Source: Torpedo marmorata (lineage: Eukaryota). Taken from it: 64,000 nt of DNA. The stretch is taken from the NCBI GenBank assembly GCA_977017645.1, contig OZ360228.1, positions 23,126,001 through 23,190,000 on the forward strand. The letters run 5' to 3'. Made by a program: the position numbers and the translations under genes. This document shows, in pieces, positions 1-64,000 of the stretch (positions are counted from its first letter, which is position 1; the number at the start of each line of letters is the position of its first letter). The notes beneath the pieces were generated by a model. The model searched no databases and was not told the origin of the DNA. It worked only from the letters and a program-made list of their open reading frames with translations.

Positions 1-959
1 GGACAGGTGGGAGGGTTTGAACGCCGGGCAAGAGTCCCACCGCATACCCTCACCATTGTGACCATCCCACCAGTAACCTCCTGGGAGGGGGTCCATCATT
101 CACCAGAGACCCACCTGGACCAGCCACACAAACACTGAGGCTACAGTGCCAGGCCAGAGATGAGTGTCCGGTGACATGCAACTCGCTTCCTGACCTCCCA
201 GCTGCAGGACACGTCAGGAGGGTGAGGGAGCACTGGTCACTGGCCTGGGAAGCCACAGTTCCACTGATACCCAAGGTCAAGGGTACGTGAGTAGACTCCC
301 TCCTTGTAGGTGGCGTTTCCACATCCAAGAGGTCTGACACCATCCAGGACAGAGTACCCCCCCCCTCAACACCAGTGCACAGCGTGAGCCTCTGCACGAT
401 CCCGCCAGCACCCTCACCCCCACCTCCTTCTACCACCGAGGGGGGCCGGGGCAGAGGGCCTTCATCCCCGGGAGCTCCCTCCCCACCAGCAACGTGGGAG
501 CACCTTCGCCAGGCCTGCGGCAGATCAAGGAGGCAGCTCAGCCCCACCTTCTCGGGGGCAATCAGTGGGGTGGTACAAGAAATGCCAGGCTTGCTAGTGA
601 CACCCAGATCCTGAGAAACAAACCCATAAAACACCCTGCAGAGGCTCGACGCTGCCTCTGCCCCTCCCTCCAGGGTACGAGGGGGGAGGACACGGGCACT
701 AGAAGGCAGCTGAACTCCACCCTTCATTCGTCGCAGTTTCTCCGGATTTGGGTGAGAGAAAGAGGATTTGACCCTGACCAGAATATCGCCCACCATCAGG
801 AGTCTGAGGTAACCCAGGCAGAGGGAGCACAACTGCATCCATGGAAGTGGCCTCAGCTCAACACTGCCCTCTGGAGGGTCAGGAGCGACGTACATGACGA
901 TAACCAGCAACAAGGGGAAAAATGAATGCTCCAGACATCTCCAGAAAGGTTTGGCATTG

Positions 960-965
960 TTTATT
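960..965 (-). terminator. Probable polyadenylation signal AATAAA of the CRIP2-like gene
   Basis: tttatt on the plus strand, ~750 nt after the stop codon, in an AT-rich patch. Confidence 0.6.
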
Positions 966-1402
966 AACAGTAAAAGATACCTCAGTTAGCTTTCATTAAA
1001 AGAAGCTTCTGTTTGTTGGTACATTTTTTAAAAATGCATTAAGCTGTACTTTGCTGAATATAATACTGTAAGAGGCCCAGAATGGTGAGGAATGATGACA
1101 TTACACAGGTCTTCACCAGGAGATCAATACAAGGTCGCTGGGGCAGGCTGGTGTGGCTGCAGGAGACATCCTGCCTTCACGGGGCTGGCAGCCACCTCGG
1201 GCTTACCAGCGACCTCGGCTCCGAGACCGCTGGGAAAAACCCTGGACATCTCCGCCCGGCTGGGAGGCCGTGGAAGTGTGCAGGCCAGCGGCAGGGAGCT
1301 GCGCCCTCAACCACACAAATTCAATACTAGTCGGTCAACAGCACGCTACAGTTCAAACTACAGTTAGTACCTGGGATAGGCCTAGTTCTAAGCTAATGGC
1401 AC

Positions 1403-1658
1403 TGTGTGTTGTGAGTAGTGTGTGTGTGTTGTGAGTAGTGTGTGTGTGTTGTGAGCAGTGTGTGTGTGTGTTGTGAGTAGTGTGTGTGTGTGTGTGTTGT
1501 GAGTAGTGTGTGTGTGTGTGTTGTGAGTAGTGTGTGTGTGTTGTGAGTAGTGTGTGTGTGTGTTGTGAGTAGTGTGTGTGTGTGTGTGTGTTGTGAGTAG
1601 TGTGTGTGTGTGTTGTGAGTAGTGTGTGTTGTGAGTAGTGTGAGTGAGTGAGTGTGTG
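1403..1658. repeat. Compound (GT)n microsatellite punctuated by ttgtgagta, in the presumed 3'UTR
   Basis: Direct inspection. Confidence 0.95.
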
Positions 1659-1708
1659 CACCTTGCACCAGCAATGACAGATCAGAAGTCTTCGATGCCT
1701 CCACCCCG

Positions 1709-1773
1709 TCACTGGTCCCCGGGGACATCCACCTTATCGTAGATATAGCTCCCAACAACTCCAGTGTTGACCC
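1709..1773 (-). CDS. CRIP2: CRIP2-like exon 8 coding part ([21 protein letters not shown])
   Basis: tttgcag|GGGTCAAC...CAGTGA; stop TGA at 1709-1711. Confidence 0.93.
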
Positions 1774-4700
1774 CTGCAAAGATGGCAAAGGGGAGGTTAA
1801 CATGAGAAACAGGAGAAAGAGCCGGCCACAAATCCCATCGAACCTGCTCCACCATTTAACATCATTGCTGATCGGGCCGTGGACTGGCTTCCACCTACCC
1901 TTTATTGTCCTATTATGCAAAAATCTACCCATGTCTTAAATACATTTAATAAATCTTCCTCTACTGCTCCCTTGGGCAGAGTCCTCCACAGATTCACCAC
2001 TCTCTGGGAGAACCAGTTCCTCCTCATCTCCGTTCTAAGTCGACTCGCCCGGATCTCGAGGTATTCTCCCCGAGTTCTAGTCTCACCTACCAGTGAAACC
2101 AACCTCCCAAACCCCACTGGGACCCCCGTGCATCAAACCCCACTGGGACCCCCGTGCCTTCAGCCCCAAACCCCACCAGGACCCCCGTGCCTTCAGCCCT
2201 AAACCCCACTGGGACCCCCGTGCGTCCAGCCCCAAACCCCACTGGGACCCCCGTGCGTCCAGCCCCAAACCCCACTGGGACCCCCGTGCGTCCAGCCCCA
2301 AACCCCACTGGGACCCCCGTGCGTTCAGCCCCAAACCCCACTGGGACCCCCGTGTGTTCAGCCCCAAACCCCACTGGGACCCCCGTGCGTCCAGCCCCAA
2401 ACCCCACTGGGACCCCCGTGCGTCCAGCCCCAAACCCCACTGGGACCCCCGTGTGTTCAGCCCCAAACCCCACTGGGACCCCCGCGCATTCAGCCCCAAA
2501 CGCCACTGGGACCCCCGTGCGTCCAGCCCCAAACCCCACTGGGACCCCCGTGTGTTCAGCCCCAAACCCCACTGGGACCCCCGCGCATTCAGCCCCAAAC
2601 GCCACTGGGACCCCCGCGCATTCAGCCCCAAACGCCACTGGGACCCCCGTGTGTTCAGCCCAAACCCCACTGGGACCCCCGTGTGTTCAGCCCAAACCCC
2701 ACTGGGACCCCCGTGCATTCAGCCTAAAACCACTGCACTCAAACTCAGTTTGAGTTTAGAGAAAATAAGGAGTCACACATTTGATGTATTTGTTAAATTT
2801 GAGGAGACTTGGAGACTATTTTTAAATTATTTTCACATTATTTAACTGTACAATCAGTTTCCATTCTGGACAATTGTTATATTTATTTTTTCCTTCTCTT
2901 TTTACTACGGTGTAAATCAGCTGACGGACTTTATTTACCAATAAACTTTCAAGATAGACTGCCCTGTTTTTTTTCTGTTCTGTTTTATTTAGATTAGGTG
3001 GGGGTTTCGTCGGAAAACATTTATTTTTCTTTTCTTTTTGCTTTTTGTTTTTTTTCTTTTTCTTCTTCATTTCTGAAAAATTCCATTTGAGGAGATGAGA
3101 AACTATTAGAATATATTGGTTAATTATGAGATAAGGCAGATTATTATTGTACTGATTTTTTTTTAATGTTTATGTATTCTTATTGTCCTCATATTTTGAT
3201 CACATTAAAATATGTTAGTGAGAAAGGGAGAGGAGGAGATCGGAGAAAACTATATATAAATGATCAATATTTGTGGTACCGAAGATATATCTCGATTGTT
3301 CCTCACTGTTAAATTGTACTCATTCTGTGCAACATTGCCTTTTTAATTTTAATTTCCGTATTGTAATTTTTTAAAAATCAATAAAAAGATCGAATAAATA
3401 AATAAATAATAAGAAAGACCCCACAGTACACTGGATCCCCAACACGTTCAAAAACACAGACAGCCAGATGCACTGAGGACAGGGAGTCTGAACCCAGAGC
3501 CACGATTGGGGTGAATCAGTTCTGGATAAGTGGCACAAATCCTGCCAATATCCAAGCTGGGACTGAGAAAACTACTGCCTCTGTGGAAGTTAGGGTAACA
3601 GAGACAAGTCAGCAGAGGCCTGTAAATGTGCTCCTGCCCAGACATTGTACGTGACAGTGCATCATTTTTCAGTGCTGTCTGTGTGGAGTTTGCACATTCT
3701 CTGTGTCAACCAGGCGCTCCAGTTTCCTCCCACGTCAGCAGGTTTATTGGCAACTGTAAACTGCCCCAGTATGTAGGCGAGGGGCAGAATCCAGGGGGAG
3801 TTGATGGGTAAGGCGGGAGAATAAAATGGGTTAAATGTTGGGTTCACAGAGACAGCTGGGTGATTGCTGCCACAGACTTCATGTATTTAAATGTTGGGTT
3901 CACAGTGACAGCTGGGTGATTGCTGGCACAGACCATGTATTTAAACGTTGGGTTCACAGAGACAGCTGGGTGATTGCTGGCACAGACTTCATGTATTTAA
4001 ACGTTGGGTTCACAGAGACAGCTGGGTGATTGCTGGCACAGACCATGTATTTAAATGTTGGGTTCACAGAGACAGCTGGGTGATTGCTGGCACAGACCAT
4101 GTATTTAAATGTTGGGTTCACAGAGACAGCTGGGTGATTGCTGGCACAGACTTCATGGATTTAAATGTTGGGTTCACAGTGACAGCTGGGTGATTGCTGG
4201 CACAGACCATGTATTTAAATGTTGGGTTCACAGAGACAGCTGGGTGATTGCTGGCACAGACCATGGATTTAAATGTTGGGTTCACAGTGACAGCTGGGTG
4301 ATTGCTGGCACAGACTTCATGTATTTAAATGTTGGGTTCACAGTGACAGCTGGGTGATTATTGCCACAGACTTCATGGATTTAAATGTTGGGTTCACAGA
4401 GACAGCTGGGTGATTGTTGCCACAGACCATGGATTTAAATGTTGGGTTCACAGTGACAGCTGGGTGATTGTTGCCACAGACTTCATGTATTTAAATGTTG
4501 GGTTCACAGAGACAGCTGGGTGATTGCTGCCACAGACCATGGATTTAAATGTTGGGTTCACAGTGACAGCTGGGTGATTGTTGCCACAGACTTCATGTAT
4601 TTAAATGTTGGGTTCACAGTGACAGCTGGGTGATTGCTGGCACAGACCATGTATTTAAATGTTGGGTTCACAGAGACAGCTGGGTGATTGCTGGCACAGA

Positions 4701-7700
4701 CTTCATGTATTTAAATGTTGGGTTCACAGAGACAGCTGGGTGATTGCTGCCACACATCATGTATTTAAATGTTGGGTTCACAGTGACAGCTGGGTGATTG
4801 TTGCCACAGACCATGTATTTAAATGTTGGGTTCACAGTGACAGCTGGGTGATTGCTGGCACAGACCATGTATTTAAATGTTGGGTTCACAGTGACAGCTG
4901 GGTGATTGCTGGCACAGACCATGTATTTAAATGTTGGGTTCACAGTGACAGCTGGGTGATTGCTGGCACAGACCATGTATTTAAATGTTGGGTTCACAGA
5001 GACAGCTGGGTGATTGCTGGCACAGACCATGTATTTAAATGTTGGGTTCACAGTGACAGCTGGGTGATTGCTGGCACAGACTTCATGTATTTAAACGTTG
5101 GGTTCACAGTGACAGCTGGGTGATTGTTGCCACAGACTTCATGGATTTAAATGTTGGGTTCACAGAGACAGCTGGGTGATTGCTGGCACAGACCATGTAT
5201 TTAAATGTTGGGTTCACAGAGACAGCTGGGTGATTGCTGGCACAGACTTCATGTATTTAAATGTTGGGTTCACAGTGACAGCTGGGTGATTGCTGGCACA
5301 GACCATGTATTTAAATGTTGGGTTCACAGTGACAGCTGGGTGATTGCTGCCACACACCATGTATTTAAACGTTGGGTTCACAGAGACAGCTGGGTGATTG
5401 CTGCCACAGACTTCATGTATTTAAATGTTGGGTTCACAGTGACAGCTGGGTGATTGCTGGCACAGACCATGTATTTAAATGTTGGGTTCACAGTGACAGC
5501 TGGGTGATTGCTGGCACAGACCATGTATTTAAATGTTGGGTTCACAGTGACAGCTGGGTGATTGCTGCCACACACCATGTATTTAAATGTTGGGTTCACA
5601 GAGACAGCTGGGTGATTGCTGGCACAGACCATGTATTTAAATGTTGGGTTCACAGTGACAGCTGGGTGATTGCTGCCACACACCATGTATTTAAACGTTG
5701 GGTTCACAGAGACAGCTGGGTGATTGCTGGCACAGACCATGTATTTAAATGTTGGGTTCACAGAGACAGCTGGGTGATTGTTGCCACAGACTTCATGTAT
5801 TTAAATGTTGGGTTCACAGAGACAGCTGGGTGATTGCTGGCACAGACCATGTATTTAAACGTTGGGTTCACAGAGACAGCTGGGTGATTGTTGCCACAGA
5901 CCATGTATTTAAATGTTGGGTTCACAGTGACAGCTGGGTGATTGCTGGCACAGACCATGTATTTAAACGTTGGGTTCACAGTGACAGCTGGGTGATTGCT
6001 GGCACAGACCATGTATTTAAATGTTGGGTTCACAGTGACAGCTGGGTGATTGCTGCCACAGACCATGTATTTAAACGTTGGGTTCACAGAGACAGCTGGG
6101 TGATTGCTGGCACAGACCATGTATTTAAATGTTGGGTTCACAGAGACAGCTGGGTGATTGCTGGCACAGACCATGTATTTAAATGTTGGGTTCACAGAGA
6201 CAGCTGGGTGATTGTTGCCACAGACTTCATGTATTTAAATGTTGGGTTCACAGAGACAGCTGGGTGATTGCTGGCACAGACCATGTATTTAAACGTTGGG
6301 TTCACAGTGACAGCTGGGTGATTGCTGGCACAGACCATGTATTTAAACGTTGGGTTCACAGTGACAGCTGGGTGATTGCTGGCACAGACCATGTATTTAA
6401 ATGTTGGGTTCACAGAGACAGCTGGGTGATTGCTGCCACAGACTTCATGTATTTAAATTTTGGGTTCACAGTGACAGCTGGGTGATTGCTGGCACAGACT
6501 TCATGTATTTAAATGTTGGGTTCACAGAGACAGCTGGGTGATTGCTGCCACAGACCATGTATTTAAATGTTGGGTTCACAGAGACAGCTGGGTGATTGCT
6601 GCCACAGACCATGTATTTAAATGTTGGGTTCACAGAGACAGCTGGGTGATTGTTGCCACAGACCATGTATTTAAATGTTGGGTTCACAGAGACAGCTGGG
6701 TGATTGTTGCCACAGACCATGTATTTAAATGTTGGGTTCACAGAGACAGCTGGGTGATTGCTGGCACAGACCATGTATTTAAATGTTGGGTTCACAGTGA
6801 CAGCTGGGTGATTGCTGGCACAGACTTCATGGATTTAAATGTTGGGTTCACAGAGACAGCTGGGTGATTGCTGCCACACACCATGTATTTAAATGTTGGG
6901 TTCACAGTGACAGCTGGGTGATTGTTGCCACAGTCCATGTATTTAAACGTTGGGTTCACAGTGACAGCTGGGTGATTGCTGCCACACACCATGTATTTAA
7001 ATGTTGGGTTCACAGAGACAGCTGGGTGATTGCTGCCACAGACTTCATGTATTTAAATTTTGGGTTCACAGTGACAGCTGGGTGATTGCTGGCACAGACT
7101 TCATGTATTTAAATGTTGGGTTCACAGAGACAGCTGGGTGATTGCTGCCACACATCATGTATTTAAATGTTGGGTTCACAGAGACAGCTGGGTGATTGCT
7201 GGCACAGACCATGGATTTAAATGTTGGGTTCACAGAGACAGCTGGGTGATTGCTGGCACAGACCATGTATTTAAATGTTGGGTTCACAGAGACAGCTGGG
7301 TGATTGCTGGCACAGACCATGTATTTAAACGTTGGGTTCACAGTGACAGCTGGGTGATTGCTGGCACAGACCATGTATTTAAACGTTGGGTTCACAGTGA
7401 CAGCTGGGTGATTGCTGGCACAGACCATGTATTTAAATGTTGGGTTCACAGTGACAGCTGGGTGATTGTTGCCACAGACTTCATGGATTTAAATGTTGGG
7501 TTCACAGAGACAGCTGGGTGATTGCTGGCACAGACTTCATGTATTTAAATGTTGGGTTCACAGAGACAGCTGGGTGATTGCTGGCACAGACCATGGATTT
7601 AAATGTTGGGTTCACAGAGACAGCTGGGTGATTGCTGGCACAGACCATGTATTTAAACGTTGGGTTCACAGTGACAGCTGGGTGATTGTTGCCACAGACT

Positions 7701-10700
7701 TCATGGATTTAAATGTTGGGTTCACAGAGACAGCTGGGTGATTGCTGCCACAGACTTCATGTATTTAAATGTTGGGTTCACAGAGACAGCTGGGTGATTG
7801 CTGGCACAGACCATGGATTTAAATGATGGGTTCACAGAGACAGCTGGGTGATTGCTGCCACACATCATGTATTTAAATGTTGGGTTCACAGAGACAGCTG
7901 GGTGATTGCTGGAACAGACCATGTATTTAAATGTTGGGTTCACAGAGACAGCTGGGTGATTGCTGCCACAGACTTCATGTATTTAAATGTTGGGTTCACA
8001 GAGACAGCTGGGTGATTGTTGCCACAGACCATGTATTTAAATGTTGGGTTCACAGTGACAGCTGGGTGATTGCTGCCACACACCATGGATTTAAATGTTG
8101 GGTTCACAGTGACAGCTGGGTGATTGCTGCCACAGACTTCATGTATTTAAATGTTGGGTTCACAGAGACAGCTGGGTGATTGTTGGCACAGACTTCATGT
8201 ATTTAAATGTTGGGTTCACAGAGACAGCTGGGTGATTGCTGGCACAGACTTCATGTATTTAAATGTTGGGTTCACAGAGACAGCTGGGTGATTGCTGGCA
8301 CAGACCATGTATTTAAACGTTGGGTTCACAGAGACAGCTGGGTGATTGCTGGCACAGACCATGTATTTAAATGTTGGGTTCAGAGTGACAGCTGGGTGAT
8401 TGCTGCCACACACCATGTATTTAAACGTTGGGTTCACAGTGACAGCTGGGTGATTGCTGGCACAGACCATGTATTTAAATGTTGGGTTCACAGAGACAGC
8501 TGGGTGATTGCTGGCACAGACCATGTATTTAAATGTTGGGTTCACAGAGACAGCTGGGTGATTGCTGCCACAGACTTCATGTATTTAAATGTTGGGTTCA
8601 CAGTGACAGCTGGGTGATTGCTGGCACAGACCATGTATTTAAATGTTGGGTTCACAGTGACAGCTGGGTGATTGCTGCCACACACCATGTATTTAAACGT
8701 TGGGTTCACAGTGACAGCTGGGTGATTGCTGGCACAGACCATGTATTTAAATGTTGGGTTCACAGTGACAGCTGGGTGATTGTTGCCACAGACCATGTAT
8801 TTAAATGTTGGGTTCACAGTGACAGCTGGGTGATTGTTGCCACAGACTTCATGGATTTAAATGTTGGGTTCACAGAGACAGCTGGGTGATTGTTGCCACA
8901 GACCATGTATTTAAATGTTGGGTTCACAGAGACAGCTGGGTGATTGCTGGCACAGACCATGTATTTAAATGTTGGGTTCACAGAGACAGCTGGGTGATTG
9001 TTGCCACAGACCATGTATTTAAACGTTGCGTTCACAGTGACAGCTGGGTGATTGTTGCCACAGACCATGTATTTAAATGTTGGGTTCACAGAGACAGCTG
9101 GGTGATTGCTGGCACAGACCATGTATTTAAATGTTGGGTTCACAGAGACAGCTGGGTGATTGCTGCCACACATCATGTATTTAAATGTTGGGTTCACAGA
9201 GACAGCTGGGTGATTGCTGGCACAGACTTCATGTATTTAAATGTTGGGTTCACAGAGACAGCTGGGTGATTGCTGCCACAGACTTCATGTATTTAAATGT
9301 TGGGTTCACAGAGACAGCTGGGTGATTGTTGCCACAGACCATGTATTTAAATGTTGGGTTCACAGAGACAGCTGGGTGATTGCTGCCACACATCATGTAT
9401 TTAAATGTTGGGTTCACAGAGACAGCTGGGTGATTGCTGGCACAGACCATGTATTTAAATGTTGGGTTCACAGAGACAGCTGGGTGATTGCTGCCACACA
9501 CCATGTATTTAAATGTTGGGTTCACAGAGACAGCTGGGTGATTGCTGGCACAGACTTCATGTATTTAAATGTTGGGTTCACAGAGACAGCTGGGTGATTG
9601 CTGCCACACATCATGTATTTAAACGTTGGGTTCACAGTGACAGCTGGGTGATTGTTGCCACAGACTTCATGGATTTAAATGTTGGGTTCCCAGTGACAGC
9701 TGGGTGATTGCTGGCACAGACCATGTATTTAAATGTTGGGTTCACAGAGACAGCTGGGTGATTGCTGCCACAGACTTCATGTATTTAAATTTTGGGTTCA
9801 CAGTGACAGCTGGGTGATTGTTGCCACAGACCATGTATTTAAATGTTGGGTTCACAGAGACAGCTGGGTGATTGTTGGCACAGACCATGTATTTAAATGT
9901 TGGGTTCACAGAGACAGCTGGGTGATTGCTGGCACAGACTTCATGTATTTAAATGTTGGGTTCACAGAGACAGCTGGGTGATTGCTGGCACAGACCATGT
10001 ATTTAAATGTTGGGTTCACAGAGACAGCTGGGTGATTGCTGCCACAGACTTCATGTATTTAAACGTTGGGTTCACAGTGACAGCTGGGTGATTGTTGCCA
10101 CAGACTTCATGGATTTAAATGTTGGGTTCCCAGTGACAGCTGGGTGATTGCTGGCACAGACCATGTATTTAAATGTTGGGTTCACAGAGACAGCTGGGTG
10201 ATTGCTGCCACAGACTTCATGTATTTAAATGTTGGGTTCCCAGTGACAGCTGGGTGATTGCTGGCACAGACCATGTATTTAAACGTTGGGTTCACAGAGA
10301 CAGCTGGGTGATTGCTGCCACAAACCATGTATTTAAATGTTGGGTTCACAGTGACAGCTGGGTGATTGCTGGCACAGACCATGTATTTAAACGTTGGGTT
10401 CACAGAGACAGCTGGGTGATTGCTGGCACAGACCATGTATTTAAATGTTGGGTTCACAGAGACAGCTGGGTGATTGCTGCCACAGACTTCATGTATTTAA
10501 ACGTTGGGTTCACAGTGACAGCTGGGTGATTGTTGCCACAGACTTCATGGATTTAAATGTTGGGTTCCCAGTGACAGCTGGGTGATTGCTGGCACAGACC
10601 ATGTATTTAAATGTTGGGTTCACAGAGACAGCTGGGTGATTGTTGCCACAGACCATGGATTTAAATGTTGGGTTCACAGAGACAGCTGGGTGATTGCTGG

Positions 10701-13700
10701 CACAGACTTCATGTATTTAAATGTTGGGTTCACAGAGACAGCTGGGTGATTGCTGCCACAGACTTCATGTATTTAAACGTTGGGTTCACAGTGACAGCTG
10801 GGTGATTGTTGCCACAGACTTCATGGATTTAAATGTTGGGTTCCCAGTGACAGCTGGGTGATTGCTGGCACAGACCATGTATTTAAACGTTGGGTTCACA
10901 GAGACAGCTGGGTGATTGCTGGCACAGACCATGGATTTAAACGTTGGGTTCACAGTGACAGCTGGGTGATTGCTGCCACAGACCATGTATTTAAATGTTG
11001 GGTTCACAGTGACAGCTGGGTGATTGCTGCCACAGACCATGTATTTAAATGTTGGGTTCACAGAGACAGCTGGGTGATTGCTGGCACAGACCATGTATTT
11101 AAATGTTGGGTTCCCAGAGACAGCTGGGTGATTGCTGGCACAGACCATGGATTTAAACGTTGGGTTCCCAGAGACAGCTGGGTGATTGCTGCCACAGACC
11201 ATGTATTTAAATGTTGGGTTCACAGTGACAGCTGGGTGATTGCTGGCACAGACCATGTATTTAAATGTTGGGTTCACAGAGACAGCTGGGTGATTGTTGG
11301 CACAGACCATGTATTTAAACGTTGGGTTCCCAGAGACAGCTGGGTGATTGCTGCCACAGACCATGTATTTAAACGTTGGGTTCCCAGAGACAGCTGGGTG
11401 ATTGCTGCCACAGACCATGTATTTAAACGTTGGGTTCACAGAGACAGCTGGGTGATTGTTGGCACAGACTTCATGGATTTAGGGCCTGATTCGGCACTGT
11501 ATACGTAACTAACCCTATGGGATGGTCGTGAATAAACAGGATGGTTTTGTGGGATGGGCAGATTCAAGGAACCTGGAAATACCGCAGCACAACTCACTGG
11601 GGGCAGCTAGGAAAAACAGTCATACACACGGGCAGCGGGTGCACAAGGAGCAAGGTTACATGGTGTCCTCGGACCACAGTCGACAAGTACTCTCACCATG
11701 CTACAGAGAGGGCATGATGGCACTGTGGAACGATGCAGGGGAGTAGATAGTCAGGAGAACCTGGGGGTGGAAGGTGACCTCAGTGTTCAAAACCTCCGTG
11801 AACCAGGAAAACGGCCCCAACTGATGAACCAGAAACACCGGGTGCAGATTTAGTTGGGTGACTGGATGGAAAGCCTGCAAAAGCCGTCAGCAGTCATGGT
11901 CTTTTGAGGTAGAAGTTCAAGGCAGCACTGGATGGCACTTGAGACACGAGTTGTAGGGCCTGGGGACAAGACTGTTCTTACAGAGAATCGATGGGCCAAA
12001 TGGCTGCCTTCCAGGCTGTATTCAAAGGTGAATGGAAAAGGAGGCATGTTAAGCAGGCAGCCTTCTCCCTCAAGCTCGAGGGGAAACGCTGCCCCAGGTG
12101 CCTGCCTGAAATTGATTCTGTTTACCTTTTGGTCCAAACAGGATTCCGTAGCAGGGCTTGTGGCAGTAAGGGTGTCCGTCGTGCTGAATGAAGAAAAGGG
12201 AAAACAATTCAATAGGTACCAACCCTCAGCAGGCAGTTCAATTACATTCAGTGTCGCACCGGGTAGAGCCACAGACACAGCCCCAGGAACCCAGGTTCAA
12301 TCCCCACCTCTGGTGCCAATTTGTGTAGAGTTTGCACGTACTCCATGTGACCGTGTGGGCTTCCCCAAGGTACTCCAGTTTCTTCCCACATCCCAGAGAC
12401 GTGTGGGATAACTGGCCGCTGTAAATTGCCCTCCAGTGTGCGGGCGAGGGGTAGAATTGGGTTTGATGGGAATCAGAGAAAATAATGGTCGATGGTCAGC
12501 ATGGACTCGGTGGGCCGAAGGGCCTGTTGCCTCCATGCTGCGTGACTATCACCTAATCATCGGGCGATTGCCTCACTCCTGCTATGCTGTTGAGGCGGCC
12601 ACATCATTATCCCTTGTGTGTCACTCCTCCCACCCCCTCTCCATCTGTGCGTCCGTCCGTCTGTCTCTCCCTCCGTCCGCCTCTCCCCGTCCAAATGTCC
12701 TGGGGAGGTGAAGGACACGGGCTTTTGCCTTGCAAAGCTGCAGGGCTGAGAGAATGTCTCGGTGCTCACCGTGGCCAGCCACTTCAATTGCACACTCCCT
12801 GCCGCACCGACATATCTGTCCACGGCCTTGCACTGTCCATACGAGGCCACTCTTAAATTGGAGGAACACCTAATATTCCGTCTCGGCAGTCTCCAACCAG
12901 ACAGCATCAAGAGCAACTTCTCCAATTTCCGATAACCCCCTCCCCCAGTCTCCTCTTTCCCTATCCCTGTCTCCCTATCGCCATCCCCATCCCCGATCAG
13001 AGAACTACCCTTCTCGACCCTCTCCCCCATCACTTCTCAGCTCCTTTCTCTTCTACCCTCCCACCTGTATCCATCTGCTTGCCCGTGCTCCTCCCTCTTC
13101 CCTCACACCCCCCCCCCCTTTATTCGGGCGCCTGCCTGTTTTGGGCACACCAAAAGAAGGGCTCAGGCCCGAGATGCCGACTGCTTTTTGCTCTCCATGG
13201 ATGCTGTGTGACTTGCTGAGTTCATACAGCAGGTTTGTGTGCTGCACTGAGATACGGTGGCCTTACACACACAGCTCTGGCCGGAGGCACCTTATAACGC
13301 AGCCAAGCACAGCACATCAAGGCAACACCCCTGCCCCTGGGGCTTGCAGTGGGGCCCAGGCAGCAAGGCTTTGTGAAGTCTTCTACCATGAAGGTGGGTC
13401 AGTGGTGGGGAGCACCGGGTGGATGTGGCCCGCAGGCCCTGGGCCAGCGGGGGTCGCGGGCGAGGCCCTGGGCCAGCGGGGGTCGCGGGCGAGGCCCCAC
13501 TCAGTCAGTGCGAGGCCCTGGGTCAGTAAGTGTTGTGCGCGCCAGGCCCTGCCCGATCAGCTTTCTTGCCACAAGGACAGACAGGAGCAGGACAGACAGG
13601 AGCAGGACAGACAGGAGCAGGCCAGACAGGAGCAGGCCACTCAGCCGCCCCCTCCGCCTATCCATTTTTTTTTTGGAATATTTTATTTTTAAAGACCACA

Positions 13701-16700
13701 ATATAAACAGAAAATATACAATTTACAACTATATACAACATTATCGTTAAACTCTCCCTCCCTCCCCCAACTGAAAAAAAGAAAAAATATACAAAAGAAA
13801 AGAAAGAAAATGAAAAACTAAACGTACCGTCACTGATTACATTGATTTTTCAATCTTTTTGGAGGCGCCACACCGTTAAATATTTCTACGCTATATTGTA
13901 TTGTACCTTAGGGTTTGAATTACAACTGGACCCCAGTATACTCCAGGTATAGTTGCCACACCTTTACAAATGTATCGTGTCTATTTCTGAGGTTATATGT
14001 AATTTTCTCCATAGGAATACAGCTGTGCATTTCTGCTGACCACCAAGTGATTTGAAGGGGGGAGTCGGACTTCCAAGTAATTGCTATGCATTTTTTTGCT
14101 AAGGACAAAGCAACCAGCACAAATTAAATTTGGAATTTAGATCATTTGTATCTTATGTCCATTAAATTTCCAGAGATACAACTCCGGGTCCAGTGGAAAG
14201 GCCACCCCCGTAATTTTAGTTAGTATATTAGATATATGATACCAAAAGGGTCGTACCTTTGCACAGGGCCAAGTGGAGTGCAGGAAAGTTCCAATTTGCC
14301 CACCACATCTGAAACACAGTTCCGATATTTCGGATTTTCCCCTCCCCACTATTCTGCTCCACCATTCAATATGTCCATGGCTGATCCATGCTGGTCTCAA
14401 CTTCCCATCCAGGACACTGAACTCCTCAATCTTTCAAATATTTCCCCATTTCCCCTCAACTACATCCAGTGATCCAACGCTGCGGGCAGGGAGTGCCAAA
14501 GATTCACCCCCGCTGACAGAAGACATTTCCACACACCCCAGTTTAATTGGCAGGGCCCAACTTTTGCAATTCTCCCCTTGTTCACGACTCTCCCCCTGTT
14601 GGAAACATCTGCACACCTGCCTTGTGAGGGTCCTTCAGGATATCCATGGTTCGAGTAACATCACTCCTCATTGTTCTAAACCTCGAGTAACAGACCCAAC
14701 TGTTGTTTCAGGAATTAGCCTGGTGAATCAACCCTTGGCCTGCCTCTAATTCTCCAACGTGCCTTTTGTTTAGTAACGGGACCAGAACCGTGTGCCGTAT
14801 TCCACGTGTGGTCTCACCAACACCCTGTTGCCACTATGACACAACCTCCCAGTTTTACACCCGAACCCCTTTACAAGAAAGGCCAACAGTCAGTTTGCTG
14901 CCTTAACTACGTGTCGGCCTTCCCTACTAACTTGTAGTGCTTCACGCACTAGAACGGTTGGCGTAGCGCTGTTACAGCGCCCGTGTTGACTGTAAGGAGT
15001 TTGTACCTTCTCCCCGCACCTGCGTGGGTTTTCCCCGGGGGCTCCGGTTTCCTCCCACCATTCGAAACGTACCGGGGATGTAGGTTAATTGGGTGGCACC
15101 GGCTCGTGGGCCGAAACGGCCTGTTACTGTGCTGTATGTCTAAATATAAAATTTAAATAACATCGAGGTCCCTCAGAACTTCACCCATCAGCAGTCTCCT
15201 TCCATTGATATGATAACGTGGCATTTGATTTCTCACACAACTCTATTGGCCAGGATTTCTCCATGCTGCAGAATCACAAGGCCCCCGTTACCCTTCGTCT
15301 TCTCCTGCTGCTATCCCCAGTGCCTGTGGGCTCAATCCCCTCCTCCTATCGTGAGGAATCAGACCGCACAAAATCAATCATACCCAGCTCCGGGCCCATT
15401 CCCCACACTCCCAGCAGAGTCCCACCACAACCAGCCCCATTCCCCACTCTCCCAGCAGTCCCACCACACCCAGTCCCATTCCCCACACTCCCAGCAGAGT
15501 CCCACCACACCCAGCCCCATTCCCCACACTCCCAGCAGAGTCCCAACACACCCAGGCCCATTCCCCACACTCCCAGCAGTCCCACCACACCCAGTCCCAT
15601 TCCCCACACTCCCAGCAGAGTCCCACCACACCCAGCCCCATTCCCCACACTCCCAGCAGTCCCACCACACCCAGTCCCATTCCCCACACTCCCAGCAGAG
15701 TCCCACCACACCCAGCCCCATTCCCCACACTCCCAGCAGAGTCCCACCACACCCAGCCCCATTCCCCACACTCCCACCACACCCAGTCCCATTCCCCACA
15801 CTCCCAGCAGAGTCCCACTACACCCAGCCCCATTCCCCACACTCCCAGCAGAGTCCCACCACACCCAGCCCCATTCCCCACACTGCCAGCAGAGTCCCAC
15901 CACACCCAGCCCCATTCCCCACACTGCCAGCAGAGTCCCACCACACCCAGCCCCATTCCCCACACTCCCAGCAGAGTCCCACCATACCCAGCCCCATTCC
16001 CCACACTGCCAGCAGAGTCCCACCACACCCAGCCCCATTCCCCACACTGCCAGCAGAGTCCCACCACACCCAGCCCCATTCCCCACACTCCCAGCAGAAT
16101 CACAGGATGCTTTGATGTGAAATGCGTGTCTCTACCTCAGTATTCTGTGAGACAGATTGATCTGAAATGGAGGACTCAAACAGCAGTGCACATGAAGATT
16201 TATGACCACCATCCAATCAGCTGTGAGCTGCTGAGCCGGGACTGATGACCAGTTTTTAATGAGAATTATTTTTTGCCTCCGGAGCTTCGTGGGCTTATGC
16301 TGTAGCACTGGTAGGCCCGCTAACTCCTGGCTGCACTGAGAGGCAGTCCCTGGCCTTTGGTACAACTCGTATTGGAGCTCCCATTGCACACGTTTCCTAG
16401 TGCGACTCTCCACTCACCTCCGCATGGCTGCCCGGACTCAGAGTCTTGTTGCATCGCTCACATCGCAGGCAGGGGCGGTGCCAGTCCTTCCCCAGGGACG
16501 TCACTTTCTCGGCTGGAGGATAAACAAAAGGTGGTAGTGCACTCAGCCAATAGCTTCGACGTTCAGCCCTCTTCCCAAAGCAAGGTCCAAGAGGGACAAC
16601 AAAATTGCTGGAGGGATTCAACAGGTCAGTTAGCATCCAGGTGGCCTGTCAACCTTTCCTATCGGGACCCTTTATAGAGACAGACAAAAGGACATGACGC

Positions 16701-19700
16701 GAAACGTTGACCTGCCATCTCTCCCCATGGAAGAAGGTACAGGAGCATCGAAACCAGCAGTGCCAGGCTGGGGTGCAGCTTCTTCCCACAGGCTATGAGA
16801 CTGATGAACAGTTTCCTCTAACCGTAAAGTCATCTCAAATATTTATATATGTTTATTTTGATTATTCAAGATTCCAATATTCCTTTATTGTCATGTAATA
16901 GTACAGAACGTAATATTACACGAAACTGCCTTCTGCCTGCCGAAAGGTAAATAGTGACGCTCGGTGCCCCTAACAGTGAGAGAGAAAGAGAAGCAAAAGG
17001 GAGTCCATTCATAGTCACAAAGTGTCTATGGATTTGCCTCCTGCACTCCTCCAGCCTTTGCAGCTGCACAGACTCCTGTTCAATTCATCGGCAACCTGAG
17101 CTCCACATCCAACCCTCCCAGCAGTCCCCCCACAGCACCCGAGTCCCTTCTTGCCCTCCGCACCCTCTCAGATCCCGGCTCCGATACCTGGTTCTCATGA
17201 GCCAGCCTCCAGCAGCCCGCACCCCATGCGGGTCTCCCGAAGGCGTCCACAACGGCCTGTGTAGGGTCCCTCAGTCGCTCAGCCCCTCGCTGGTCCGTTG
17301 CTGTGGCTCGTCTCCTCTGCTTCTCCTTCTCAACACAGGATGTTCTCCCCGTTTCTGGTCCGTCTGCAACCCGGAGTCTGCAACCCCTCGTGGCCGTTCC
17401 CGAGCACAGGCGCCGCCATCTTGTGCAGAGATCTCCACGGTTGCTGTTTAATGCACTTACGGAGCCGCCGGCATTAGGACCCAGGCGGTTGAACCGTGCA
17501 GTGGTCTCCGTCTCTTCATCTCCCCCAACTTCTTCTTACCTGCACCCAGCCACCTCATGGCCCCTCCCTTGCATCCCCCTCCTTTTTTTCTCGATAAATC
17601 CCCTTCCTACTTCAGTCTCGATAAAGGGCCCCTACCCGAACCGTTGACTGACCGTTTCTCACAGATGCTGTCTGACATGCCGAGTCCCTTCAGTTACTCT
17701 TTGTTTGGGCGGGGGGACCTGCCTGGTTGAAGGGGGCGAGATCGTGAACACGTCGGATGTAGCACATCCTCTGACTCAGCTGTCCCCCACCCCCCGGGGA
17801 CAGAGTCCTCCACTCTCCAGCTAACATCATGGCTCGACAGCGAGGGAGATCGCCCCTGCAGCCGAGGAACTGCACTCACCGAAGTAGACCTTCTTCTCAC
17901 ACCTCGGGCATGCGTTGGGCTCCCCGGCAAACGTGGTCATACTTGAGGCTGGGGGGGGGGGGGAGGTGAGAGGAGGCTTGTTAGTCTCATCATCAGCTGA
18001 ACAGGCCACCCGGTACCCCAGTAACATGCAGGCATCGCACCCCTGAAGAAGCAAAAAATGTCAAATCTGCTCTGCTATCACGGAAAGGTTAAGGCTGGGA
18101 CGAGGCAGGTAAAGGGGGTGGCGGGCTACCCTCCAGGAGGGGGGTTGGCAGGGAGCCATCACTGCGGGAATGGGAAAGAGAGGGCTGGAAGATTTCAGGG
18201 CATTCCCACGCTGTTGGTCCTCCATAATTCCGTACGCCGGTGTTTAACCACCACCGGTGCCTGCCGTCCGTGGGCTTTGTGCTGGCAGGAATCTAAAACC
18301 AGAGGGAACAGCTAGCTGCAAGGCGAGAGGGAACGATTTGAAAAGTGATCCGAGGGGCTGGTTTTGACACAGAGGGTGGTGGGTATATGGAACGAGCTGC
18401 CAGAGGCAGTGGTCAAGTCAGCTGCAATTGTAATGTTCAAGACATTTGGATAAGAACGTGGATTGGAAAGACTTAGAGGTATGTAACCAAATGCAGGCAA
18501 ACAGGACTAAATGATGTTGGATTCTTGGTAGGCAGGGCCGAGCTGGGCTGAAGGGCCTGATTCTGTGCAGTACACCTCTACGAAATCATTTCTACTGACG
18601 AGTCCATCTCAGCTCAGGATGAGCCCATTCCCCCACTAATATGGTCTATAATCTATTCTCTCCACCCAGATTGATTTTTCGGGGGGGGGGTGGAGGTGGG
18701 GAGACTGAACACAGCTGGTATAGACTCGACAGGCTGAATGGCCTCTTTCCTTCTGCAACTATCATTCTCTCCACCCTCCCATCAGCTCCCCCCAGGTTTC
18801 TACGCCTACGTGTTCTTTGGGGCGGCACGGTTAGCATAGAGGTTAGCGCAACGCCTTTACAGGGCCAGCGATCGGGACCGGGGTTCGAATCCTGCACTGT
18901 CTGTAAGGAGTTTGTACGTTCTCCACGTGTCTGCATGGGTTTTCCCCGGGGGCTCCGGTTTCCTCCCACCGATAAAAACGTACCGGGGGGGTGAAGGTTA
19001 ATTCAGTGTAAATTGGGAAGCATGGGCTAGTGGGCCGGAATGGCCTGAGGTCGGGGTTGGACAAGTTCCCTGGAGCCGTAAGGGAACAGCCACGATGTGA
19101 GGCATCATGCTGCAAGTGAGACGGAGCAGGAGATGTGGAGGAGGCAGTCCTGTGGAACCGGGGCAATGAAGTGGAGGCTCTACTGCTGGCACATCTGGGG
19201 AAGAGGGCAGAGCAGGCCGGTGGGGTGTGGGTCAGTAGTGGGGTCAGGGGGGGGGGGGGGCGCCGGTCGGTCGTGTGGTGGGGGGCGCCGGTCGGTCGTG
19301 GGGTGGGGGAGCCGGTCGGTCGTGGGGTGGGGGCGCAGGTCGGTCGTGGGGTGGGGGCGCCGGTCGGTCGTGGGGTGGGGGCGCCGGTCGGTCGTGGGGT
19401 GGGGGCGCCGGTCGGTCGTGGGGTGGGGGCACCGGTCGGTCGTGGGGTCGGAGTGTTGGACTGTGTTAGGGTCACACCAGGCAGAGTTAGTTCGGAGGGA
19501 GGGGAGGGTTGACGATGGGGTGTTACAGTCGGAGTTGTTCCCCAGTGAAACCCATATCACGGGACTGAAGGAGAGGTCTCCGGACCGTGCCTGGGCTCCC
19601 ATTTCCTCGGACAGAGCTTGACCATCCCACCCCAAGCCCGAGGAGAGCAGGGGGTTGGCGACGGGGCTACTTACCTTTGTTGATGCCCCGGGAGGGGGCG

Positions 19701-22700
19701 GAAGGTCTCGGCGCGGGAGCCCTGACGGAGGGGTCTTCAGGAGTCGGGGCTGGCTGCGAGCTGGAGGCCGGCGGGGGCTGGTCGTAGATGTAGGAACCAA
19801 AGCCTCCGATGTTCACACCTGCAACAGGAGGCAGAGCTGTGGGTGGGGATGGGTGACCGTGCGGAGCTGGCTACCCCGCGGGGACACCGCACTCTGCACG
19901 GGGGCTGGGAGCAAGTCACCAAAGGAGGAGCAAGTAGGAGAGTTGCTCAGCTCAATGGGGTGGGAGAGGGTGAGGGGGGAGAGGGGGGAGAGGGGGGAGA
20001 GGGGGGGAGAGGGGGGGAGAGGGGGGGAGAGGGGGGGAGAGGGGGGGAGAGGGTGGAGAGGGGGGGAGAGGGGGGGAGAGGGTGGAGGGGGGAGAGGGTG
20101 GAGGGGGGGAGAGGGTGGAGGGGGGGAGAGGGTGGAGGGGGAGGAGAGGGTGGAGGGGGGGGAGAGGGTGGAGGGGGGGAGAGGGTGGAGGGGGGGAGAG
20201 GGTGGAGGGGGGAGAGGGTGGAGGGGGGGAGAGGGTGGAGGGGGGGAGAGGGTGGAGGGGGGGAGAGGGTGGAGGGGCGGAGAGGGTGGAGGGGCGGGAG
20301 AGGGTGGAGGGGGGGAGAGGGTGGAGGGGGGGAGAGGGTGGAGGGGGGGAGAGGGTGGAGGGGGGGAGAGGGTGGAGGGGGGGAGAGGGTGGAGNNNNNN
20401 NNNNNNNNNNNNNNNNNNNNNNNNNNNNNNNNNNNNNNNNNNNNNNNNNNNNNNNNNNNNNNNNNNNNNNNNNNNNNNNNNNNNNNNNNNNNNNGGAGGG
20501 GGCGAGAGGGTGGAGGGGGGGAGAGGGTGGAGGGGGGGAGAGGGTGGAGGGGGGGAGAGGGTGGAGGGGGGGAGAGGGTGGAGGGGGGGAGAGGGTGGAG
20601 GGGGGGAGAGGGTGGAGGGGGGGAGAGGGTGGAGGGGGGGAGAGGGTGGAGGGGGGGAGAGGGTGGAGGGGGGGAGAGGGTGGAGGGGGGGGGAAGAGGG
20701 TGGAGGGGGGGAGAGGGTGGAGGGGGGGAGAGGGTGGAAGGGGGGTGGAGGGTGGAGGGGGAGGGTCTGTTGGATGCCCCGGACCAGGCCAACAGTCGCT
20801 GGTGAACTCACACTCACCCTTCGGCCCAAACAAGGTGGCGTAACACGGCTTGTGACAGTAGGGCTTATCGTCGTGCTGCGGGAAGGACATTGTGTGAGCT
20901 GCTTACACCACTGGCCTCCCACCCCCTCCCTCTCCTGCCCACCCACCCCTGGCCCTTCCCTCCCACCATCGGCTACTCTGCCCTCCCCTTTCACGGCCGA
21001 CCTCTTCCCCTCTGAATGCCCCTTCACTCCACCCACCACCAGCCTTGTCTATCACACTCCTTTCGACCCCTCCCCTTCCCTCCCCATGACAAACCGCCTC
21101 TCCACCCCCTCACCCTGGCCCCACCCTCCCGTACACGGGCCCCACTCATCCGAAACCCGAGCAGAGGAATCTGGGGGAAGTTGATGGGATGCGAGAGACC
21201 ACCCTCACGACCCCCGCCAGCCGGGCTGGAAGCCACCATCCAACGAGAGTGGCCTCGTGCCTTAGGAGATCAGGTCGAGTGGGAGTCTGACCAGGGGTGG
21301 CGGTTGTCCCCCGTACCCGTCAGGCCGTGTTGTGACCCGGTGTGGAGGGGGCACTCACCGCTGCGTGGCTGCCAGGGGTCAGGATCTTGTTGCAGCGCTC
21401 ACACTTCAGACAACTTGTGCCAGTCCCTGCCTAGCGACGTCACCTTCTCGGCTGCAACAAGAAGAGTGCCAGTCACAGGCATTGCTTCAAAAATAAACCT
21501 TCGTCTTCAAAGTACATCGACAAACCACACAATCAGGACCTCTGTCTCCATGTCTATTGTGCTTTCAAACTAATGCTCAAGCCCAGCTTGCTGTGGCCCA
21601 GCCCCAACACAGCTGGCGGTGGTTCCAGCTGCTGCCTTCCCATCTCCACAGCTGGCGGGGGCGGGGTTTGCAGCTGTTGCCCACCCATCTCCACAGCTCA
21701 TTGACCAGCTGTTGCCCACCCCTCCACAGATGGCTGGGCTAGCTTCAGTTGTGACCCAACCCCAACTCCACAGATGTCTGGTCTTGTGCTCCGGATACGC
21801 CGATGCCACTCACAGTTTCCACTTTAATCAATACAAACGTGTGAGAGGACGTTACACAGGACGTGGTCTCTCAGTGGCAAGAACAGCTTTAGACTGCGGT
21901 CCTTCCTCACAGAGCCTTTACAGTGCCTGCTTAGTATATTCCTCGGCATATTGTCCTGCACTCTGGAACGTGTCAGTCAGCAACATTCATGGACGTCCCT
22001 TAACACCGGAAAACCAAGTCTTCCAGCAGACCAAGGACGAGTTGATGACCTTCCAGCAGCGGTTGGCGTTCATCGCTGGGAATGGTCTGAAGATGAGGTT
22101 TAGACTCCCCTACCCTGGGGACTGAGATTATTCACCTCATCTACATCCCCTGTGAGGTAATATACCCCGATAAGGTCACTCGACAGTCCCTTACAGTCCA
22201 GGAAGAAATGTCCCAGGTGACCAATCTCTCCAGTCCCAGCATTATCCTTGTGAATCCATTCCACCATGCTTCCGGATTAATGAGTGAAGTTGTGCTCCGT
22301 GTGCACCCACAGGGATGAGGGACTGCACTGAGAAGGCCACTGTCAGAAGGTCTCTGAAAGGGGCAGGGTTGCTTTCCATGCTCCCCCACCCCCCACCCCA
22401 ACTTTTGAGTTGGTGGGTGTCAATGGCAAAGCCGACACTCATTGGCCATTCCGAATGGCCCCACTCCCTTGGAATCCACTGGCCAGGGTGGGTCTGGAGT
22501 CACATAGATACCAGAACAGAAAAGGATAGATTTCCTCTCCTGAATGTCAGAATCATACAATCACAGCAGGCCCTTCGGCCCAACAAGTCCATGCCAACCA
22601 AGTTGGCGCTCCGGGCTAGTCCCATTTGTCTGCATTTGGTGCATATCCTTCTGAACCCTTCCCCTCCATAAATCTGTCCAAATGCCTTTGAGGTGTTGAG

Positions 22701-25700
22701 TAAGTGAGGGAGATGGGTTTGACTGCAATCCGCTGGATCCGCTCACTGTTACCAAGTGAAATTTCCGCCCAATCGACAGGGCGGCACGGTTGGCGTGGCG
22801 GTTAGTGCAACGCCTTTACAGCGCCAGCAATTGGGATTCGAATCCCGCGCTGTCTGTAAGGAGTTTGTACGTTCTCCCTGTGTCTGCGTGGGTTTTCCCC
22901 GGGGGCTCCGGTTTCCTCCCACCGTTCGAAACGTACCGGGGGTGTAAGTTAATTGGGCGGCACGGACTCGTGGGCCGAAATGGCCTGTTACCGTGCAGTA
23001 TGTCTAAATTTAAATTTAATTTTTTTTTTTTTAAATCTAAATTTAGAACTTAAATTCCACAGCTCCCTTGCTGGGATTTGAACTCGGGTCCCTGGATTGG
23101 TAACCCAGCACTCCCACCGGAACTATCGGATAGTCTCCCCAAGCTCGAGCCCCTGCCTGCTTCTGGAACTGGCAGCAAGGTAAATACACAATTGACGCAG
23201 AAGGATTTAGACACCAGCTGGACACGGGGGAGCAGCGGACCGGCGCAGGGCACCAGAAATGAGAACACCCCCCCCTCCCCGTTGAGAAGGAGAGGCATGG
23301 GAGAGACGACCCTACAGGAAGGTGTCCACAGCAGCAAACGAGCGAGGGGCTCAGCGGTCGAAGGACCCACACAGGCTGCCGGCTGTTGGCGACCGGATCA
23401 TGGGGACCAGGTATCGGAACCGGGATTCAAGAGGGTGCTGAGGGCATGTAGGGCTCCCGAAGGGCCTCGGGAGCTTAAGGATTCCTGATCGTATCGGAGG
23501 TTTAGATCTGGAGCTCGGTTGCCAATGGTTTGAACAGGAGGCTGTGCAGCTGCGGAGTGTTGGAGGCGAATCCACAGATACTTGGTCTCTCTGAAGGGAC
23601 TCTTCCTTGTTTCTCTATCTCCTATTGTGAGGGGCGCCAGGGCAATGCTCATGGTGACTCTGCCTTATGGTAGACAAAAGTTGAAGTGTCGCATGTATAT
23701 TACGTTTTTATGTCTTATTACGTGACAATAAAAGAACCTTGAACCGTGAATGAAGAGAGAAGGCCTGAGGGGTCGATCGACCTCCTCTGCTTACTAGGCC
23801 AGAGCTGCTGGTAGGGATGGCAGGTGCCAACCTGGGATGTTGCTCTGCTCCTGCTGGTCATCCCTTTTCCTGCTAATCCTCAGCATACACACTTCACGCC
23901 GCTCAGGTCTCACAGCGCGGGTGATGCAGCAACAGCCTCACATCCAGTCGTCTGCAGGGATGTGGTCACCAGAGAGACCTGTCTGCAGTTTCACCACCTG
24001 TCTACAGGTGTGGGGACCATCCCTGGATCCATGCCTGATCCAGCTTTTGGGACATGTTGGGGTACAAAGTGCGGGGAGAGACCTGCTCGTCCTGTGTACA
24101 ATAACCATATAACAATTACAGCACGGAAACAGGCCATTAGGCCCTTCTAGTCCGCACCGAACCAAACACTCCTCTCTAGTCCCACCTACCTGCACCCTGC
24201 CCATAACCCTCCACCTCCTTCTCATCCATATACCTGTCCAACTTTTTCTTAAATAATAAAATTGATTCTGCCGCCACTACTTCTCCCGGAAGCTCATTCC
24301 ACACCGCTACCACTCTCTGAGTAAAGAAGTTCCCCCTCATGTTACCTCTAAACCTCTGCCCCTTAACTCATGTCCTCTTGTTTCAATCTCTCCTACTCTT
24401 AACAGAAATAGTCTATCCACATCCACTCTGTCTATCCCTTTCATAATCTTAAATACCTCTATCAAATCCCCTCTCAACCTTCTACGCTCCAAAGAATAAA
24501 GACCTAATATGCTCAATCTCTCCTCGTACTCTAGATGCTTAAACCCAGGTAACATTCTGGTAAATCTTCTCTGCACTCTCTCCACTCTATTGATATCCTT
24601 CCTATAATTTGGCGACCAGAACTGCACACAGAACTCTAAATTAGGCCGCACCAAAGCCTTATATAATCTCAACATCACTTCCCAACTCCTATATTCTATG
24701 CAATGATTGATAAAGGCCAGCATACTAAAAGCCTTCTTCACCATCCTAGTCACATGAGTTTCTACCTTCAGGGAACGATGCACCGTTATTCCTAAATCTT
24801 TCTGCTCTTCTGTATTCATCAATGCTCTCCCATTTACTACGTATGTCCTGTTCTGATTCTTCTTACTTATCAGCATTAAACTCCATTTGCCATTTTCAGC
24901 CCACTTTTCTAAGCAGCCCAAATCCCTCTGCAATCCTTGAAACCTTCTTCATTATCCACTATTCCTGCTTCTTGAAGGCACAGACCAGGATACATCCTGC
25001 AATTGCAGACACCTTTACAGCCCCCAGGATGGCCGTGGTCCAAGCAGGGTAGGGGCCAGGACACTGAGAGCAGAGAGTGCACTAGAGACTGTGGACTCCC
25101 TGAGCTAGGACACCAAAGCTGGCGTCCAGGGGCACGTCCCAATGCTCAGACTCCAGAAACCTGTTCAGTGGGGTAAGAGGGGCAGGGACGGGGGTCAGGG
25201 ACCACCAGGATTTGGGACCCAGTTCTAAATTTCTTTCTTGAAAGTGGAGACGTGGGAGGAGGCTGTGAAGTTGCGACACGGGGTGTAGGGTTGGACACTT
25301 GCCAGCCTCAGCAATTTGCACCAACCTTCATTTAGAAACTCAGCCTCCGTGCCAGGATGTAATCTCTCACCGTCTAAACTAGCAGCAGACAAACGGCGCA
25401 GAAGGAAGTTCAGTCTCAACTCGGAAATAATGGCAGGAAATGCCTGGGGAAATCTGGAGCTCACTGCCCCGAGCTCCAATGTTCCTGGAACAACACTCGG
25501 GAGGCATGGGCTCCTCATCTCAGTGAGCAGAGAGGAGGAGAAGCTCAGCACCGTCACAACGGGGTCCCCTTCCCGTCCTTCCACCTGTCCCTGCAGCGCC
25601 CAGCCCGTGATTTCTGAGCCCCTGCTGGGGGGAAAACAGACCCTTTATTGTCGGCACTAGATCAGTTCCCCCCTCAGCCTCCCCTGTGGTGAAGACCCCT

Positions 25701-28700
25701 CCTCTCCTCGCCCCCCCCCCCCCTCCTCCCAGACTCTCCAACCTCTCCTCAGAGCTGCAATGTTCCAGTCTTCCCTCTGGCCAACCATTTCAATTCCGCA
25801 CACCACACCAACATGTCTGTCCATGGCCTCATGCACTGCCCAACAGAGGTCATTCGCAAATTGGAGGAACACCACCTTGTATTCAGCCTGGGCACCTACA
25901 TAGATTTCTCCAATTTCCATTAACCCCCCCCCCCCCATCTCTCTCTCCCTATCCCACGGTCTCCTTTCCTCCAGCTCCCCAACCCCTTCCCTTCTATCTG
26001 AGAGCTACCCTCTCATCCATCAGTTCTCAGCTTTTTTCTCTCCTCCCCTCCAATCTGTATCCACGTGACCTGTTAGCCTGTGCTCCTTCCCCTGCCTCTT
26101 CCTCCCTCCTCTCCTTCCCATCATTTGGGCTGTTTTTGCTTATACCTGACGCAGGGCTCAGGCCCGAAACTTTGGTTATCCTTTGCTTCCTATAGATGCT
26201 GCATGACCTGGTTTCTGCAGCACTTTTGTGCAGTGCACTCGACCCTGGCATAGGAAGACTTTCTTGTTTAACCCCAACGTTCCAGTCCTGCCGACTCTCC
26301 TCTGCACCCTCTCCATCTTCCCTGTGACGTGCTGACCAGAACTGTACACAGGACCCGAGCTGTGGCCTGCCCTGTGCCGATTACCATTCTGGTCTAACCT
26401 TGCTGCCCCTGCATTAGGTGTCTCGGCTAAAAGAGGAAAGTACCCCACTGCCTTGTTCACCAACTTGTTGACTGATCGGCTTCCCTTCGAGGATGTGTGG
26501 ATGTTCAGTCCAAGATCCCCGTTCCTGCGCAGCCCTCACCATTTCTCTTCTGAACCCATCACATTGCTGCACACACTTGGCACCTCACACTTCTCTGCGT
26601 TAAGTTCCACTTGCCGCCTCCAGCCAGACCACCGATATCTTGCTGCAGTCTACAAAGCCTTCCTCCTCCTGTCAGTCACACCACAGTTCTCTGTATTCCA
26701 CGAACACCATCATTCTCCCTGCACCGTGATCTAAATTATCAACATTCCCAGGACAGGGATCGACCTTTCCTCACAAGACACAACTTGTGTCCATCCAACA
26801 TTTCCTACACTCCACCCGAGCTGCAGCACAGACATGACTCCATCCACTCTCCTGGAAAGACCGTGCTAGAAGATTAAATTTTTAAATTAAAATTTTTTAT
26901 TTTTAAATGTGGACATACAGCACGGTAACAGGCCATTTTGGCCCACGAGCCCGTGTCGCCCAATTTACACCCAATTAACCTACACCTCCAGTACGTTTCG
27001 AACGGTGGGAGGAAACCGGAGCCCTCGGGGGAAACCCACGCAGACACGGGGAGAACGTACCAACTCCTTACAGACAGCGCCTGTAAGAGGTAACTGCCTC
27101 CACACAGGGTGACCTTTCTGCACCCGAACAGGTGCTACCCCTTCCCCAAGTACTCCTCTTGTTCTTAATGAGTTTATACAAAACAAAATGCTTGGATTTC
27201 CTTTGAATTTACTTGCCAGTATTTTTGAACTTGCTTGGGCCTGGGAACCATTAAAGAATTTAGCAGTGCTGAAGTAACAGCATTGCTTATAAACCACAGC
27301 CAGCCCTTTCAAGCCTCAATAAATGGATAATGTGGCCTTGTGTTCACCAGGTGCACAGAACAACTGGCCTGAAGCAGCTGCCTACTCCCTGCAGTGAGCA
27401 GGGGACACCACACCCCAGTCTGCGCAGGGAAGGGGAGGACCAGAAACCTGAGCACCAGGGCAAACCAACGGCATCACAGGGAGGTCGAGCAAACTCCATC
27501 TGCACATCTCCCGCGGTCAGGATCGAACCCAGGACTCTGCTGACAACACCACTGACCTGCTAGACCAGTTCTCTGCAAACCCAGCCCTCCCTCAGCTCAG
27601 CCCTCCCCCAACTCTCCCTCAGCTCAGCCCTCACCCCCCAAACCAACTGCACGGTTGGCGTAGCGGTTAGCGCAACGCCTTTACAGCGCCAGCGATTGGG
27701 ACCGGGGTTCGAATCCCGCGCTGTCTGTAAGGAGTTTGTACGTTCTCCCCATGTCTGCGTGGGTTTTCCCCGGGGGCTCCGGTTTCCTCCCACCGTTCAA
27801 AATGTTTAGTTCCTACGGTGGAATATTCAAAATATAACACAATTCTAATTTCGGATCATGCTCCTGTTGAACTGGCTTTGAAGGTCGTGTTTGAATAACC
27901 CTGAATTTTTGACTATGATTAAGGAGCATATAGTTACTTTCTTTCAAATTAATTCAGGGAATGGAGTATCGGAATTAATGGTATGGATGCATTTAAAGCA
28001 TATATTAGGTCAGATTATTTCTTTTATGGCCAACTTGAAAAAGAAAGCCAATATGGAATAATATAGATTGGCGAACCAGATTAATAGATCTTCAAATTGC
28101 TGGTTCACAGAATCCACATTTATTTAAACAAAGGATGGAATTGAAGACACAACATGATTTATTATTAACATATCCGATTGAATCATATTTGCTTAAAATT
28201 AAGTCAAACTACTATGTACATGGTGAGAATGTGGGGAAATTACTAGCAAATCAGATTAAACAATTATATTAAACAAATGATATCTGAGATTAGAAAGGAA
28301 GATGGGACAAAAACATTAGATTTGGAAGAAATTAATGAAACCTTCCGCAAGTATTATTCCAAACTTTATAGTTCAGAAGTTATGGAACCCAATGATGCAA
28401 TTCATAGGTTCTTAAATGAACTGGATATTCCTTCTCTGCCAATAGAGTTAAGAGAGACTCTGGAGAAAGCTATAACCTCTGAAGAGATAGAGGAAACAAA
28501 TCGTAAGATACAATATGGAAAGACACCTGGTCCTGACGGGTTTCCAGTTGAATTTTATAAAACTTTTGCAGATTTATTAATTCCTTATTTAAATACCACT
28601 TTAGCTGAAGTGGTCAATAAAGGAAAATTACCTCCAACTTTTTATGAAGCCTCTATTTCGTTGATTTTAAAAAATAAGGACCCATAAGATTGTGCCTCAT

Positions 28701-31700
28701 TTCGCCCAATATATCTTTACTTAATGTTGATACTAAAATATTATCTAAGATATTGGCACAAAGAATTGAAAAAACTATGCCTTTAATTATCTCGGAAGAT
28801 CAGACAGGTTTTATTAAAGGAAGACATATACATTATAACATAAGGAGATTGTTAAATATAGTATATTCTCCAGTGCAGACTCCCTTTGAAAGTGTAATTT
28901 CATTAGATGCTGAGAAGGCCTTTGATAGGGCGGAGTGGAATTACCTGTTTACGGTTTTGGGGAAATTTGATTTTGGACCAAAATTTATTAATTGGATTAA
29001 GATAATCTATGCTTTACCACTGGCTAGGGTTGTTACGAATTCAATGAAATCATTGCCTTTTAAATTATCCCGAGGGACGGGACAGGGATGTCCACTAAGC
29101 CCATTATTATTTGACATTGCTTTGGAACCGTTTACATTGGCAGTTAAACAATCAGAAAATATTACAGGTATTGTAAGAGAGGGAACTGAAAATAAAGTGT
29201 CATTATATGCAGATGATCTGCTGCTGTTTGTTTCAGATTCTAAAAATTCTGTTCCAGTGATTTTACAATTACTGGATAGACTTGAAAGTTTATCAGTATA
29301 TAAAATGAATTTAGGTAAAAGCGAATTAATGGTGATAAAATCACCTCATGTACTACCATTTCAAGTTCCTTTTAAGGTAGTTAAAAGATATTTAATATAT
29401 CTTGGAGTTAACATTACAGTGAAATTTGATCACCATATAAAGAGAATTTTCTTCCTCTATTGAATAAAGTTTAAAATTTAACTGAAGGGTGGTCTCCGTT
29501 AATTATGTCATTAATTGGTCATATAAACATTATAAAAATGAATATTTTACCTAAATTTTTTTATGTATTCCAAGCACTTCCAGTATTTCTCCCTAAAGTA
29601 TTTTTTGATCAAATAGACTCTAATTTCATCTTTTATTTGGAATGGTAAAAGACCAAGAGTAAGAAAGGAAGTACTACAAAATGACAAACCACAGGGTGGT
29701 TTTGCTTTATCTAATTTTAAGAATTATTATTGGGCTGCTTACATTAGATTTATTAATATTTGGATACATTTTAAGAATTATCAAGAAAGATTTAAATGGA
29801 TGAAATCAGAAATGAAGGTTATAGGTAAACATTCGTTAGTATCCTTATTAGGAATGCCTTCACCCTTTAAATATTCCAAAATTTCTAATAACAAGATAGA
29901 TAAACAAACGTTAAAAATATGGTTCCAATTTAGAAAAGCAAATAATTTCCTTAATTTCTTGCTTGATAGTACAATAAATTTCAATACCTTTTTTACCCCA
30001 GCTAGTGGGGATAGAGGGTTCCAGATTTGGCAAGATCACGGTATATGTTCATTTAAAAACTTGTTTATAGATTCTAATTTTATTACTTTTGAACAGTTGG
30101 TTAATAAGTATAACTTATCTAGAAACAATTATTTTAGATACTTTCAAGTTAGGAATTTTATAAATTCCTTGAGATTGGAGTTTCCTTTAGATTTAAAGTT
30201 AGTAATCATAGAAAAGGTTTCTACTATCATTCCTGATATACCAAAACCATTGTCAGTATTTTATAACCTTTTAAAAGAAAATGTGATACAGCATGTGGAT
30301 AAAATAAAGGAGGCTTGGGAAAGAGATTTTTTAGAAGTTTTTTCACCTTCAGTGTGGTCCAATATTTTGGACCGTATCCATACCTCTTCATTATGTGTAA
30401 GACATAATTTAATTCAATTCAAAGTAGTTCACAGAGCTCATTACTCAAAATCTTTAATGGCTAAATTTTCATCAAATATATCATCTATGTGTGATAGATG
30501 TAATGTTCATGAAGGTACATTATTTCACATGTTTTGGTTGTGCCCTAAGTTAGTTAGATTTTGGAACATTTTTTGTACTCTTTCTTTGGTTTTAGCTACT
30601 CAATTAGATCCAAATCCATTTATAGCAATATTTGGTATAAATGATCCTAGTAATCATGATCTTACTAATAATCAAAAACATGTGATTGCTTTTTCTTCTC
30701 TGGTTTCAAGGCGACAGATCTTGCTAAAATCTTCCTATCTATGAAGATTGGCTATCAAGTTTAATGTCCTATTTAACATTAGAAAAGATTAGATGTTCAA
30801 ATAATAAATTAAACCTAACATTTACTAATATTTGGGGTTCCTTTGTCGACTATTATCAGAGTTTATGATTCCTCATGATTTGAAGTTATATTATTTCTAC
30901 AGGTCAGTGCAATTCTGGGGTGGGGGTAGGTGGTAGGCTAGTTTAGATTGCTTTAGCTTTTATAAAAAAAATGTATTACGATGAAATTACTATGTTATTT
31001 TTTTTGGTGGTTTGGTTCTTTTTATATTTATTGGTATTATAATACTAAATTGTAAAGAAAAAAATTGATATATATCTGTAATGTATACTCTGTTATGGAT
31101 GGATTAATGGAACGTGATAATGTTTTTCTTTGCTTTTTTTTTGTAAACGTAGTTAGTGAATAAACTGTTATATCCATGATTTTATGGAATTAATAGAGAT
31201 TTAAAAAAGAAAGAAACGTACCGGGGGTGTAGGTTAATTGGGAGGCACGGACTCGTGGGCCGAAATGGCCTGTTACCGTGCTGTATGTCTAAATTTTAAA
31301 TTTAAACCCTCCCTCAGCTCAGACCTCCTCTGCCCCCCCAACCCTCCCTCAGGTCAGACCTCCCCTCAATCCCCTCCTCCGCCCCAGCCTCCACCGCCCA
31401 CCTCCTCCCCCCCCAGCGTCCTCCCTCCTCCGCCCCAGCCTCCATCCTCCTCCGCCCCCAGCCTCCACCGCCCCCAGCCCCCACCGGCCCCAGCCTCGAC
31501 CCTCCTCCGGCCCCAGCCTCCACCGCCCCAGCCTCCACCCTCCTCCGCCCCCAGCCTCCACCGCCCCAGCCTCAACTTAGCACCTCCCTCAGCTCTCCTC
31601 CAACCTACCCTCAACATGATTCCCCCCCCTCAGCTCAATCCTCTCTTTACACTCCTCCGCCGGGAGTTCCCTCCCTCCTCAGTCCGACACAAGGAATGAG

Positions 31701-34700
31701 GATAGAAGTTGCAGCTCCCTCGACACGAGGAGGACAGAAAAGCATCACGTGAAGCTGCCTAAACTTGCAAGAGAAAGCAGGAGCCCAGGGAGAAGGAGTC
31801 GGCCATGATGACGAGGGTGAAGAGCATGACTGGGGGGGTGGGGTGGGTCCTTGAGTACGTCGGCAGCTTTTGTTGGTCAGCGGGAGTATAGACAGAGTCA
31901 AAGAAGTGAGGAGGTTTGATGGCCTGAGCTGTATTCGCTGCATTCTGCAGTTTCTTGCGGTCCTGGGCAAAGCAGCTCCGTCCCGAACTGTCACGCATAG
32001 ATTTACAACCGAGTTTTCCATTGATACGTTTATTACACCGGTAAAATGTCCATGGACCACCCGTGGCCTGCTCCTGCGCCGTGCATCTGTCCTCTCAGCC
32101 ACTGGCTGAACTTGATACACGAGTCGGCTCCAAGCTTAGACACAGTCTCGACCCCCCGTAGCCACAGCAGGTGCTCTGTGTTCCCAGCCCTGCAGGGAGC
32201 TCACCGCCCACAGGCACACCTGGCACCATACCAACCCCCACTCCCCTCCAATGACGCAGATCCAGAGCTAGGAGCCTGGATCTCCGAGGCCTCTGCCACT
32301 AGCCAGCCAGGTACACACAGGCCTGCGACACAGAAATAGCTCGATCCCACGCAGTAGGCATCAAGCAGCTCTTCAACAGGACACTGTCAACCCCGGCCAT
32401 TACCTCAGCAACAACTTCTTCACGCCTGCCCACTACTTTCCACAACACCTCTAGCTCTGCTCACTACACGACAGGGTTGTATTGGGGAGGGTGCAGAGGA
32501 GACTCACCAGAGGGTTGTCTCAGTTACGAGAGACTGGATCGGCTGGGTTTGTGTACCCCGCAGAAGAGGAGGCTGGCAGAGTATTACAACACTATGAGGG
32601 GCATAGATGGGGAATAAGATTTGATGGTATCAGAGAAAGAATTTGTTTTTTTAAACCCAGAGATGGTTGGAATTCTACCCGAGTGGCAGGGTATAACATT
32701 TCAGAAGTACTCAGATGAGGAAGAGGAAAAAAATAAGTTTGTTTCAAGTTCAGAGACAATGAGGGAGGGACAGGGAGAATAAAGGGAATGTTTGTGATAA
32801 GATGAGATCCAATGGCTTAATGCGGCTGCTAGATCGGTGCCTGTGTACGCCAAACAGGAGGGCTGTGGAACATCTCCAGCAACAGATCTCCTGATAATCC
32901 CCCTCCCTTGCTTACAGATAATGCCCCCACCCTCCACCAGAGACACACCGATCCTGCCCCTCCCCCACCCATCAATCTCCCCGCCCAACTACAGGGCAGC
33001 CCCTGGCTTACTGATTGCTTCACAGCAAAAACTTGGCTCAGGTCCCCTGTTTGTGCCCATACTCCCTCCCTCGCACATCCCTAACCTCCAGTCTCCACTA
33101 ACCCAAGCCCATTCCCCCCCCCCTCTACATCACCCCTTCCCCTGAAAATCCTGCACCAGCTCCCCCTCACACAACGGATCGATGAGTGCTCTGGTTCCTG
33201 TCCCACAGCTGCCCCTCACCAGCACAGGGTAGGACGGCGACTATATCATGTCAGATGGGTGGGGAGGGTGGGGGAGGGGTTGGGGGAACTAGATGCTGCG
33301 ACCTTCCACGAAGTGAAATTCCCCGGTGAAGGGGGCAGGCTCCATCGGGATTCCAGCAGCACGGAGCGACAGGTTCCACCTGCCACACCCGCTCTCACTT
33401 GATCAGGTACATCTCATCTGCGCCAGCTGTCAGCCAGCCACAGAGCCGAGCTCCAGGCCAACATCACTGATGGAGCTGCCTTCAGACTGGGTGGGTCCCT
33501 CTCTCGGCACCCTGCATCGCTCCTTTCCATTACTTGCTCTGCTTTTCCTCAGCGCCAGGGTGGAACAGAGCCCCGGCTGCACACTGTTCCAATCTTCTTG
33601 TAATCCCATCTCTTCTCTCACACAAAGTTGTCTTTAATCAGCAACTTGCCTTGACACAGTTAGCCAGGAACCAGACTCTGCTCCTTTTCACTTCCAAATC
33701 TTACTCCCTAATCCCAAGCACTGGAGTCGAATGAAGGTCTAGGAATTTCAATGCGGAGGCAGAGCCCAGGCTGTGCTCACAACTCTCTGCAGTTTCTTGT
33801 GGTCATGGGCAGAGCAGTTCCCCAATCGAGCTGTGGCGCATCCGGACAGGATACTTTCTACGGTGCATCTGTTAAAAATTGGTACAAGACTACGTGGGGG
33901 CACGCTGGATTTCTGGAGGCTTCTGAAGGAGTAGAGCTGTTGGTACACTTTCTTGGTTGTAGTGCTGACGTGGTTGGACCAGGGAAGGTTGCTGGTGATA
34001 TTTGCTTCTGAGAACTTGGAGCTCTTCCCCCATCTCCACCTTATCTCCCTGTACACAGGGACATGTGCTCCCCTCCATTTCCTGAGGAGGCCACCAGCTC
34101 CTTTGCTTTGCTGACACGGAGGTCCGGTTGCTGGCACGTCGAAGAGCTCGGTGTCGCTGGGATACCAGGGTGACATGTGGCCATTCTCATCTCCTTCCAC
34201 TCCGCCCCCCCCCCCCCCCCACCAAGACTCTGCCCCACTCCCGCCGTATCAAGGCTGGGAATTAAGATGGCCAGAGATGTGTTCTGGAGACAGTGGAGAT
34301 CTCGGGGAACTGGAGGTGGTCCTCTGGCTCAACACTGCTGTGAATACTTCTCCCTCTCAAACACACCATGGGCAATGCTGTCACTGAGGAGGGGCAGATT
34401 CTTGGAGTCGACTCCTGTTAGCTCTTCCCTTGCCCACCGTCACCTGACAGGACTGCAGTGTTTCGATCCGATTCCTGGTGTGGCTCTGTCCACTGCAGTG
34501 GCTCTGTGGTCTAGGGAGGGAGCTGTCCATTTGTGCCCCTCAGTGAACCTGGGCCAATGGAAGGAATGGATGCTGTTGGGGGAGTAGACGGGTGTCGATC
34601 AAGCATCTGCTTTGTTCGGGAAGGCGTTGTGCTTCCCGAGAGTAGCCGGAGCTGCACTCATGCAGGCTGGCGGAGAGGATCCAGTCACACTCGAGCCTTG

Positions 34701-37700
34701 GGGAAAGGCTCTGGGGTTTCAGGAGGCGAGTCGCTCACCGCAGGATACCCAGCCCCCAACTTTTTGTAGCAACAGTATGTGTGCGGTAGGTCCAGCCGAG
34801 TTTCAGCTCCATCCCCCTGTTCTCAGCAAACTCAATAGAAATAGGTGCAGGAGTAGGCCATTCGGCCCTTCGAGCCAGCTGATCATCCACTATCAGTACC
34901 CCGTTCCTGCCTTCTCCCCATATCCCTTGACTCTGCTATCTTTAAGAGCTCTATCTAACTCTTTCTTGAAAGCATCCAGAGAATTGGCCTCCACTGCCTT
35001 CTGAGGCAGAGCATTCCACAGATCCACAACTCTCTGGGTGAAAAAGTTTTTCCTCAACTCCGTTCTAAATGGCCTTCCCTTTATTTTTAAACTGTGGCCT
35101 CTGGTTCTGGACTCCCCCAACACCGGGAACATGTTTCCTGCCTCTAGTGTGTCCAATCCCTTAATAATCTTATATGTTTCAATCAGATCCCCTCTCATCC
35201 TTCTAAATTCCAGTGTATACAAGCCCAATCGCTCCAATCTTTCAACATATGACAGTCTCACCACCTCATGAACCTACTTTGCACTCCCTCAATAGCAAGA
35301 ATGTCCTTCCTCACACCTGGAGACCAAAACTGCACACAATACTCCAGGTGTGGTCTCACCAGGGTCCTGTACAACTGCAGAAGGACCTCTTTGCTCTTAT
35401 ACTCAACTCCCCTTGTTATGAAGGCCAACATGCCAATAGCCTTCTTCACTGCCTGCTATACCTGCATGCTTACTTTCAGTGACTGGTGAACAAGGACACC
35501 TAGATCTCGTTGTACTTCCCCTTTTCCTAACGACACCATTCAGATAGTAATCCACCTCCCTGTTCTTGCCACCAAAGTGGATAACCTCATTTATCCACAT
35601 TAAACCGTATCTGCCCACTCACCCAACCTGTCCAAGTCCCCCTGCATTCTCATAGCATCCTCCTCACATTTCACACTGCCACCCAGCTTCGTGTCATCTG
35701 CAAATTTGTTAAGGTTACTTTTAATCCCTTCATCTAAATCATTAATGTATATTGTAAACAGCTGCGGTCCTAGCACCGAGCCTTGTGGTACCCCACTGGT
35801 CACTGCCTGCCATTCTGAAAGGGACCCATTTATCCCTTCTTTGTTTCCTGTCTGCCAACCAATTTTCTATCCATGTCAGTACCCTACCCCCACTACCCAT
35901 GTGCTCTAATTTTGCCCACTAATCTATGTGGTACCTTATCAAAGGCTTTCTGAAAGTCCAGGTGCACATTAACTGACTCTCCCTTGCCCATTTTCATAGT
36001 TACATCCTCAAATATTTCCAGAAGATTAGTCAAACATGATTTCCCCTTCGTAAATCCATGCTGACACAGACCGATCCTGTCACTGCTATCCAAATGTGCC
36101 GCTATTTCATCTTTTATAATTGCCTCCAGCATCTTCCCCACCACTGATGTCAGGCTAACTGGTCTATAATTCCCCATTTTCTCTCTCCCTCCTTTTTTAA
36201 AAAGTAGGAGAACTTTAGCTACCCTCCAATCTGCAGGAACTGATCCTGAATCTATAGAACATTGGAAAATGATTACCAATGCGTCCACTATTTCTAGAGT
36301 CACCTCCTTAAGTACCCTGGGATGCAGACCATCAGGCCCTGGGGATTTATCAGACTTCAGTCCCATCAGTCTACCAACACCATTTTCTGCCTAACATGAA
36401 TTTCCTTCAGTTCCTCTGTTACCCTGGGTCCTCTGTCCACTATTACATCTGGGAGGTTGTTTGTGTCTTCCCTAGTGAAGACAGATCCAAAGTACCTGTT
36501 CAACTCTTCTGCCATTTCCTTGTTCCCCATAATAATTTCACCCGTTCTGTCTTCAAGGGCTCAACTTTGATCTTAACTAATTTTTTCCTCTTCACATACC
36601 TAAAGAAGCTTTTACTATCCTCCTTTATATTCTTGGCTAGCCTACCTTCGTACCTCATCTTTTCTCCCCGTATTGCCTTTTTAGTTATCTTCTGTTTCCC
36701 AATCCTCTGGCTTCCCGCTCGTCTTTGCTGTGTTATACTTCTTCTCTTTTATTTTTATACTGTCCTTGACTTCCCTTGTCTGCCACGGTCGCCCCTTACT
36801 CCCCTTAGAATCTTTCTTCCTCTTTGGAATGAACTGATCCTGCACCTTCTGTATTATTCCCAGAAATACCTGCCATTGTTGTTCCACTGTCATCCCTGCT
36901 AGGGTATCCTTCCAGTCAACTTTGGCCAGCTCCTCCCTCATGGCTCCATAGTCCCCTTTGTTCAACTGTAATATTGACACTTCCGATTTTCCCTTCTCCC
37001 TCTCAAATTGTAGATTAAAACTTATCATATTATGGTCACTACCTCCTCATGGCTCCCTTACCTCGAGTTCCCTTATCAAATCCGGTTCATTACACAGCAC
37101 TAAATCCAGAATTGCCTTCTCCCTGGTAGGCTCCAGTACAAGCTGCTCCAGAAATCCATCTCTGAGGCACTCCACAAACTCCCTTTCTTGGGGTCCAGTA
37201 CCAACCTGATTTTCCCAGTCTACCTGCATGTTGAAATCCCCCATAACAACCGTAGCATTACCTTTGCAACATGCCAATTTTAACTCTTCATTCAACTTGC
37301 ACCCAATATCCAGGCTACTGTTTGGGGGCCTGGAGATAACTCCCATTAGGGTATTTTTGCCCTTACAGTTTCTCAGTTCTATCCATACTGACTCTACATC
37401 TCCTGACTCTATGTCACCCCTCGCAAGGGACTGAATTTCATTCCTCACCAACAGAGCCACCCCACCCCCTCTGCCCACCTGTCTGTCCTTTCAATAGGAC
37501 GTATAGCCTTGAATATTCATTTCCCAGCCCTGGTCCTCTTGCAGCCATGTCTGTTATTCCTACAACATCATACTTTCCAATTTCCAACTGAGCCTCAAGC
37601 TCATCCACTTTATATCTTGTACTTCGCGCATTCATATACTTTTAATTCATTACTCCCCTCCCCTTTCACATCGATTCTTATCGCACTTGGCCATACTCTC

Positions 37701-40700
37701 CAATCCCTTCCTGAGCTTTCTGCCCCGTTAATTCTGTTGTCTTTCCTAACTTTTATTCTCTCTTTAATTCCATCCTTATATTTCCAGTTCATCTCCTCCC
37801 CCCCCCCCTCACTACTTAGTTTAAACACACCCGTGTAGCAGTGGCAAACCTGCCTGCCAGAATGCTGGTCCCCCTCCTGTTAAGGTGCAACCCATCCCTC
37901 CTGTACAATTCATCCTTACCCCAAAACAGCTCCCAGTGGTCTAAGAATCTAAATCCCTGCTTCACGCTCCAGCTCCTCAGCCACACATTCAGATCCCATA
38001 TCTCCCTGTTCCTGCCCTCACCAGCACGAGGAACTGGAAGCAAACCGGAGATCACCACCCTGGAGATCCTGCTTTTCAGATTTCTACTGAGTTCTCTGAA
38101 GTCATGCTGCAGAATTTCTTTCCTCTTCTTCCCGACGTCATTTGTACCACTGTTCACCTTCACCGTTGAGGATGTCCGGCAATTGGTCCGTGACGTCCTG
38201 GATCCTGGCACCAGGTAGGCAACACACCATCCTTAAATCCCACCTGTTGCCGCAGAAACCCCTTTCTGTACCTCTCACTATGGAGTCCCCTACTACCACG
38301 GCTCTGCCTGACTTCTGTCTGCTCGGCTTTGCTTCAGCGCCAATTTTTGACTCGCAGACCTGTCCGCCTCTCAGACTGGCAGTGTCTTCTGTCCCGACAG
38401 CTTCCAAGAGGGTGAACCTGTTTTCAAGAGGTACATCCCCCGGGGTCTCCTGCACTCCAAGCATCCATCCCTTCCTTATCGTCGCCCCCTTCTCTCTTCC
38501 GGTATCTTCGGTGTAACGATCTCTCTGAAGGTCCTGTCCAGAAAACTCTCGTTTTCCCGGATGAACCTGAGGTTATCCAGTTGCTTCTCCAGTTCCCCAA
38601 CACGTTCCTTCAGGAGCTGAACCTGGACACACTTTCCACATTTGTAGCAGCCAGAGGCACCATCAGTGTCCCTGACCTCCCACATCATGCAAGCAACACA
38701 CTGAATCAGTTTACCTGTCATTGCTTCACCACTTCACACCCTCCCCAACTGTGGTGTAGTTTCCTCCCTCAGCCTCTTGAGCCAAAGCCTCAGAGCTCCA
38801 CTCCTTCCCTGTGCCACTCACTCCCCTGGGCCGCTCCTTTATCAACCCCTCCTTTTATTGGTCCCTGCCAATTACCTCACCTCACAAGGCACTCGCCCCT
38901 CCTCCGACTGAAACTGAAAAGGCCCTAGTACAGACTACGCGCCCTTTTTAAACTTTACAAAAATCTTCCAGTCACCACACAAGGCCCTCGCCCCTCCTCA
39001 GTGCCGGAGCCTCCACAACACTCGGCGGTAGAGAATTCCAAGGATCACTGACATCTGGGTGGAGAAACTACTCCCCATCTCACGTCCTGGAAACAACCCT
39101 TACCACCAACCTATTGGACCCAGCAAAAACTTTGCAAGTTTCAATGAGGCCCAAACTCTCGAGAATGCGGGACCAATCTGGTCACTGTCTGCTTCTCTGG
39201 CAAACCCACCACCCCTGCAACCAGGCTGAGATATCTTCACTACACTCCCTCCACTGCAAAGATAACTTCCAACTATGTTCCATCAGCTCTGCTCATGCCA
39301 ATCACAACCTTAAATGATGCAAAATGAATTGAATTTTGTCACATGCACTGAGATAGTGAAAAACTTTGTTTTTGCGTGCTATCCAAGCAGGTCAACCTAT
39401 CATTGAGTACAGAAGGTGGTGCAAAATAAATGAGAAGGGCAGAGTACAGTGTTACAGAGAAAATGTTCAACAAAAACTGTGCAAGGGTTGCAACACTGTA
39501 TAAATGAGAGGTCCATTCAATCCCCTGGCAACGCCAGGGAAGAATCTACAGATCGTGCTTTCAGGCTTGTATCTTCTGTCCGACGGGATGGGGGGTGGGG
39601 AGAAGAGTGAGAGATGGGGCGGGATGGGTCCTTTAATTCAGCCATTCTTAAAGGGGGCCGCTATCCCCCCCCCCCCGTGGGCCACAGCACATTTAAGTAA
39701 AAGCCTAGTTTTCTTTTCACCTCACATAACATAGATAATTTTTATGTTTTTATGTAATTGGTATGAGAGAAGTACAGAAGAAACCAAAACTTGACTGCTT
39801 CACAGGGAAGGAGGCCCATAAATTTTGAGCAGAGTGCTGGGGTGGGGGGGCATAGCCAAACTAAGGTTGAGAATGGCTGCTTCTGGCTTATTCCTTGAAG
39901 AAGGGCTCAGGCCCAAAACGTCAGCAATATATCTGTCTCCAAAAGACGCTGAAAGACCGGCAGAAACCCCTTTCTGTACCTCTCACTATGGAGTCCCCTA
40001 CTACCACGGCTCTGCCTGACTTCTGTCTGCTCGGCTTTGCTTCAGCGCCAATTTTTGACTCGCAGACCTGTCCGCCTCTCAGACTGGCAGTGTCTTCTGT
40101 CCCGACAGCTTCCAAGAGGGTGAACCTGTTTTCAAGAGGTACATCCCCCGGGGTCTCCTGCACTCCAAGCATCCATCCCTTCCTCATCGTCGCCCCCTTC
40201 TCTCTTCCGGTATCTTCGGTGTAACGATCTCTCTGAAGGTCCTGTCCAGAAAACTCTCGTTTTCCCAGATGAACCTGAGGTTATCCAGTTGCTTCTCCAG
40301 TTCCCCAACACGTTCCTTCAGGAGCTGAACCTGGACACACTTTCCACATTTGTAGCAGCCAGAGGCACCATCAGTGTCCCTGACCTCCCACATCATGCAA
40401 GCAACACACTGAATCAGTTTACCTGTCATTGCTTCACCACTTCACACCCTCCCCAACTGTGGTGTAGTTTCCTCCCTCAGCCTCTTGAGCCAAAGCCTCA
40501 GAGCTCCACTCCTTCCCTGTGCCACTCCAGCATTTCGGTGTGTTTTTACTACAATCACAGCATCTGCAGACTTTTGTGTTTCACTTAATGTGCCACCTGC
40601 CTTCCAGAGGCAGCAGGAGGTGTGGTCGGAGTAGGTGGAGGGGAGGTCAGTTTGGCCTGAGCTGCGTTCACAACACTGCACTCTCATGCGCTCCCGGAGC

Positions 40701-43700
40701 AGAGCAGTTTCCAGACCGAGCGTCTCACTGAATGCTGGAACGAAGGGTTGAATTGCCTCTTCCTACTAACCCGCCATCCCTGCTGTTGATATAGTATTAA
40801 CCACACACGGCCCAAGAGCCAAATTGTTAGCCTGACCTTTACTGTTGGAGACTGAAGAATCTGTTGGAGATGAAGCCCCTTCCAGCCCAGCCTGTCCTGT
40901 ATTAAAACAGAATTTAGAACAAGCATAACCCACAGAAGGGGAAAACTGTTCATCGGCAGCAGCTGCCGGACACAGGGAAGAGGCAGGGCACTGCTGTGCT
41001 GTTTCAGCAGTATGCATCACGTCCAACACCCCAGCATCGAGGCAATGAAAGGTCATCTCTCTTCCGGTACAATGCTATCCTTGTGTGTTCCTTCCCACTG
41101 GAAGCAGAGATTCCCAGTGGAAAAATGAAAAGGCTGTCAGCTCCAGACACGAGGAGCCCACATGACAGGTGGGCGATAAAAGCCCTCTTGTACTCTTCCA
41201 GCCCACCCCCTCGGACTCCCCACCCCACCCTCTGCACTTCAGTGGCCATTCCACAGTCACCGTGATTCTTGTGTGGGGAAAACACTGGCAGCTTCATTTT
41301 AAAAATTAAACCCTCTGTCACAACTGAACACCTCTCACCTTCCACGGTTCCCTAACCTCTGAAGCAGAGGTCCCATTTAAAATAAGGCGCTCAGTGTAAA
41401 ACAGAGTGGGCACACTGTTTGTTCATTGGAGCAGCATGTTAATCCAGAGAGGCTTTAATGCCTCAAGGTTCAGAGGAGTAGGGTTAGGAAAGAGATGAGG
41501 AGGAACCCGGAGAGCAGCGAATCTGTGGAATTCTCTGCCCGAGGAAGCCTCGACTGCTTCCTCGAGCAGAGAATTCCACAGATTCGCTGTACTTAAGACA
41601 GTTAAATAGATTTTTTGCATAGTAGGGGAACGGGTGGGTAAGTGGAGTCGAGTCCACATTAGCCATGATCTCATTGAATGGCGGAGCAGGCTCGACGGAC
41701 CAGATGGCCGACTCCTGCTCCTAGCTCTGATGTTCTTATAGCAGTCAAACACCAACATTAATTAGCACACGAACCCTGCCCTCGCACATACGTTGCTAGG
41801 TTATTAATTTGATATTCCGTTGGCATGACAACTCAGCACAGTCCTTCGTTCCCACTCAATTTGTTTAGCATTCTGCCTTATCCAGTTATTATATAAATAG
41901 AGATGATAAGATTAAGTAAAAATTCAGTTTCCATTGGTATTTATAATCCACTTGACCCGGCCTAATCTGCTTCCTACATTACAACAGCATCTGCGCCAGA
42001 AATACATCATTGTCTGCGTGGTCCTTTGGGATTTTCTGGGTCGAAAGAGTTTGTGAAAATACAACTTGTCCCCTCCTCTGGTCTGTGACAGCAGGAGCAC
42101 CGTGATGCAAGGGGAGAGCAGTCTCCCTACTCAGGATGGATGACTGGACGCAAGAAGGGGCGTAACCAGCTTTTGCTCCACAACCCCCGCATTTCTTGGC
42201 AGGCCTCAACTGCGACACTCCCCAGCTACAGAGAAAGGGCTCGGGAACATGCCTGTGGGTCAGCCACCTGTAACATTATCCCAGTTTTCCTCTCTCACAG
42301 ATGCTGAACGATACGAGCATTTCCAGCCACTGCTGTCTGCGCCTCAGAGTTCCATTACGTTGTTGGTGACATTTCCCTCTGACTGCCCTCGTTCATCTCC
42401 TCATAACAGACCCATCCTAATTAACTAGAGAGCATCCAGAACAACTGCATCACCCTGTCAGGCTTGGTCTCCACCCCAACCACAGAGATTCCTTCTGCTC
42501 TCTACCCTTCTCTGCAACTTCAAACATTTTATTTCCTCACTTTTCCACTTCTGAAGAGGAGTTTAACTCTATTCCTAATGGAAGGCCCGAAACCAACTGT
42601 TCCTGTTTTCTCTCTCTCCACAGATGCTGAATGACCTACTGAATATATTTTATTTTCATTTGAGATGTACAAATTTTATTTGTTCACCATAATCTTCCAT
42701 CCCCCTCAGATGATCGAATAAAACGCACAACTAACTCCTTGAATCTCTTGAACTTTCTGCTGACTGAATGAGGCAGAAAGATTTGCTTTTTACAAAGGAA
42801 CTCACTGAACCTTGAGAAGGCCCTTTGTATTTGCACATAATGAAGTACTTTCAAAGTGCAGACATTATTTGCAGCCCAAGCAAGAGTGAGGGAGCCAAGC
42901 ACATAACTGGTAATGGCTGAGAGACACACACGGGTACAGCACCCTCCTCTTCCTCCAAGAATATAAATCGAGGCCACCCGCAAATTAGAGGAACAACAGT
43001 TTATATTCCATCTCAGCAGTCTCCAACCATACGGCATCAATATAGACTTCTCAAATTTCTGTTAACCCTCTCCCTCGGTCTCCACACCCTCTTCCCTTCC
43101 TTCTATTAGAGAGTTCCCCTTCTCTGCCCTCTCCCCCTTTCACTCCTCAGCTTCTTTCTCGCCTCTCCTCCCACCTGCTACCTGTTAGCCTGTGCTCCTC
43201 CCCTTCCCCTCACCTTTTTATTCAGATGTCTGCCTCATTTTGGGCACTCTTGACAAAGGCCTCAGGCCCGGAACGTCAACTGCCCTTTACTTTCTGTGGA
43301 CGCTGCATGGGTTTCTCCAGCACTTTTAACATAGAACAATACAGCACAGTACAGGCCCTTCGGCCCTCGATGTTGTGCCGACCTATGTATTCCTTCTTTT
43401 TAAAAAAACTACTAAACCCTCCCTACCCCGTAACCCTCTATTTTTATTTCATCCATGTGCCTGTCTAAGAGTCTCTTAAATGCCCCTAATGTTTCAGCCT
43501 CCACCACCATCCCCGGCAAGGCATTCCAGGCACCCACAATTCTCTGTGTAAAAAAACTTACCCCTGATGTCTCCCCTAAACTTCCCTCCCTTCACTTTGT
43601 ACAGATATCCTCTGGTGTTTGCTATTCCTGCCCTGGGAAACAGGTGCTGGCTGTCCACCCTATCTATGCCTCATAATCTTGTAGACCTCTATCAAGTCTC

Positions 43701-46700
43701 CTCTCCAAAGAGAAGACTTTATGCTCCAAAGAGAAAAGTCCCAGCTCTACTAACCTTGCCTCATAAGACTTGTTTTCCAATCCAGGCAACATCCTGGTAA
43801 ATCTCCTCTGCACCCTCTCCATAGCTTCCACATCCTTCCTATAACGAGGTGACCAGAACTGAACACAATACTCTAAGTGTGGTCTCACCAGAGATTTGTA
43901 GAGTTGCAACATGACCTCTCTACTCCTGAATTCAATCCCTCTATTAATGAATCCCAGCATCCCATAGGCCTTCTTAACTATCCTAACAACCTGTGCGATG
44001 TATGGATTTGAACCCCAAGGTCCCTCTGTTCATCCACACTCTTAAGTAACCGACCATTAACCCTTCTGGTTTATCCTTCCAAAATGCGTCACCTCACATT
44101 TATCCGGATTGAAATCCATCTGCCACTTTTCTGCCCAACTCTGCATCCTGTCTATATCCTCTTGTAACCTTCGACAACCTTCAGCTCCATCCACAACTCC
44201 TCCAACCTTCGTGTCATCCGCAAACTTACTGACCCATCTTTCCGCCTCTTCATCCAGGTCATTTATAAAAATCACAAAGAGCAGGGGTCCCAGAACAGAT
44301 CCTTGCGGCACTCCACGAGTCACCGGCCTCCAGGCAGAATACTTTCCTTCCACTACTACTCTCTGGTTTCTTCCTACAAGCCAATTTTTTATCCACACAG
44401 CCAAGGTTCCACTGATCCCGTGCCTCATGACTTTCTGGATGAGTCTCTCATGGGGGACCTTGTCAAATGCCTTGCTAAAATCCATGTAGACCACATCTAG
44501 CGCCCTACCGTCATCAATTTCTTTTGTTACCTCCTCAAAAAACACAATTAGACTCGTGAGGCACGACCTTCCCTTCACAAAGCCATGCTGACTATCCCTG
44601 AGTAGACTGTACTTCTCCAAATGCTCATAGATCCTATCCCTAAGAATCCCCTCCATATGTTTGCACACCACTGATGTAAGACTCACCAGTCTATAATTCC
44701 CAGGATTCTCCCTATTACCTTTGTTAAACAAGGGGACTACATTTGTGAACCAGTTTTCAACCTATCGACCCCCTTGCAAGGTTTCCACTGGTACAAGAGC
44801 ACCATGCTGCCTGGTGTGAGTAGGGAATGTAAGTGAGCACGTGCAAAGAGGTTACGGGGAAATAAGCTGGGGTGGGATTGGTTGCCCTGAGGCTTGATGG
44901 ACTGAATGGCCTCCTTCCACGAGAAAATGTTTACAAAAGGTTGAGCCATGCAGATGATGACAATGCGTTACAGAACTGAAGCAGGGGTCCAATGGGATTC
45001 CAGAGGTGTCCCATCCTCGAGACAGCCTCCCAGACGACTTATTGCTGAAACAAAGTTGATTTTACAGGCCAACAACCAGAAGGCCAAGCCTGCCACACCC
45101 AAGTTTCCACTTCTTTCCAAAGAAACTGCTTTTCTTTGCCAAATTGCATGCTAATAATTGTAAAATTCCACTGCTCTGGTCAGACTGGCTACAGCTGTGC
45201 CACAGCTGTGAGCACAGCTAGGATGGGCCTGACAAATGTAAGCTACACCCAGGTAAAACACAATTCTCCATGTATCTCAAGCCATTCTCCAAAGAGAACC
45301 TCCTGCAAACAGTTACCTGCCCTTCCCACCATCCATTCTCCTGCTGGGATGCCCCCTCCAACCCCACCATCAACATTCTCACCTACCGAAAAACTGATCT
45401 ATCTTCTCTTCCCTCGTAAATTAGTGGCACAGCATGGAAACAGGCCCCTCGGCCCAACCTGTCCACGCTGTCCCACCTCACTGCACTTGGCCCATATCCC
45501 TCTGAACCCATGTATCCATCCAAATGTTTCTTAAACATTGCAACAGTGCCTGCTTCAACCACCTGGAAAATAAGGATGCGTGTGTTCGAATGCTGTTTAT
45601 TGACTTCAGCTCGGCATTCAACACGATCATACCTCAGTACCTGATAGGGAAGTTGAGCCGGCTGGGCCTAAACTACACCCTCTGTAATTGGATCCTAGAC
45701 TTCCTGACGGGAAGACCTCAGGCAGTCCGGTTTGGAAACAGCACTTCCAAGGTCATTACATTGAGCACGGGAGCTCCCCAGGGCTGTGTGCTTAGTCCAT
45801 TGCTGTTCACCCTGCTGACTCATGACTGTGCAGCAAAACACAGCTCGAATCACATCATAAAGTTCGCTGATGATACAACGGTGGTGGGCCTTATCAGTAT
45901 GAACGATGAGTCAGCATACAGAGATGAGGTGCAGTCGCTAATGGAATGGTGCGGAACCAACAACCTGCATCTGAATGTAAACAAAAGAGTTGGTTGTCGA
46001 CTTCAGAAGGGCTCGGGGGGATCATTCTCCATTGACCATGGACAGCTCTACCGTTGAGGTCATAAAGAGTACCAAGTTTTTTGGAGTGCACTTGGCGGAG
46101 AGTCTCACCTGGTCCCTCAACACCATTTCCATAGTCAAGAAAGCCCATCAGCGTCTTTACTTCCTGCGAAGGCTGAGGAAAGTTCATCTCCCACCCACTA
46201 TCCTTACTACATTCGACAGGGGATGTATTGAGAGTATTCTGAGCAATTGCATCACTGCTTGGTTTGGTAACTGTACCATCTCGGACCGAAAGACCCTGCA
46301 GAGGATAGTGGGGTTAGCGGAGAAAATTATTGGAGTCTCTCTCCCCACCATGACAGACATCTACAACACACGATGCATGAGGAAGGCTAAAAACATTGTG
46401 AAGGACTTCTCACACCCCTTTGGTAATCTGTTTTCCCTTTTGCCATCTGGAAGGAGGTACCGAAGCACTCGGGTTGGTACGTCCAGACTGTGCAACAGTT
46501 TTTTCCCCCAAGCCATCAGGCTCCTCAATTCCTAGATATATATGTGTATTAGCATGTTATAGTTTTTCTATTGTATTATGATATTTATGTACATCTGCCC
46601 ATGGTCCTGGAGAAACGCTATCTCGTCTTACTGTGTATATGGTAATGAACGACAAATAAAGGTGACTTGACTTCTTCCAGCAGCCCATTCCACACACTCA

Positions 46701-49700
46701 CCATCCTGTGTGTAAGTTAACCCCTCAGGATCCTGTTAAATCTCTCCCCCACCCCCCCCCCCCAAACCTTAAATCCATGTCCTCTGGTTACCACTGCCCC
46801 TACTCTTGGCAAAAGACTCTCTGCATTCGCCCGATTTTGTACACCTCTTGCGATCACCCCTCATCCTCCTGTAATCCCAGGAATAAAGCCCCAGCCTGCT
46901 CAACCTCTCCCTGTAGCTCAGGCCCCCGAGTCCTGGCAATATCCTCGTAAATCTTCTCTGCACCCTCTCCATTTTCCTGTGGCACGGTGACCAAAACTGA
47001 ACACAATCCTCCAAATGGGGCCCCACCAACATCTTATAAAACTGTAACATGACCTCCCAACTTCTGTACTCAATACTCTGATTGATTTACTCTAAATTTT
47101 CTTCACACTCCTTCAATCTTGTTGATATCTTTCTTGTAGGCAGGTGAACAAAACTGCGCACAATACTCGAAATTTGGCCTAATGTCTTAGACAACTTTCA
47201 CCATAACATCCCAAGTCCTGTATTCAATACTTTGATTTTTTTGAAGGCCAATGTACCAAAGCTTTCTTTACAATCCTATCTACCTAAGATTGGCGTATCT
47301 CGGCATGGTTGGCGTAGCGGTGAGCGCAACGCTTTACGGCATCAGCGATCGGGACGGGGGTTCGAATCCTGCGCTTTCTGCAAGGAGTTTGTACGTTCTC
47401 CCCGTGTCTGCGTGGGTTTTCCCCGGCGGCTCCGGTTTCCTCCCACCCTTCAAAACGTACGTAGGGGTGTAGGTTAATTGGGTGTAGGTTAATTGGGTGT
47501 AAACTGGGCGGCATGGACTCGTAGGCCAAAATGGCCTGTTACCGTGTTGGATGTCTAAATGAGATTTGGCTCTTAATAATGGTTTAATGTTCAACCAGTG
47601 TCCAAAAGTTCCACGCTTCCAATCTAAGCATGGCTCAAATGTAAGAGCATATTTATCCCCAGTGTGTTGTCTCCCATTCTTCCATCTCTGGTGGGCTTGC
47701 AAATAGAGCAGTGCCAATAAGCAGTCGAGTTGAGAGAATACTTTTTAATAAAAAGCTAACAGCTCTGCTGTGGATCTGGCGAGAGGGAGTTGGTTGGTAC
47801 CAGGGAGTGTAATGAAGAAATGTTAGAATCACAGCAAGTACACATTCAATGTGCAGCTAACAGACCCACACTCACCTGCCACCTACAAGTGTAGTGACTA
47901 AAAAAAAGAAACATTCACAGCAAGAAGTGCCCTTAGGCAATGATGAGAGATGAATCAAGGCAACTCAAAAAGACCGACTACTTGAGAATGCATTTCCTGA
48001 CCAGCAATCAGTGCGGATGTGTCTGGTAAGAAATTATGAACAATGTGCAGAACATAACTCTACAGAACCCATGCACAAAAGAACAGCATTCCTTCATTCA
48101 ACACAGCCTCTTGTGATACCAGGTGTCACTTGATAAGTGGCTACTTTTGACTTCTCCCACCACACTCCCTAATTATTACTTAACGAGGCTCTTAAAAGTC
48201 ACCATTGACTGTTTCCAAATCATCGCTTCGGAGAGAACATTCCAGGCCACATCCCACTCACTGACTGAAACAAATTCCACATCTTCTGTCCCATTCCTAT
48301 CCTAATAACGCACTGGCTATATTCGTTGCAATCTTGCTCAATTTCCCAGCAGTTGCGTCCAATCTCAGCCAATGCCCACAGAGTATAAACCAGAACGGCC
48401 CCAAAAGACACAGGCATCGGCCAGACATTGCAAGGATACAGCACTTAATTCAGAGCCTGTCACATAATTGTTCAATAGTACCCACCAAATCCCTGCTCGA
48501 TGTGTCGGAGGAGGGGGAAGTCGCCAGGGTGTGATCTACCCATCTCAAAATTAAAGAGCAGAAATTCCTCCGCTTACCGAGTAAAATTAGAACTCGTTTA
48601 AAAAATATGGCCAGTCACCCTGTTCTGAAAAGTACATCATTTAATTTTAACTTTCAAGAGAGAATCAGCTAAAGACCTCCGGCTTCCCGGGGTTACAAAC
48701 CAGCCCACTGCGAGGGGAACAATTGTGACCAAAGGCTTTGTAATTCTCGCTCAGCAACCCGCCCGGCGTCTGTTTGACCACTCTTATTTCACGAGTGTTT
48801 CGTCAAATACGCAAAACAAAATCCGATACCATCTATTATTTATTGAAGCGAACACCCCCCCACCCCGGTTCAATCTAGGAGCAAGGCGGGTCGCTTTCAC
48901 CGGTCAACCAGCCTCTGGAGCTGCTCCAGACTTGGACCCTGAGTGCTGACACCGCCCTCCTCCACGACAGAGGTCCCGGGGCAATGCCGAAACCCACCTC
49001 CCCGACCCGCCAGGTGCAGAGAGGCGGCTGCAAGCCGCAACAGCCCCAAGGAGCAGCGGCACGCCAGGACAGCTGCCAGCGGCAGGCCACTCGGCCCGCT
49101 GCCCCCATGTTAGCCCCCTAAAGTAGCGCAAATCCCACCGGACACCATTCCCTGCGCCGTTAGCCGCAGCCAGACTGTTAGTGAGGGATCGCCCACTAGA
49201 AGTGGGGCTCGAAACCGCCCCCCACCCTTCCCCGAGCAGGGTCCCTCCTCTCAACCCCCCTCCCCGAGCAGGGTCCCTCCTCCCAGGGTCCCTCCTCCCA
49301 GGGTCCCTCCTCCCAGGGTCCCTCCTCCCAACCCCCTTCCTCCCAACCCCCCCTCTTCCTCTCAACCCCCCCCTCTTCCTCTCAACCCCCCCCTCTTCCT
49401 CTCAACCCCCCCCTCTTCCTCTCAACCCCCCCCTCTTCCTCTCAACCCCCCCCTCTTCCTCTCAACCCCCCCTCTTCCTCTCAACCCCCCCCTCTTCCTC
49501 TCAACCCCCCCCTTCCTCTCAACCCCCCCCCTCTTCCTCTCAACCCCCCCCTCTTCCTCTCAACCCCCCCCTCTTCCTCTCAACCCCCCCTCTTCCTCTC
49601 AACCCCCCCCTCTTCCTCTCAACCCCCCCTCTTCCTCTCAACCCCCCCCTTCCTCTCAACCCCCCCCTTCCTCTCAACCCCCCCCTTCCTCTCAACCCCC

Positions 49701-50596
49701 CCCTCTTCCTCTCAACCCCCCCCTCTTCCTCTCAACCCCCCCCTCTTCCTCTCAACCCCCCCTCTTCCTCTCAACCCCCCCCTCTTCCTCTCAACCCCCC
49801 CTCTTCCTCTCAACCCCCCCCTCTTCCTCTCAACCCCCCCTCTTCCTCTCAACCCCCCCTCTTCCTCTCAACCCCCCCTCTTCCTCTCAACCCCCCCTCT
49901 TCCTCTCAACCCCCCCTCTTCCTCTCAACCCCCCCTCTTCCTCTCAACCCCCCCTCTTCCTCTCAACCCCCCCTCTTCCTCTCAACCCCCCCTCTTCCTC
50001 TCAACCCCCCCTCTTCCTCTCCTCACCCCCCTCTTCCTCTCCTCACCTCCCCTCAGTCCTTTCTCCTCTCACCCACCCACCCCCTCCCAGTCCTTTCTCC
50101 TCTCACCCACCCACCCCCTCCCAGTCCTTTCTCCTCCCACCCACCCCCTCCCTCCCAGTCCTTTCTCCTCTCACCCACTCCCCCTCCCTCCCAGTCCTTT
50201 CTCCTCTCACCCACTCCCCCTCCCTCCCAGTCCTTTCTCCTCTCACCCACCCACCCCCTCCCTCCCAGTCCTTTCTCCTCTCACCCACCCACCCCCTCCC
50301 TCCCAGTCCTTTCTCCTCTCACCCACCCTCCCTCCCAGTCCTTTCTCCTCTCACCCCCCCTCCCTCCCTCCCAGTCCTTTCTCCTCTCCTCCTCTCACCC
50401 ACCCACCCCCCTCCCTCCCACCCAGTCCTTTCTCCTCTCATCCCTCCCCCCCCAGTCCTTTCTCCTCTCACCCCCCCCCCTCCCTTCTCCTCTCACCCCC
50501 CCCCCCTTCTCCTCTCACCCCCCCCCCTCCCTCCCAGTCCTTTCTCCTCTCACCGAAGTAGACCGTCTTGTCGCACTTGGGGCACTTGGATGCCAT
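1709..50596 (-). CDS. CRIP2: Cysteine-rich protein 2-like (two LIM domains), 8 coding exons: 50554-50596, 21359-21451, 20818-20875, 19675-19818, 17880-17948, 16418-16512, 12126-12183, 1709-1773; 2-nt frameshift in exon 2 as assembled
   Basis: Spliced translation: [27 protein letters not shown][fs][54 protein letters not shown]...[99 protein letters not shown]. This closely resembles vertebrate CRIP2. All introns are GT-AG. The CDS totals 625 nt; restoring 2 nt gives 627 nt = 208 aa. CRIP2 versus crip2-like/CRIP3 orthology cannot be settled without a tree. Confidence 0.9.
1800..2105 (-). mobile_element. CR1-type LINE 3' fragment
   Basis: ETRTRG...[13 protein letters not shown] motif typical of the CR1 ORF2 C-terminus. 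Confidence 0.8.
2106..2728. repeat. 33-bp minisatellite (aaaccccactgggacccccgtgcgtccagcccc), ~18 copies
   Basis: Direct inspection; 11-aa periodicity in the ORF track. Confidence 0.95.
2735..3416 (+). mobile_element. L1-clade LINE 3' end (ORF2 C-terminus, 3'UTR, A-rich tail)
   Basis: LSLEKIR...F..TW..F..YF motif, AT-rich UTR, aataaa and (aaat)n tail. Confidence 0.75.
3670..3830 (+). mobile_element. Degenerate V-SINE body hosting the 54-bp array (tail resumes at ~11481-11510)
   Basis: gctgtctgtgtggagtttgcacattctc...gctccagtttcctcccac V-domain. Confidence 0.75.
3831..11480. repeat. 7.65-kb minisatellite, 54/56-bp unit (aaatgttgggttcacagwgacagctgggtgattgytgscacagac[tt]catgkattt), ~140 copies, in intron 7
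   Basis: Direct inspection; 18-aa periodic ORFs. Confidence 0.98.
12126..12183 (-). CDS. CRIP2: CRIP2-like exon 7 ([19 protein letters not shown])
   Basis: attcag|CACGAC...AAAG|gtaaa; 58 nt. Confidence 0.95.
12270..12550 (+). mobile_element. Older V-SINE copy
   Basis: ggttcaatccc B-box, V-domain, tail ggactcggtgggccgaagggcctg. Confidence 0.8.
12765..13250 (+). mobile_element. Penelope-like element 3' fragment (GIY-YIG C-terminus and terminal repeat)
   Basis: Degenerate ASHFN...[21 protein letters not shown]...FSNFR*, then gaagggctcaggcccga. Confidence 0.7.
13430..13640. repeat. Short tandem repeats (27-bp x2-3; 15-bp gacagacaggagcag x4)
   Basis: Direct inspection. Confidence 0.8.
13665..14335 (-). 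mobile_element. L1-clade LINE 3' fragment
   Basis: [18 protein letters not shown] zinc knuckle; [10 protein letters not shown]...FVKVWQ; poly-T at ~13665. Confidence 0.85.
14955..15160 (+). mobile_element. tRNA-derived V-SINE (young family), internally deleted
   Basis: Matches the other copies of this family in the window. Confidence 0.85.
15385..16098. repeat. 39/41-bp minisatellite (ccccacactcccagcagagtcccaccacacccagccccatt), ~17 copies, intron 6
   Basis: Direct inspection. Confidence 0.95.
16418..16512 (-). CDS. CRIP2: CRIP2-like exon 6 ([32 protein letters not shown])
   Basis: ctccag|CCGAG...GCGGAG|gtgag; 95 nt. Confidence 0.95.
16864..17480 (-). mobile_element. GC-rich non-autonomous retroposon with atgacaataaa/ttgaat tail
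   Basis: Similar to 55980-56810 and 23230-23745. Confidence 0.65.
17880..17948 (-). CDS. CRIP2: CRIP2-like exon 5 ([23 protein letters not shown])
   Basis: cccag|CCTCAAGTATG...TTCG|gtgag; 69 nt. Confidence 0.95.
18820..19048 (+). mobile_element. tRNA-derived V-SINE
   Basis: A-box, ggttcgaatcc B-box and V-domain. Confidence 0.9.
19258..19450. repeat. 24-bp minisatellite (ccggtcggtcgtggggtgggggcg), ~8 copies
   Basis: Direct inspection. Confidence 0.95.
19675..19818 (-). CDS. CRIP2: CRIP2-like exon 4 ([13 protein letters not shown] plus Pro-rich linker)
   Basis: ttgcag|GTGTGAAC...AACAAAG|gtaag; 144 nt, open, phase 1-1. Confidence 0.93.
19962..20766. repeat. G-rich ~17-bp tandem repeat (gagggtggaggggggga) in intron 3, interrupted by an assembly gap
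   Basis: Direct inspection. Confidence 0.95.
20395..20494. other. Assembly gap (100 N)
   Basis: Run of N. Confidence 1.
20818..20875 (-). CDS. CRIP2: CRIP2-like exon 3 ([19 protein letters not shown])
   Basis: ccgcag|CAC...AAGG|gtgag; 58 nt. Confidence 0.95.
21359..21451 (-). CDS. CRIP2: CRIP2-like exon 2 (LIM1 middle; 93 nt, 2-nt deletion)
   Basis: ttgcag|CCGAGAAGGTGACG...CACGCAGCG|gtgag. Reads [13 protein letters not shown], then the frame shifts to [18 protein letters not shown]. Confidence 0.9.
22780..23045 (+). mobile_element. tRNA-derived V-SINE, near full length, with AT tail
   Basis: ggcacggttggcgtggcggttag...gattcgaatccc...ggcctgttaccgtgcagtatgtctaaatttaaa. Confidence 0.9.
23230..23745 (+). 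mobile_element. GC-rich non-autonomous retroposon
   Basis: Shares caggtatcggaaccggg and the gacaataaa tail with 55980-56810. Confidence 0.65.
24100..24960 (-). mobile_element. CR1 LINE 3' fragment (RT C-terminus and 3'UTR)
   Basis: [19 protein letters not shown]...[10 protein letters not shown]...[11 protein letters not shown]. Confidence 0.9.
25765..26250 (+). mobile_element. Penelope-like 3' fragment
   Basis: Similar to 12765-13250. Confidence 0.65.
26875..27080 (-). mobile_element. V-SINE 3' part
   Basis: Reverse complement of the SINE family consensus. Confidence 0.9.
27649..27805 (+). mobile_element. V-SINE 5' half (interrupted by L1)
   Basis: Ends at ccgttcaaaatgt; resumes at 31214. 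Confidence 0.9.
27806..31213 (+). mobile_element. 5'-truncated L1-clade LINE with disrupted ORF2 (RT and C-terminal zinc knuckle)
   Basis: [34 protein letters not shown] and CDRC...HMFWLC motifs; multiple stops and frameshifts; A-rich tail. Confidence 0.95.
31214..31306 (+). mobile_element. V-SINE 3' half
   Basis: aaacgtaccgggggtgtagg...gtatgtctaaattttaaa. Confidence 0.9.
31307..31640. repeat. C-rich degenerate tandem repeat (ccgccccagcctcca)
   Basis: Direct inspection. Confidence 0.8.
33745..34200 (-). mobile_element. Degenerate Rex1/Babar-type LINE fragment (another at ~31790-32050)
   Basis: [11 protein letters not shown]...[15 protein letters not shown], homologous to the ORF at 45990-46535. 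Confidence 0.75.
34835..38960 (-). mobile_element. Near full-length but disrupted CR1 LINE: ORF1 (Cys-rich zinc finger plus SGNH esterase) and ORF2 (APE endonuclease plus RT)
   Basis: ORF1: CVAC...[25 protein letters not shown]2: [46 protein letters not shown]. Confidence 0.95.
39960..40527 (-). repeat. 568-bp near-identical direct copy of 38252-38819 (CR1 ORF1 5' part) inside a Penelope-type terminal repeat
   Basis: Constant 1708-bp offset; only two substitutions seen. Confidence 0.92.
42965..43325 (+). mobile_element. Penelope-like 3' fragment
   Basis: [30 protein letters not shown]-like translation. Confidence 0.7.
43327..44745 (-). mobile_element. CR1 LINE 3' portion (RT)
   Basis: [33 protein letters not shown] and FADDTK motifs. 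Confidence 0.95.
45560..46673 (+). mobile_element. Rex1/Babar-type LINE 3' portion, nested in a minus-strand CR1 3' fragment (45425-45560 and 46674-47085)
   Basis: [35 protein letters not shown] and [11 protein letters not shown] motifs; tail aataaaggtgacttgactt. Confidence 0.9.
47302..47560 (+). mobile_element. V-SINE
   Basis: Matches the family consensus. Confidence 0.9.
49250..50045. repeat. C/T-rich ~20-bp tandem repeat (ctcttcctctcaacccccccc)
   Basis: Direct inspection. Confidence 0.95.
50046..50553. repeat. ~33-bp minisatellite containing the exon-1 donor motif (minus strand gtgagaggagaaaggactgggaggg)
   Basis: Direct inspection. Confidence 0.9.
50554..50596 (-). CDS. CRIP2: CRIP2-like exon 1 coding part ([14 protein letters not shown], phase 1)
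   Basis: Strong Kozak context gcggccATGG; 43 nt; donor TTCG|gtgag. Confidence 0.95.
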
Positions 50597-50960
50597 GGCC
50601 GCCGCTGTCCAACCTGACTCGTCCCGCCGCACTGACACCCACGCTCGATGCTCCCGGAGCCGCCTCTGCTCGCTCGCTTCCCACCCTTCCCCTCCACCCA
50701 TTGGCCGGCGGCGCCTGCCCGCTCTCTCTGGTTGGATACCGCCGCCTGTCGATCAGAGAGCCGCGCCCCTCTCCCTCTCCCTCTCCCTCCTCGAACTGGT
50801 CCATCCTGGGAGCTGTACCGCAGCAGCACCGACTCTGCCCGAGCCCGAGCCCACCTGCTGCCCCACTCACTCCCTTTGTTCCCCATTCCCAACGAAAGCA
50901 GCAGCCGGCCGCCGCTCGCATGCAAGAGAATCGGATGCAGGGAGCACAGTGTGCTTTAAT
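50597..50960 (-). promoter_or_regulatory. CpG-rich 5'UTR/promoter of the CRIP2-like gene
   Basis: High CpG density directly upstream of the ATG; CCAAT on the minus strand at 50700-50704. Confidence 0.7.
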
Positions 50961-51538
50961 CGCGAGTTTTCATCGAGAATGCACCGCGAAAGATGGAGAT
51001 TCACCGAGAGCAATTTGTGCATTGGGGCTGTCAAATATTATTTGGTGCACTGTCGCATTTGGGCTTATTTGCAGCATCAAAATAAATGCAATAATAAGGA
51101 TGCAGAGACGGTCTCTGAGACTGGAATGGAGTTCGCTGCAGTGGGAATACCTTGCATTGCTGCTAGGTATTGCAACGGTGCATCGAGGATTTGGGGTTGG
51201 GTGTACGGGGTCACAGCCAAAATCAGCAGCAAGCACAGAGCTTGGATATGCTGAGCGCCAGTGGATGGGCTTGCGGGAGTTGGAACTTTGCAAATTGAAT
51301 GCAGTGGAAGAAAGTGAGTTGGAGGAAAGATTACCAGCTGAACCGTGTTGTTGTAAGAACGTGCGAGAAGATGGGTGTGGGAGGAAATGGAATCCAGAAC
51401 CACAGAAACAGCAGCGAGGGAAGATGTAACTTGACCTCAGCTGGAACGTTATGGCCATTTCTAAGCACGGCGCCAAAGATCTGGAGAGGGTGCAGAACAG
51501 ATTTACCAGTTATGTTCCAAGGATGAGACATTCTAGAG

Positions 51539-51701
51539 CAGGGATGGGCAACTTTTTAATTTAGACATACAGCACGGTAACAGGCCATTTCAGCCCACGA
51601 GTCCGTGCTGCCCAATTAACCTACACCCCCGGTATGTACTGGTGGGCCGAAATGGCCTGTTATCATGCTGAATGTCTAAATTAAAAGGTTACCCACCCCT
51701 G
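51539..51701. mobile_element. Palindromic hAT/Charlie-type MITE with SINE-tail arms; TSD ttctagag/ttctagac
   Basis: Termini cagggatgggcaac / gttacccacccctg; 8-bp TSD matching 7/8. Confidence 0.8.
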
Positions 51702-52008
51702 TTCTAGACAGACCAGAAAACTTGTTTATTTTTCCTCAGAGCAGGGAAGGCTGAAAGGAGATTTGATGGAGGTGTTTAAAAATAATGAAAATTTGACGTT
51801 GAATTAAAAAATAATCCAGTTGGTGAGGAGAGACGGAGATGTAGCGTGAGAATCACGCGTCAGAGGTCAGCGTTTGGAATGTGCCGTCTGATGGAGAGCT
51901 GCTTCATGTTCAAGTGGCTGCTGAGTAATGTCTTGATAGACAGGAAGCAACAGGGATGTGGGAGGGGGTGGTCTGAGCCAACTTTTGTACTGTTCTCTGG
52001 GGTCTCCT

Positions 52009-52360
52009 CAGGACCGGATTAAGGCCAACTGATGCCCTAAGCACAGCCCAACAATGGTTCCCCCTCGACCCTTCCTTCCATTGTCTAACTGACAAGACAT
52101 TAAGACTCAATAAGTGCTGAATGTGAAATAATAGATTAAAAATTCAGTTTTCTTCCAGGCCAGACCCCACAACTATATTAAATATAACCTGTATATATAT
52201 ATATGTTTTTTTCATTTATTTTTGGGGGCCCCCTTTTTGTGGGGCCCTAGTTCAGCTGCACCATGGTAAATCCAGCACTGTAAAAAAACCTCTGTGGTGC
52301 CCCCTTCCCTTGGTGCCCTAAAGCACGTGCTTATTTCGCTTAATGGTTAATCCAGGCCTG
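52009..52360. mobile_element. hAT-type MITE; TIR cagg(a/c)c(c/t)ggattaa; TSD ggtctcct/cgtctcct
   Basis: 14-bp imperfect terminal inverted repeats (TIRs) and an 8-bp TSD matching 7/8. Confidence 0.8.
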
Positions 52361-53219
52361 CGTCTCCTGATCACGTTGAGAGCGTACCAGCTCACAGCAC
52401 AATGTGCAGAGATCAGCACTCCCAACACTGGGGCTGAGATGTACATTGGGTCGACTTCGGGAGACCTGCTGACCAGGGAGACAGCCTTAAACCTCGTGGC
52501 ATAAACCAGTGGTTTTTACAACTTGAGGTCTCTATCTCCAGTCTCCCACCTTTTGTCCTAAACCCTATCACCTCAGCCTTCCCCTAAGTTCTTTGCTCCT
52601 TTATATACGTAATATCACCTCTTAATTTAGTCTCGATGACCTTCCTGACTAGAAATATTGACCAACCATTTCTACCCATGGATGCTGCTGAGTTCCTCCA
52701 GCAGCTCACTGCTTGCTCAAGATCCCAGCATCTGCAGGATATGTGCCTCATTCAGCACCCACTTCAGTGACTGACGTACAGCGTGCTATCGTGGTGGAGA
52801 AAATCTCTGGAAGAGAGAAGGCATTTTGTGCTGGAGGTACAGGGAGCGAGCTCAGCCCCAGGTCTGGAGACTACCTCTGGGGTTCAGCCCAGTGGGACAA
52901 GGGGGAGGGAAAGAAACACAGGGTCTCAGTTTAGCGAGGGAGCAGTCATCTGCAGGGGCTGAGGAGACATGGAAGGGGGCTTTAAGGAGACAAAGGAGTT
53001 GAAGGTAATCTCAGCAAGGTAGGGTGATCGCAGAGAGGGAAGCAGCCATGGCAGAGAAGATGGAGTTCCACCGTTCGTTGATTCAGGCATCTCTGGTGAT
53101 GAATGGTGAGTCTTCGCTTGCCCCTGTCACACTCCAGGGTCACCCTCAAGGATCCATTCCTTCCCTCTCTGTGTTCCTGTTGGACGTGGATCTTGGAGGT
53201 TACTCATTCCAACCCCAGG

Positions 53220-53640
53220 ACATGACTGCAGGAGTTCCTCGGAGAAGTATCCGAGACACAGCCATCTTCAGCTGCTTCACCAACCACCACACTTCCGCCA
53301 AAAGGCCAGAAGTTGGGATGTTCACGATTGCACAGTGTTCCATTCACAACTTCTCAGCAAATGAAGCAACCCCCAACAAGGCCTCAGTGACATTCAGGTA
53401 GGGGCTGATAAGTGGCAAGCAACAGCCAATAAGAGAGAGTCCAACCACCTGCCCTTGACCTTCAATGGCACTCCTATTGCTAAGACCCCACCATCAATAA
53501 TCTGAGGGTCACCATTGGACAGAAACATAAATTGGAACACTGTATGACTACCGTGGTTACAAGAGCAGGTCAATGGGTGATCCTGCGGTGATTGAGTTAC
53601 CCCCTGACTCCACGAAGGTACATCCGGAGTGTGATGGACT
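53220..53640 (+). mobile_element. Old degenerate LINE RT fragment
   Basis: AGVP....IFSCF...EVGMF, resembling GVPQGS...MFADD. Confidence 0.6.
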
Positions 53641-54915
53641 GAAACCAGAGCAAAAAAAAACTGCAGATGTCGGAAATCTGAGACAAAATCAGAGATTGCT
53701 GGAAGTATTCGGCAGGTCAGGGCAGCACCTGTGGAAAGAGAAATCTGACTTTTTGGGTCAAGGACCCATCAGCAGAAGTGGAAAACTGAGAAGACAAGTG
53801 TGTTTTAAGTTGTAGAGAGGGGGAGGAGAGGAGAGAACAGAAAGGAATGCCTGTGATAGGGCGCAGAACATGGTGGCAGATGGAGACATAAATAAAAAGA
53901 CACAACTTGAAACAGAGGTTCAGCCACATCTGTGGAGGAGAAAGAGAGGATACCTAAAATGGTCAACTATTCAATATGGTACCACTGCTGGACTCACATT
54001 GACACTGGCTGTCATTTCAAGAAAATTGTTAATGTGACATTAACATTTTTTGAAATCACACATTGATACTAAGCAGCCTACAATGTTAGTTTAAAATGGC
54101 CAAATTAGAGTTGAACACTCCATCTAATGACACAACATAATCTTTCCCCAGCTCTAATAATTCCGGCTCTAGTTAAAGAGATCATCAGCTCTTTGTGGAT
54201 TGCTCCCTATCGAGTATGGCTTTGATTCAAAGATTTGATGCTTTTGAGAATCTTTAATCCTTCGACTGCACTGGAAAAGTGAGAATTGAATTAAATTATG
54301 TCTTGCACATAATGAAGAGGTATGGATACAGTCCAAAATATTGGACTACACTGAAGGTGAAAAAACTTCTAAAAAATCTCTTTCCCAAGCCTTCTTTATT
54401 TTATCCACATGCTGTATCACATTTTCTTTTAAAAGGTTATAAAATACTGACAATGGTTTTGGTATATCAGGAGTGATAGTAAAAACCTTTTCTATGATTA
54501 CTAACTTTAAATGTAAAGGAAACTCCAATCTGAAGGAAATTATAAAATTCCTAACTTGAAAGTATCTAAAATAATTGTTTCTAGATAAGTTATACTTATT
54601 AACCAACTGTTCAAAAGTAATAAAATTAGAATCTATAAACAAGTTTTTAAATGAACATATACCGTGATCTTGCCAAATCTGGAACCCTCTATCCCCACTA
54701 GCTGGGGTAAAAAAGGTATTGAAATTTATTGTACTATCAAGCAAGAAATTAAGGAAATTATTTGCTTTTCTGAATTGGAACCATATTTTTAACGTTTGTT
54801 TAACTATCTTGTTATTAGAAATTTTGGAATATTTAAAGGGTGAAGGCATTCCTAATATGGATACTAATCATAATATCCATACCTCTTCATTATGTGCAAG
54901 ACATAATTTAATTCA

Positions 54916-55285
54916 TGGAAAAAATTACATATAGTCTTAGAAATTAATACGATAATTTTGTTAAAGTGTGGCAACCGTACTTGGAGCACATTGGTGCTCA
55001 GTTGTAATCAAACCCCTGAGGTATGGTATAATGTAATGTATAATTATTTTAAGGGTGTGTCATCCCCAAATACTTGGATAATAGTTGTAAGCACTGACGG
55101 TACGTTTAGTTTTCTTTTCCTTTTTTTCTTCTGTTTTGGTTTTATTCTTTTTGGGTGGGGGAGGGAGGGTTAAGGGGCGTGATGTATTCTGTACTTGATA
55201 CGTTTGAAATTTATGTATGTTCGTGATTGTTGATTAATGTTTTGTGAAAATTTTGAAAATGAAAAATAAAATATTTTTTTTAAAA
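54916..55285 (+). mobile_element. Short L1 3' end of another family, nested, with 18-bp TSD
   Basis: TSD aagacataatttaattca at 54898-54915 and 55286-55303; EKITYSLRN...FVKVWQPYL. Confidence 0.9.
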
Positions 55286-55979
55286 AAGACATAATTTAAT
55301 TCAATTCAAAGTAGTTCACAGAGCTCATTATTCGAAATCTTTACAGGCTAAATTTTCATCAAATATATCATCTATGTGTGATAGATGTAATGTTCATGAA
55401 GGTACATTATTTCACATGTTTTGGTTGTGCCCTAAGTTAGTTAGATTTTGGAACATTTTTTGTACTCTTTCTTTGGTTTTAGCTACTCAATTAGATCCAA
55501 ATCCATTTATAGCAATATTTGGTATAAATGATCCTAGTAATCATGATCTTACTAATAATCAAAAACATGTGATTGCTTTTTCATCTCTGGTTTCAAGGCG
55601 ACAGATCTTGCTAAAATGGAAGGATGGTAATCCTCCTATCTATGAAGATTGGCTATCAAGTTTAATGTCCTATTTAACATTAGAAAAGATTAGATGTTCA
55701 AATATTAAATTAAACCTAACATTTACTAATATTTGGGGTTCCTTTGTCGACTATTATCAGAGTTTATGATTCCTCATGATTTGAAGTTATATTATTTCTA
55801 CAGGTCAGTGCAATTCTGGGGTGGGGGTAGGTGGTAGGCTAGTTTAGATTGCTTTAGCTTTTATAAAAAAATGTATTATCATGAAATTACTATATTATCT
55901 TTTTTGTGGTTTGGTTCTTTTTATACCTATTGGTATTATAATACTAAATTGTAAAGAAAAAAAATTGATATATATCTGT

Positions 55980-56810
55980 TCTGTGCTTCTTGCGTAATGG
56001 CGGCGCTGCCGGAGCTGCTGTAACGGCAGCACTGCCGCTGGTGCGGACCCGTGGGGAGCGAGGGAGCGGAGATACAGCGCTCCTGCGGGGTCCAGTCGAC
56101 TGCCATCGGTTCCGCACGGGCTTTGAACGGCCCGTTAAAGGAGCCGACGGTGGTTTTATTTACGATCCCGCCCAAGATGGCAGCGCCTTTTAACCGGCAG
56201 CAGCCACGAGGGGCTGCAGTCTCTGGGGAAACGGAGGACTGGAGCAGGGCACCAGAGGACGGGAAGATCACCCCCCGTCTGAGAAGGAGAAGCGGAGGAG
56301 ACGACCCACGGGACGGTGACCACAGCGGCGGACCGGTGAGGGGCTCTGAGGCTGAAGGACCAGTGCATGCGGCGGGCTGCTGGCGACTCGAGGCGAGGAA
56401 CCCGCGGAGGCTATGGGCTGCTGGAGACTGCTGTCGGGGGACTCACGCCGGGCTGCGGACTGCTGTTGGCAGGCTCGAACTGGCTGGAGGAGTACCAGGT
56501 ATCGGAACCGGGATGCGAGAGGGTGCCGAGGGCGACCTGACCGTGTCGGATATTCAGATCTTGAGCTCGTGATGCCGATGGTTTGGACCGGACTCTGTGT
56601 GGCTGCAGAAGCGCTGGAGGCGAATCTATGGACACTCGGTGACTCTGGGGGGACTCTCTTTTGCTTCTCTTTCTCTGACTGTAAGGAATGTTGGAGGCGC
56701 TTAGGCAATTTCTGCCAGTGGCGAATCTGTCTGCCTTGCAGCAGGCAAAAAGAAATTTCATGTAATATGACACTGTCTTGTTACTATGACAATAAATTGA
56801 ATCTTGAATC
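55980..56810 (+). mobile_element. GC-rich non-autonomous retroposon inserted into the L1 3'UTR
   Basis: Interrupts tatatctgt|aatgtatactc, which is intact at ~31071-31090; tail aataaattgaatcttgaatc. Confidence 0.85.
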
Positions 56811-57114
56811 TAATGTATACTCTGTTATGGATGAATTAATGGAACATGTGATAATGTTTTTCTTTGCTTTTTTCTGTAAACGTATATAGTGAATGAACTT
56901 ATATCCATGATTTTATGGAATTAAAGAGATTTTTAAAAAAAGGAAAAGTGAGAAGACATTTTACACTGTTGAGGGAGGAGGGGATGTGAGAACAGAAGGG
57001 AATGTCTGTGATAGGACGCAGAACACAGTTGTCAAGGCAACAATTACCTTAAAAACGCAGATGAGACAGAAAAATAAAAAGAAAGAAAAGAAACAGAAGT
57101 ATAGCCACATATGG

Positions 57115-57360
57115 ATGGAGAGAGAGTGGGCAGCGGAGAGAGAGAGAGGGGGAGGGTGAGAGAGAGAGAGAGAGAGAGGGGGAGAAAGAGAGAGGGGGAG
57201 AAAGAGAGAGGGGGAGAGAGAGAGGGGGGAGAGAGAGTGAGAGTGAGGAAGAGAGCGAGTGAGATTGAGAGGGAGAGAGTGAGTGGGAGAGAGAGAGGGA
57301 GGGAGAAAGACCGAGAGAGGGTGAGGGAGAGAGACAGAGAGAGGGAAAGAGAGAGAGAAG
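57115..57360. repeat. Imperfect (GA)n microsatellite
   Basis: Direct inspection. Confidence 0.95.
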
Positions 57361-60300
57361 TGACAGCTCCATGAAATCCATGGGGAGGTTGGAGGGGAGG
57401 TGGGGTGTGAATTGATACCAACTCTACGATTTCAGAAAATGTTAGCGTGTCCCGGTAGCAATTTTCCTGAACTGCCAGCACAGCTTAACCGCTTGGCAGC
57501 AACCTGCAGTGATTTACAACTGGGAAGACAAGAGACTGGAGTTGCTGGAATCTGGAACAAAGCAACAGAAGGGTGAAAGAGCTCAGCACCTGTTGAGATG
57601 TGGTGGTGAGGGTACAGGCAACAGATTAGAAGGGTTCAGGGAGTGACAAGCCTGGGCGCGCGTTAGTAGTAAAAATGTGGAATTTGTTTACAAATGGGAA
57701 GCAAGTATGAAACAGGAGGCAGCACGCCCTCACGCAAACTAATCTCGTGAGCATGCAGGTTACCTGAGCTGCAGTTACCTACGGAAGGTAAAGAACCACT
57801 GAGGAGTAAAATAAACAGTCCCTGCCACCCTCCCACATGTAGAGGCACTACACACAGATGACAGCTCTCCAGCTATCCTACAAATGTACAAGTTAAGCCT
57901 GGTGAACCGCGATGGTCTCCCAGGTGAACCCCCACCCCTCGTGGCACACACCTCACCATTGGTCGTCCGGCACTGCCAGTGAATCACTGCCAGGATTGGG
58001 CTTGGGGTAGCCCCAAACGAGAGTGAGTCCTGCACATCTTCTATGTATAAACCTGGGGATGGAGGGCGTCCCAGGTATTGAGTTGCGTGACTCAGGTAAG
58101 GAGGATGACCAATGGCGTCGGCTGTGGGCCACCTGATATCCATGGAGATGGGGGAATTGACTTGCAGCCTATTTCCTGTCTGACCGGAGAGGTTACCCTC
58201 CGAGTTGCATGAAACCCTTCAACTATGGGAGTGACCTTTCCCTTTCCCCTATCCCCTCAGCCCTGACGCAGGGTATTGACTGGAAAGGCTGGCCTGCACC
58301 TTTTGCCTCCACAGCCGCTGATTGACCTGCTGAGCTCCTCCAACGTCTGTTTATTATTGGTGGGAAGTTCCTGCTGCCTCAGATCCATGACAGTGGATGC
58401 CATGGAACTCACTGCCATGTTGGTGGAAAGTAACTTCCCTGATTCCCTCTGCCACTGCCACAAATGACTCCAAATGTTGGCCTGTGGGACCAGAGCACAG
58501 GCTACACTGCCCTCCCACTCCTGTGGATATCAGTCACGGTTGCCTGAGGTTCTGCTGGACAGGCTGAAGGGTCCTGAGGGTAGGTCTGGAACAAGGGCAA
58601 GGTTAGAGAGCTGCAGTCCACTCCCAACAACTAGGCCCAGGGCTGCAGAAGGCAGCCTCGGAGCTCCTTCACCTGAGTGGGGAGGTTGGGAGATTTCCCA
58701 TCTGCACACCCTCCCAAGACTTCTCAGGAGTCTGAACAAAGGGAAGCTGGAGGGACTCAGTGGGCCAGGAGAGGAATGGTCAGTCAGCGATTCGGTTTCG
58801 GACTCTTTATCATTTGTCAGTCTCTATAAAGGGCCGCAACCCAAAGTGCTGTCTGACCATTTCTCCCCGGGGGACACTGCCTCACCTGCTGACTCCCTCC
58901 AGCTTGTCTTCGTCCACTCGAGGTTCCAGCACCTGCAGTTCTCGTGTTCCTCCAGACCTCTACAGCCAAGCATAGCCCTGCTCCTCGGTCCCAGCCTGAC
59001 TCCTGTGTCTTTGCATCTTGTTCAAACCACTGGCAGTCTCAGTCCATCCATCAACCATTATCTCTCCAGTGCTATTGTAACAAGACCCTGACTAATAGGG
59101 ATAATTACACTGAGCTGTTCAACGTAAAAAATCACCGGGGGGGTTTTCTATTAATAAATCACTGGTGGTAGATTCTGTTGTGACACGAACATGAATTAGT
59201 AAAACAATCTATACTGGATGCAGACCCTTTATGAAGCTGTCCATTATCTTCAGACACTGTTAATAAAGCTTGAGACTAAAAAAAACACAGAAACACACAC
59301 TGCTTCCTTTAAAGGAATCGGATTGCATTAAAATGCAAGGGATATCGATTGTCTTTGGGCCTCTGTGCGTTGCATTAGCCACCCAGTCGGTCACCCGATG
59401 GGGAGCTGGCAGGAGTGAGCTGCCCCATCTTTAAGCACACGTTCAGAGCACTGTCTTCAGGTGTGTTCACAGTGAAGCTCAGGTTGCCCTGACCAGTGGT
59501 AGGACTTCAAAAAAGGGCGTGTTCTTCCCAACACTCCGGACGATACCCCTCTGTCGATATCACTGGCAGATTACCCGGTCATTATATTTCTTTTTGATTC
59601 GTTTTCTGGGATCTGGGTGCAGCCTGCAGATGGGTGACCTGGAGATGGTGCTCCCGCAGCGCGGGCGTGGGAGTTCCAGGATTCAAACTCAATGTGAAGG
59701 GGGAACCTGCTGGTGGTGGTGTACCCCTGCACCCTCAGCCCCTTTCCCCTCTCGATGGAGGTGCTGGCGGGGTTGCCCGGTGCACTGTGTGGGTGGCTCA
59801 CACTGCAGCCCCTGTGCATCAGTGGGGGGGGGGTGTGGGGGGAATGTTTAGTGGGTGGAGTGGGGCGTCAATCAAGCACCCTGGATGGTGTCGAGCTCCT
59901 TGGGAGGTGTTGGAGCCATACTCACCCAGGCAGGTAGAGAGCACCCATCACCCTCCTGACGTACCCAGCAGAGAGTGGAGGGGCCTTGGGGGTGTCTGGG
60001 GGTGAGCCACTCGCTGCAGGATACCCAGCCACTGCCCTCGATGGTTTTTCCGGGAGCTTGCTGCGCACGTTGCTTGCCTCATTTCATATGTTGTGCTAGA
60101 TTTAAAAACCTGGCTGTAGAGCGCTTTGGAACGTCCTGGAGGCAGCATTAACTCCCAGGCTCAGAACTACAGAAGTGCCCTCGGTCCCTCTCTGAGCTCA
60201 AACACTTGGGGTTGCAAGGTGGTCACTACCTGGGCTGGAACACATTGCCAGAATCCTTCATGTTGGGTACTTTAATCCTCCACACACAAACATAGACACT

Positions 60301-60509
60301 CACAGTTGAACACGGACGGTACAGCAGAGGAACAGGCCCTTCATCCACCTGTCTGTGCCCAACACCGCGTCCAGGTCAAACTAAAACACTGTTGCCACAT
60401 GATCCATATATCTCCATCCTCTGCATATTCATGTGTTTACAGTCTCTTCAATGCTACCATCAAACACAGGCACACACATCATAATCACACTGAGAAACAC
60501 AATTAACCA

Positions 60510-60735
60510 TACACAGACACACACACAAAACTTACTATTACACACAAACACACACACACAGACAAAAACAGACTCCACTACACACACACACACAAACACA
60601 CACAAAGTGATTCCGAAACACACACATACACATGAACAGACTCCATTACACTGACTTTATTACAAACATATGCAAGCAGGCACACAGACACACGCGCACA
60701 CGCACACACACACAGACACGCGCGCACACACACAT
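60510..60735. repeat. Imperfect (CA)n microsatellite
   Basis: Direct inspection. Confidence 0.9.
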
Positions 60736-60994
60736 TTTCTGCCCAAAATCTAGAATTCAATAAGGCAAAATAATTTGCACACACAGCAATCCTACAGCAC
60801 ATCCACAAATGAAGACTGAGGATGCAGATGGTGCTCAACACTGGAGCAGACATCATTACTTATTTACAGGGCACACAGTGGGTAACTTGAACCTCCACTA
60901 AGCTATCTGTTGCCAACGATGGCGTTTGGTGTCGCCAGGTAAAACCTGAGTGCAGAGTCCCATTCTGTCCGATTCCGGCTGCCTCACCATCCCT

Positions 60995-61925
60995 CGATCT
61001 ATGTATACCTCGTTTAGGGCTTTCGCCTTGGAGCACAAAGTACATTCTGGATATAAATTTGGGTGCATTTCCCAGTTGAAGTAACTGTTCTACCTCGTTG
61101 CTTGTAGGTGGAGTCATTGTAGGGCCCCACCTTTCTCGCAGGAAGGATCTTAATTGGAGAAAACAATGAAAGGTTCTATTAGACAAATCATATTTATCTT
61201 TAAGTTGTTCAACGGACATAAGCTGTCCCTTGTCGTAGCAATCTTCAATATATCGAACACCCTTCTGATACCAAACGTTCAATATTTTATTCGTCAAATT
61301 CATGGGCATAAGTTCATTTTGAAACAGAGGTGTGTTGGGGGATATTCCAACTTGTCCTCCAACACACTCATTGATTTCTTGCCAAATTTTAATCATATAT
61401 TTCAGAATGGGGTTGTTCATTCTTTTTGATATTAACTTAGTATTCCATTTGTAAATAAAGTCCTTAGCTATTTTCTCCCCTATAGTATTTAGTCCAATTT
61501 GGACCCATGGAAGGATATCACCCTCCTCAAAAAAGGATGAGAGAAACCTCGACTGGGCTGCTGAGTAATACTTCTTAAAATCTGGTAATCGTTAACCCTC
61601 CAATTTATAATCCCACGTCATCTTTTCCAAGATCTATCTTAGTTAAATCTTTGGGTGACTTTGATTTATATAGTTCTGTATAGAACTGCTTGAAAATATC
61701 ATATATCTCTTTCGGATTATATGATATCTTGTCTGGTCCTAACTGAATCGCGTTAATTGTCCTCGATGTCTCTTCTGCCTTCAATTGCCAAGACAAGACC
61801 TTGTGGGCCCTTTCGCCTAGTTCATAATATTTTTGCTTAGATCTCAAAATAGCTTTCTCCACTTGATACGTTTGTAAAGTGTTGTACTTAAGTTTCTTGT
61901 TTACCAGAATTTGGTATTTTTCCTT
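60995..61925 (-). mobile_element. L1-clade ORF2 internal fragments joined by a deletion
   Basis: KQKYYELGERAHKVLSWQLK; LKDKYDLSNRTFHCFLQLRSF. Confidence 0.85.
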
Positions 61926-62394
61926 TGAGCCAGATTGTTGATATTCGGCTGCCTCACCATTGTCAAGGCCCTGAGCTCTGGAATTCCCCTCTCACCACTG
62001 GCCTGGCATTGATGGGTGATGTGACTTTGATTTTCTCCTCAGGAGGAGGGTCACAAGCTGGGCTGAACCGCCTCCCCCTGCACAGGATGGCCCCATGTCC
62101 CGGCCTTCAGCTCCCAGTCAACCTCCATCTGGGCCACTTCCTATGGATACCTGGGCCTGACGTCTCCAGGGACTGCCCAGTGCGGACACAACCTTGTTCC
62201 TCCCCACAGCGTTCATTGGGAAAGGCTCAGCCCTTGCTGCTGCCATTTATCTGGAGATGGCTGTCCTAAATGGGAGAGAGCGGTTCCGGCCTCAGTACCT
62301 GTGGGCAGAGGGGGGCAGCTGTGGCCCCAGTAGTAGCCCAGCTCCTAGGTTGAAGCTCCCTCCAGAGTCACACCCTGTAGAAACGCTTCAGAAA

Positions 62395-62642
62395 GGCACG
62401 GTTAGCGCAACGCTACCTCGGCGCCAACGACCCAGGTTCGAATCTGGCACTGTCTGTAAGAAGTTTCTACATTCTCCCCGTGAATGCGTGGGTTTCCTCC
62501 AGGTGCTCCAGTTTTTTCCCCATACTTCAAAGACGTACAGGGTTGGTAGGTTAATTAGACACATGGGTGTAATTGGGCGGCACGGGCTTGTGGCTAGAAG
62601 GGCCTGTTACCGTGCTGTATCTCCAAATTAAATTAAATTAAC
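62395..62642 (+). mobile_element. Diverged V-SINE
   Basis: ggttcgaatc B-box, V-domain and tail. Confidence 0.85.
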
Positions 62643-62974
62643 CAACCAAAGGTGCCTCTGCTGTTGATCAGAGGAATGACACTGGTCAGGGTATCACGAG
62701 AAGTTCCTCCTCCACTTTACATCCATGTCACTCACTGACCTCGGGACCTGAACATTTATGCCCTCCACCCCAGCTTCTCTGAGCTGGAAGGCCAGCCTAA
62801 TGTTGCCAGTGAGGCCTGCTCAGAGGGGAGAGTGCTTCTGTCCCTCCTGGGTCCCTCGCAGCCAGGAGCCCCAGGTAGCACAAACCCAACGACGATTTTC
62901 CCCGGCAAGGCACCCAGAGGAAGTGCAGAGAGGTTTAGTCAAAGGGGTAGCAGTGATGAGGGATGAGGAACACA

Positions 62975-63580
62975 GGTAGATAGGGTGGTAAAGAAGGCAC
63001 CGGGCATTCTTCCCTTCATTGGTGTGGAGTATAAAAGTCGGGAAGTCATGATGCAGCTGTATCAAACTTTGATTTGGCCACACTTGGAATGTCAGTTTTG
63101 TTCACCACACTAGAGGACAGCCATGGAGGCTTTGAACTAGGTACAGAAGAGGTTCGCCAGGATATTGCCTGGATTGGAGTGTGTTAGATATAAGGTGAGA
63201 TTGGACAAACTTGGGTTGTTTTCTGTGGAGTGTCAGAGGCTGAGGGGAGACCTGATAGAGTTTATAAAATTCTGGGAGGCACCGATTAGGAAGGCAGACA
63301 GTGCTTTTTGCCTCCAAGAGTAAACGTGTGCTAGAAGGCAGAGGTTTACGGTGAGAGGGGGAAAGTTTAAAGGGGATTTTACACAGAGAGGTGGGTGCTG
63401 GAGGAGGCGGTGGAAGCAGATGCAATGGTGAGGTTTAAGAGGAATTTAGACAGCCATATGAGGAGGCAGGGAATGGAGGGATATAGACAGTGTGCAGGCA
63501 GATGGGATGAGTTTAATTTGGTGCCATTGCCGGCACAGATGTAGGACCGAAGGGCCACTTCCTGTGCTCTGCTATGATCT
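62975..63580 (+). mobile_element. Degenerate CR1 3' fragment
   Basis: aggctgaggggagacctgatagagtttataaaatt; tail ccgaagggccacttcctgtgct. Confidence 0.8.
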
Positions 63581-64000
63581 ATCTCTTCAGGGCACCCTTT
63601 CCATGTCCCAAGCTCCTCATCGAGGTCCTGACTTGTTCAGACTCCCACCCCCTCCCCTCTCATATGACCCTCCGATCGCTGACCTTGAAATATAATCACT
63701 TCTTCCTATTTTACAAATGCGGCCTGCTACTTTGAGCTTGCCGTGGCAGCAGTTTCCATGGTAACTGTCAGCTGCAGGGATCTGGCAGAGTAGCACAGCT
63801 GAAGGTATCAGTGTGGCTCCTGGGTGCTGAGCTGCCTCAGGCCAGGAGAGCAGTGGTGCAGAGCAGGACAGCTTGCTGCATGCACAGCTGTGCTCCAGAT
63901 GTCAGCTGTGTATCAGAGACAGGGGAGGAAGACTAAGCCTCCCACACTTATGCCAAGATTGGCGACAGGATCGTCCACAAAATATGCAGAGAATCCCAAA

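Follow-up and report, generated by a model that had tools for sequence, protein, structure and literature searches.

Does the ray Torpedo marmorata carry a broken CRIP2 gene, or does the break belong to its assembled sequence alone? The question is raised by a stretch of 64,000 nucleotides on scaffold C40 of a 6.2-Gb assembly (the whole stretch analysed, hereafter the window), in which a CRIP2-type gene with eight coding exons on the minus strand is interrupted by a frameshift in exon 2. Its coding parts are laid out as follows.

50554..50596, minus strand: coding exon 1 (43 nt), with the start codon and the first two Cys of LIM1; no differences from Narcine.
21359..21451, minus strand: exon 2, 93 nt as assembled and 95 nt in the contig of a relative.
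20818..20875, minus strand: exon 3 (58 nt), intact; a scaffold gap lies 324 bases away.
19675..19818, minus strand: exon 4 (144 nt), intact, encoding the Gly-rich segment and linker, 577 bases from the gap.
17880..17948, minus strand: exon 5 (69 nt), carrying the in-frame Met117, the next ATG past the premature stop.
16418..16512, minus strand: exon 6 (95 nt), encoding LIM2; the internal paralog of exon 2.
12126..12183, minus strand: exon 7 (58 nt).
1708..1773, minus strand: coding part of exon 8, ending in a normal stop.

An AATAAA motif lies near position 965 in the exon 8 region, and CRIP2 read through the break is 208 aa long. Intron 1 spans 29 kb. Long intronic tandem arrays with units of 54, 41 and 24 bp, together with CT-rich tracts abutting exon 1, were seen at window positions 8000-11469, 15395-16098, 19251-19448 and 49318-50558.

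The break itself is defined by two features within exon 2.

21411..21412, minus strand: site of the 2-base deletion; the relative has AG behind plus-strand position 21411, and parts of the Phe28 and Cys29 codons are gone.
21399..21401, minus strand: premature stop at codon 32 (coding nt 94-96); the spliced frame yields 31 aa.

A preliminary description of this DNA had set the 93 nt of exon 2 against the 95 nt of exon 6, and the exon coordinates bear this out. The 31-aa product and its stop at 21401-21399 were reproduced by splicing the exons, and the remaining exons and splice sites proved as clean as that description had it: all seven introns are GT-AG, and exons 3-8 form a single open frame up to the normal stop. 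The deletion lies in neither a homopolymer nor a dinucleotide run, and it has two equivalent placements, that is, a 1-base microhomology. In the assembled gene the residues of LIM1 are complete in kind, with the frame broken. The 31-aa peptide would retain Cys5, Cys8 and His26, three of the eight LIM1 zinc ligands in the CRIP-type LIM pattern. Rescue by splicing was considered and rejected, as skipping exon 2 alone brings a stop after 17 aa, the in-frame skips of exons 2-3, 2-4 and 2-5 (157, 109 and 86 aa) never restore LIM1, and the nearby alternative AG sites take away 5 or 8 nt and leave the frame broken. No evidence of programmed frameshifting was found at the break.

To place the gene among its relatives we relied on protein similarity, so that the assignment to CRIP2 is one by resemblance. 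A protein search gave at least 120 matches; all those listed are either unnamed LIM proteins or go by the name CRIP2 or CRIP2-like. Among named proteins the nearest is that of Narcine bancroftii, an electric ray: its CRIP2 (cysteine-rich protein 2; CRP4), XP_069773395.1, shows 11 differences in 206 compared residues when the two broken codons are masked. By exon, these differences number 0 in 63 residues for exons 1-3, 6 in 48 for exon 4 (the linker), 2 in 74 for exons 5-7 and 3 in 21 for exon 8; exons 1-3 and exons 5-8 were compared by these protein differences. The domain model PF00412 matches the exon 6 peptide of the window and two stretches of Narcine CRIP2. Thr40, Ser162, Ser165 and His172 are common to the window and Narcine and differ in most other sharks and rays. 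Unlike Narcine, the window is without two bases at Phe28/Cys29, and its Met117 is Thr in that species.

Residues around the break were scored in 15 chondrichthyan proteins, namely 14 of the 15 listed members of an ortholog cluster of 29 and one of three Callorhinchus entries; a 92-aa isoform was left out, being without LIM1. The break site of LIM1 is intact in all 15. Cys29 is preceded by Lys-Phe in 14 of them and by Arg-Phe in the other, and Lys-Phe also occurs in 121 of 140 two-LIM proteins, so that the Leu which the preliminary description expected here was mistaken and the residue is Phe. The same description had read "GRDW" and "HAA" as signs of decay. Both are ordinary among sharks and rays: Arg23 is present in 13 of the 15 proteins, and exon 2 ends in Ala-Ala in four, Ala-Ser in nine and Ala-Glu in two (a Glu-to-Ala/Ser change in 13). 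We therefore rejected relaxed selection as a reading of these extra substitutions, since other sharks and rays have the same residues. No further decay or relaxation was detected in the residues, the exon and intron substitutions or the splice sites of CRIP2, a comparison with little power against a very young loss.

An intact version of the exon was found in one public DNA run. It proved to be genomic and to come from a relative that differs from the assembly by about 2.5% (six unique contig pieces, together 2240 bases, have 57 differences, a figure calculated without repeat-derived pieces and one 31-base match). This divergence suggests that the source of the run is a closely related species and not the assembled one. 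A 493-nt contig of the relative, at depth 8, spans 21272-21641 of the window; its exon 2 is 95 nt long and has the Phe-Cys codons restored. Against the assembly it shows no substitutions in the 93 exonic bases and 11 in 277 bases of flanking intron, along with two intronic indels. The Fisher test of exon against intron gives p = 0.039, or p = 0.096 when only the 8 listed differences are counted. Because the relative has the intact exon, the deletion is derived and younger than the split between the two. An old lineage-specific loss of LIM1 is thereby excluded. This disposes of part of the preliminary description, which had offered consensus error, segregating null allele and lineage-specific loss of LIM1 as the three options: the first two stay live, and the third, as an old event, finds no support, to judge by the match to Narcine, the relative's exon and the shared residues. 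Had exon 2 been neutral since the split, about 1.8 substitutions would be expected and the probability of zero would be 0.16; a young loss therefore stays compatible with the data. We also observed that the relative has two bases fewer in a G5 run at window positions 21347-21351 (bases 8-12 of intron 2), which may reflect divergence or a second local consensus error.

Further searches bear on the copy number of the exon. A DNA search of the genome with exon 2 gave one match and no alternate haplotig, and no second exon 2 was found elsewhere in the surrounding 360 kb, the interior of the gap being unreadable. At the protein level, the genome search matched exon 6 and the pair of CRIP1-like exons and, more weakly, one locus each on C2 and C11, which we take to resemble CRIP3 and a CSRP gene. 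In a search of a protein collection for a protein of the species, the window's linker peptide gave no match at E <= 10 among 102 candidates, and short fragments over exon 2 gave two matches there, both unrelated vertebrate ones.

Close to the break, the assembly has two features of note, both in intron 3.

20395..20494, no strand: scaffold gap of 100 N between exons 3 and 4, to which the preliminary description makes no reference.
19958..20761, no strand: GA-rich tandem array with a 17-bp unit, flanking the gap on both sides.

The deletion lies about 917 bases from this gap. Within 360 kb around CRIP2 there are three gaps, of which two are in GA-rich repeats, and a random site would fall within 1 kb of a gap with a chance of about 1.7% (3 gaps x 2 kb / 360 kb, the window's own gap counted). 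In the same 360 kb, four further long tracts of purines or pyrimidines were assembled free of gaps, and one CRIP1-like exon is intact although a different gap begins about 265 bases away. Runs of G7 are uniform in 12 of 12 pattern-matched units of the array on the exon-2 side, a count that skips a few irregular units visible in the sequence, and in 12 of 15 on the other side of the gap. Compared with each other next to their gap, the CRIP1-like copies show one indel within 1163 bases of it on one side and two indel openings within 667 bases on the other, too few to judge whether indels are in excess there.

Accuracy farther afield was gauged from protein-domain matches. For the domain 7tm_1, 137 of the 147 matches scored cover the domain in one frame with no stop; these are the best 147 of 7598 candidates and so biased towards intact genes. 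Two of the other ten hold a stop. By type, seven of the ten have ends that would fit an intron, two are truncated or rearranged duplicates and one is a duplicate with an in-frame stop; none of the ten has a small-indel frameshift in the matched domain. For Frizzled, 7 of 46 matches are full-length and open, the others being either fragments or exons from split genes.

These matches gave some observations of their own. About 31 of the 46 PF01534 matches (L017-L021 and about 26 more) are confined to the end of the Frizzled domain. Five such ends were examined; they begin at a common point and from there have 92-93% mutual identity for 0.5-1.8 kb. L017 is 93% identical over 1.7 kb to the 3' end of the intact Frizzled gene in L009; on this sequence evidence, it looks like the end of a Frizzled gene has been spread by a mobile element. 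A cluster of eight GPCR genes at C39:197.1-197.9 Mb (L032, L034, L035, L044, L045, L048-L050), presumably chemokine-receptor-like, includes one with an in-frame TAG. There are also two broken GPCR duplicates, which we take to be somatostatin-receptor-like: L067 (C78:19083729-19087235) is truncated, with 99.7% identity to L040, and L069 (C1:70050507-70054010) has its 3' part inverted relative to L031.

On C40 itself, two single-LIM CRIP1-like genes lie on the minus strand 100-150 kb beyond CRIP2 exon 8. The name CRIP1 would suit them as members of that family, and human CRIP1 also lies downstream of CRIP2 on the same strand. In the human arrangement MTA1 sits next to CRIP2; a PF17226 match was found on C40, but 6.9 Mb from CRIP2. 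The two CRIP1-like genes are tandem copies, both intact (L054-L059): copy A at C40:23027704-23001214 encodes 78 aa and copy B at 22987761-22973802, with a gap in its intron 1, encodes 77 aa. They are 97-98% alike over most of their aligned flanking DNA and have 18 non-synonymous and 2 synonymous differences, including a cluster where exons 2 and 3 join, at the place of a Gly-His-Ala-x-His stretch that is conserved in CRIP2. This pattern suggests positive selection or relaxed constraint after duplication.

Based on this evidence, it seems probable that the two-base deletion is a consensus error and that CRIP2 is otherwise an ordinary two-LIM gene. The main argument is one of place: a true mutation would fall so close to a gap with a chance of only about 1.7%, while errors are expected to gather there. 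The lack of decay elsewhere in CRIP2, the relative's intact exon and the intact break site in all 15 chondrichthyan proteins favour the same explanation. In such a scheme, PacBio HiFi-type reads would lie behind the assembly, coverage would drop towards the repeat, and a read left uncorrected in the probably thin coverage at the contig end, about 900 bases from the gap in the GA-rich repeat, would have supplied the deletion; the animal would then produce normal 208-aa CRIP2. Low coverage of this kind is known, as HiFi coverage falls at long A/G-rich low-complexity sequence (PMC7545148; bioRxiv 10.1101/2021.07.02.450803), and of the low-coverage loci in the T2T human assembly about 80% were associated with GA (bioRxiv 10.1101/2021.07.02.450803). 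Several points speak against an error: there is no homopolymer at the site, the G7 runs are uniform, exons 3 and 4 are nearer the gap yet intact, the CRIP1-like exon beside another gap is intact too, four long tracts were assembled free of gaps, and the assembly looks accurate elsewhere. A real allele therefore keeps substantial odds. It would be a young loss-of-function allele, probably heterozygous and captured in the assembled haplotype, arising by slippage at a short CT/TC overlap, with its transcript largely degraded or restarting at Met117. We regard this as possible, though we would not lean on it. A non-homopolymeric deletion with 1-base microhomology suits such an allele, the local consensus looks clean, and a gene unchanged elsewhere would be expected of a recent allele and of an error alike. 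Loss of CRIP2 is also tolerated in knockout mice (PMC8466836) and in homozygous zebrafish mutants (PMC11904032). However, such an allele has no reason to sit near the gap, and the single match to exon 2 means that the assembly holds no second haplotype showing an intact partner.

The remaining explanations make the deletion either a property of the species or one of an incomplete locus, and the weight that we give to all four is a judgement and not a computed posterior. A recently fixed, species-specific loss of full-length CRIP2 would leave no product, or a single-LIM protein of 92 aa (from a restart at Met117) or 86 aa (from a transcript that skips exons 2-5), and we think it improbable. It can draw on the zero exon substitutions, which have a probability of 0.16 under neutrality, on the next ATG, which is in frame and yields 92 aa as in an annotated stingray isoform X2, on the two CRIP1-like genes downstream, and on a stop that, at nt 94-96, belongs to the initial 150 nt, a stretch in which restart can occur and spare the transcript (PMC13043745). 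Against it stand the lack of any further disabling change in the exons and splice sites, the intact exon of the relative and of the 15 chondrichthyan proteins, the replacement of Met117 by Thr in Narcine, so that the restart is not conserved, and a similar zebrafish frameshift that left about 10% of the mRNA (PMC11904032). Nor did any loss of CRIP2 in a vertebrate come up among the papers listed by our literature search, which concerned plants, most subscription journals being outside its coverage. A bolder version, in which a very recently fixed frameshift turned two-LIM CRIP2 into a single-LIM CRIP1-like protein beside a duplicated and fast-changing CRIP1, as part of a reshuffling of the CRIP cluster, seems very improbable to us. 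We give hardly any credence to the proposal that the gap conceals a tandem duplicate of exons 2-3, with the intact copy unassembled and the visible copy dead. In its favour, exon 3 is separated from exon 4 by a gap of unknown size, and close by the CRIP1-like gene has been duplicated in tandem, one of its two copies likewise containing a gap. However, the same 17-bp unit runs on at both sides of the gap, no second exon 2 turned up in the 360 kb or the genome search, the visible exon 2 keeps clean splice sites, and the relative has one contig at a depth of 8, like its other unique contigs (4-9).

What the locus means depends on which of these explanations applies. If consensus error is correct, as we favour, CRIP2 is to be annotated as intact and the base polished, and the case counsels caution over gene-loss claims near GA-rich gaps. 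A segregating allele would add another case to the null alleles that are tolerated. A fixed loss alone would be notable, given that CRIP2 has effects on the vascular tone of mice and on how veins develop in zebrafish (PMC8466836, PMC11904032); Crip2 knockout mice, studied as adults, had mildly lower blood pressure (PMC8466836). Were the frameshift real, it would most likely silence the whole of CRIP2 and not LIM1 alone, because a CRISPR frameshift in exon 2 of zebrafish crip2 cut mRNA to about 10% of wild type, with vein plexus defects in homozygotes (PMC11904032). The products that could still be made are predicted to be a 92-aa LIM2-only protein by restart at Met117 and an 86-aa single-LIM protein by the in-frame skip of exons 2-5.

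Some known systems invite comparison. The 92-aa protein would resemble "cysteine-rich protein 2 isoform X2" of Hemitrygon akajei (XP_072896532.1, 92 aa), which starts at a Met equivalent to Met117 and contains LIM2 only; that isoform is an NCBI annotation in another species and is independent of any frameshift. The zebrafish crip2 mutant is likewise an exon-2 frameshift with a stop within LIM1, and homozygotes were obtained (PMC11904032). In contrast to the ray deletion, a feature of the assembled sequence, the zebrafish mutation was engineered and verified, and its product has 45 aa (PMC11904032). The errors reported for long-read assemblies fall mainly in homopolymers and 2-mer repeats, which received about two-thirds of the edits in T2T polishing (bioRxiv 10.1101/2021.07.02.450803), whereas the CRIP2 deletion is in neither and lies about 650 bases outside the repeat. 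What it does share with the false frameshifts and low coverage described in such reports is a contig break within an A/G-rich tandem repeat and a coding indel close by (PMC7545148; bioRxiv 10.1101/2021.07.02.450803).
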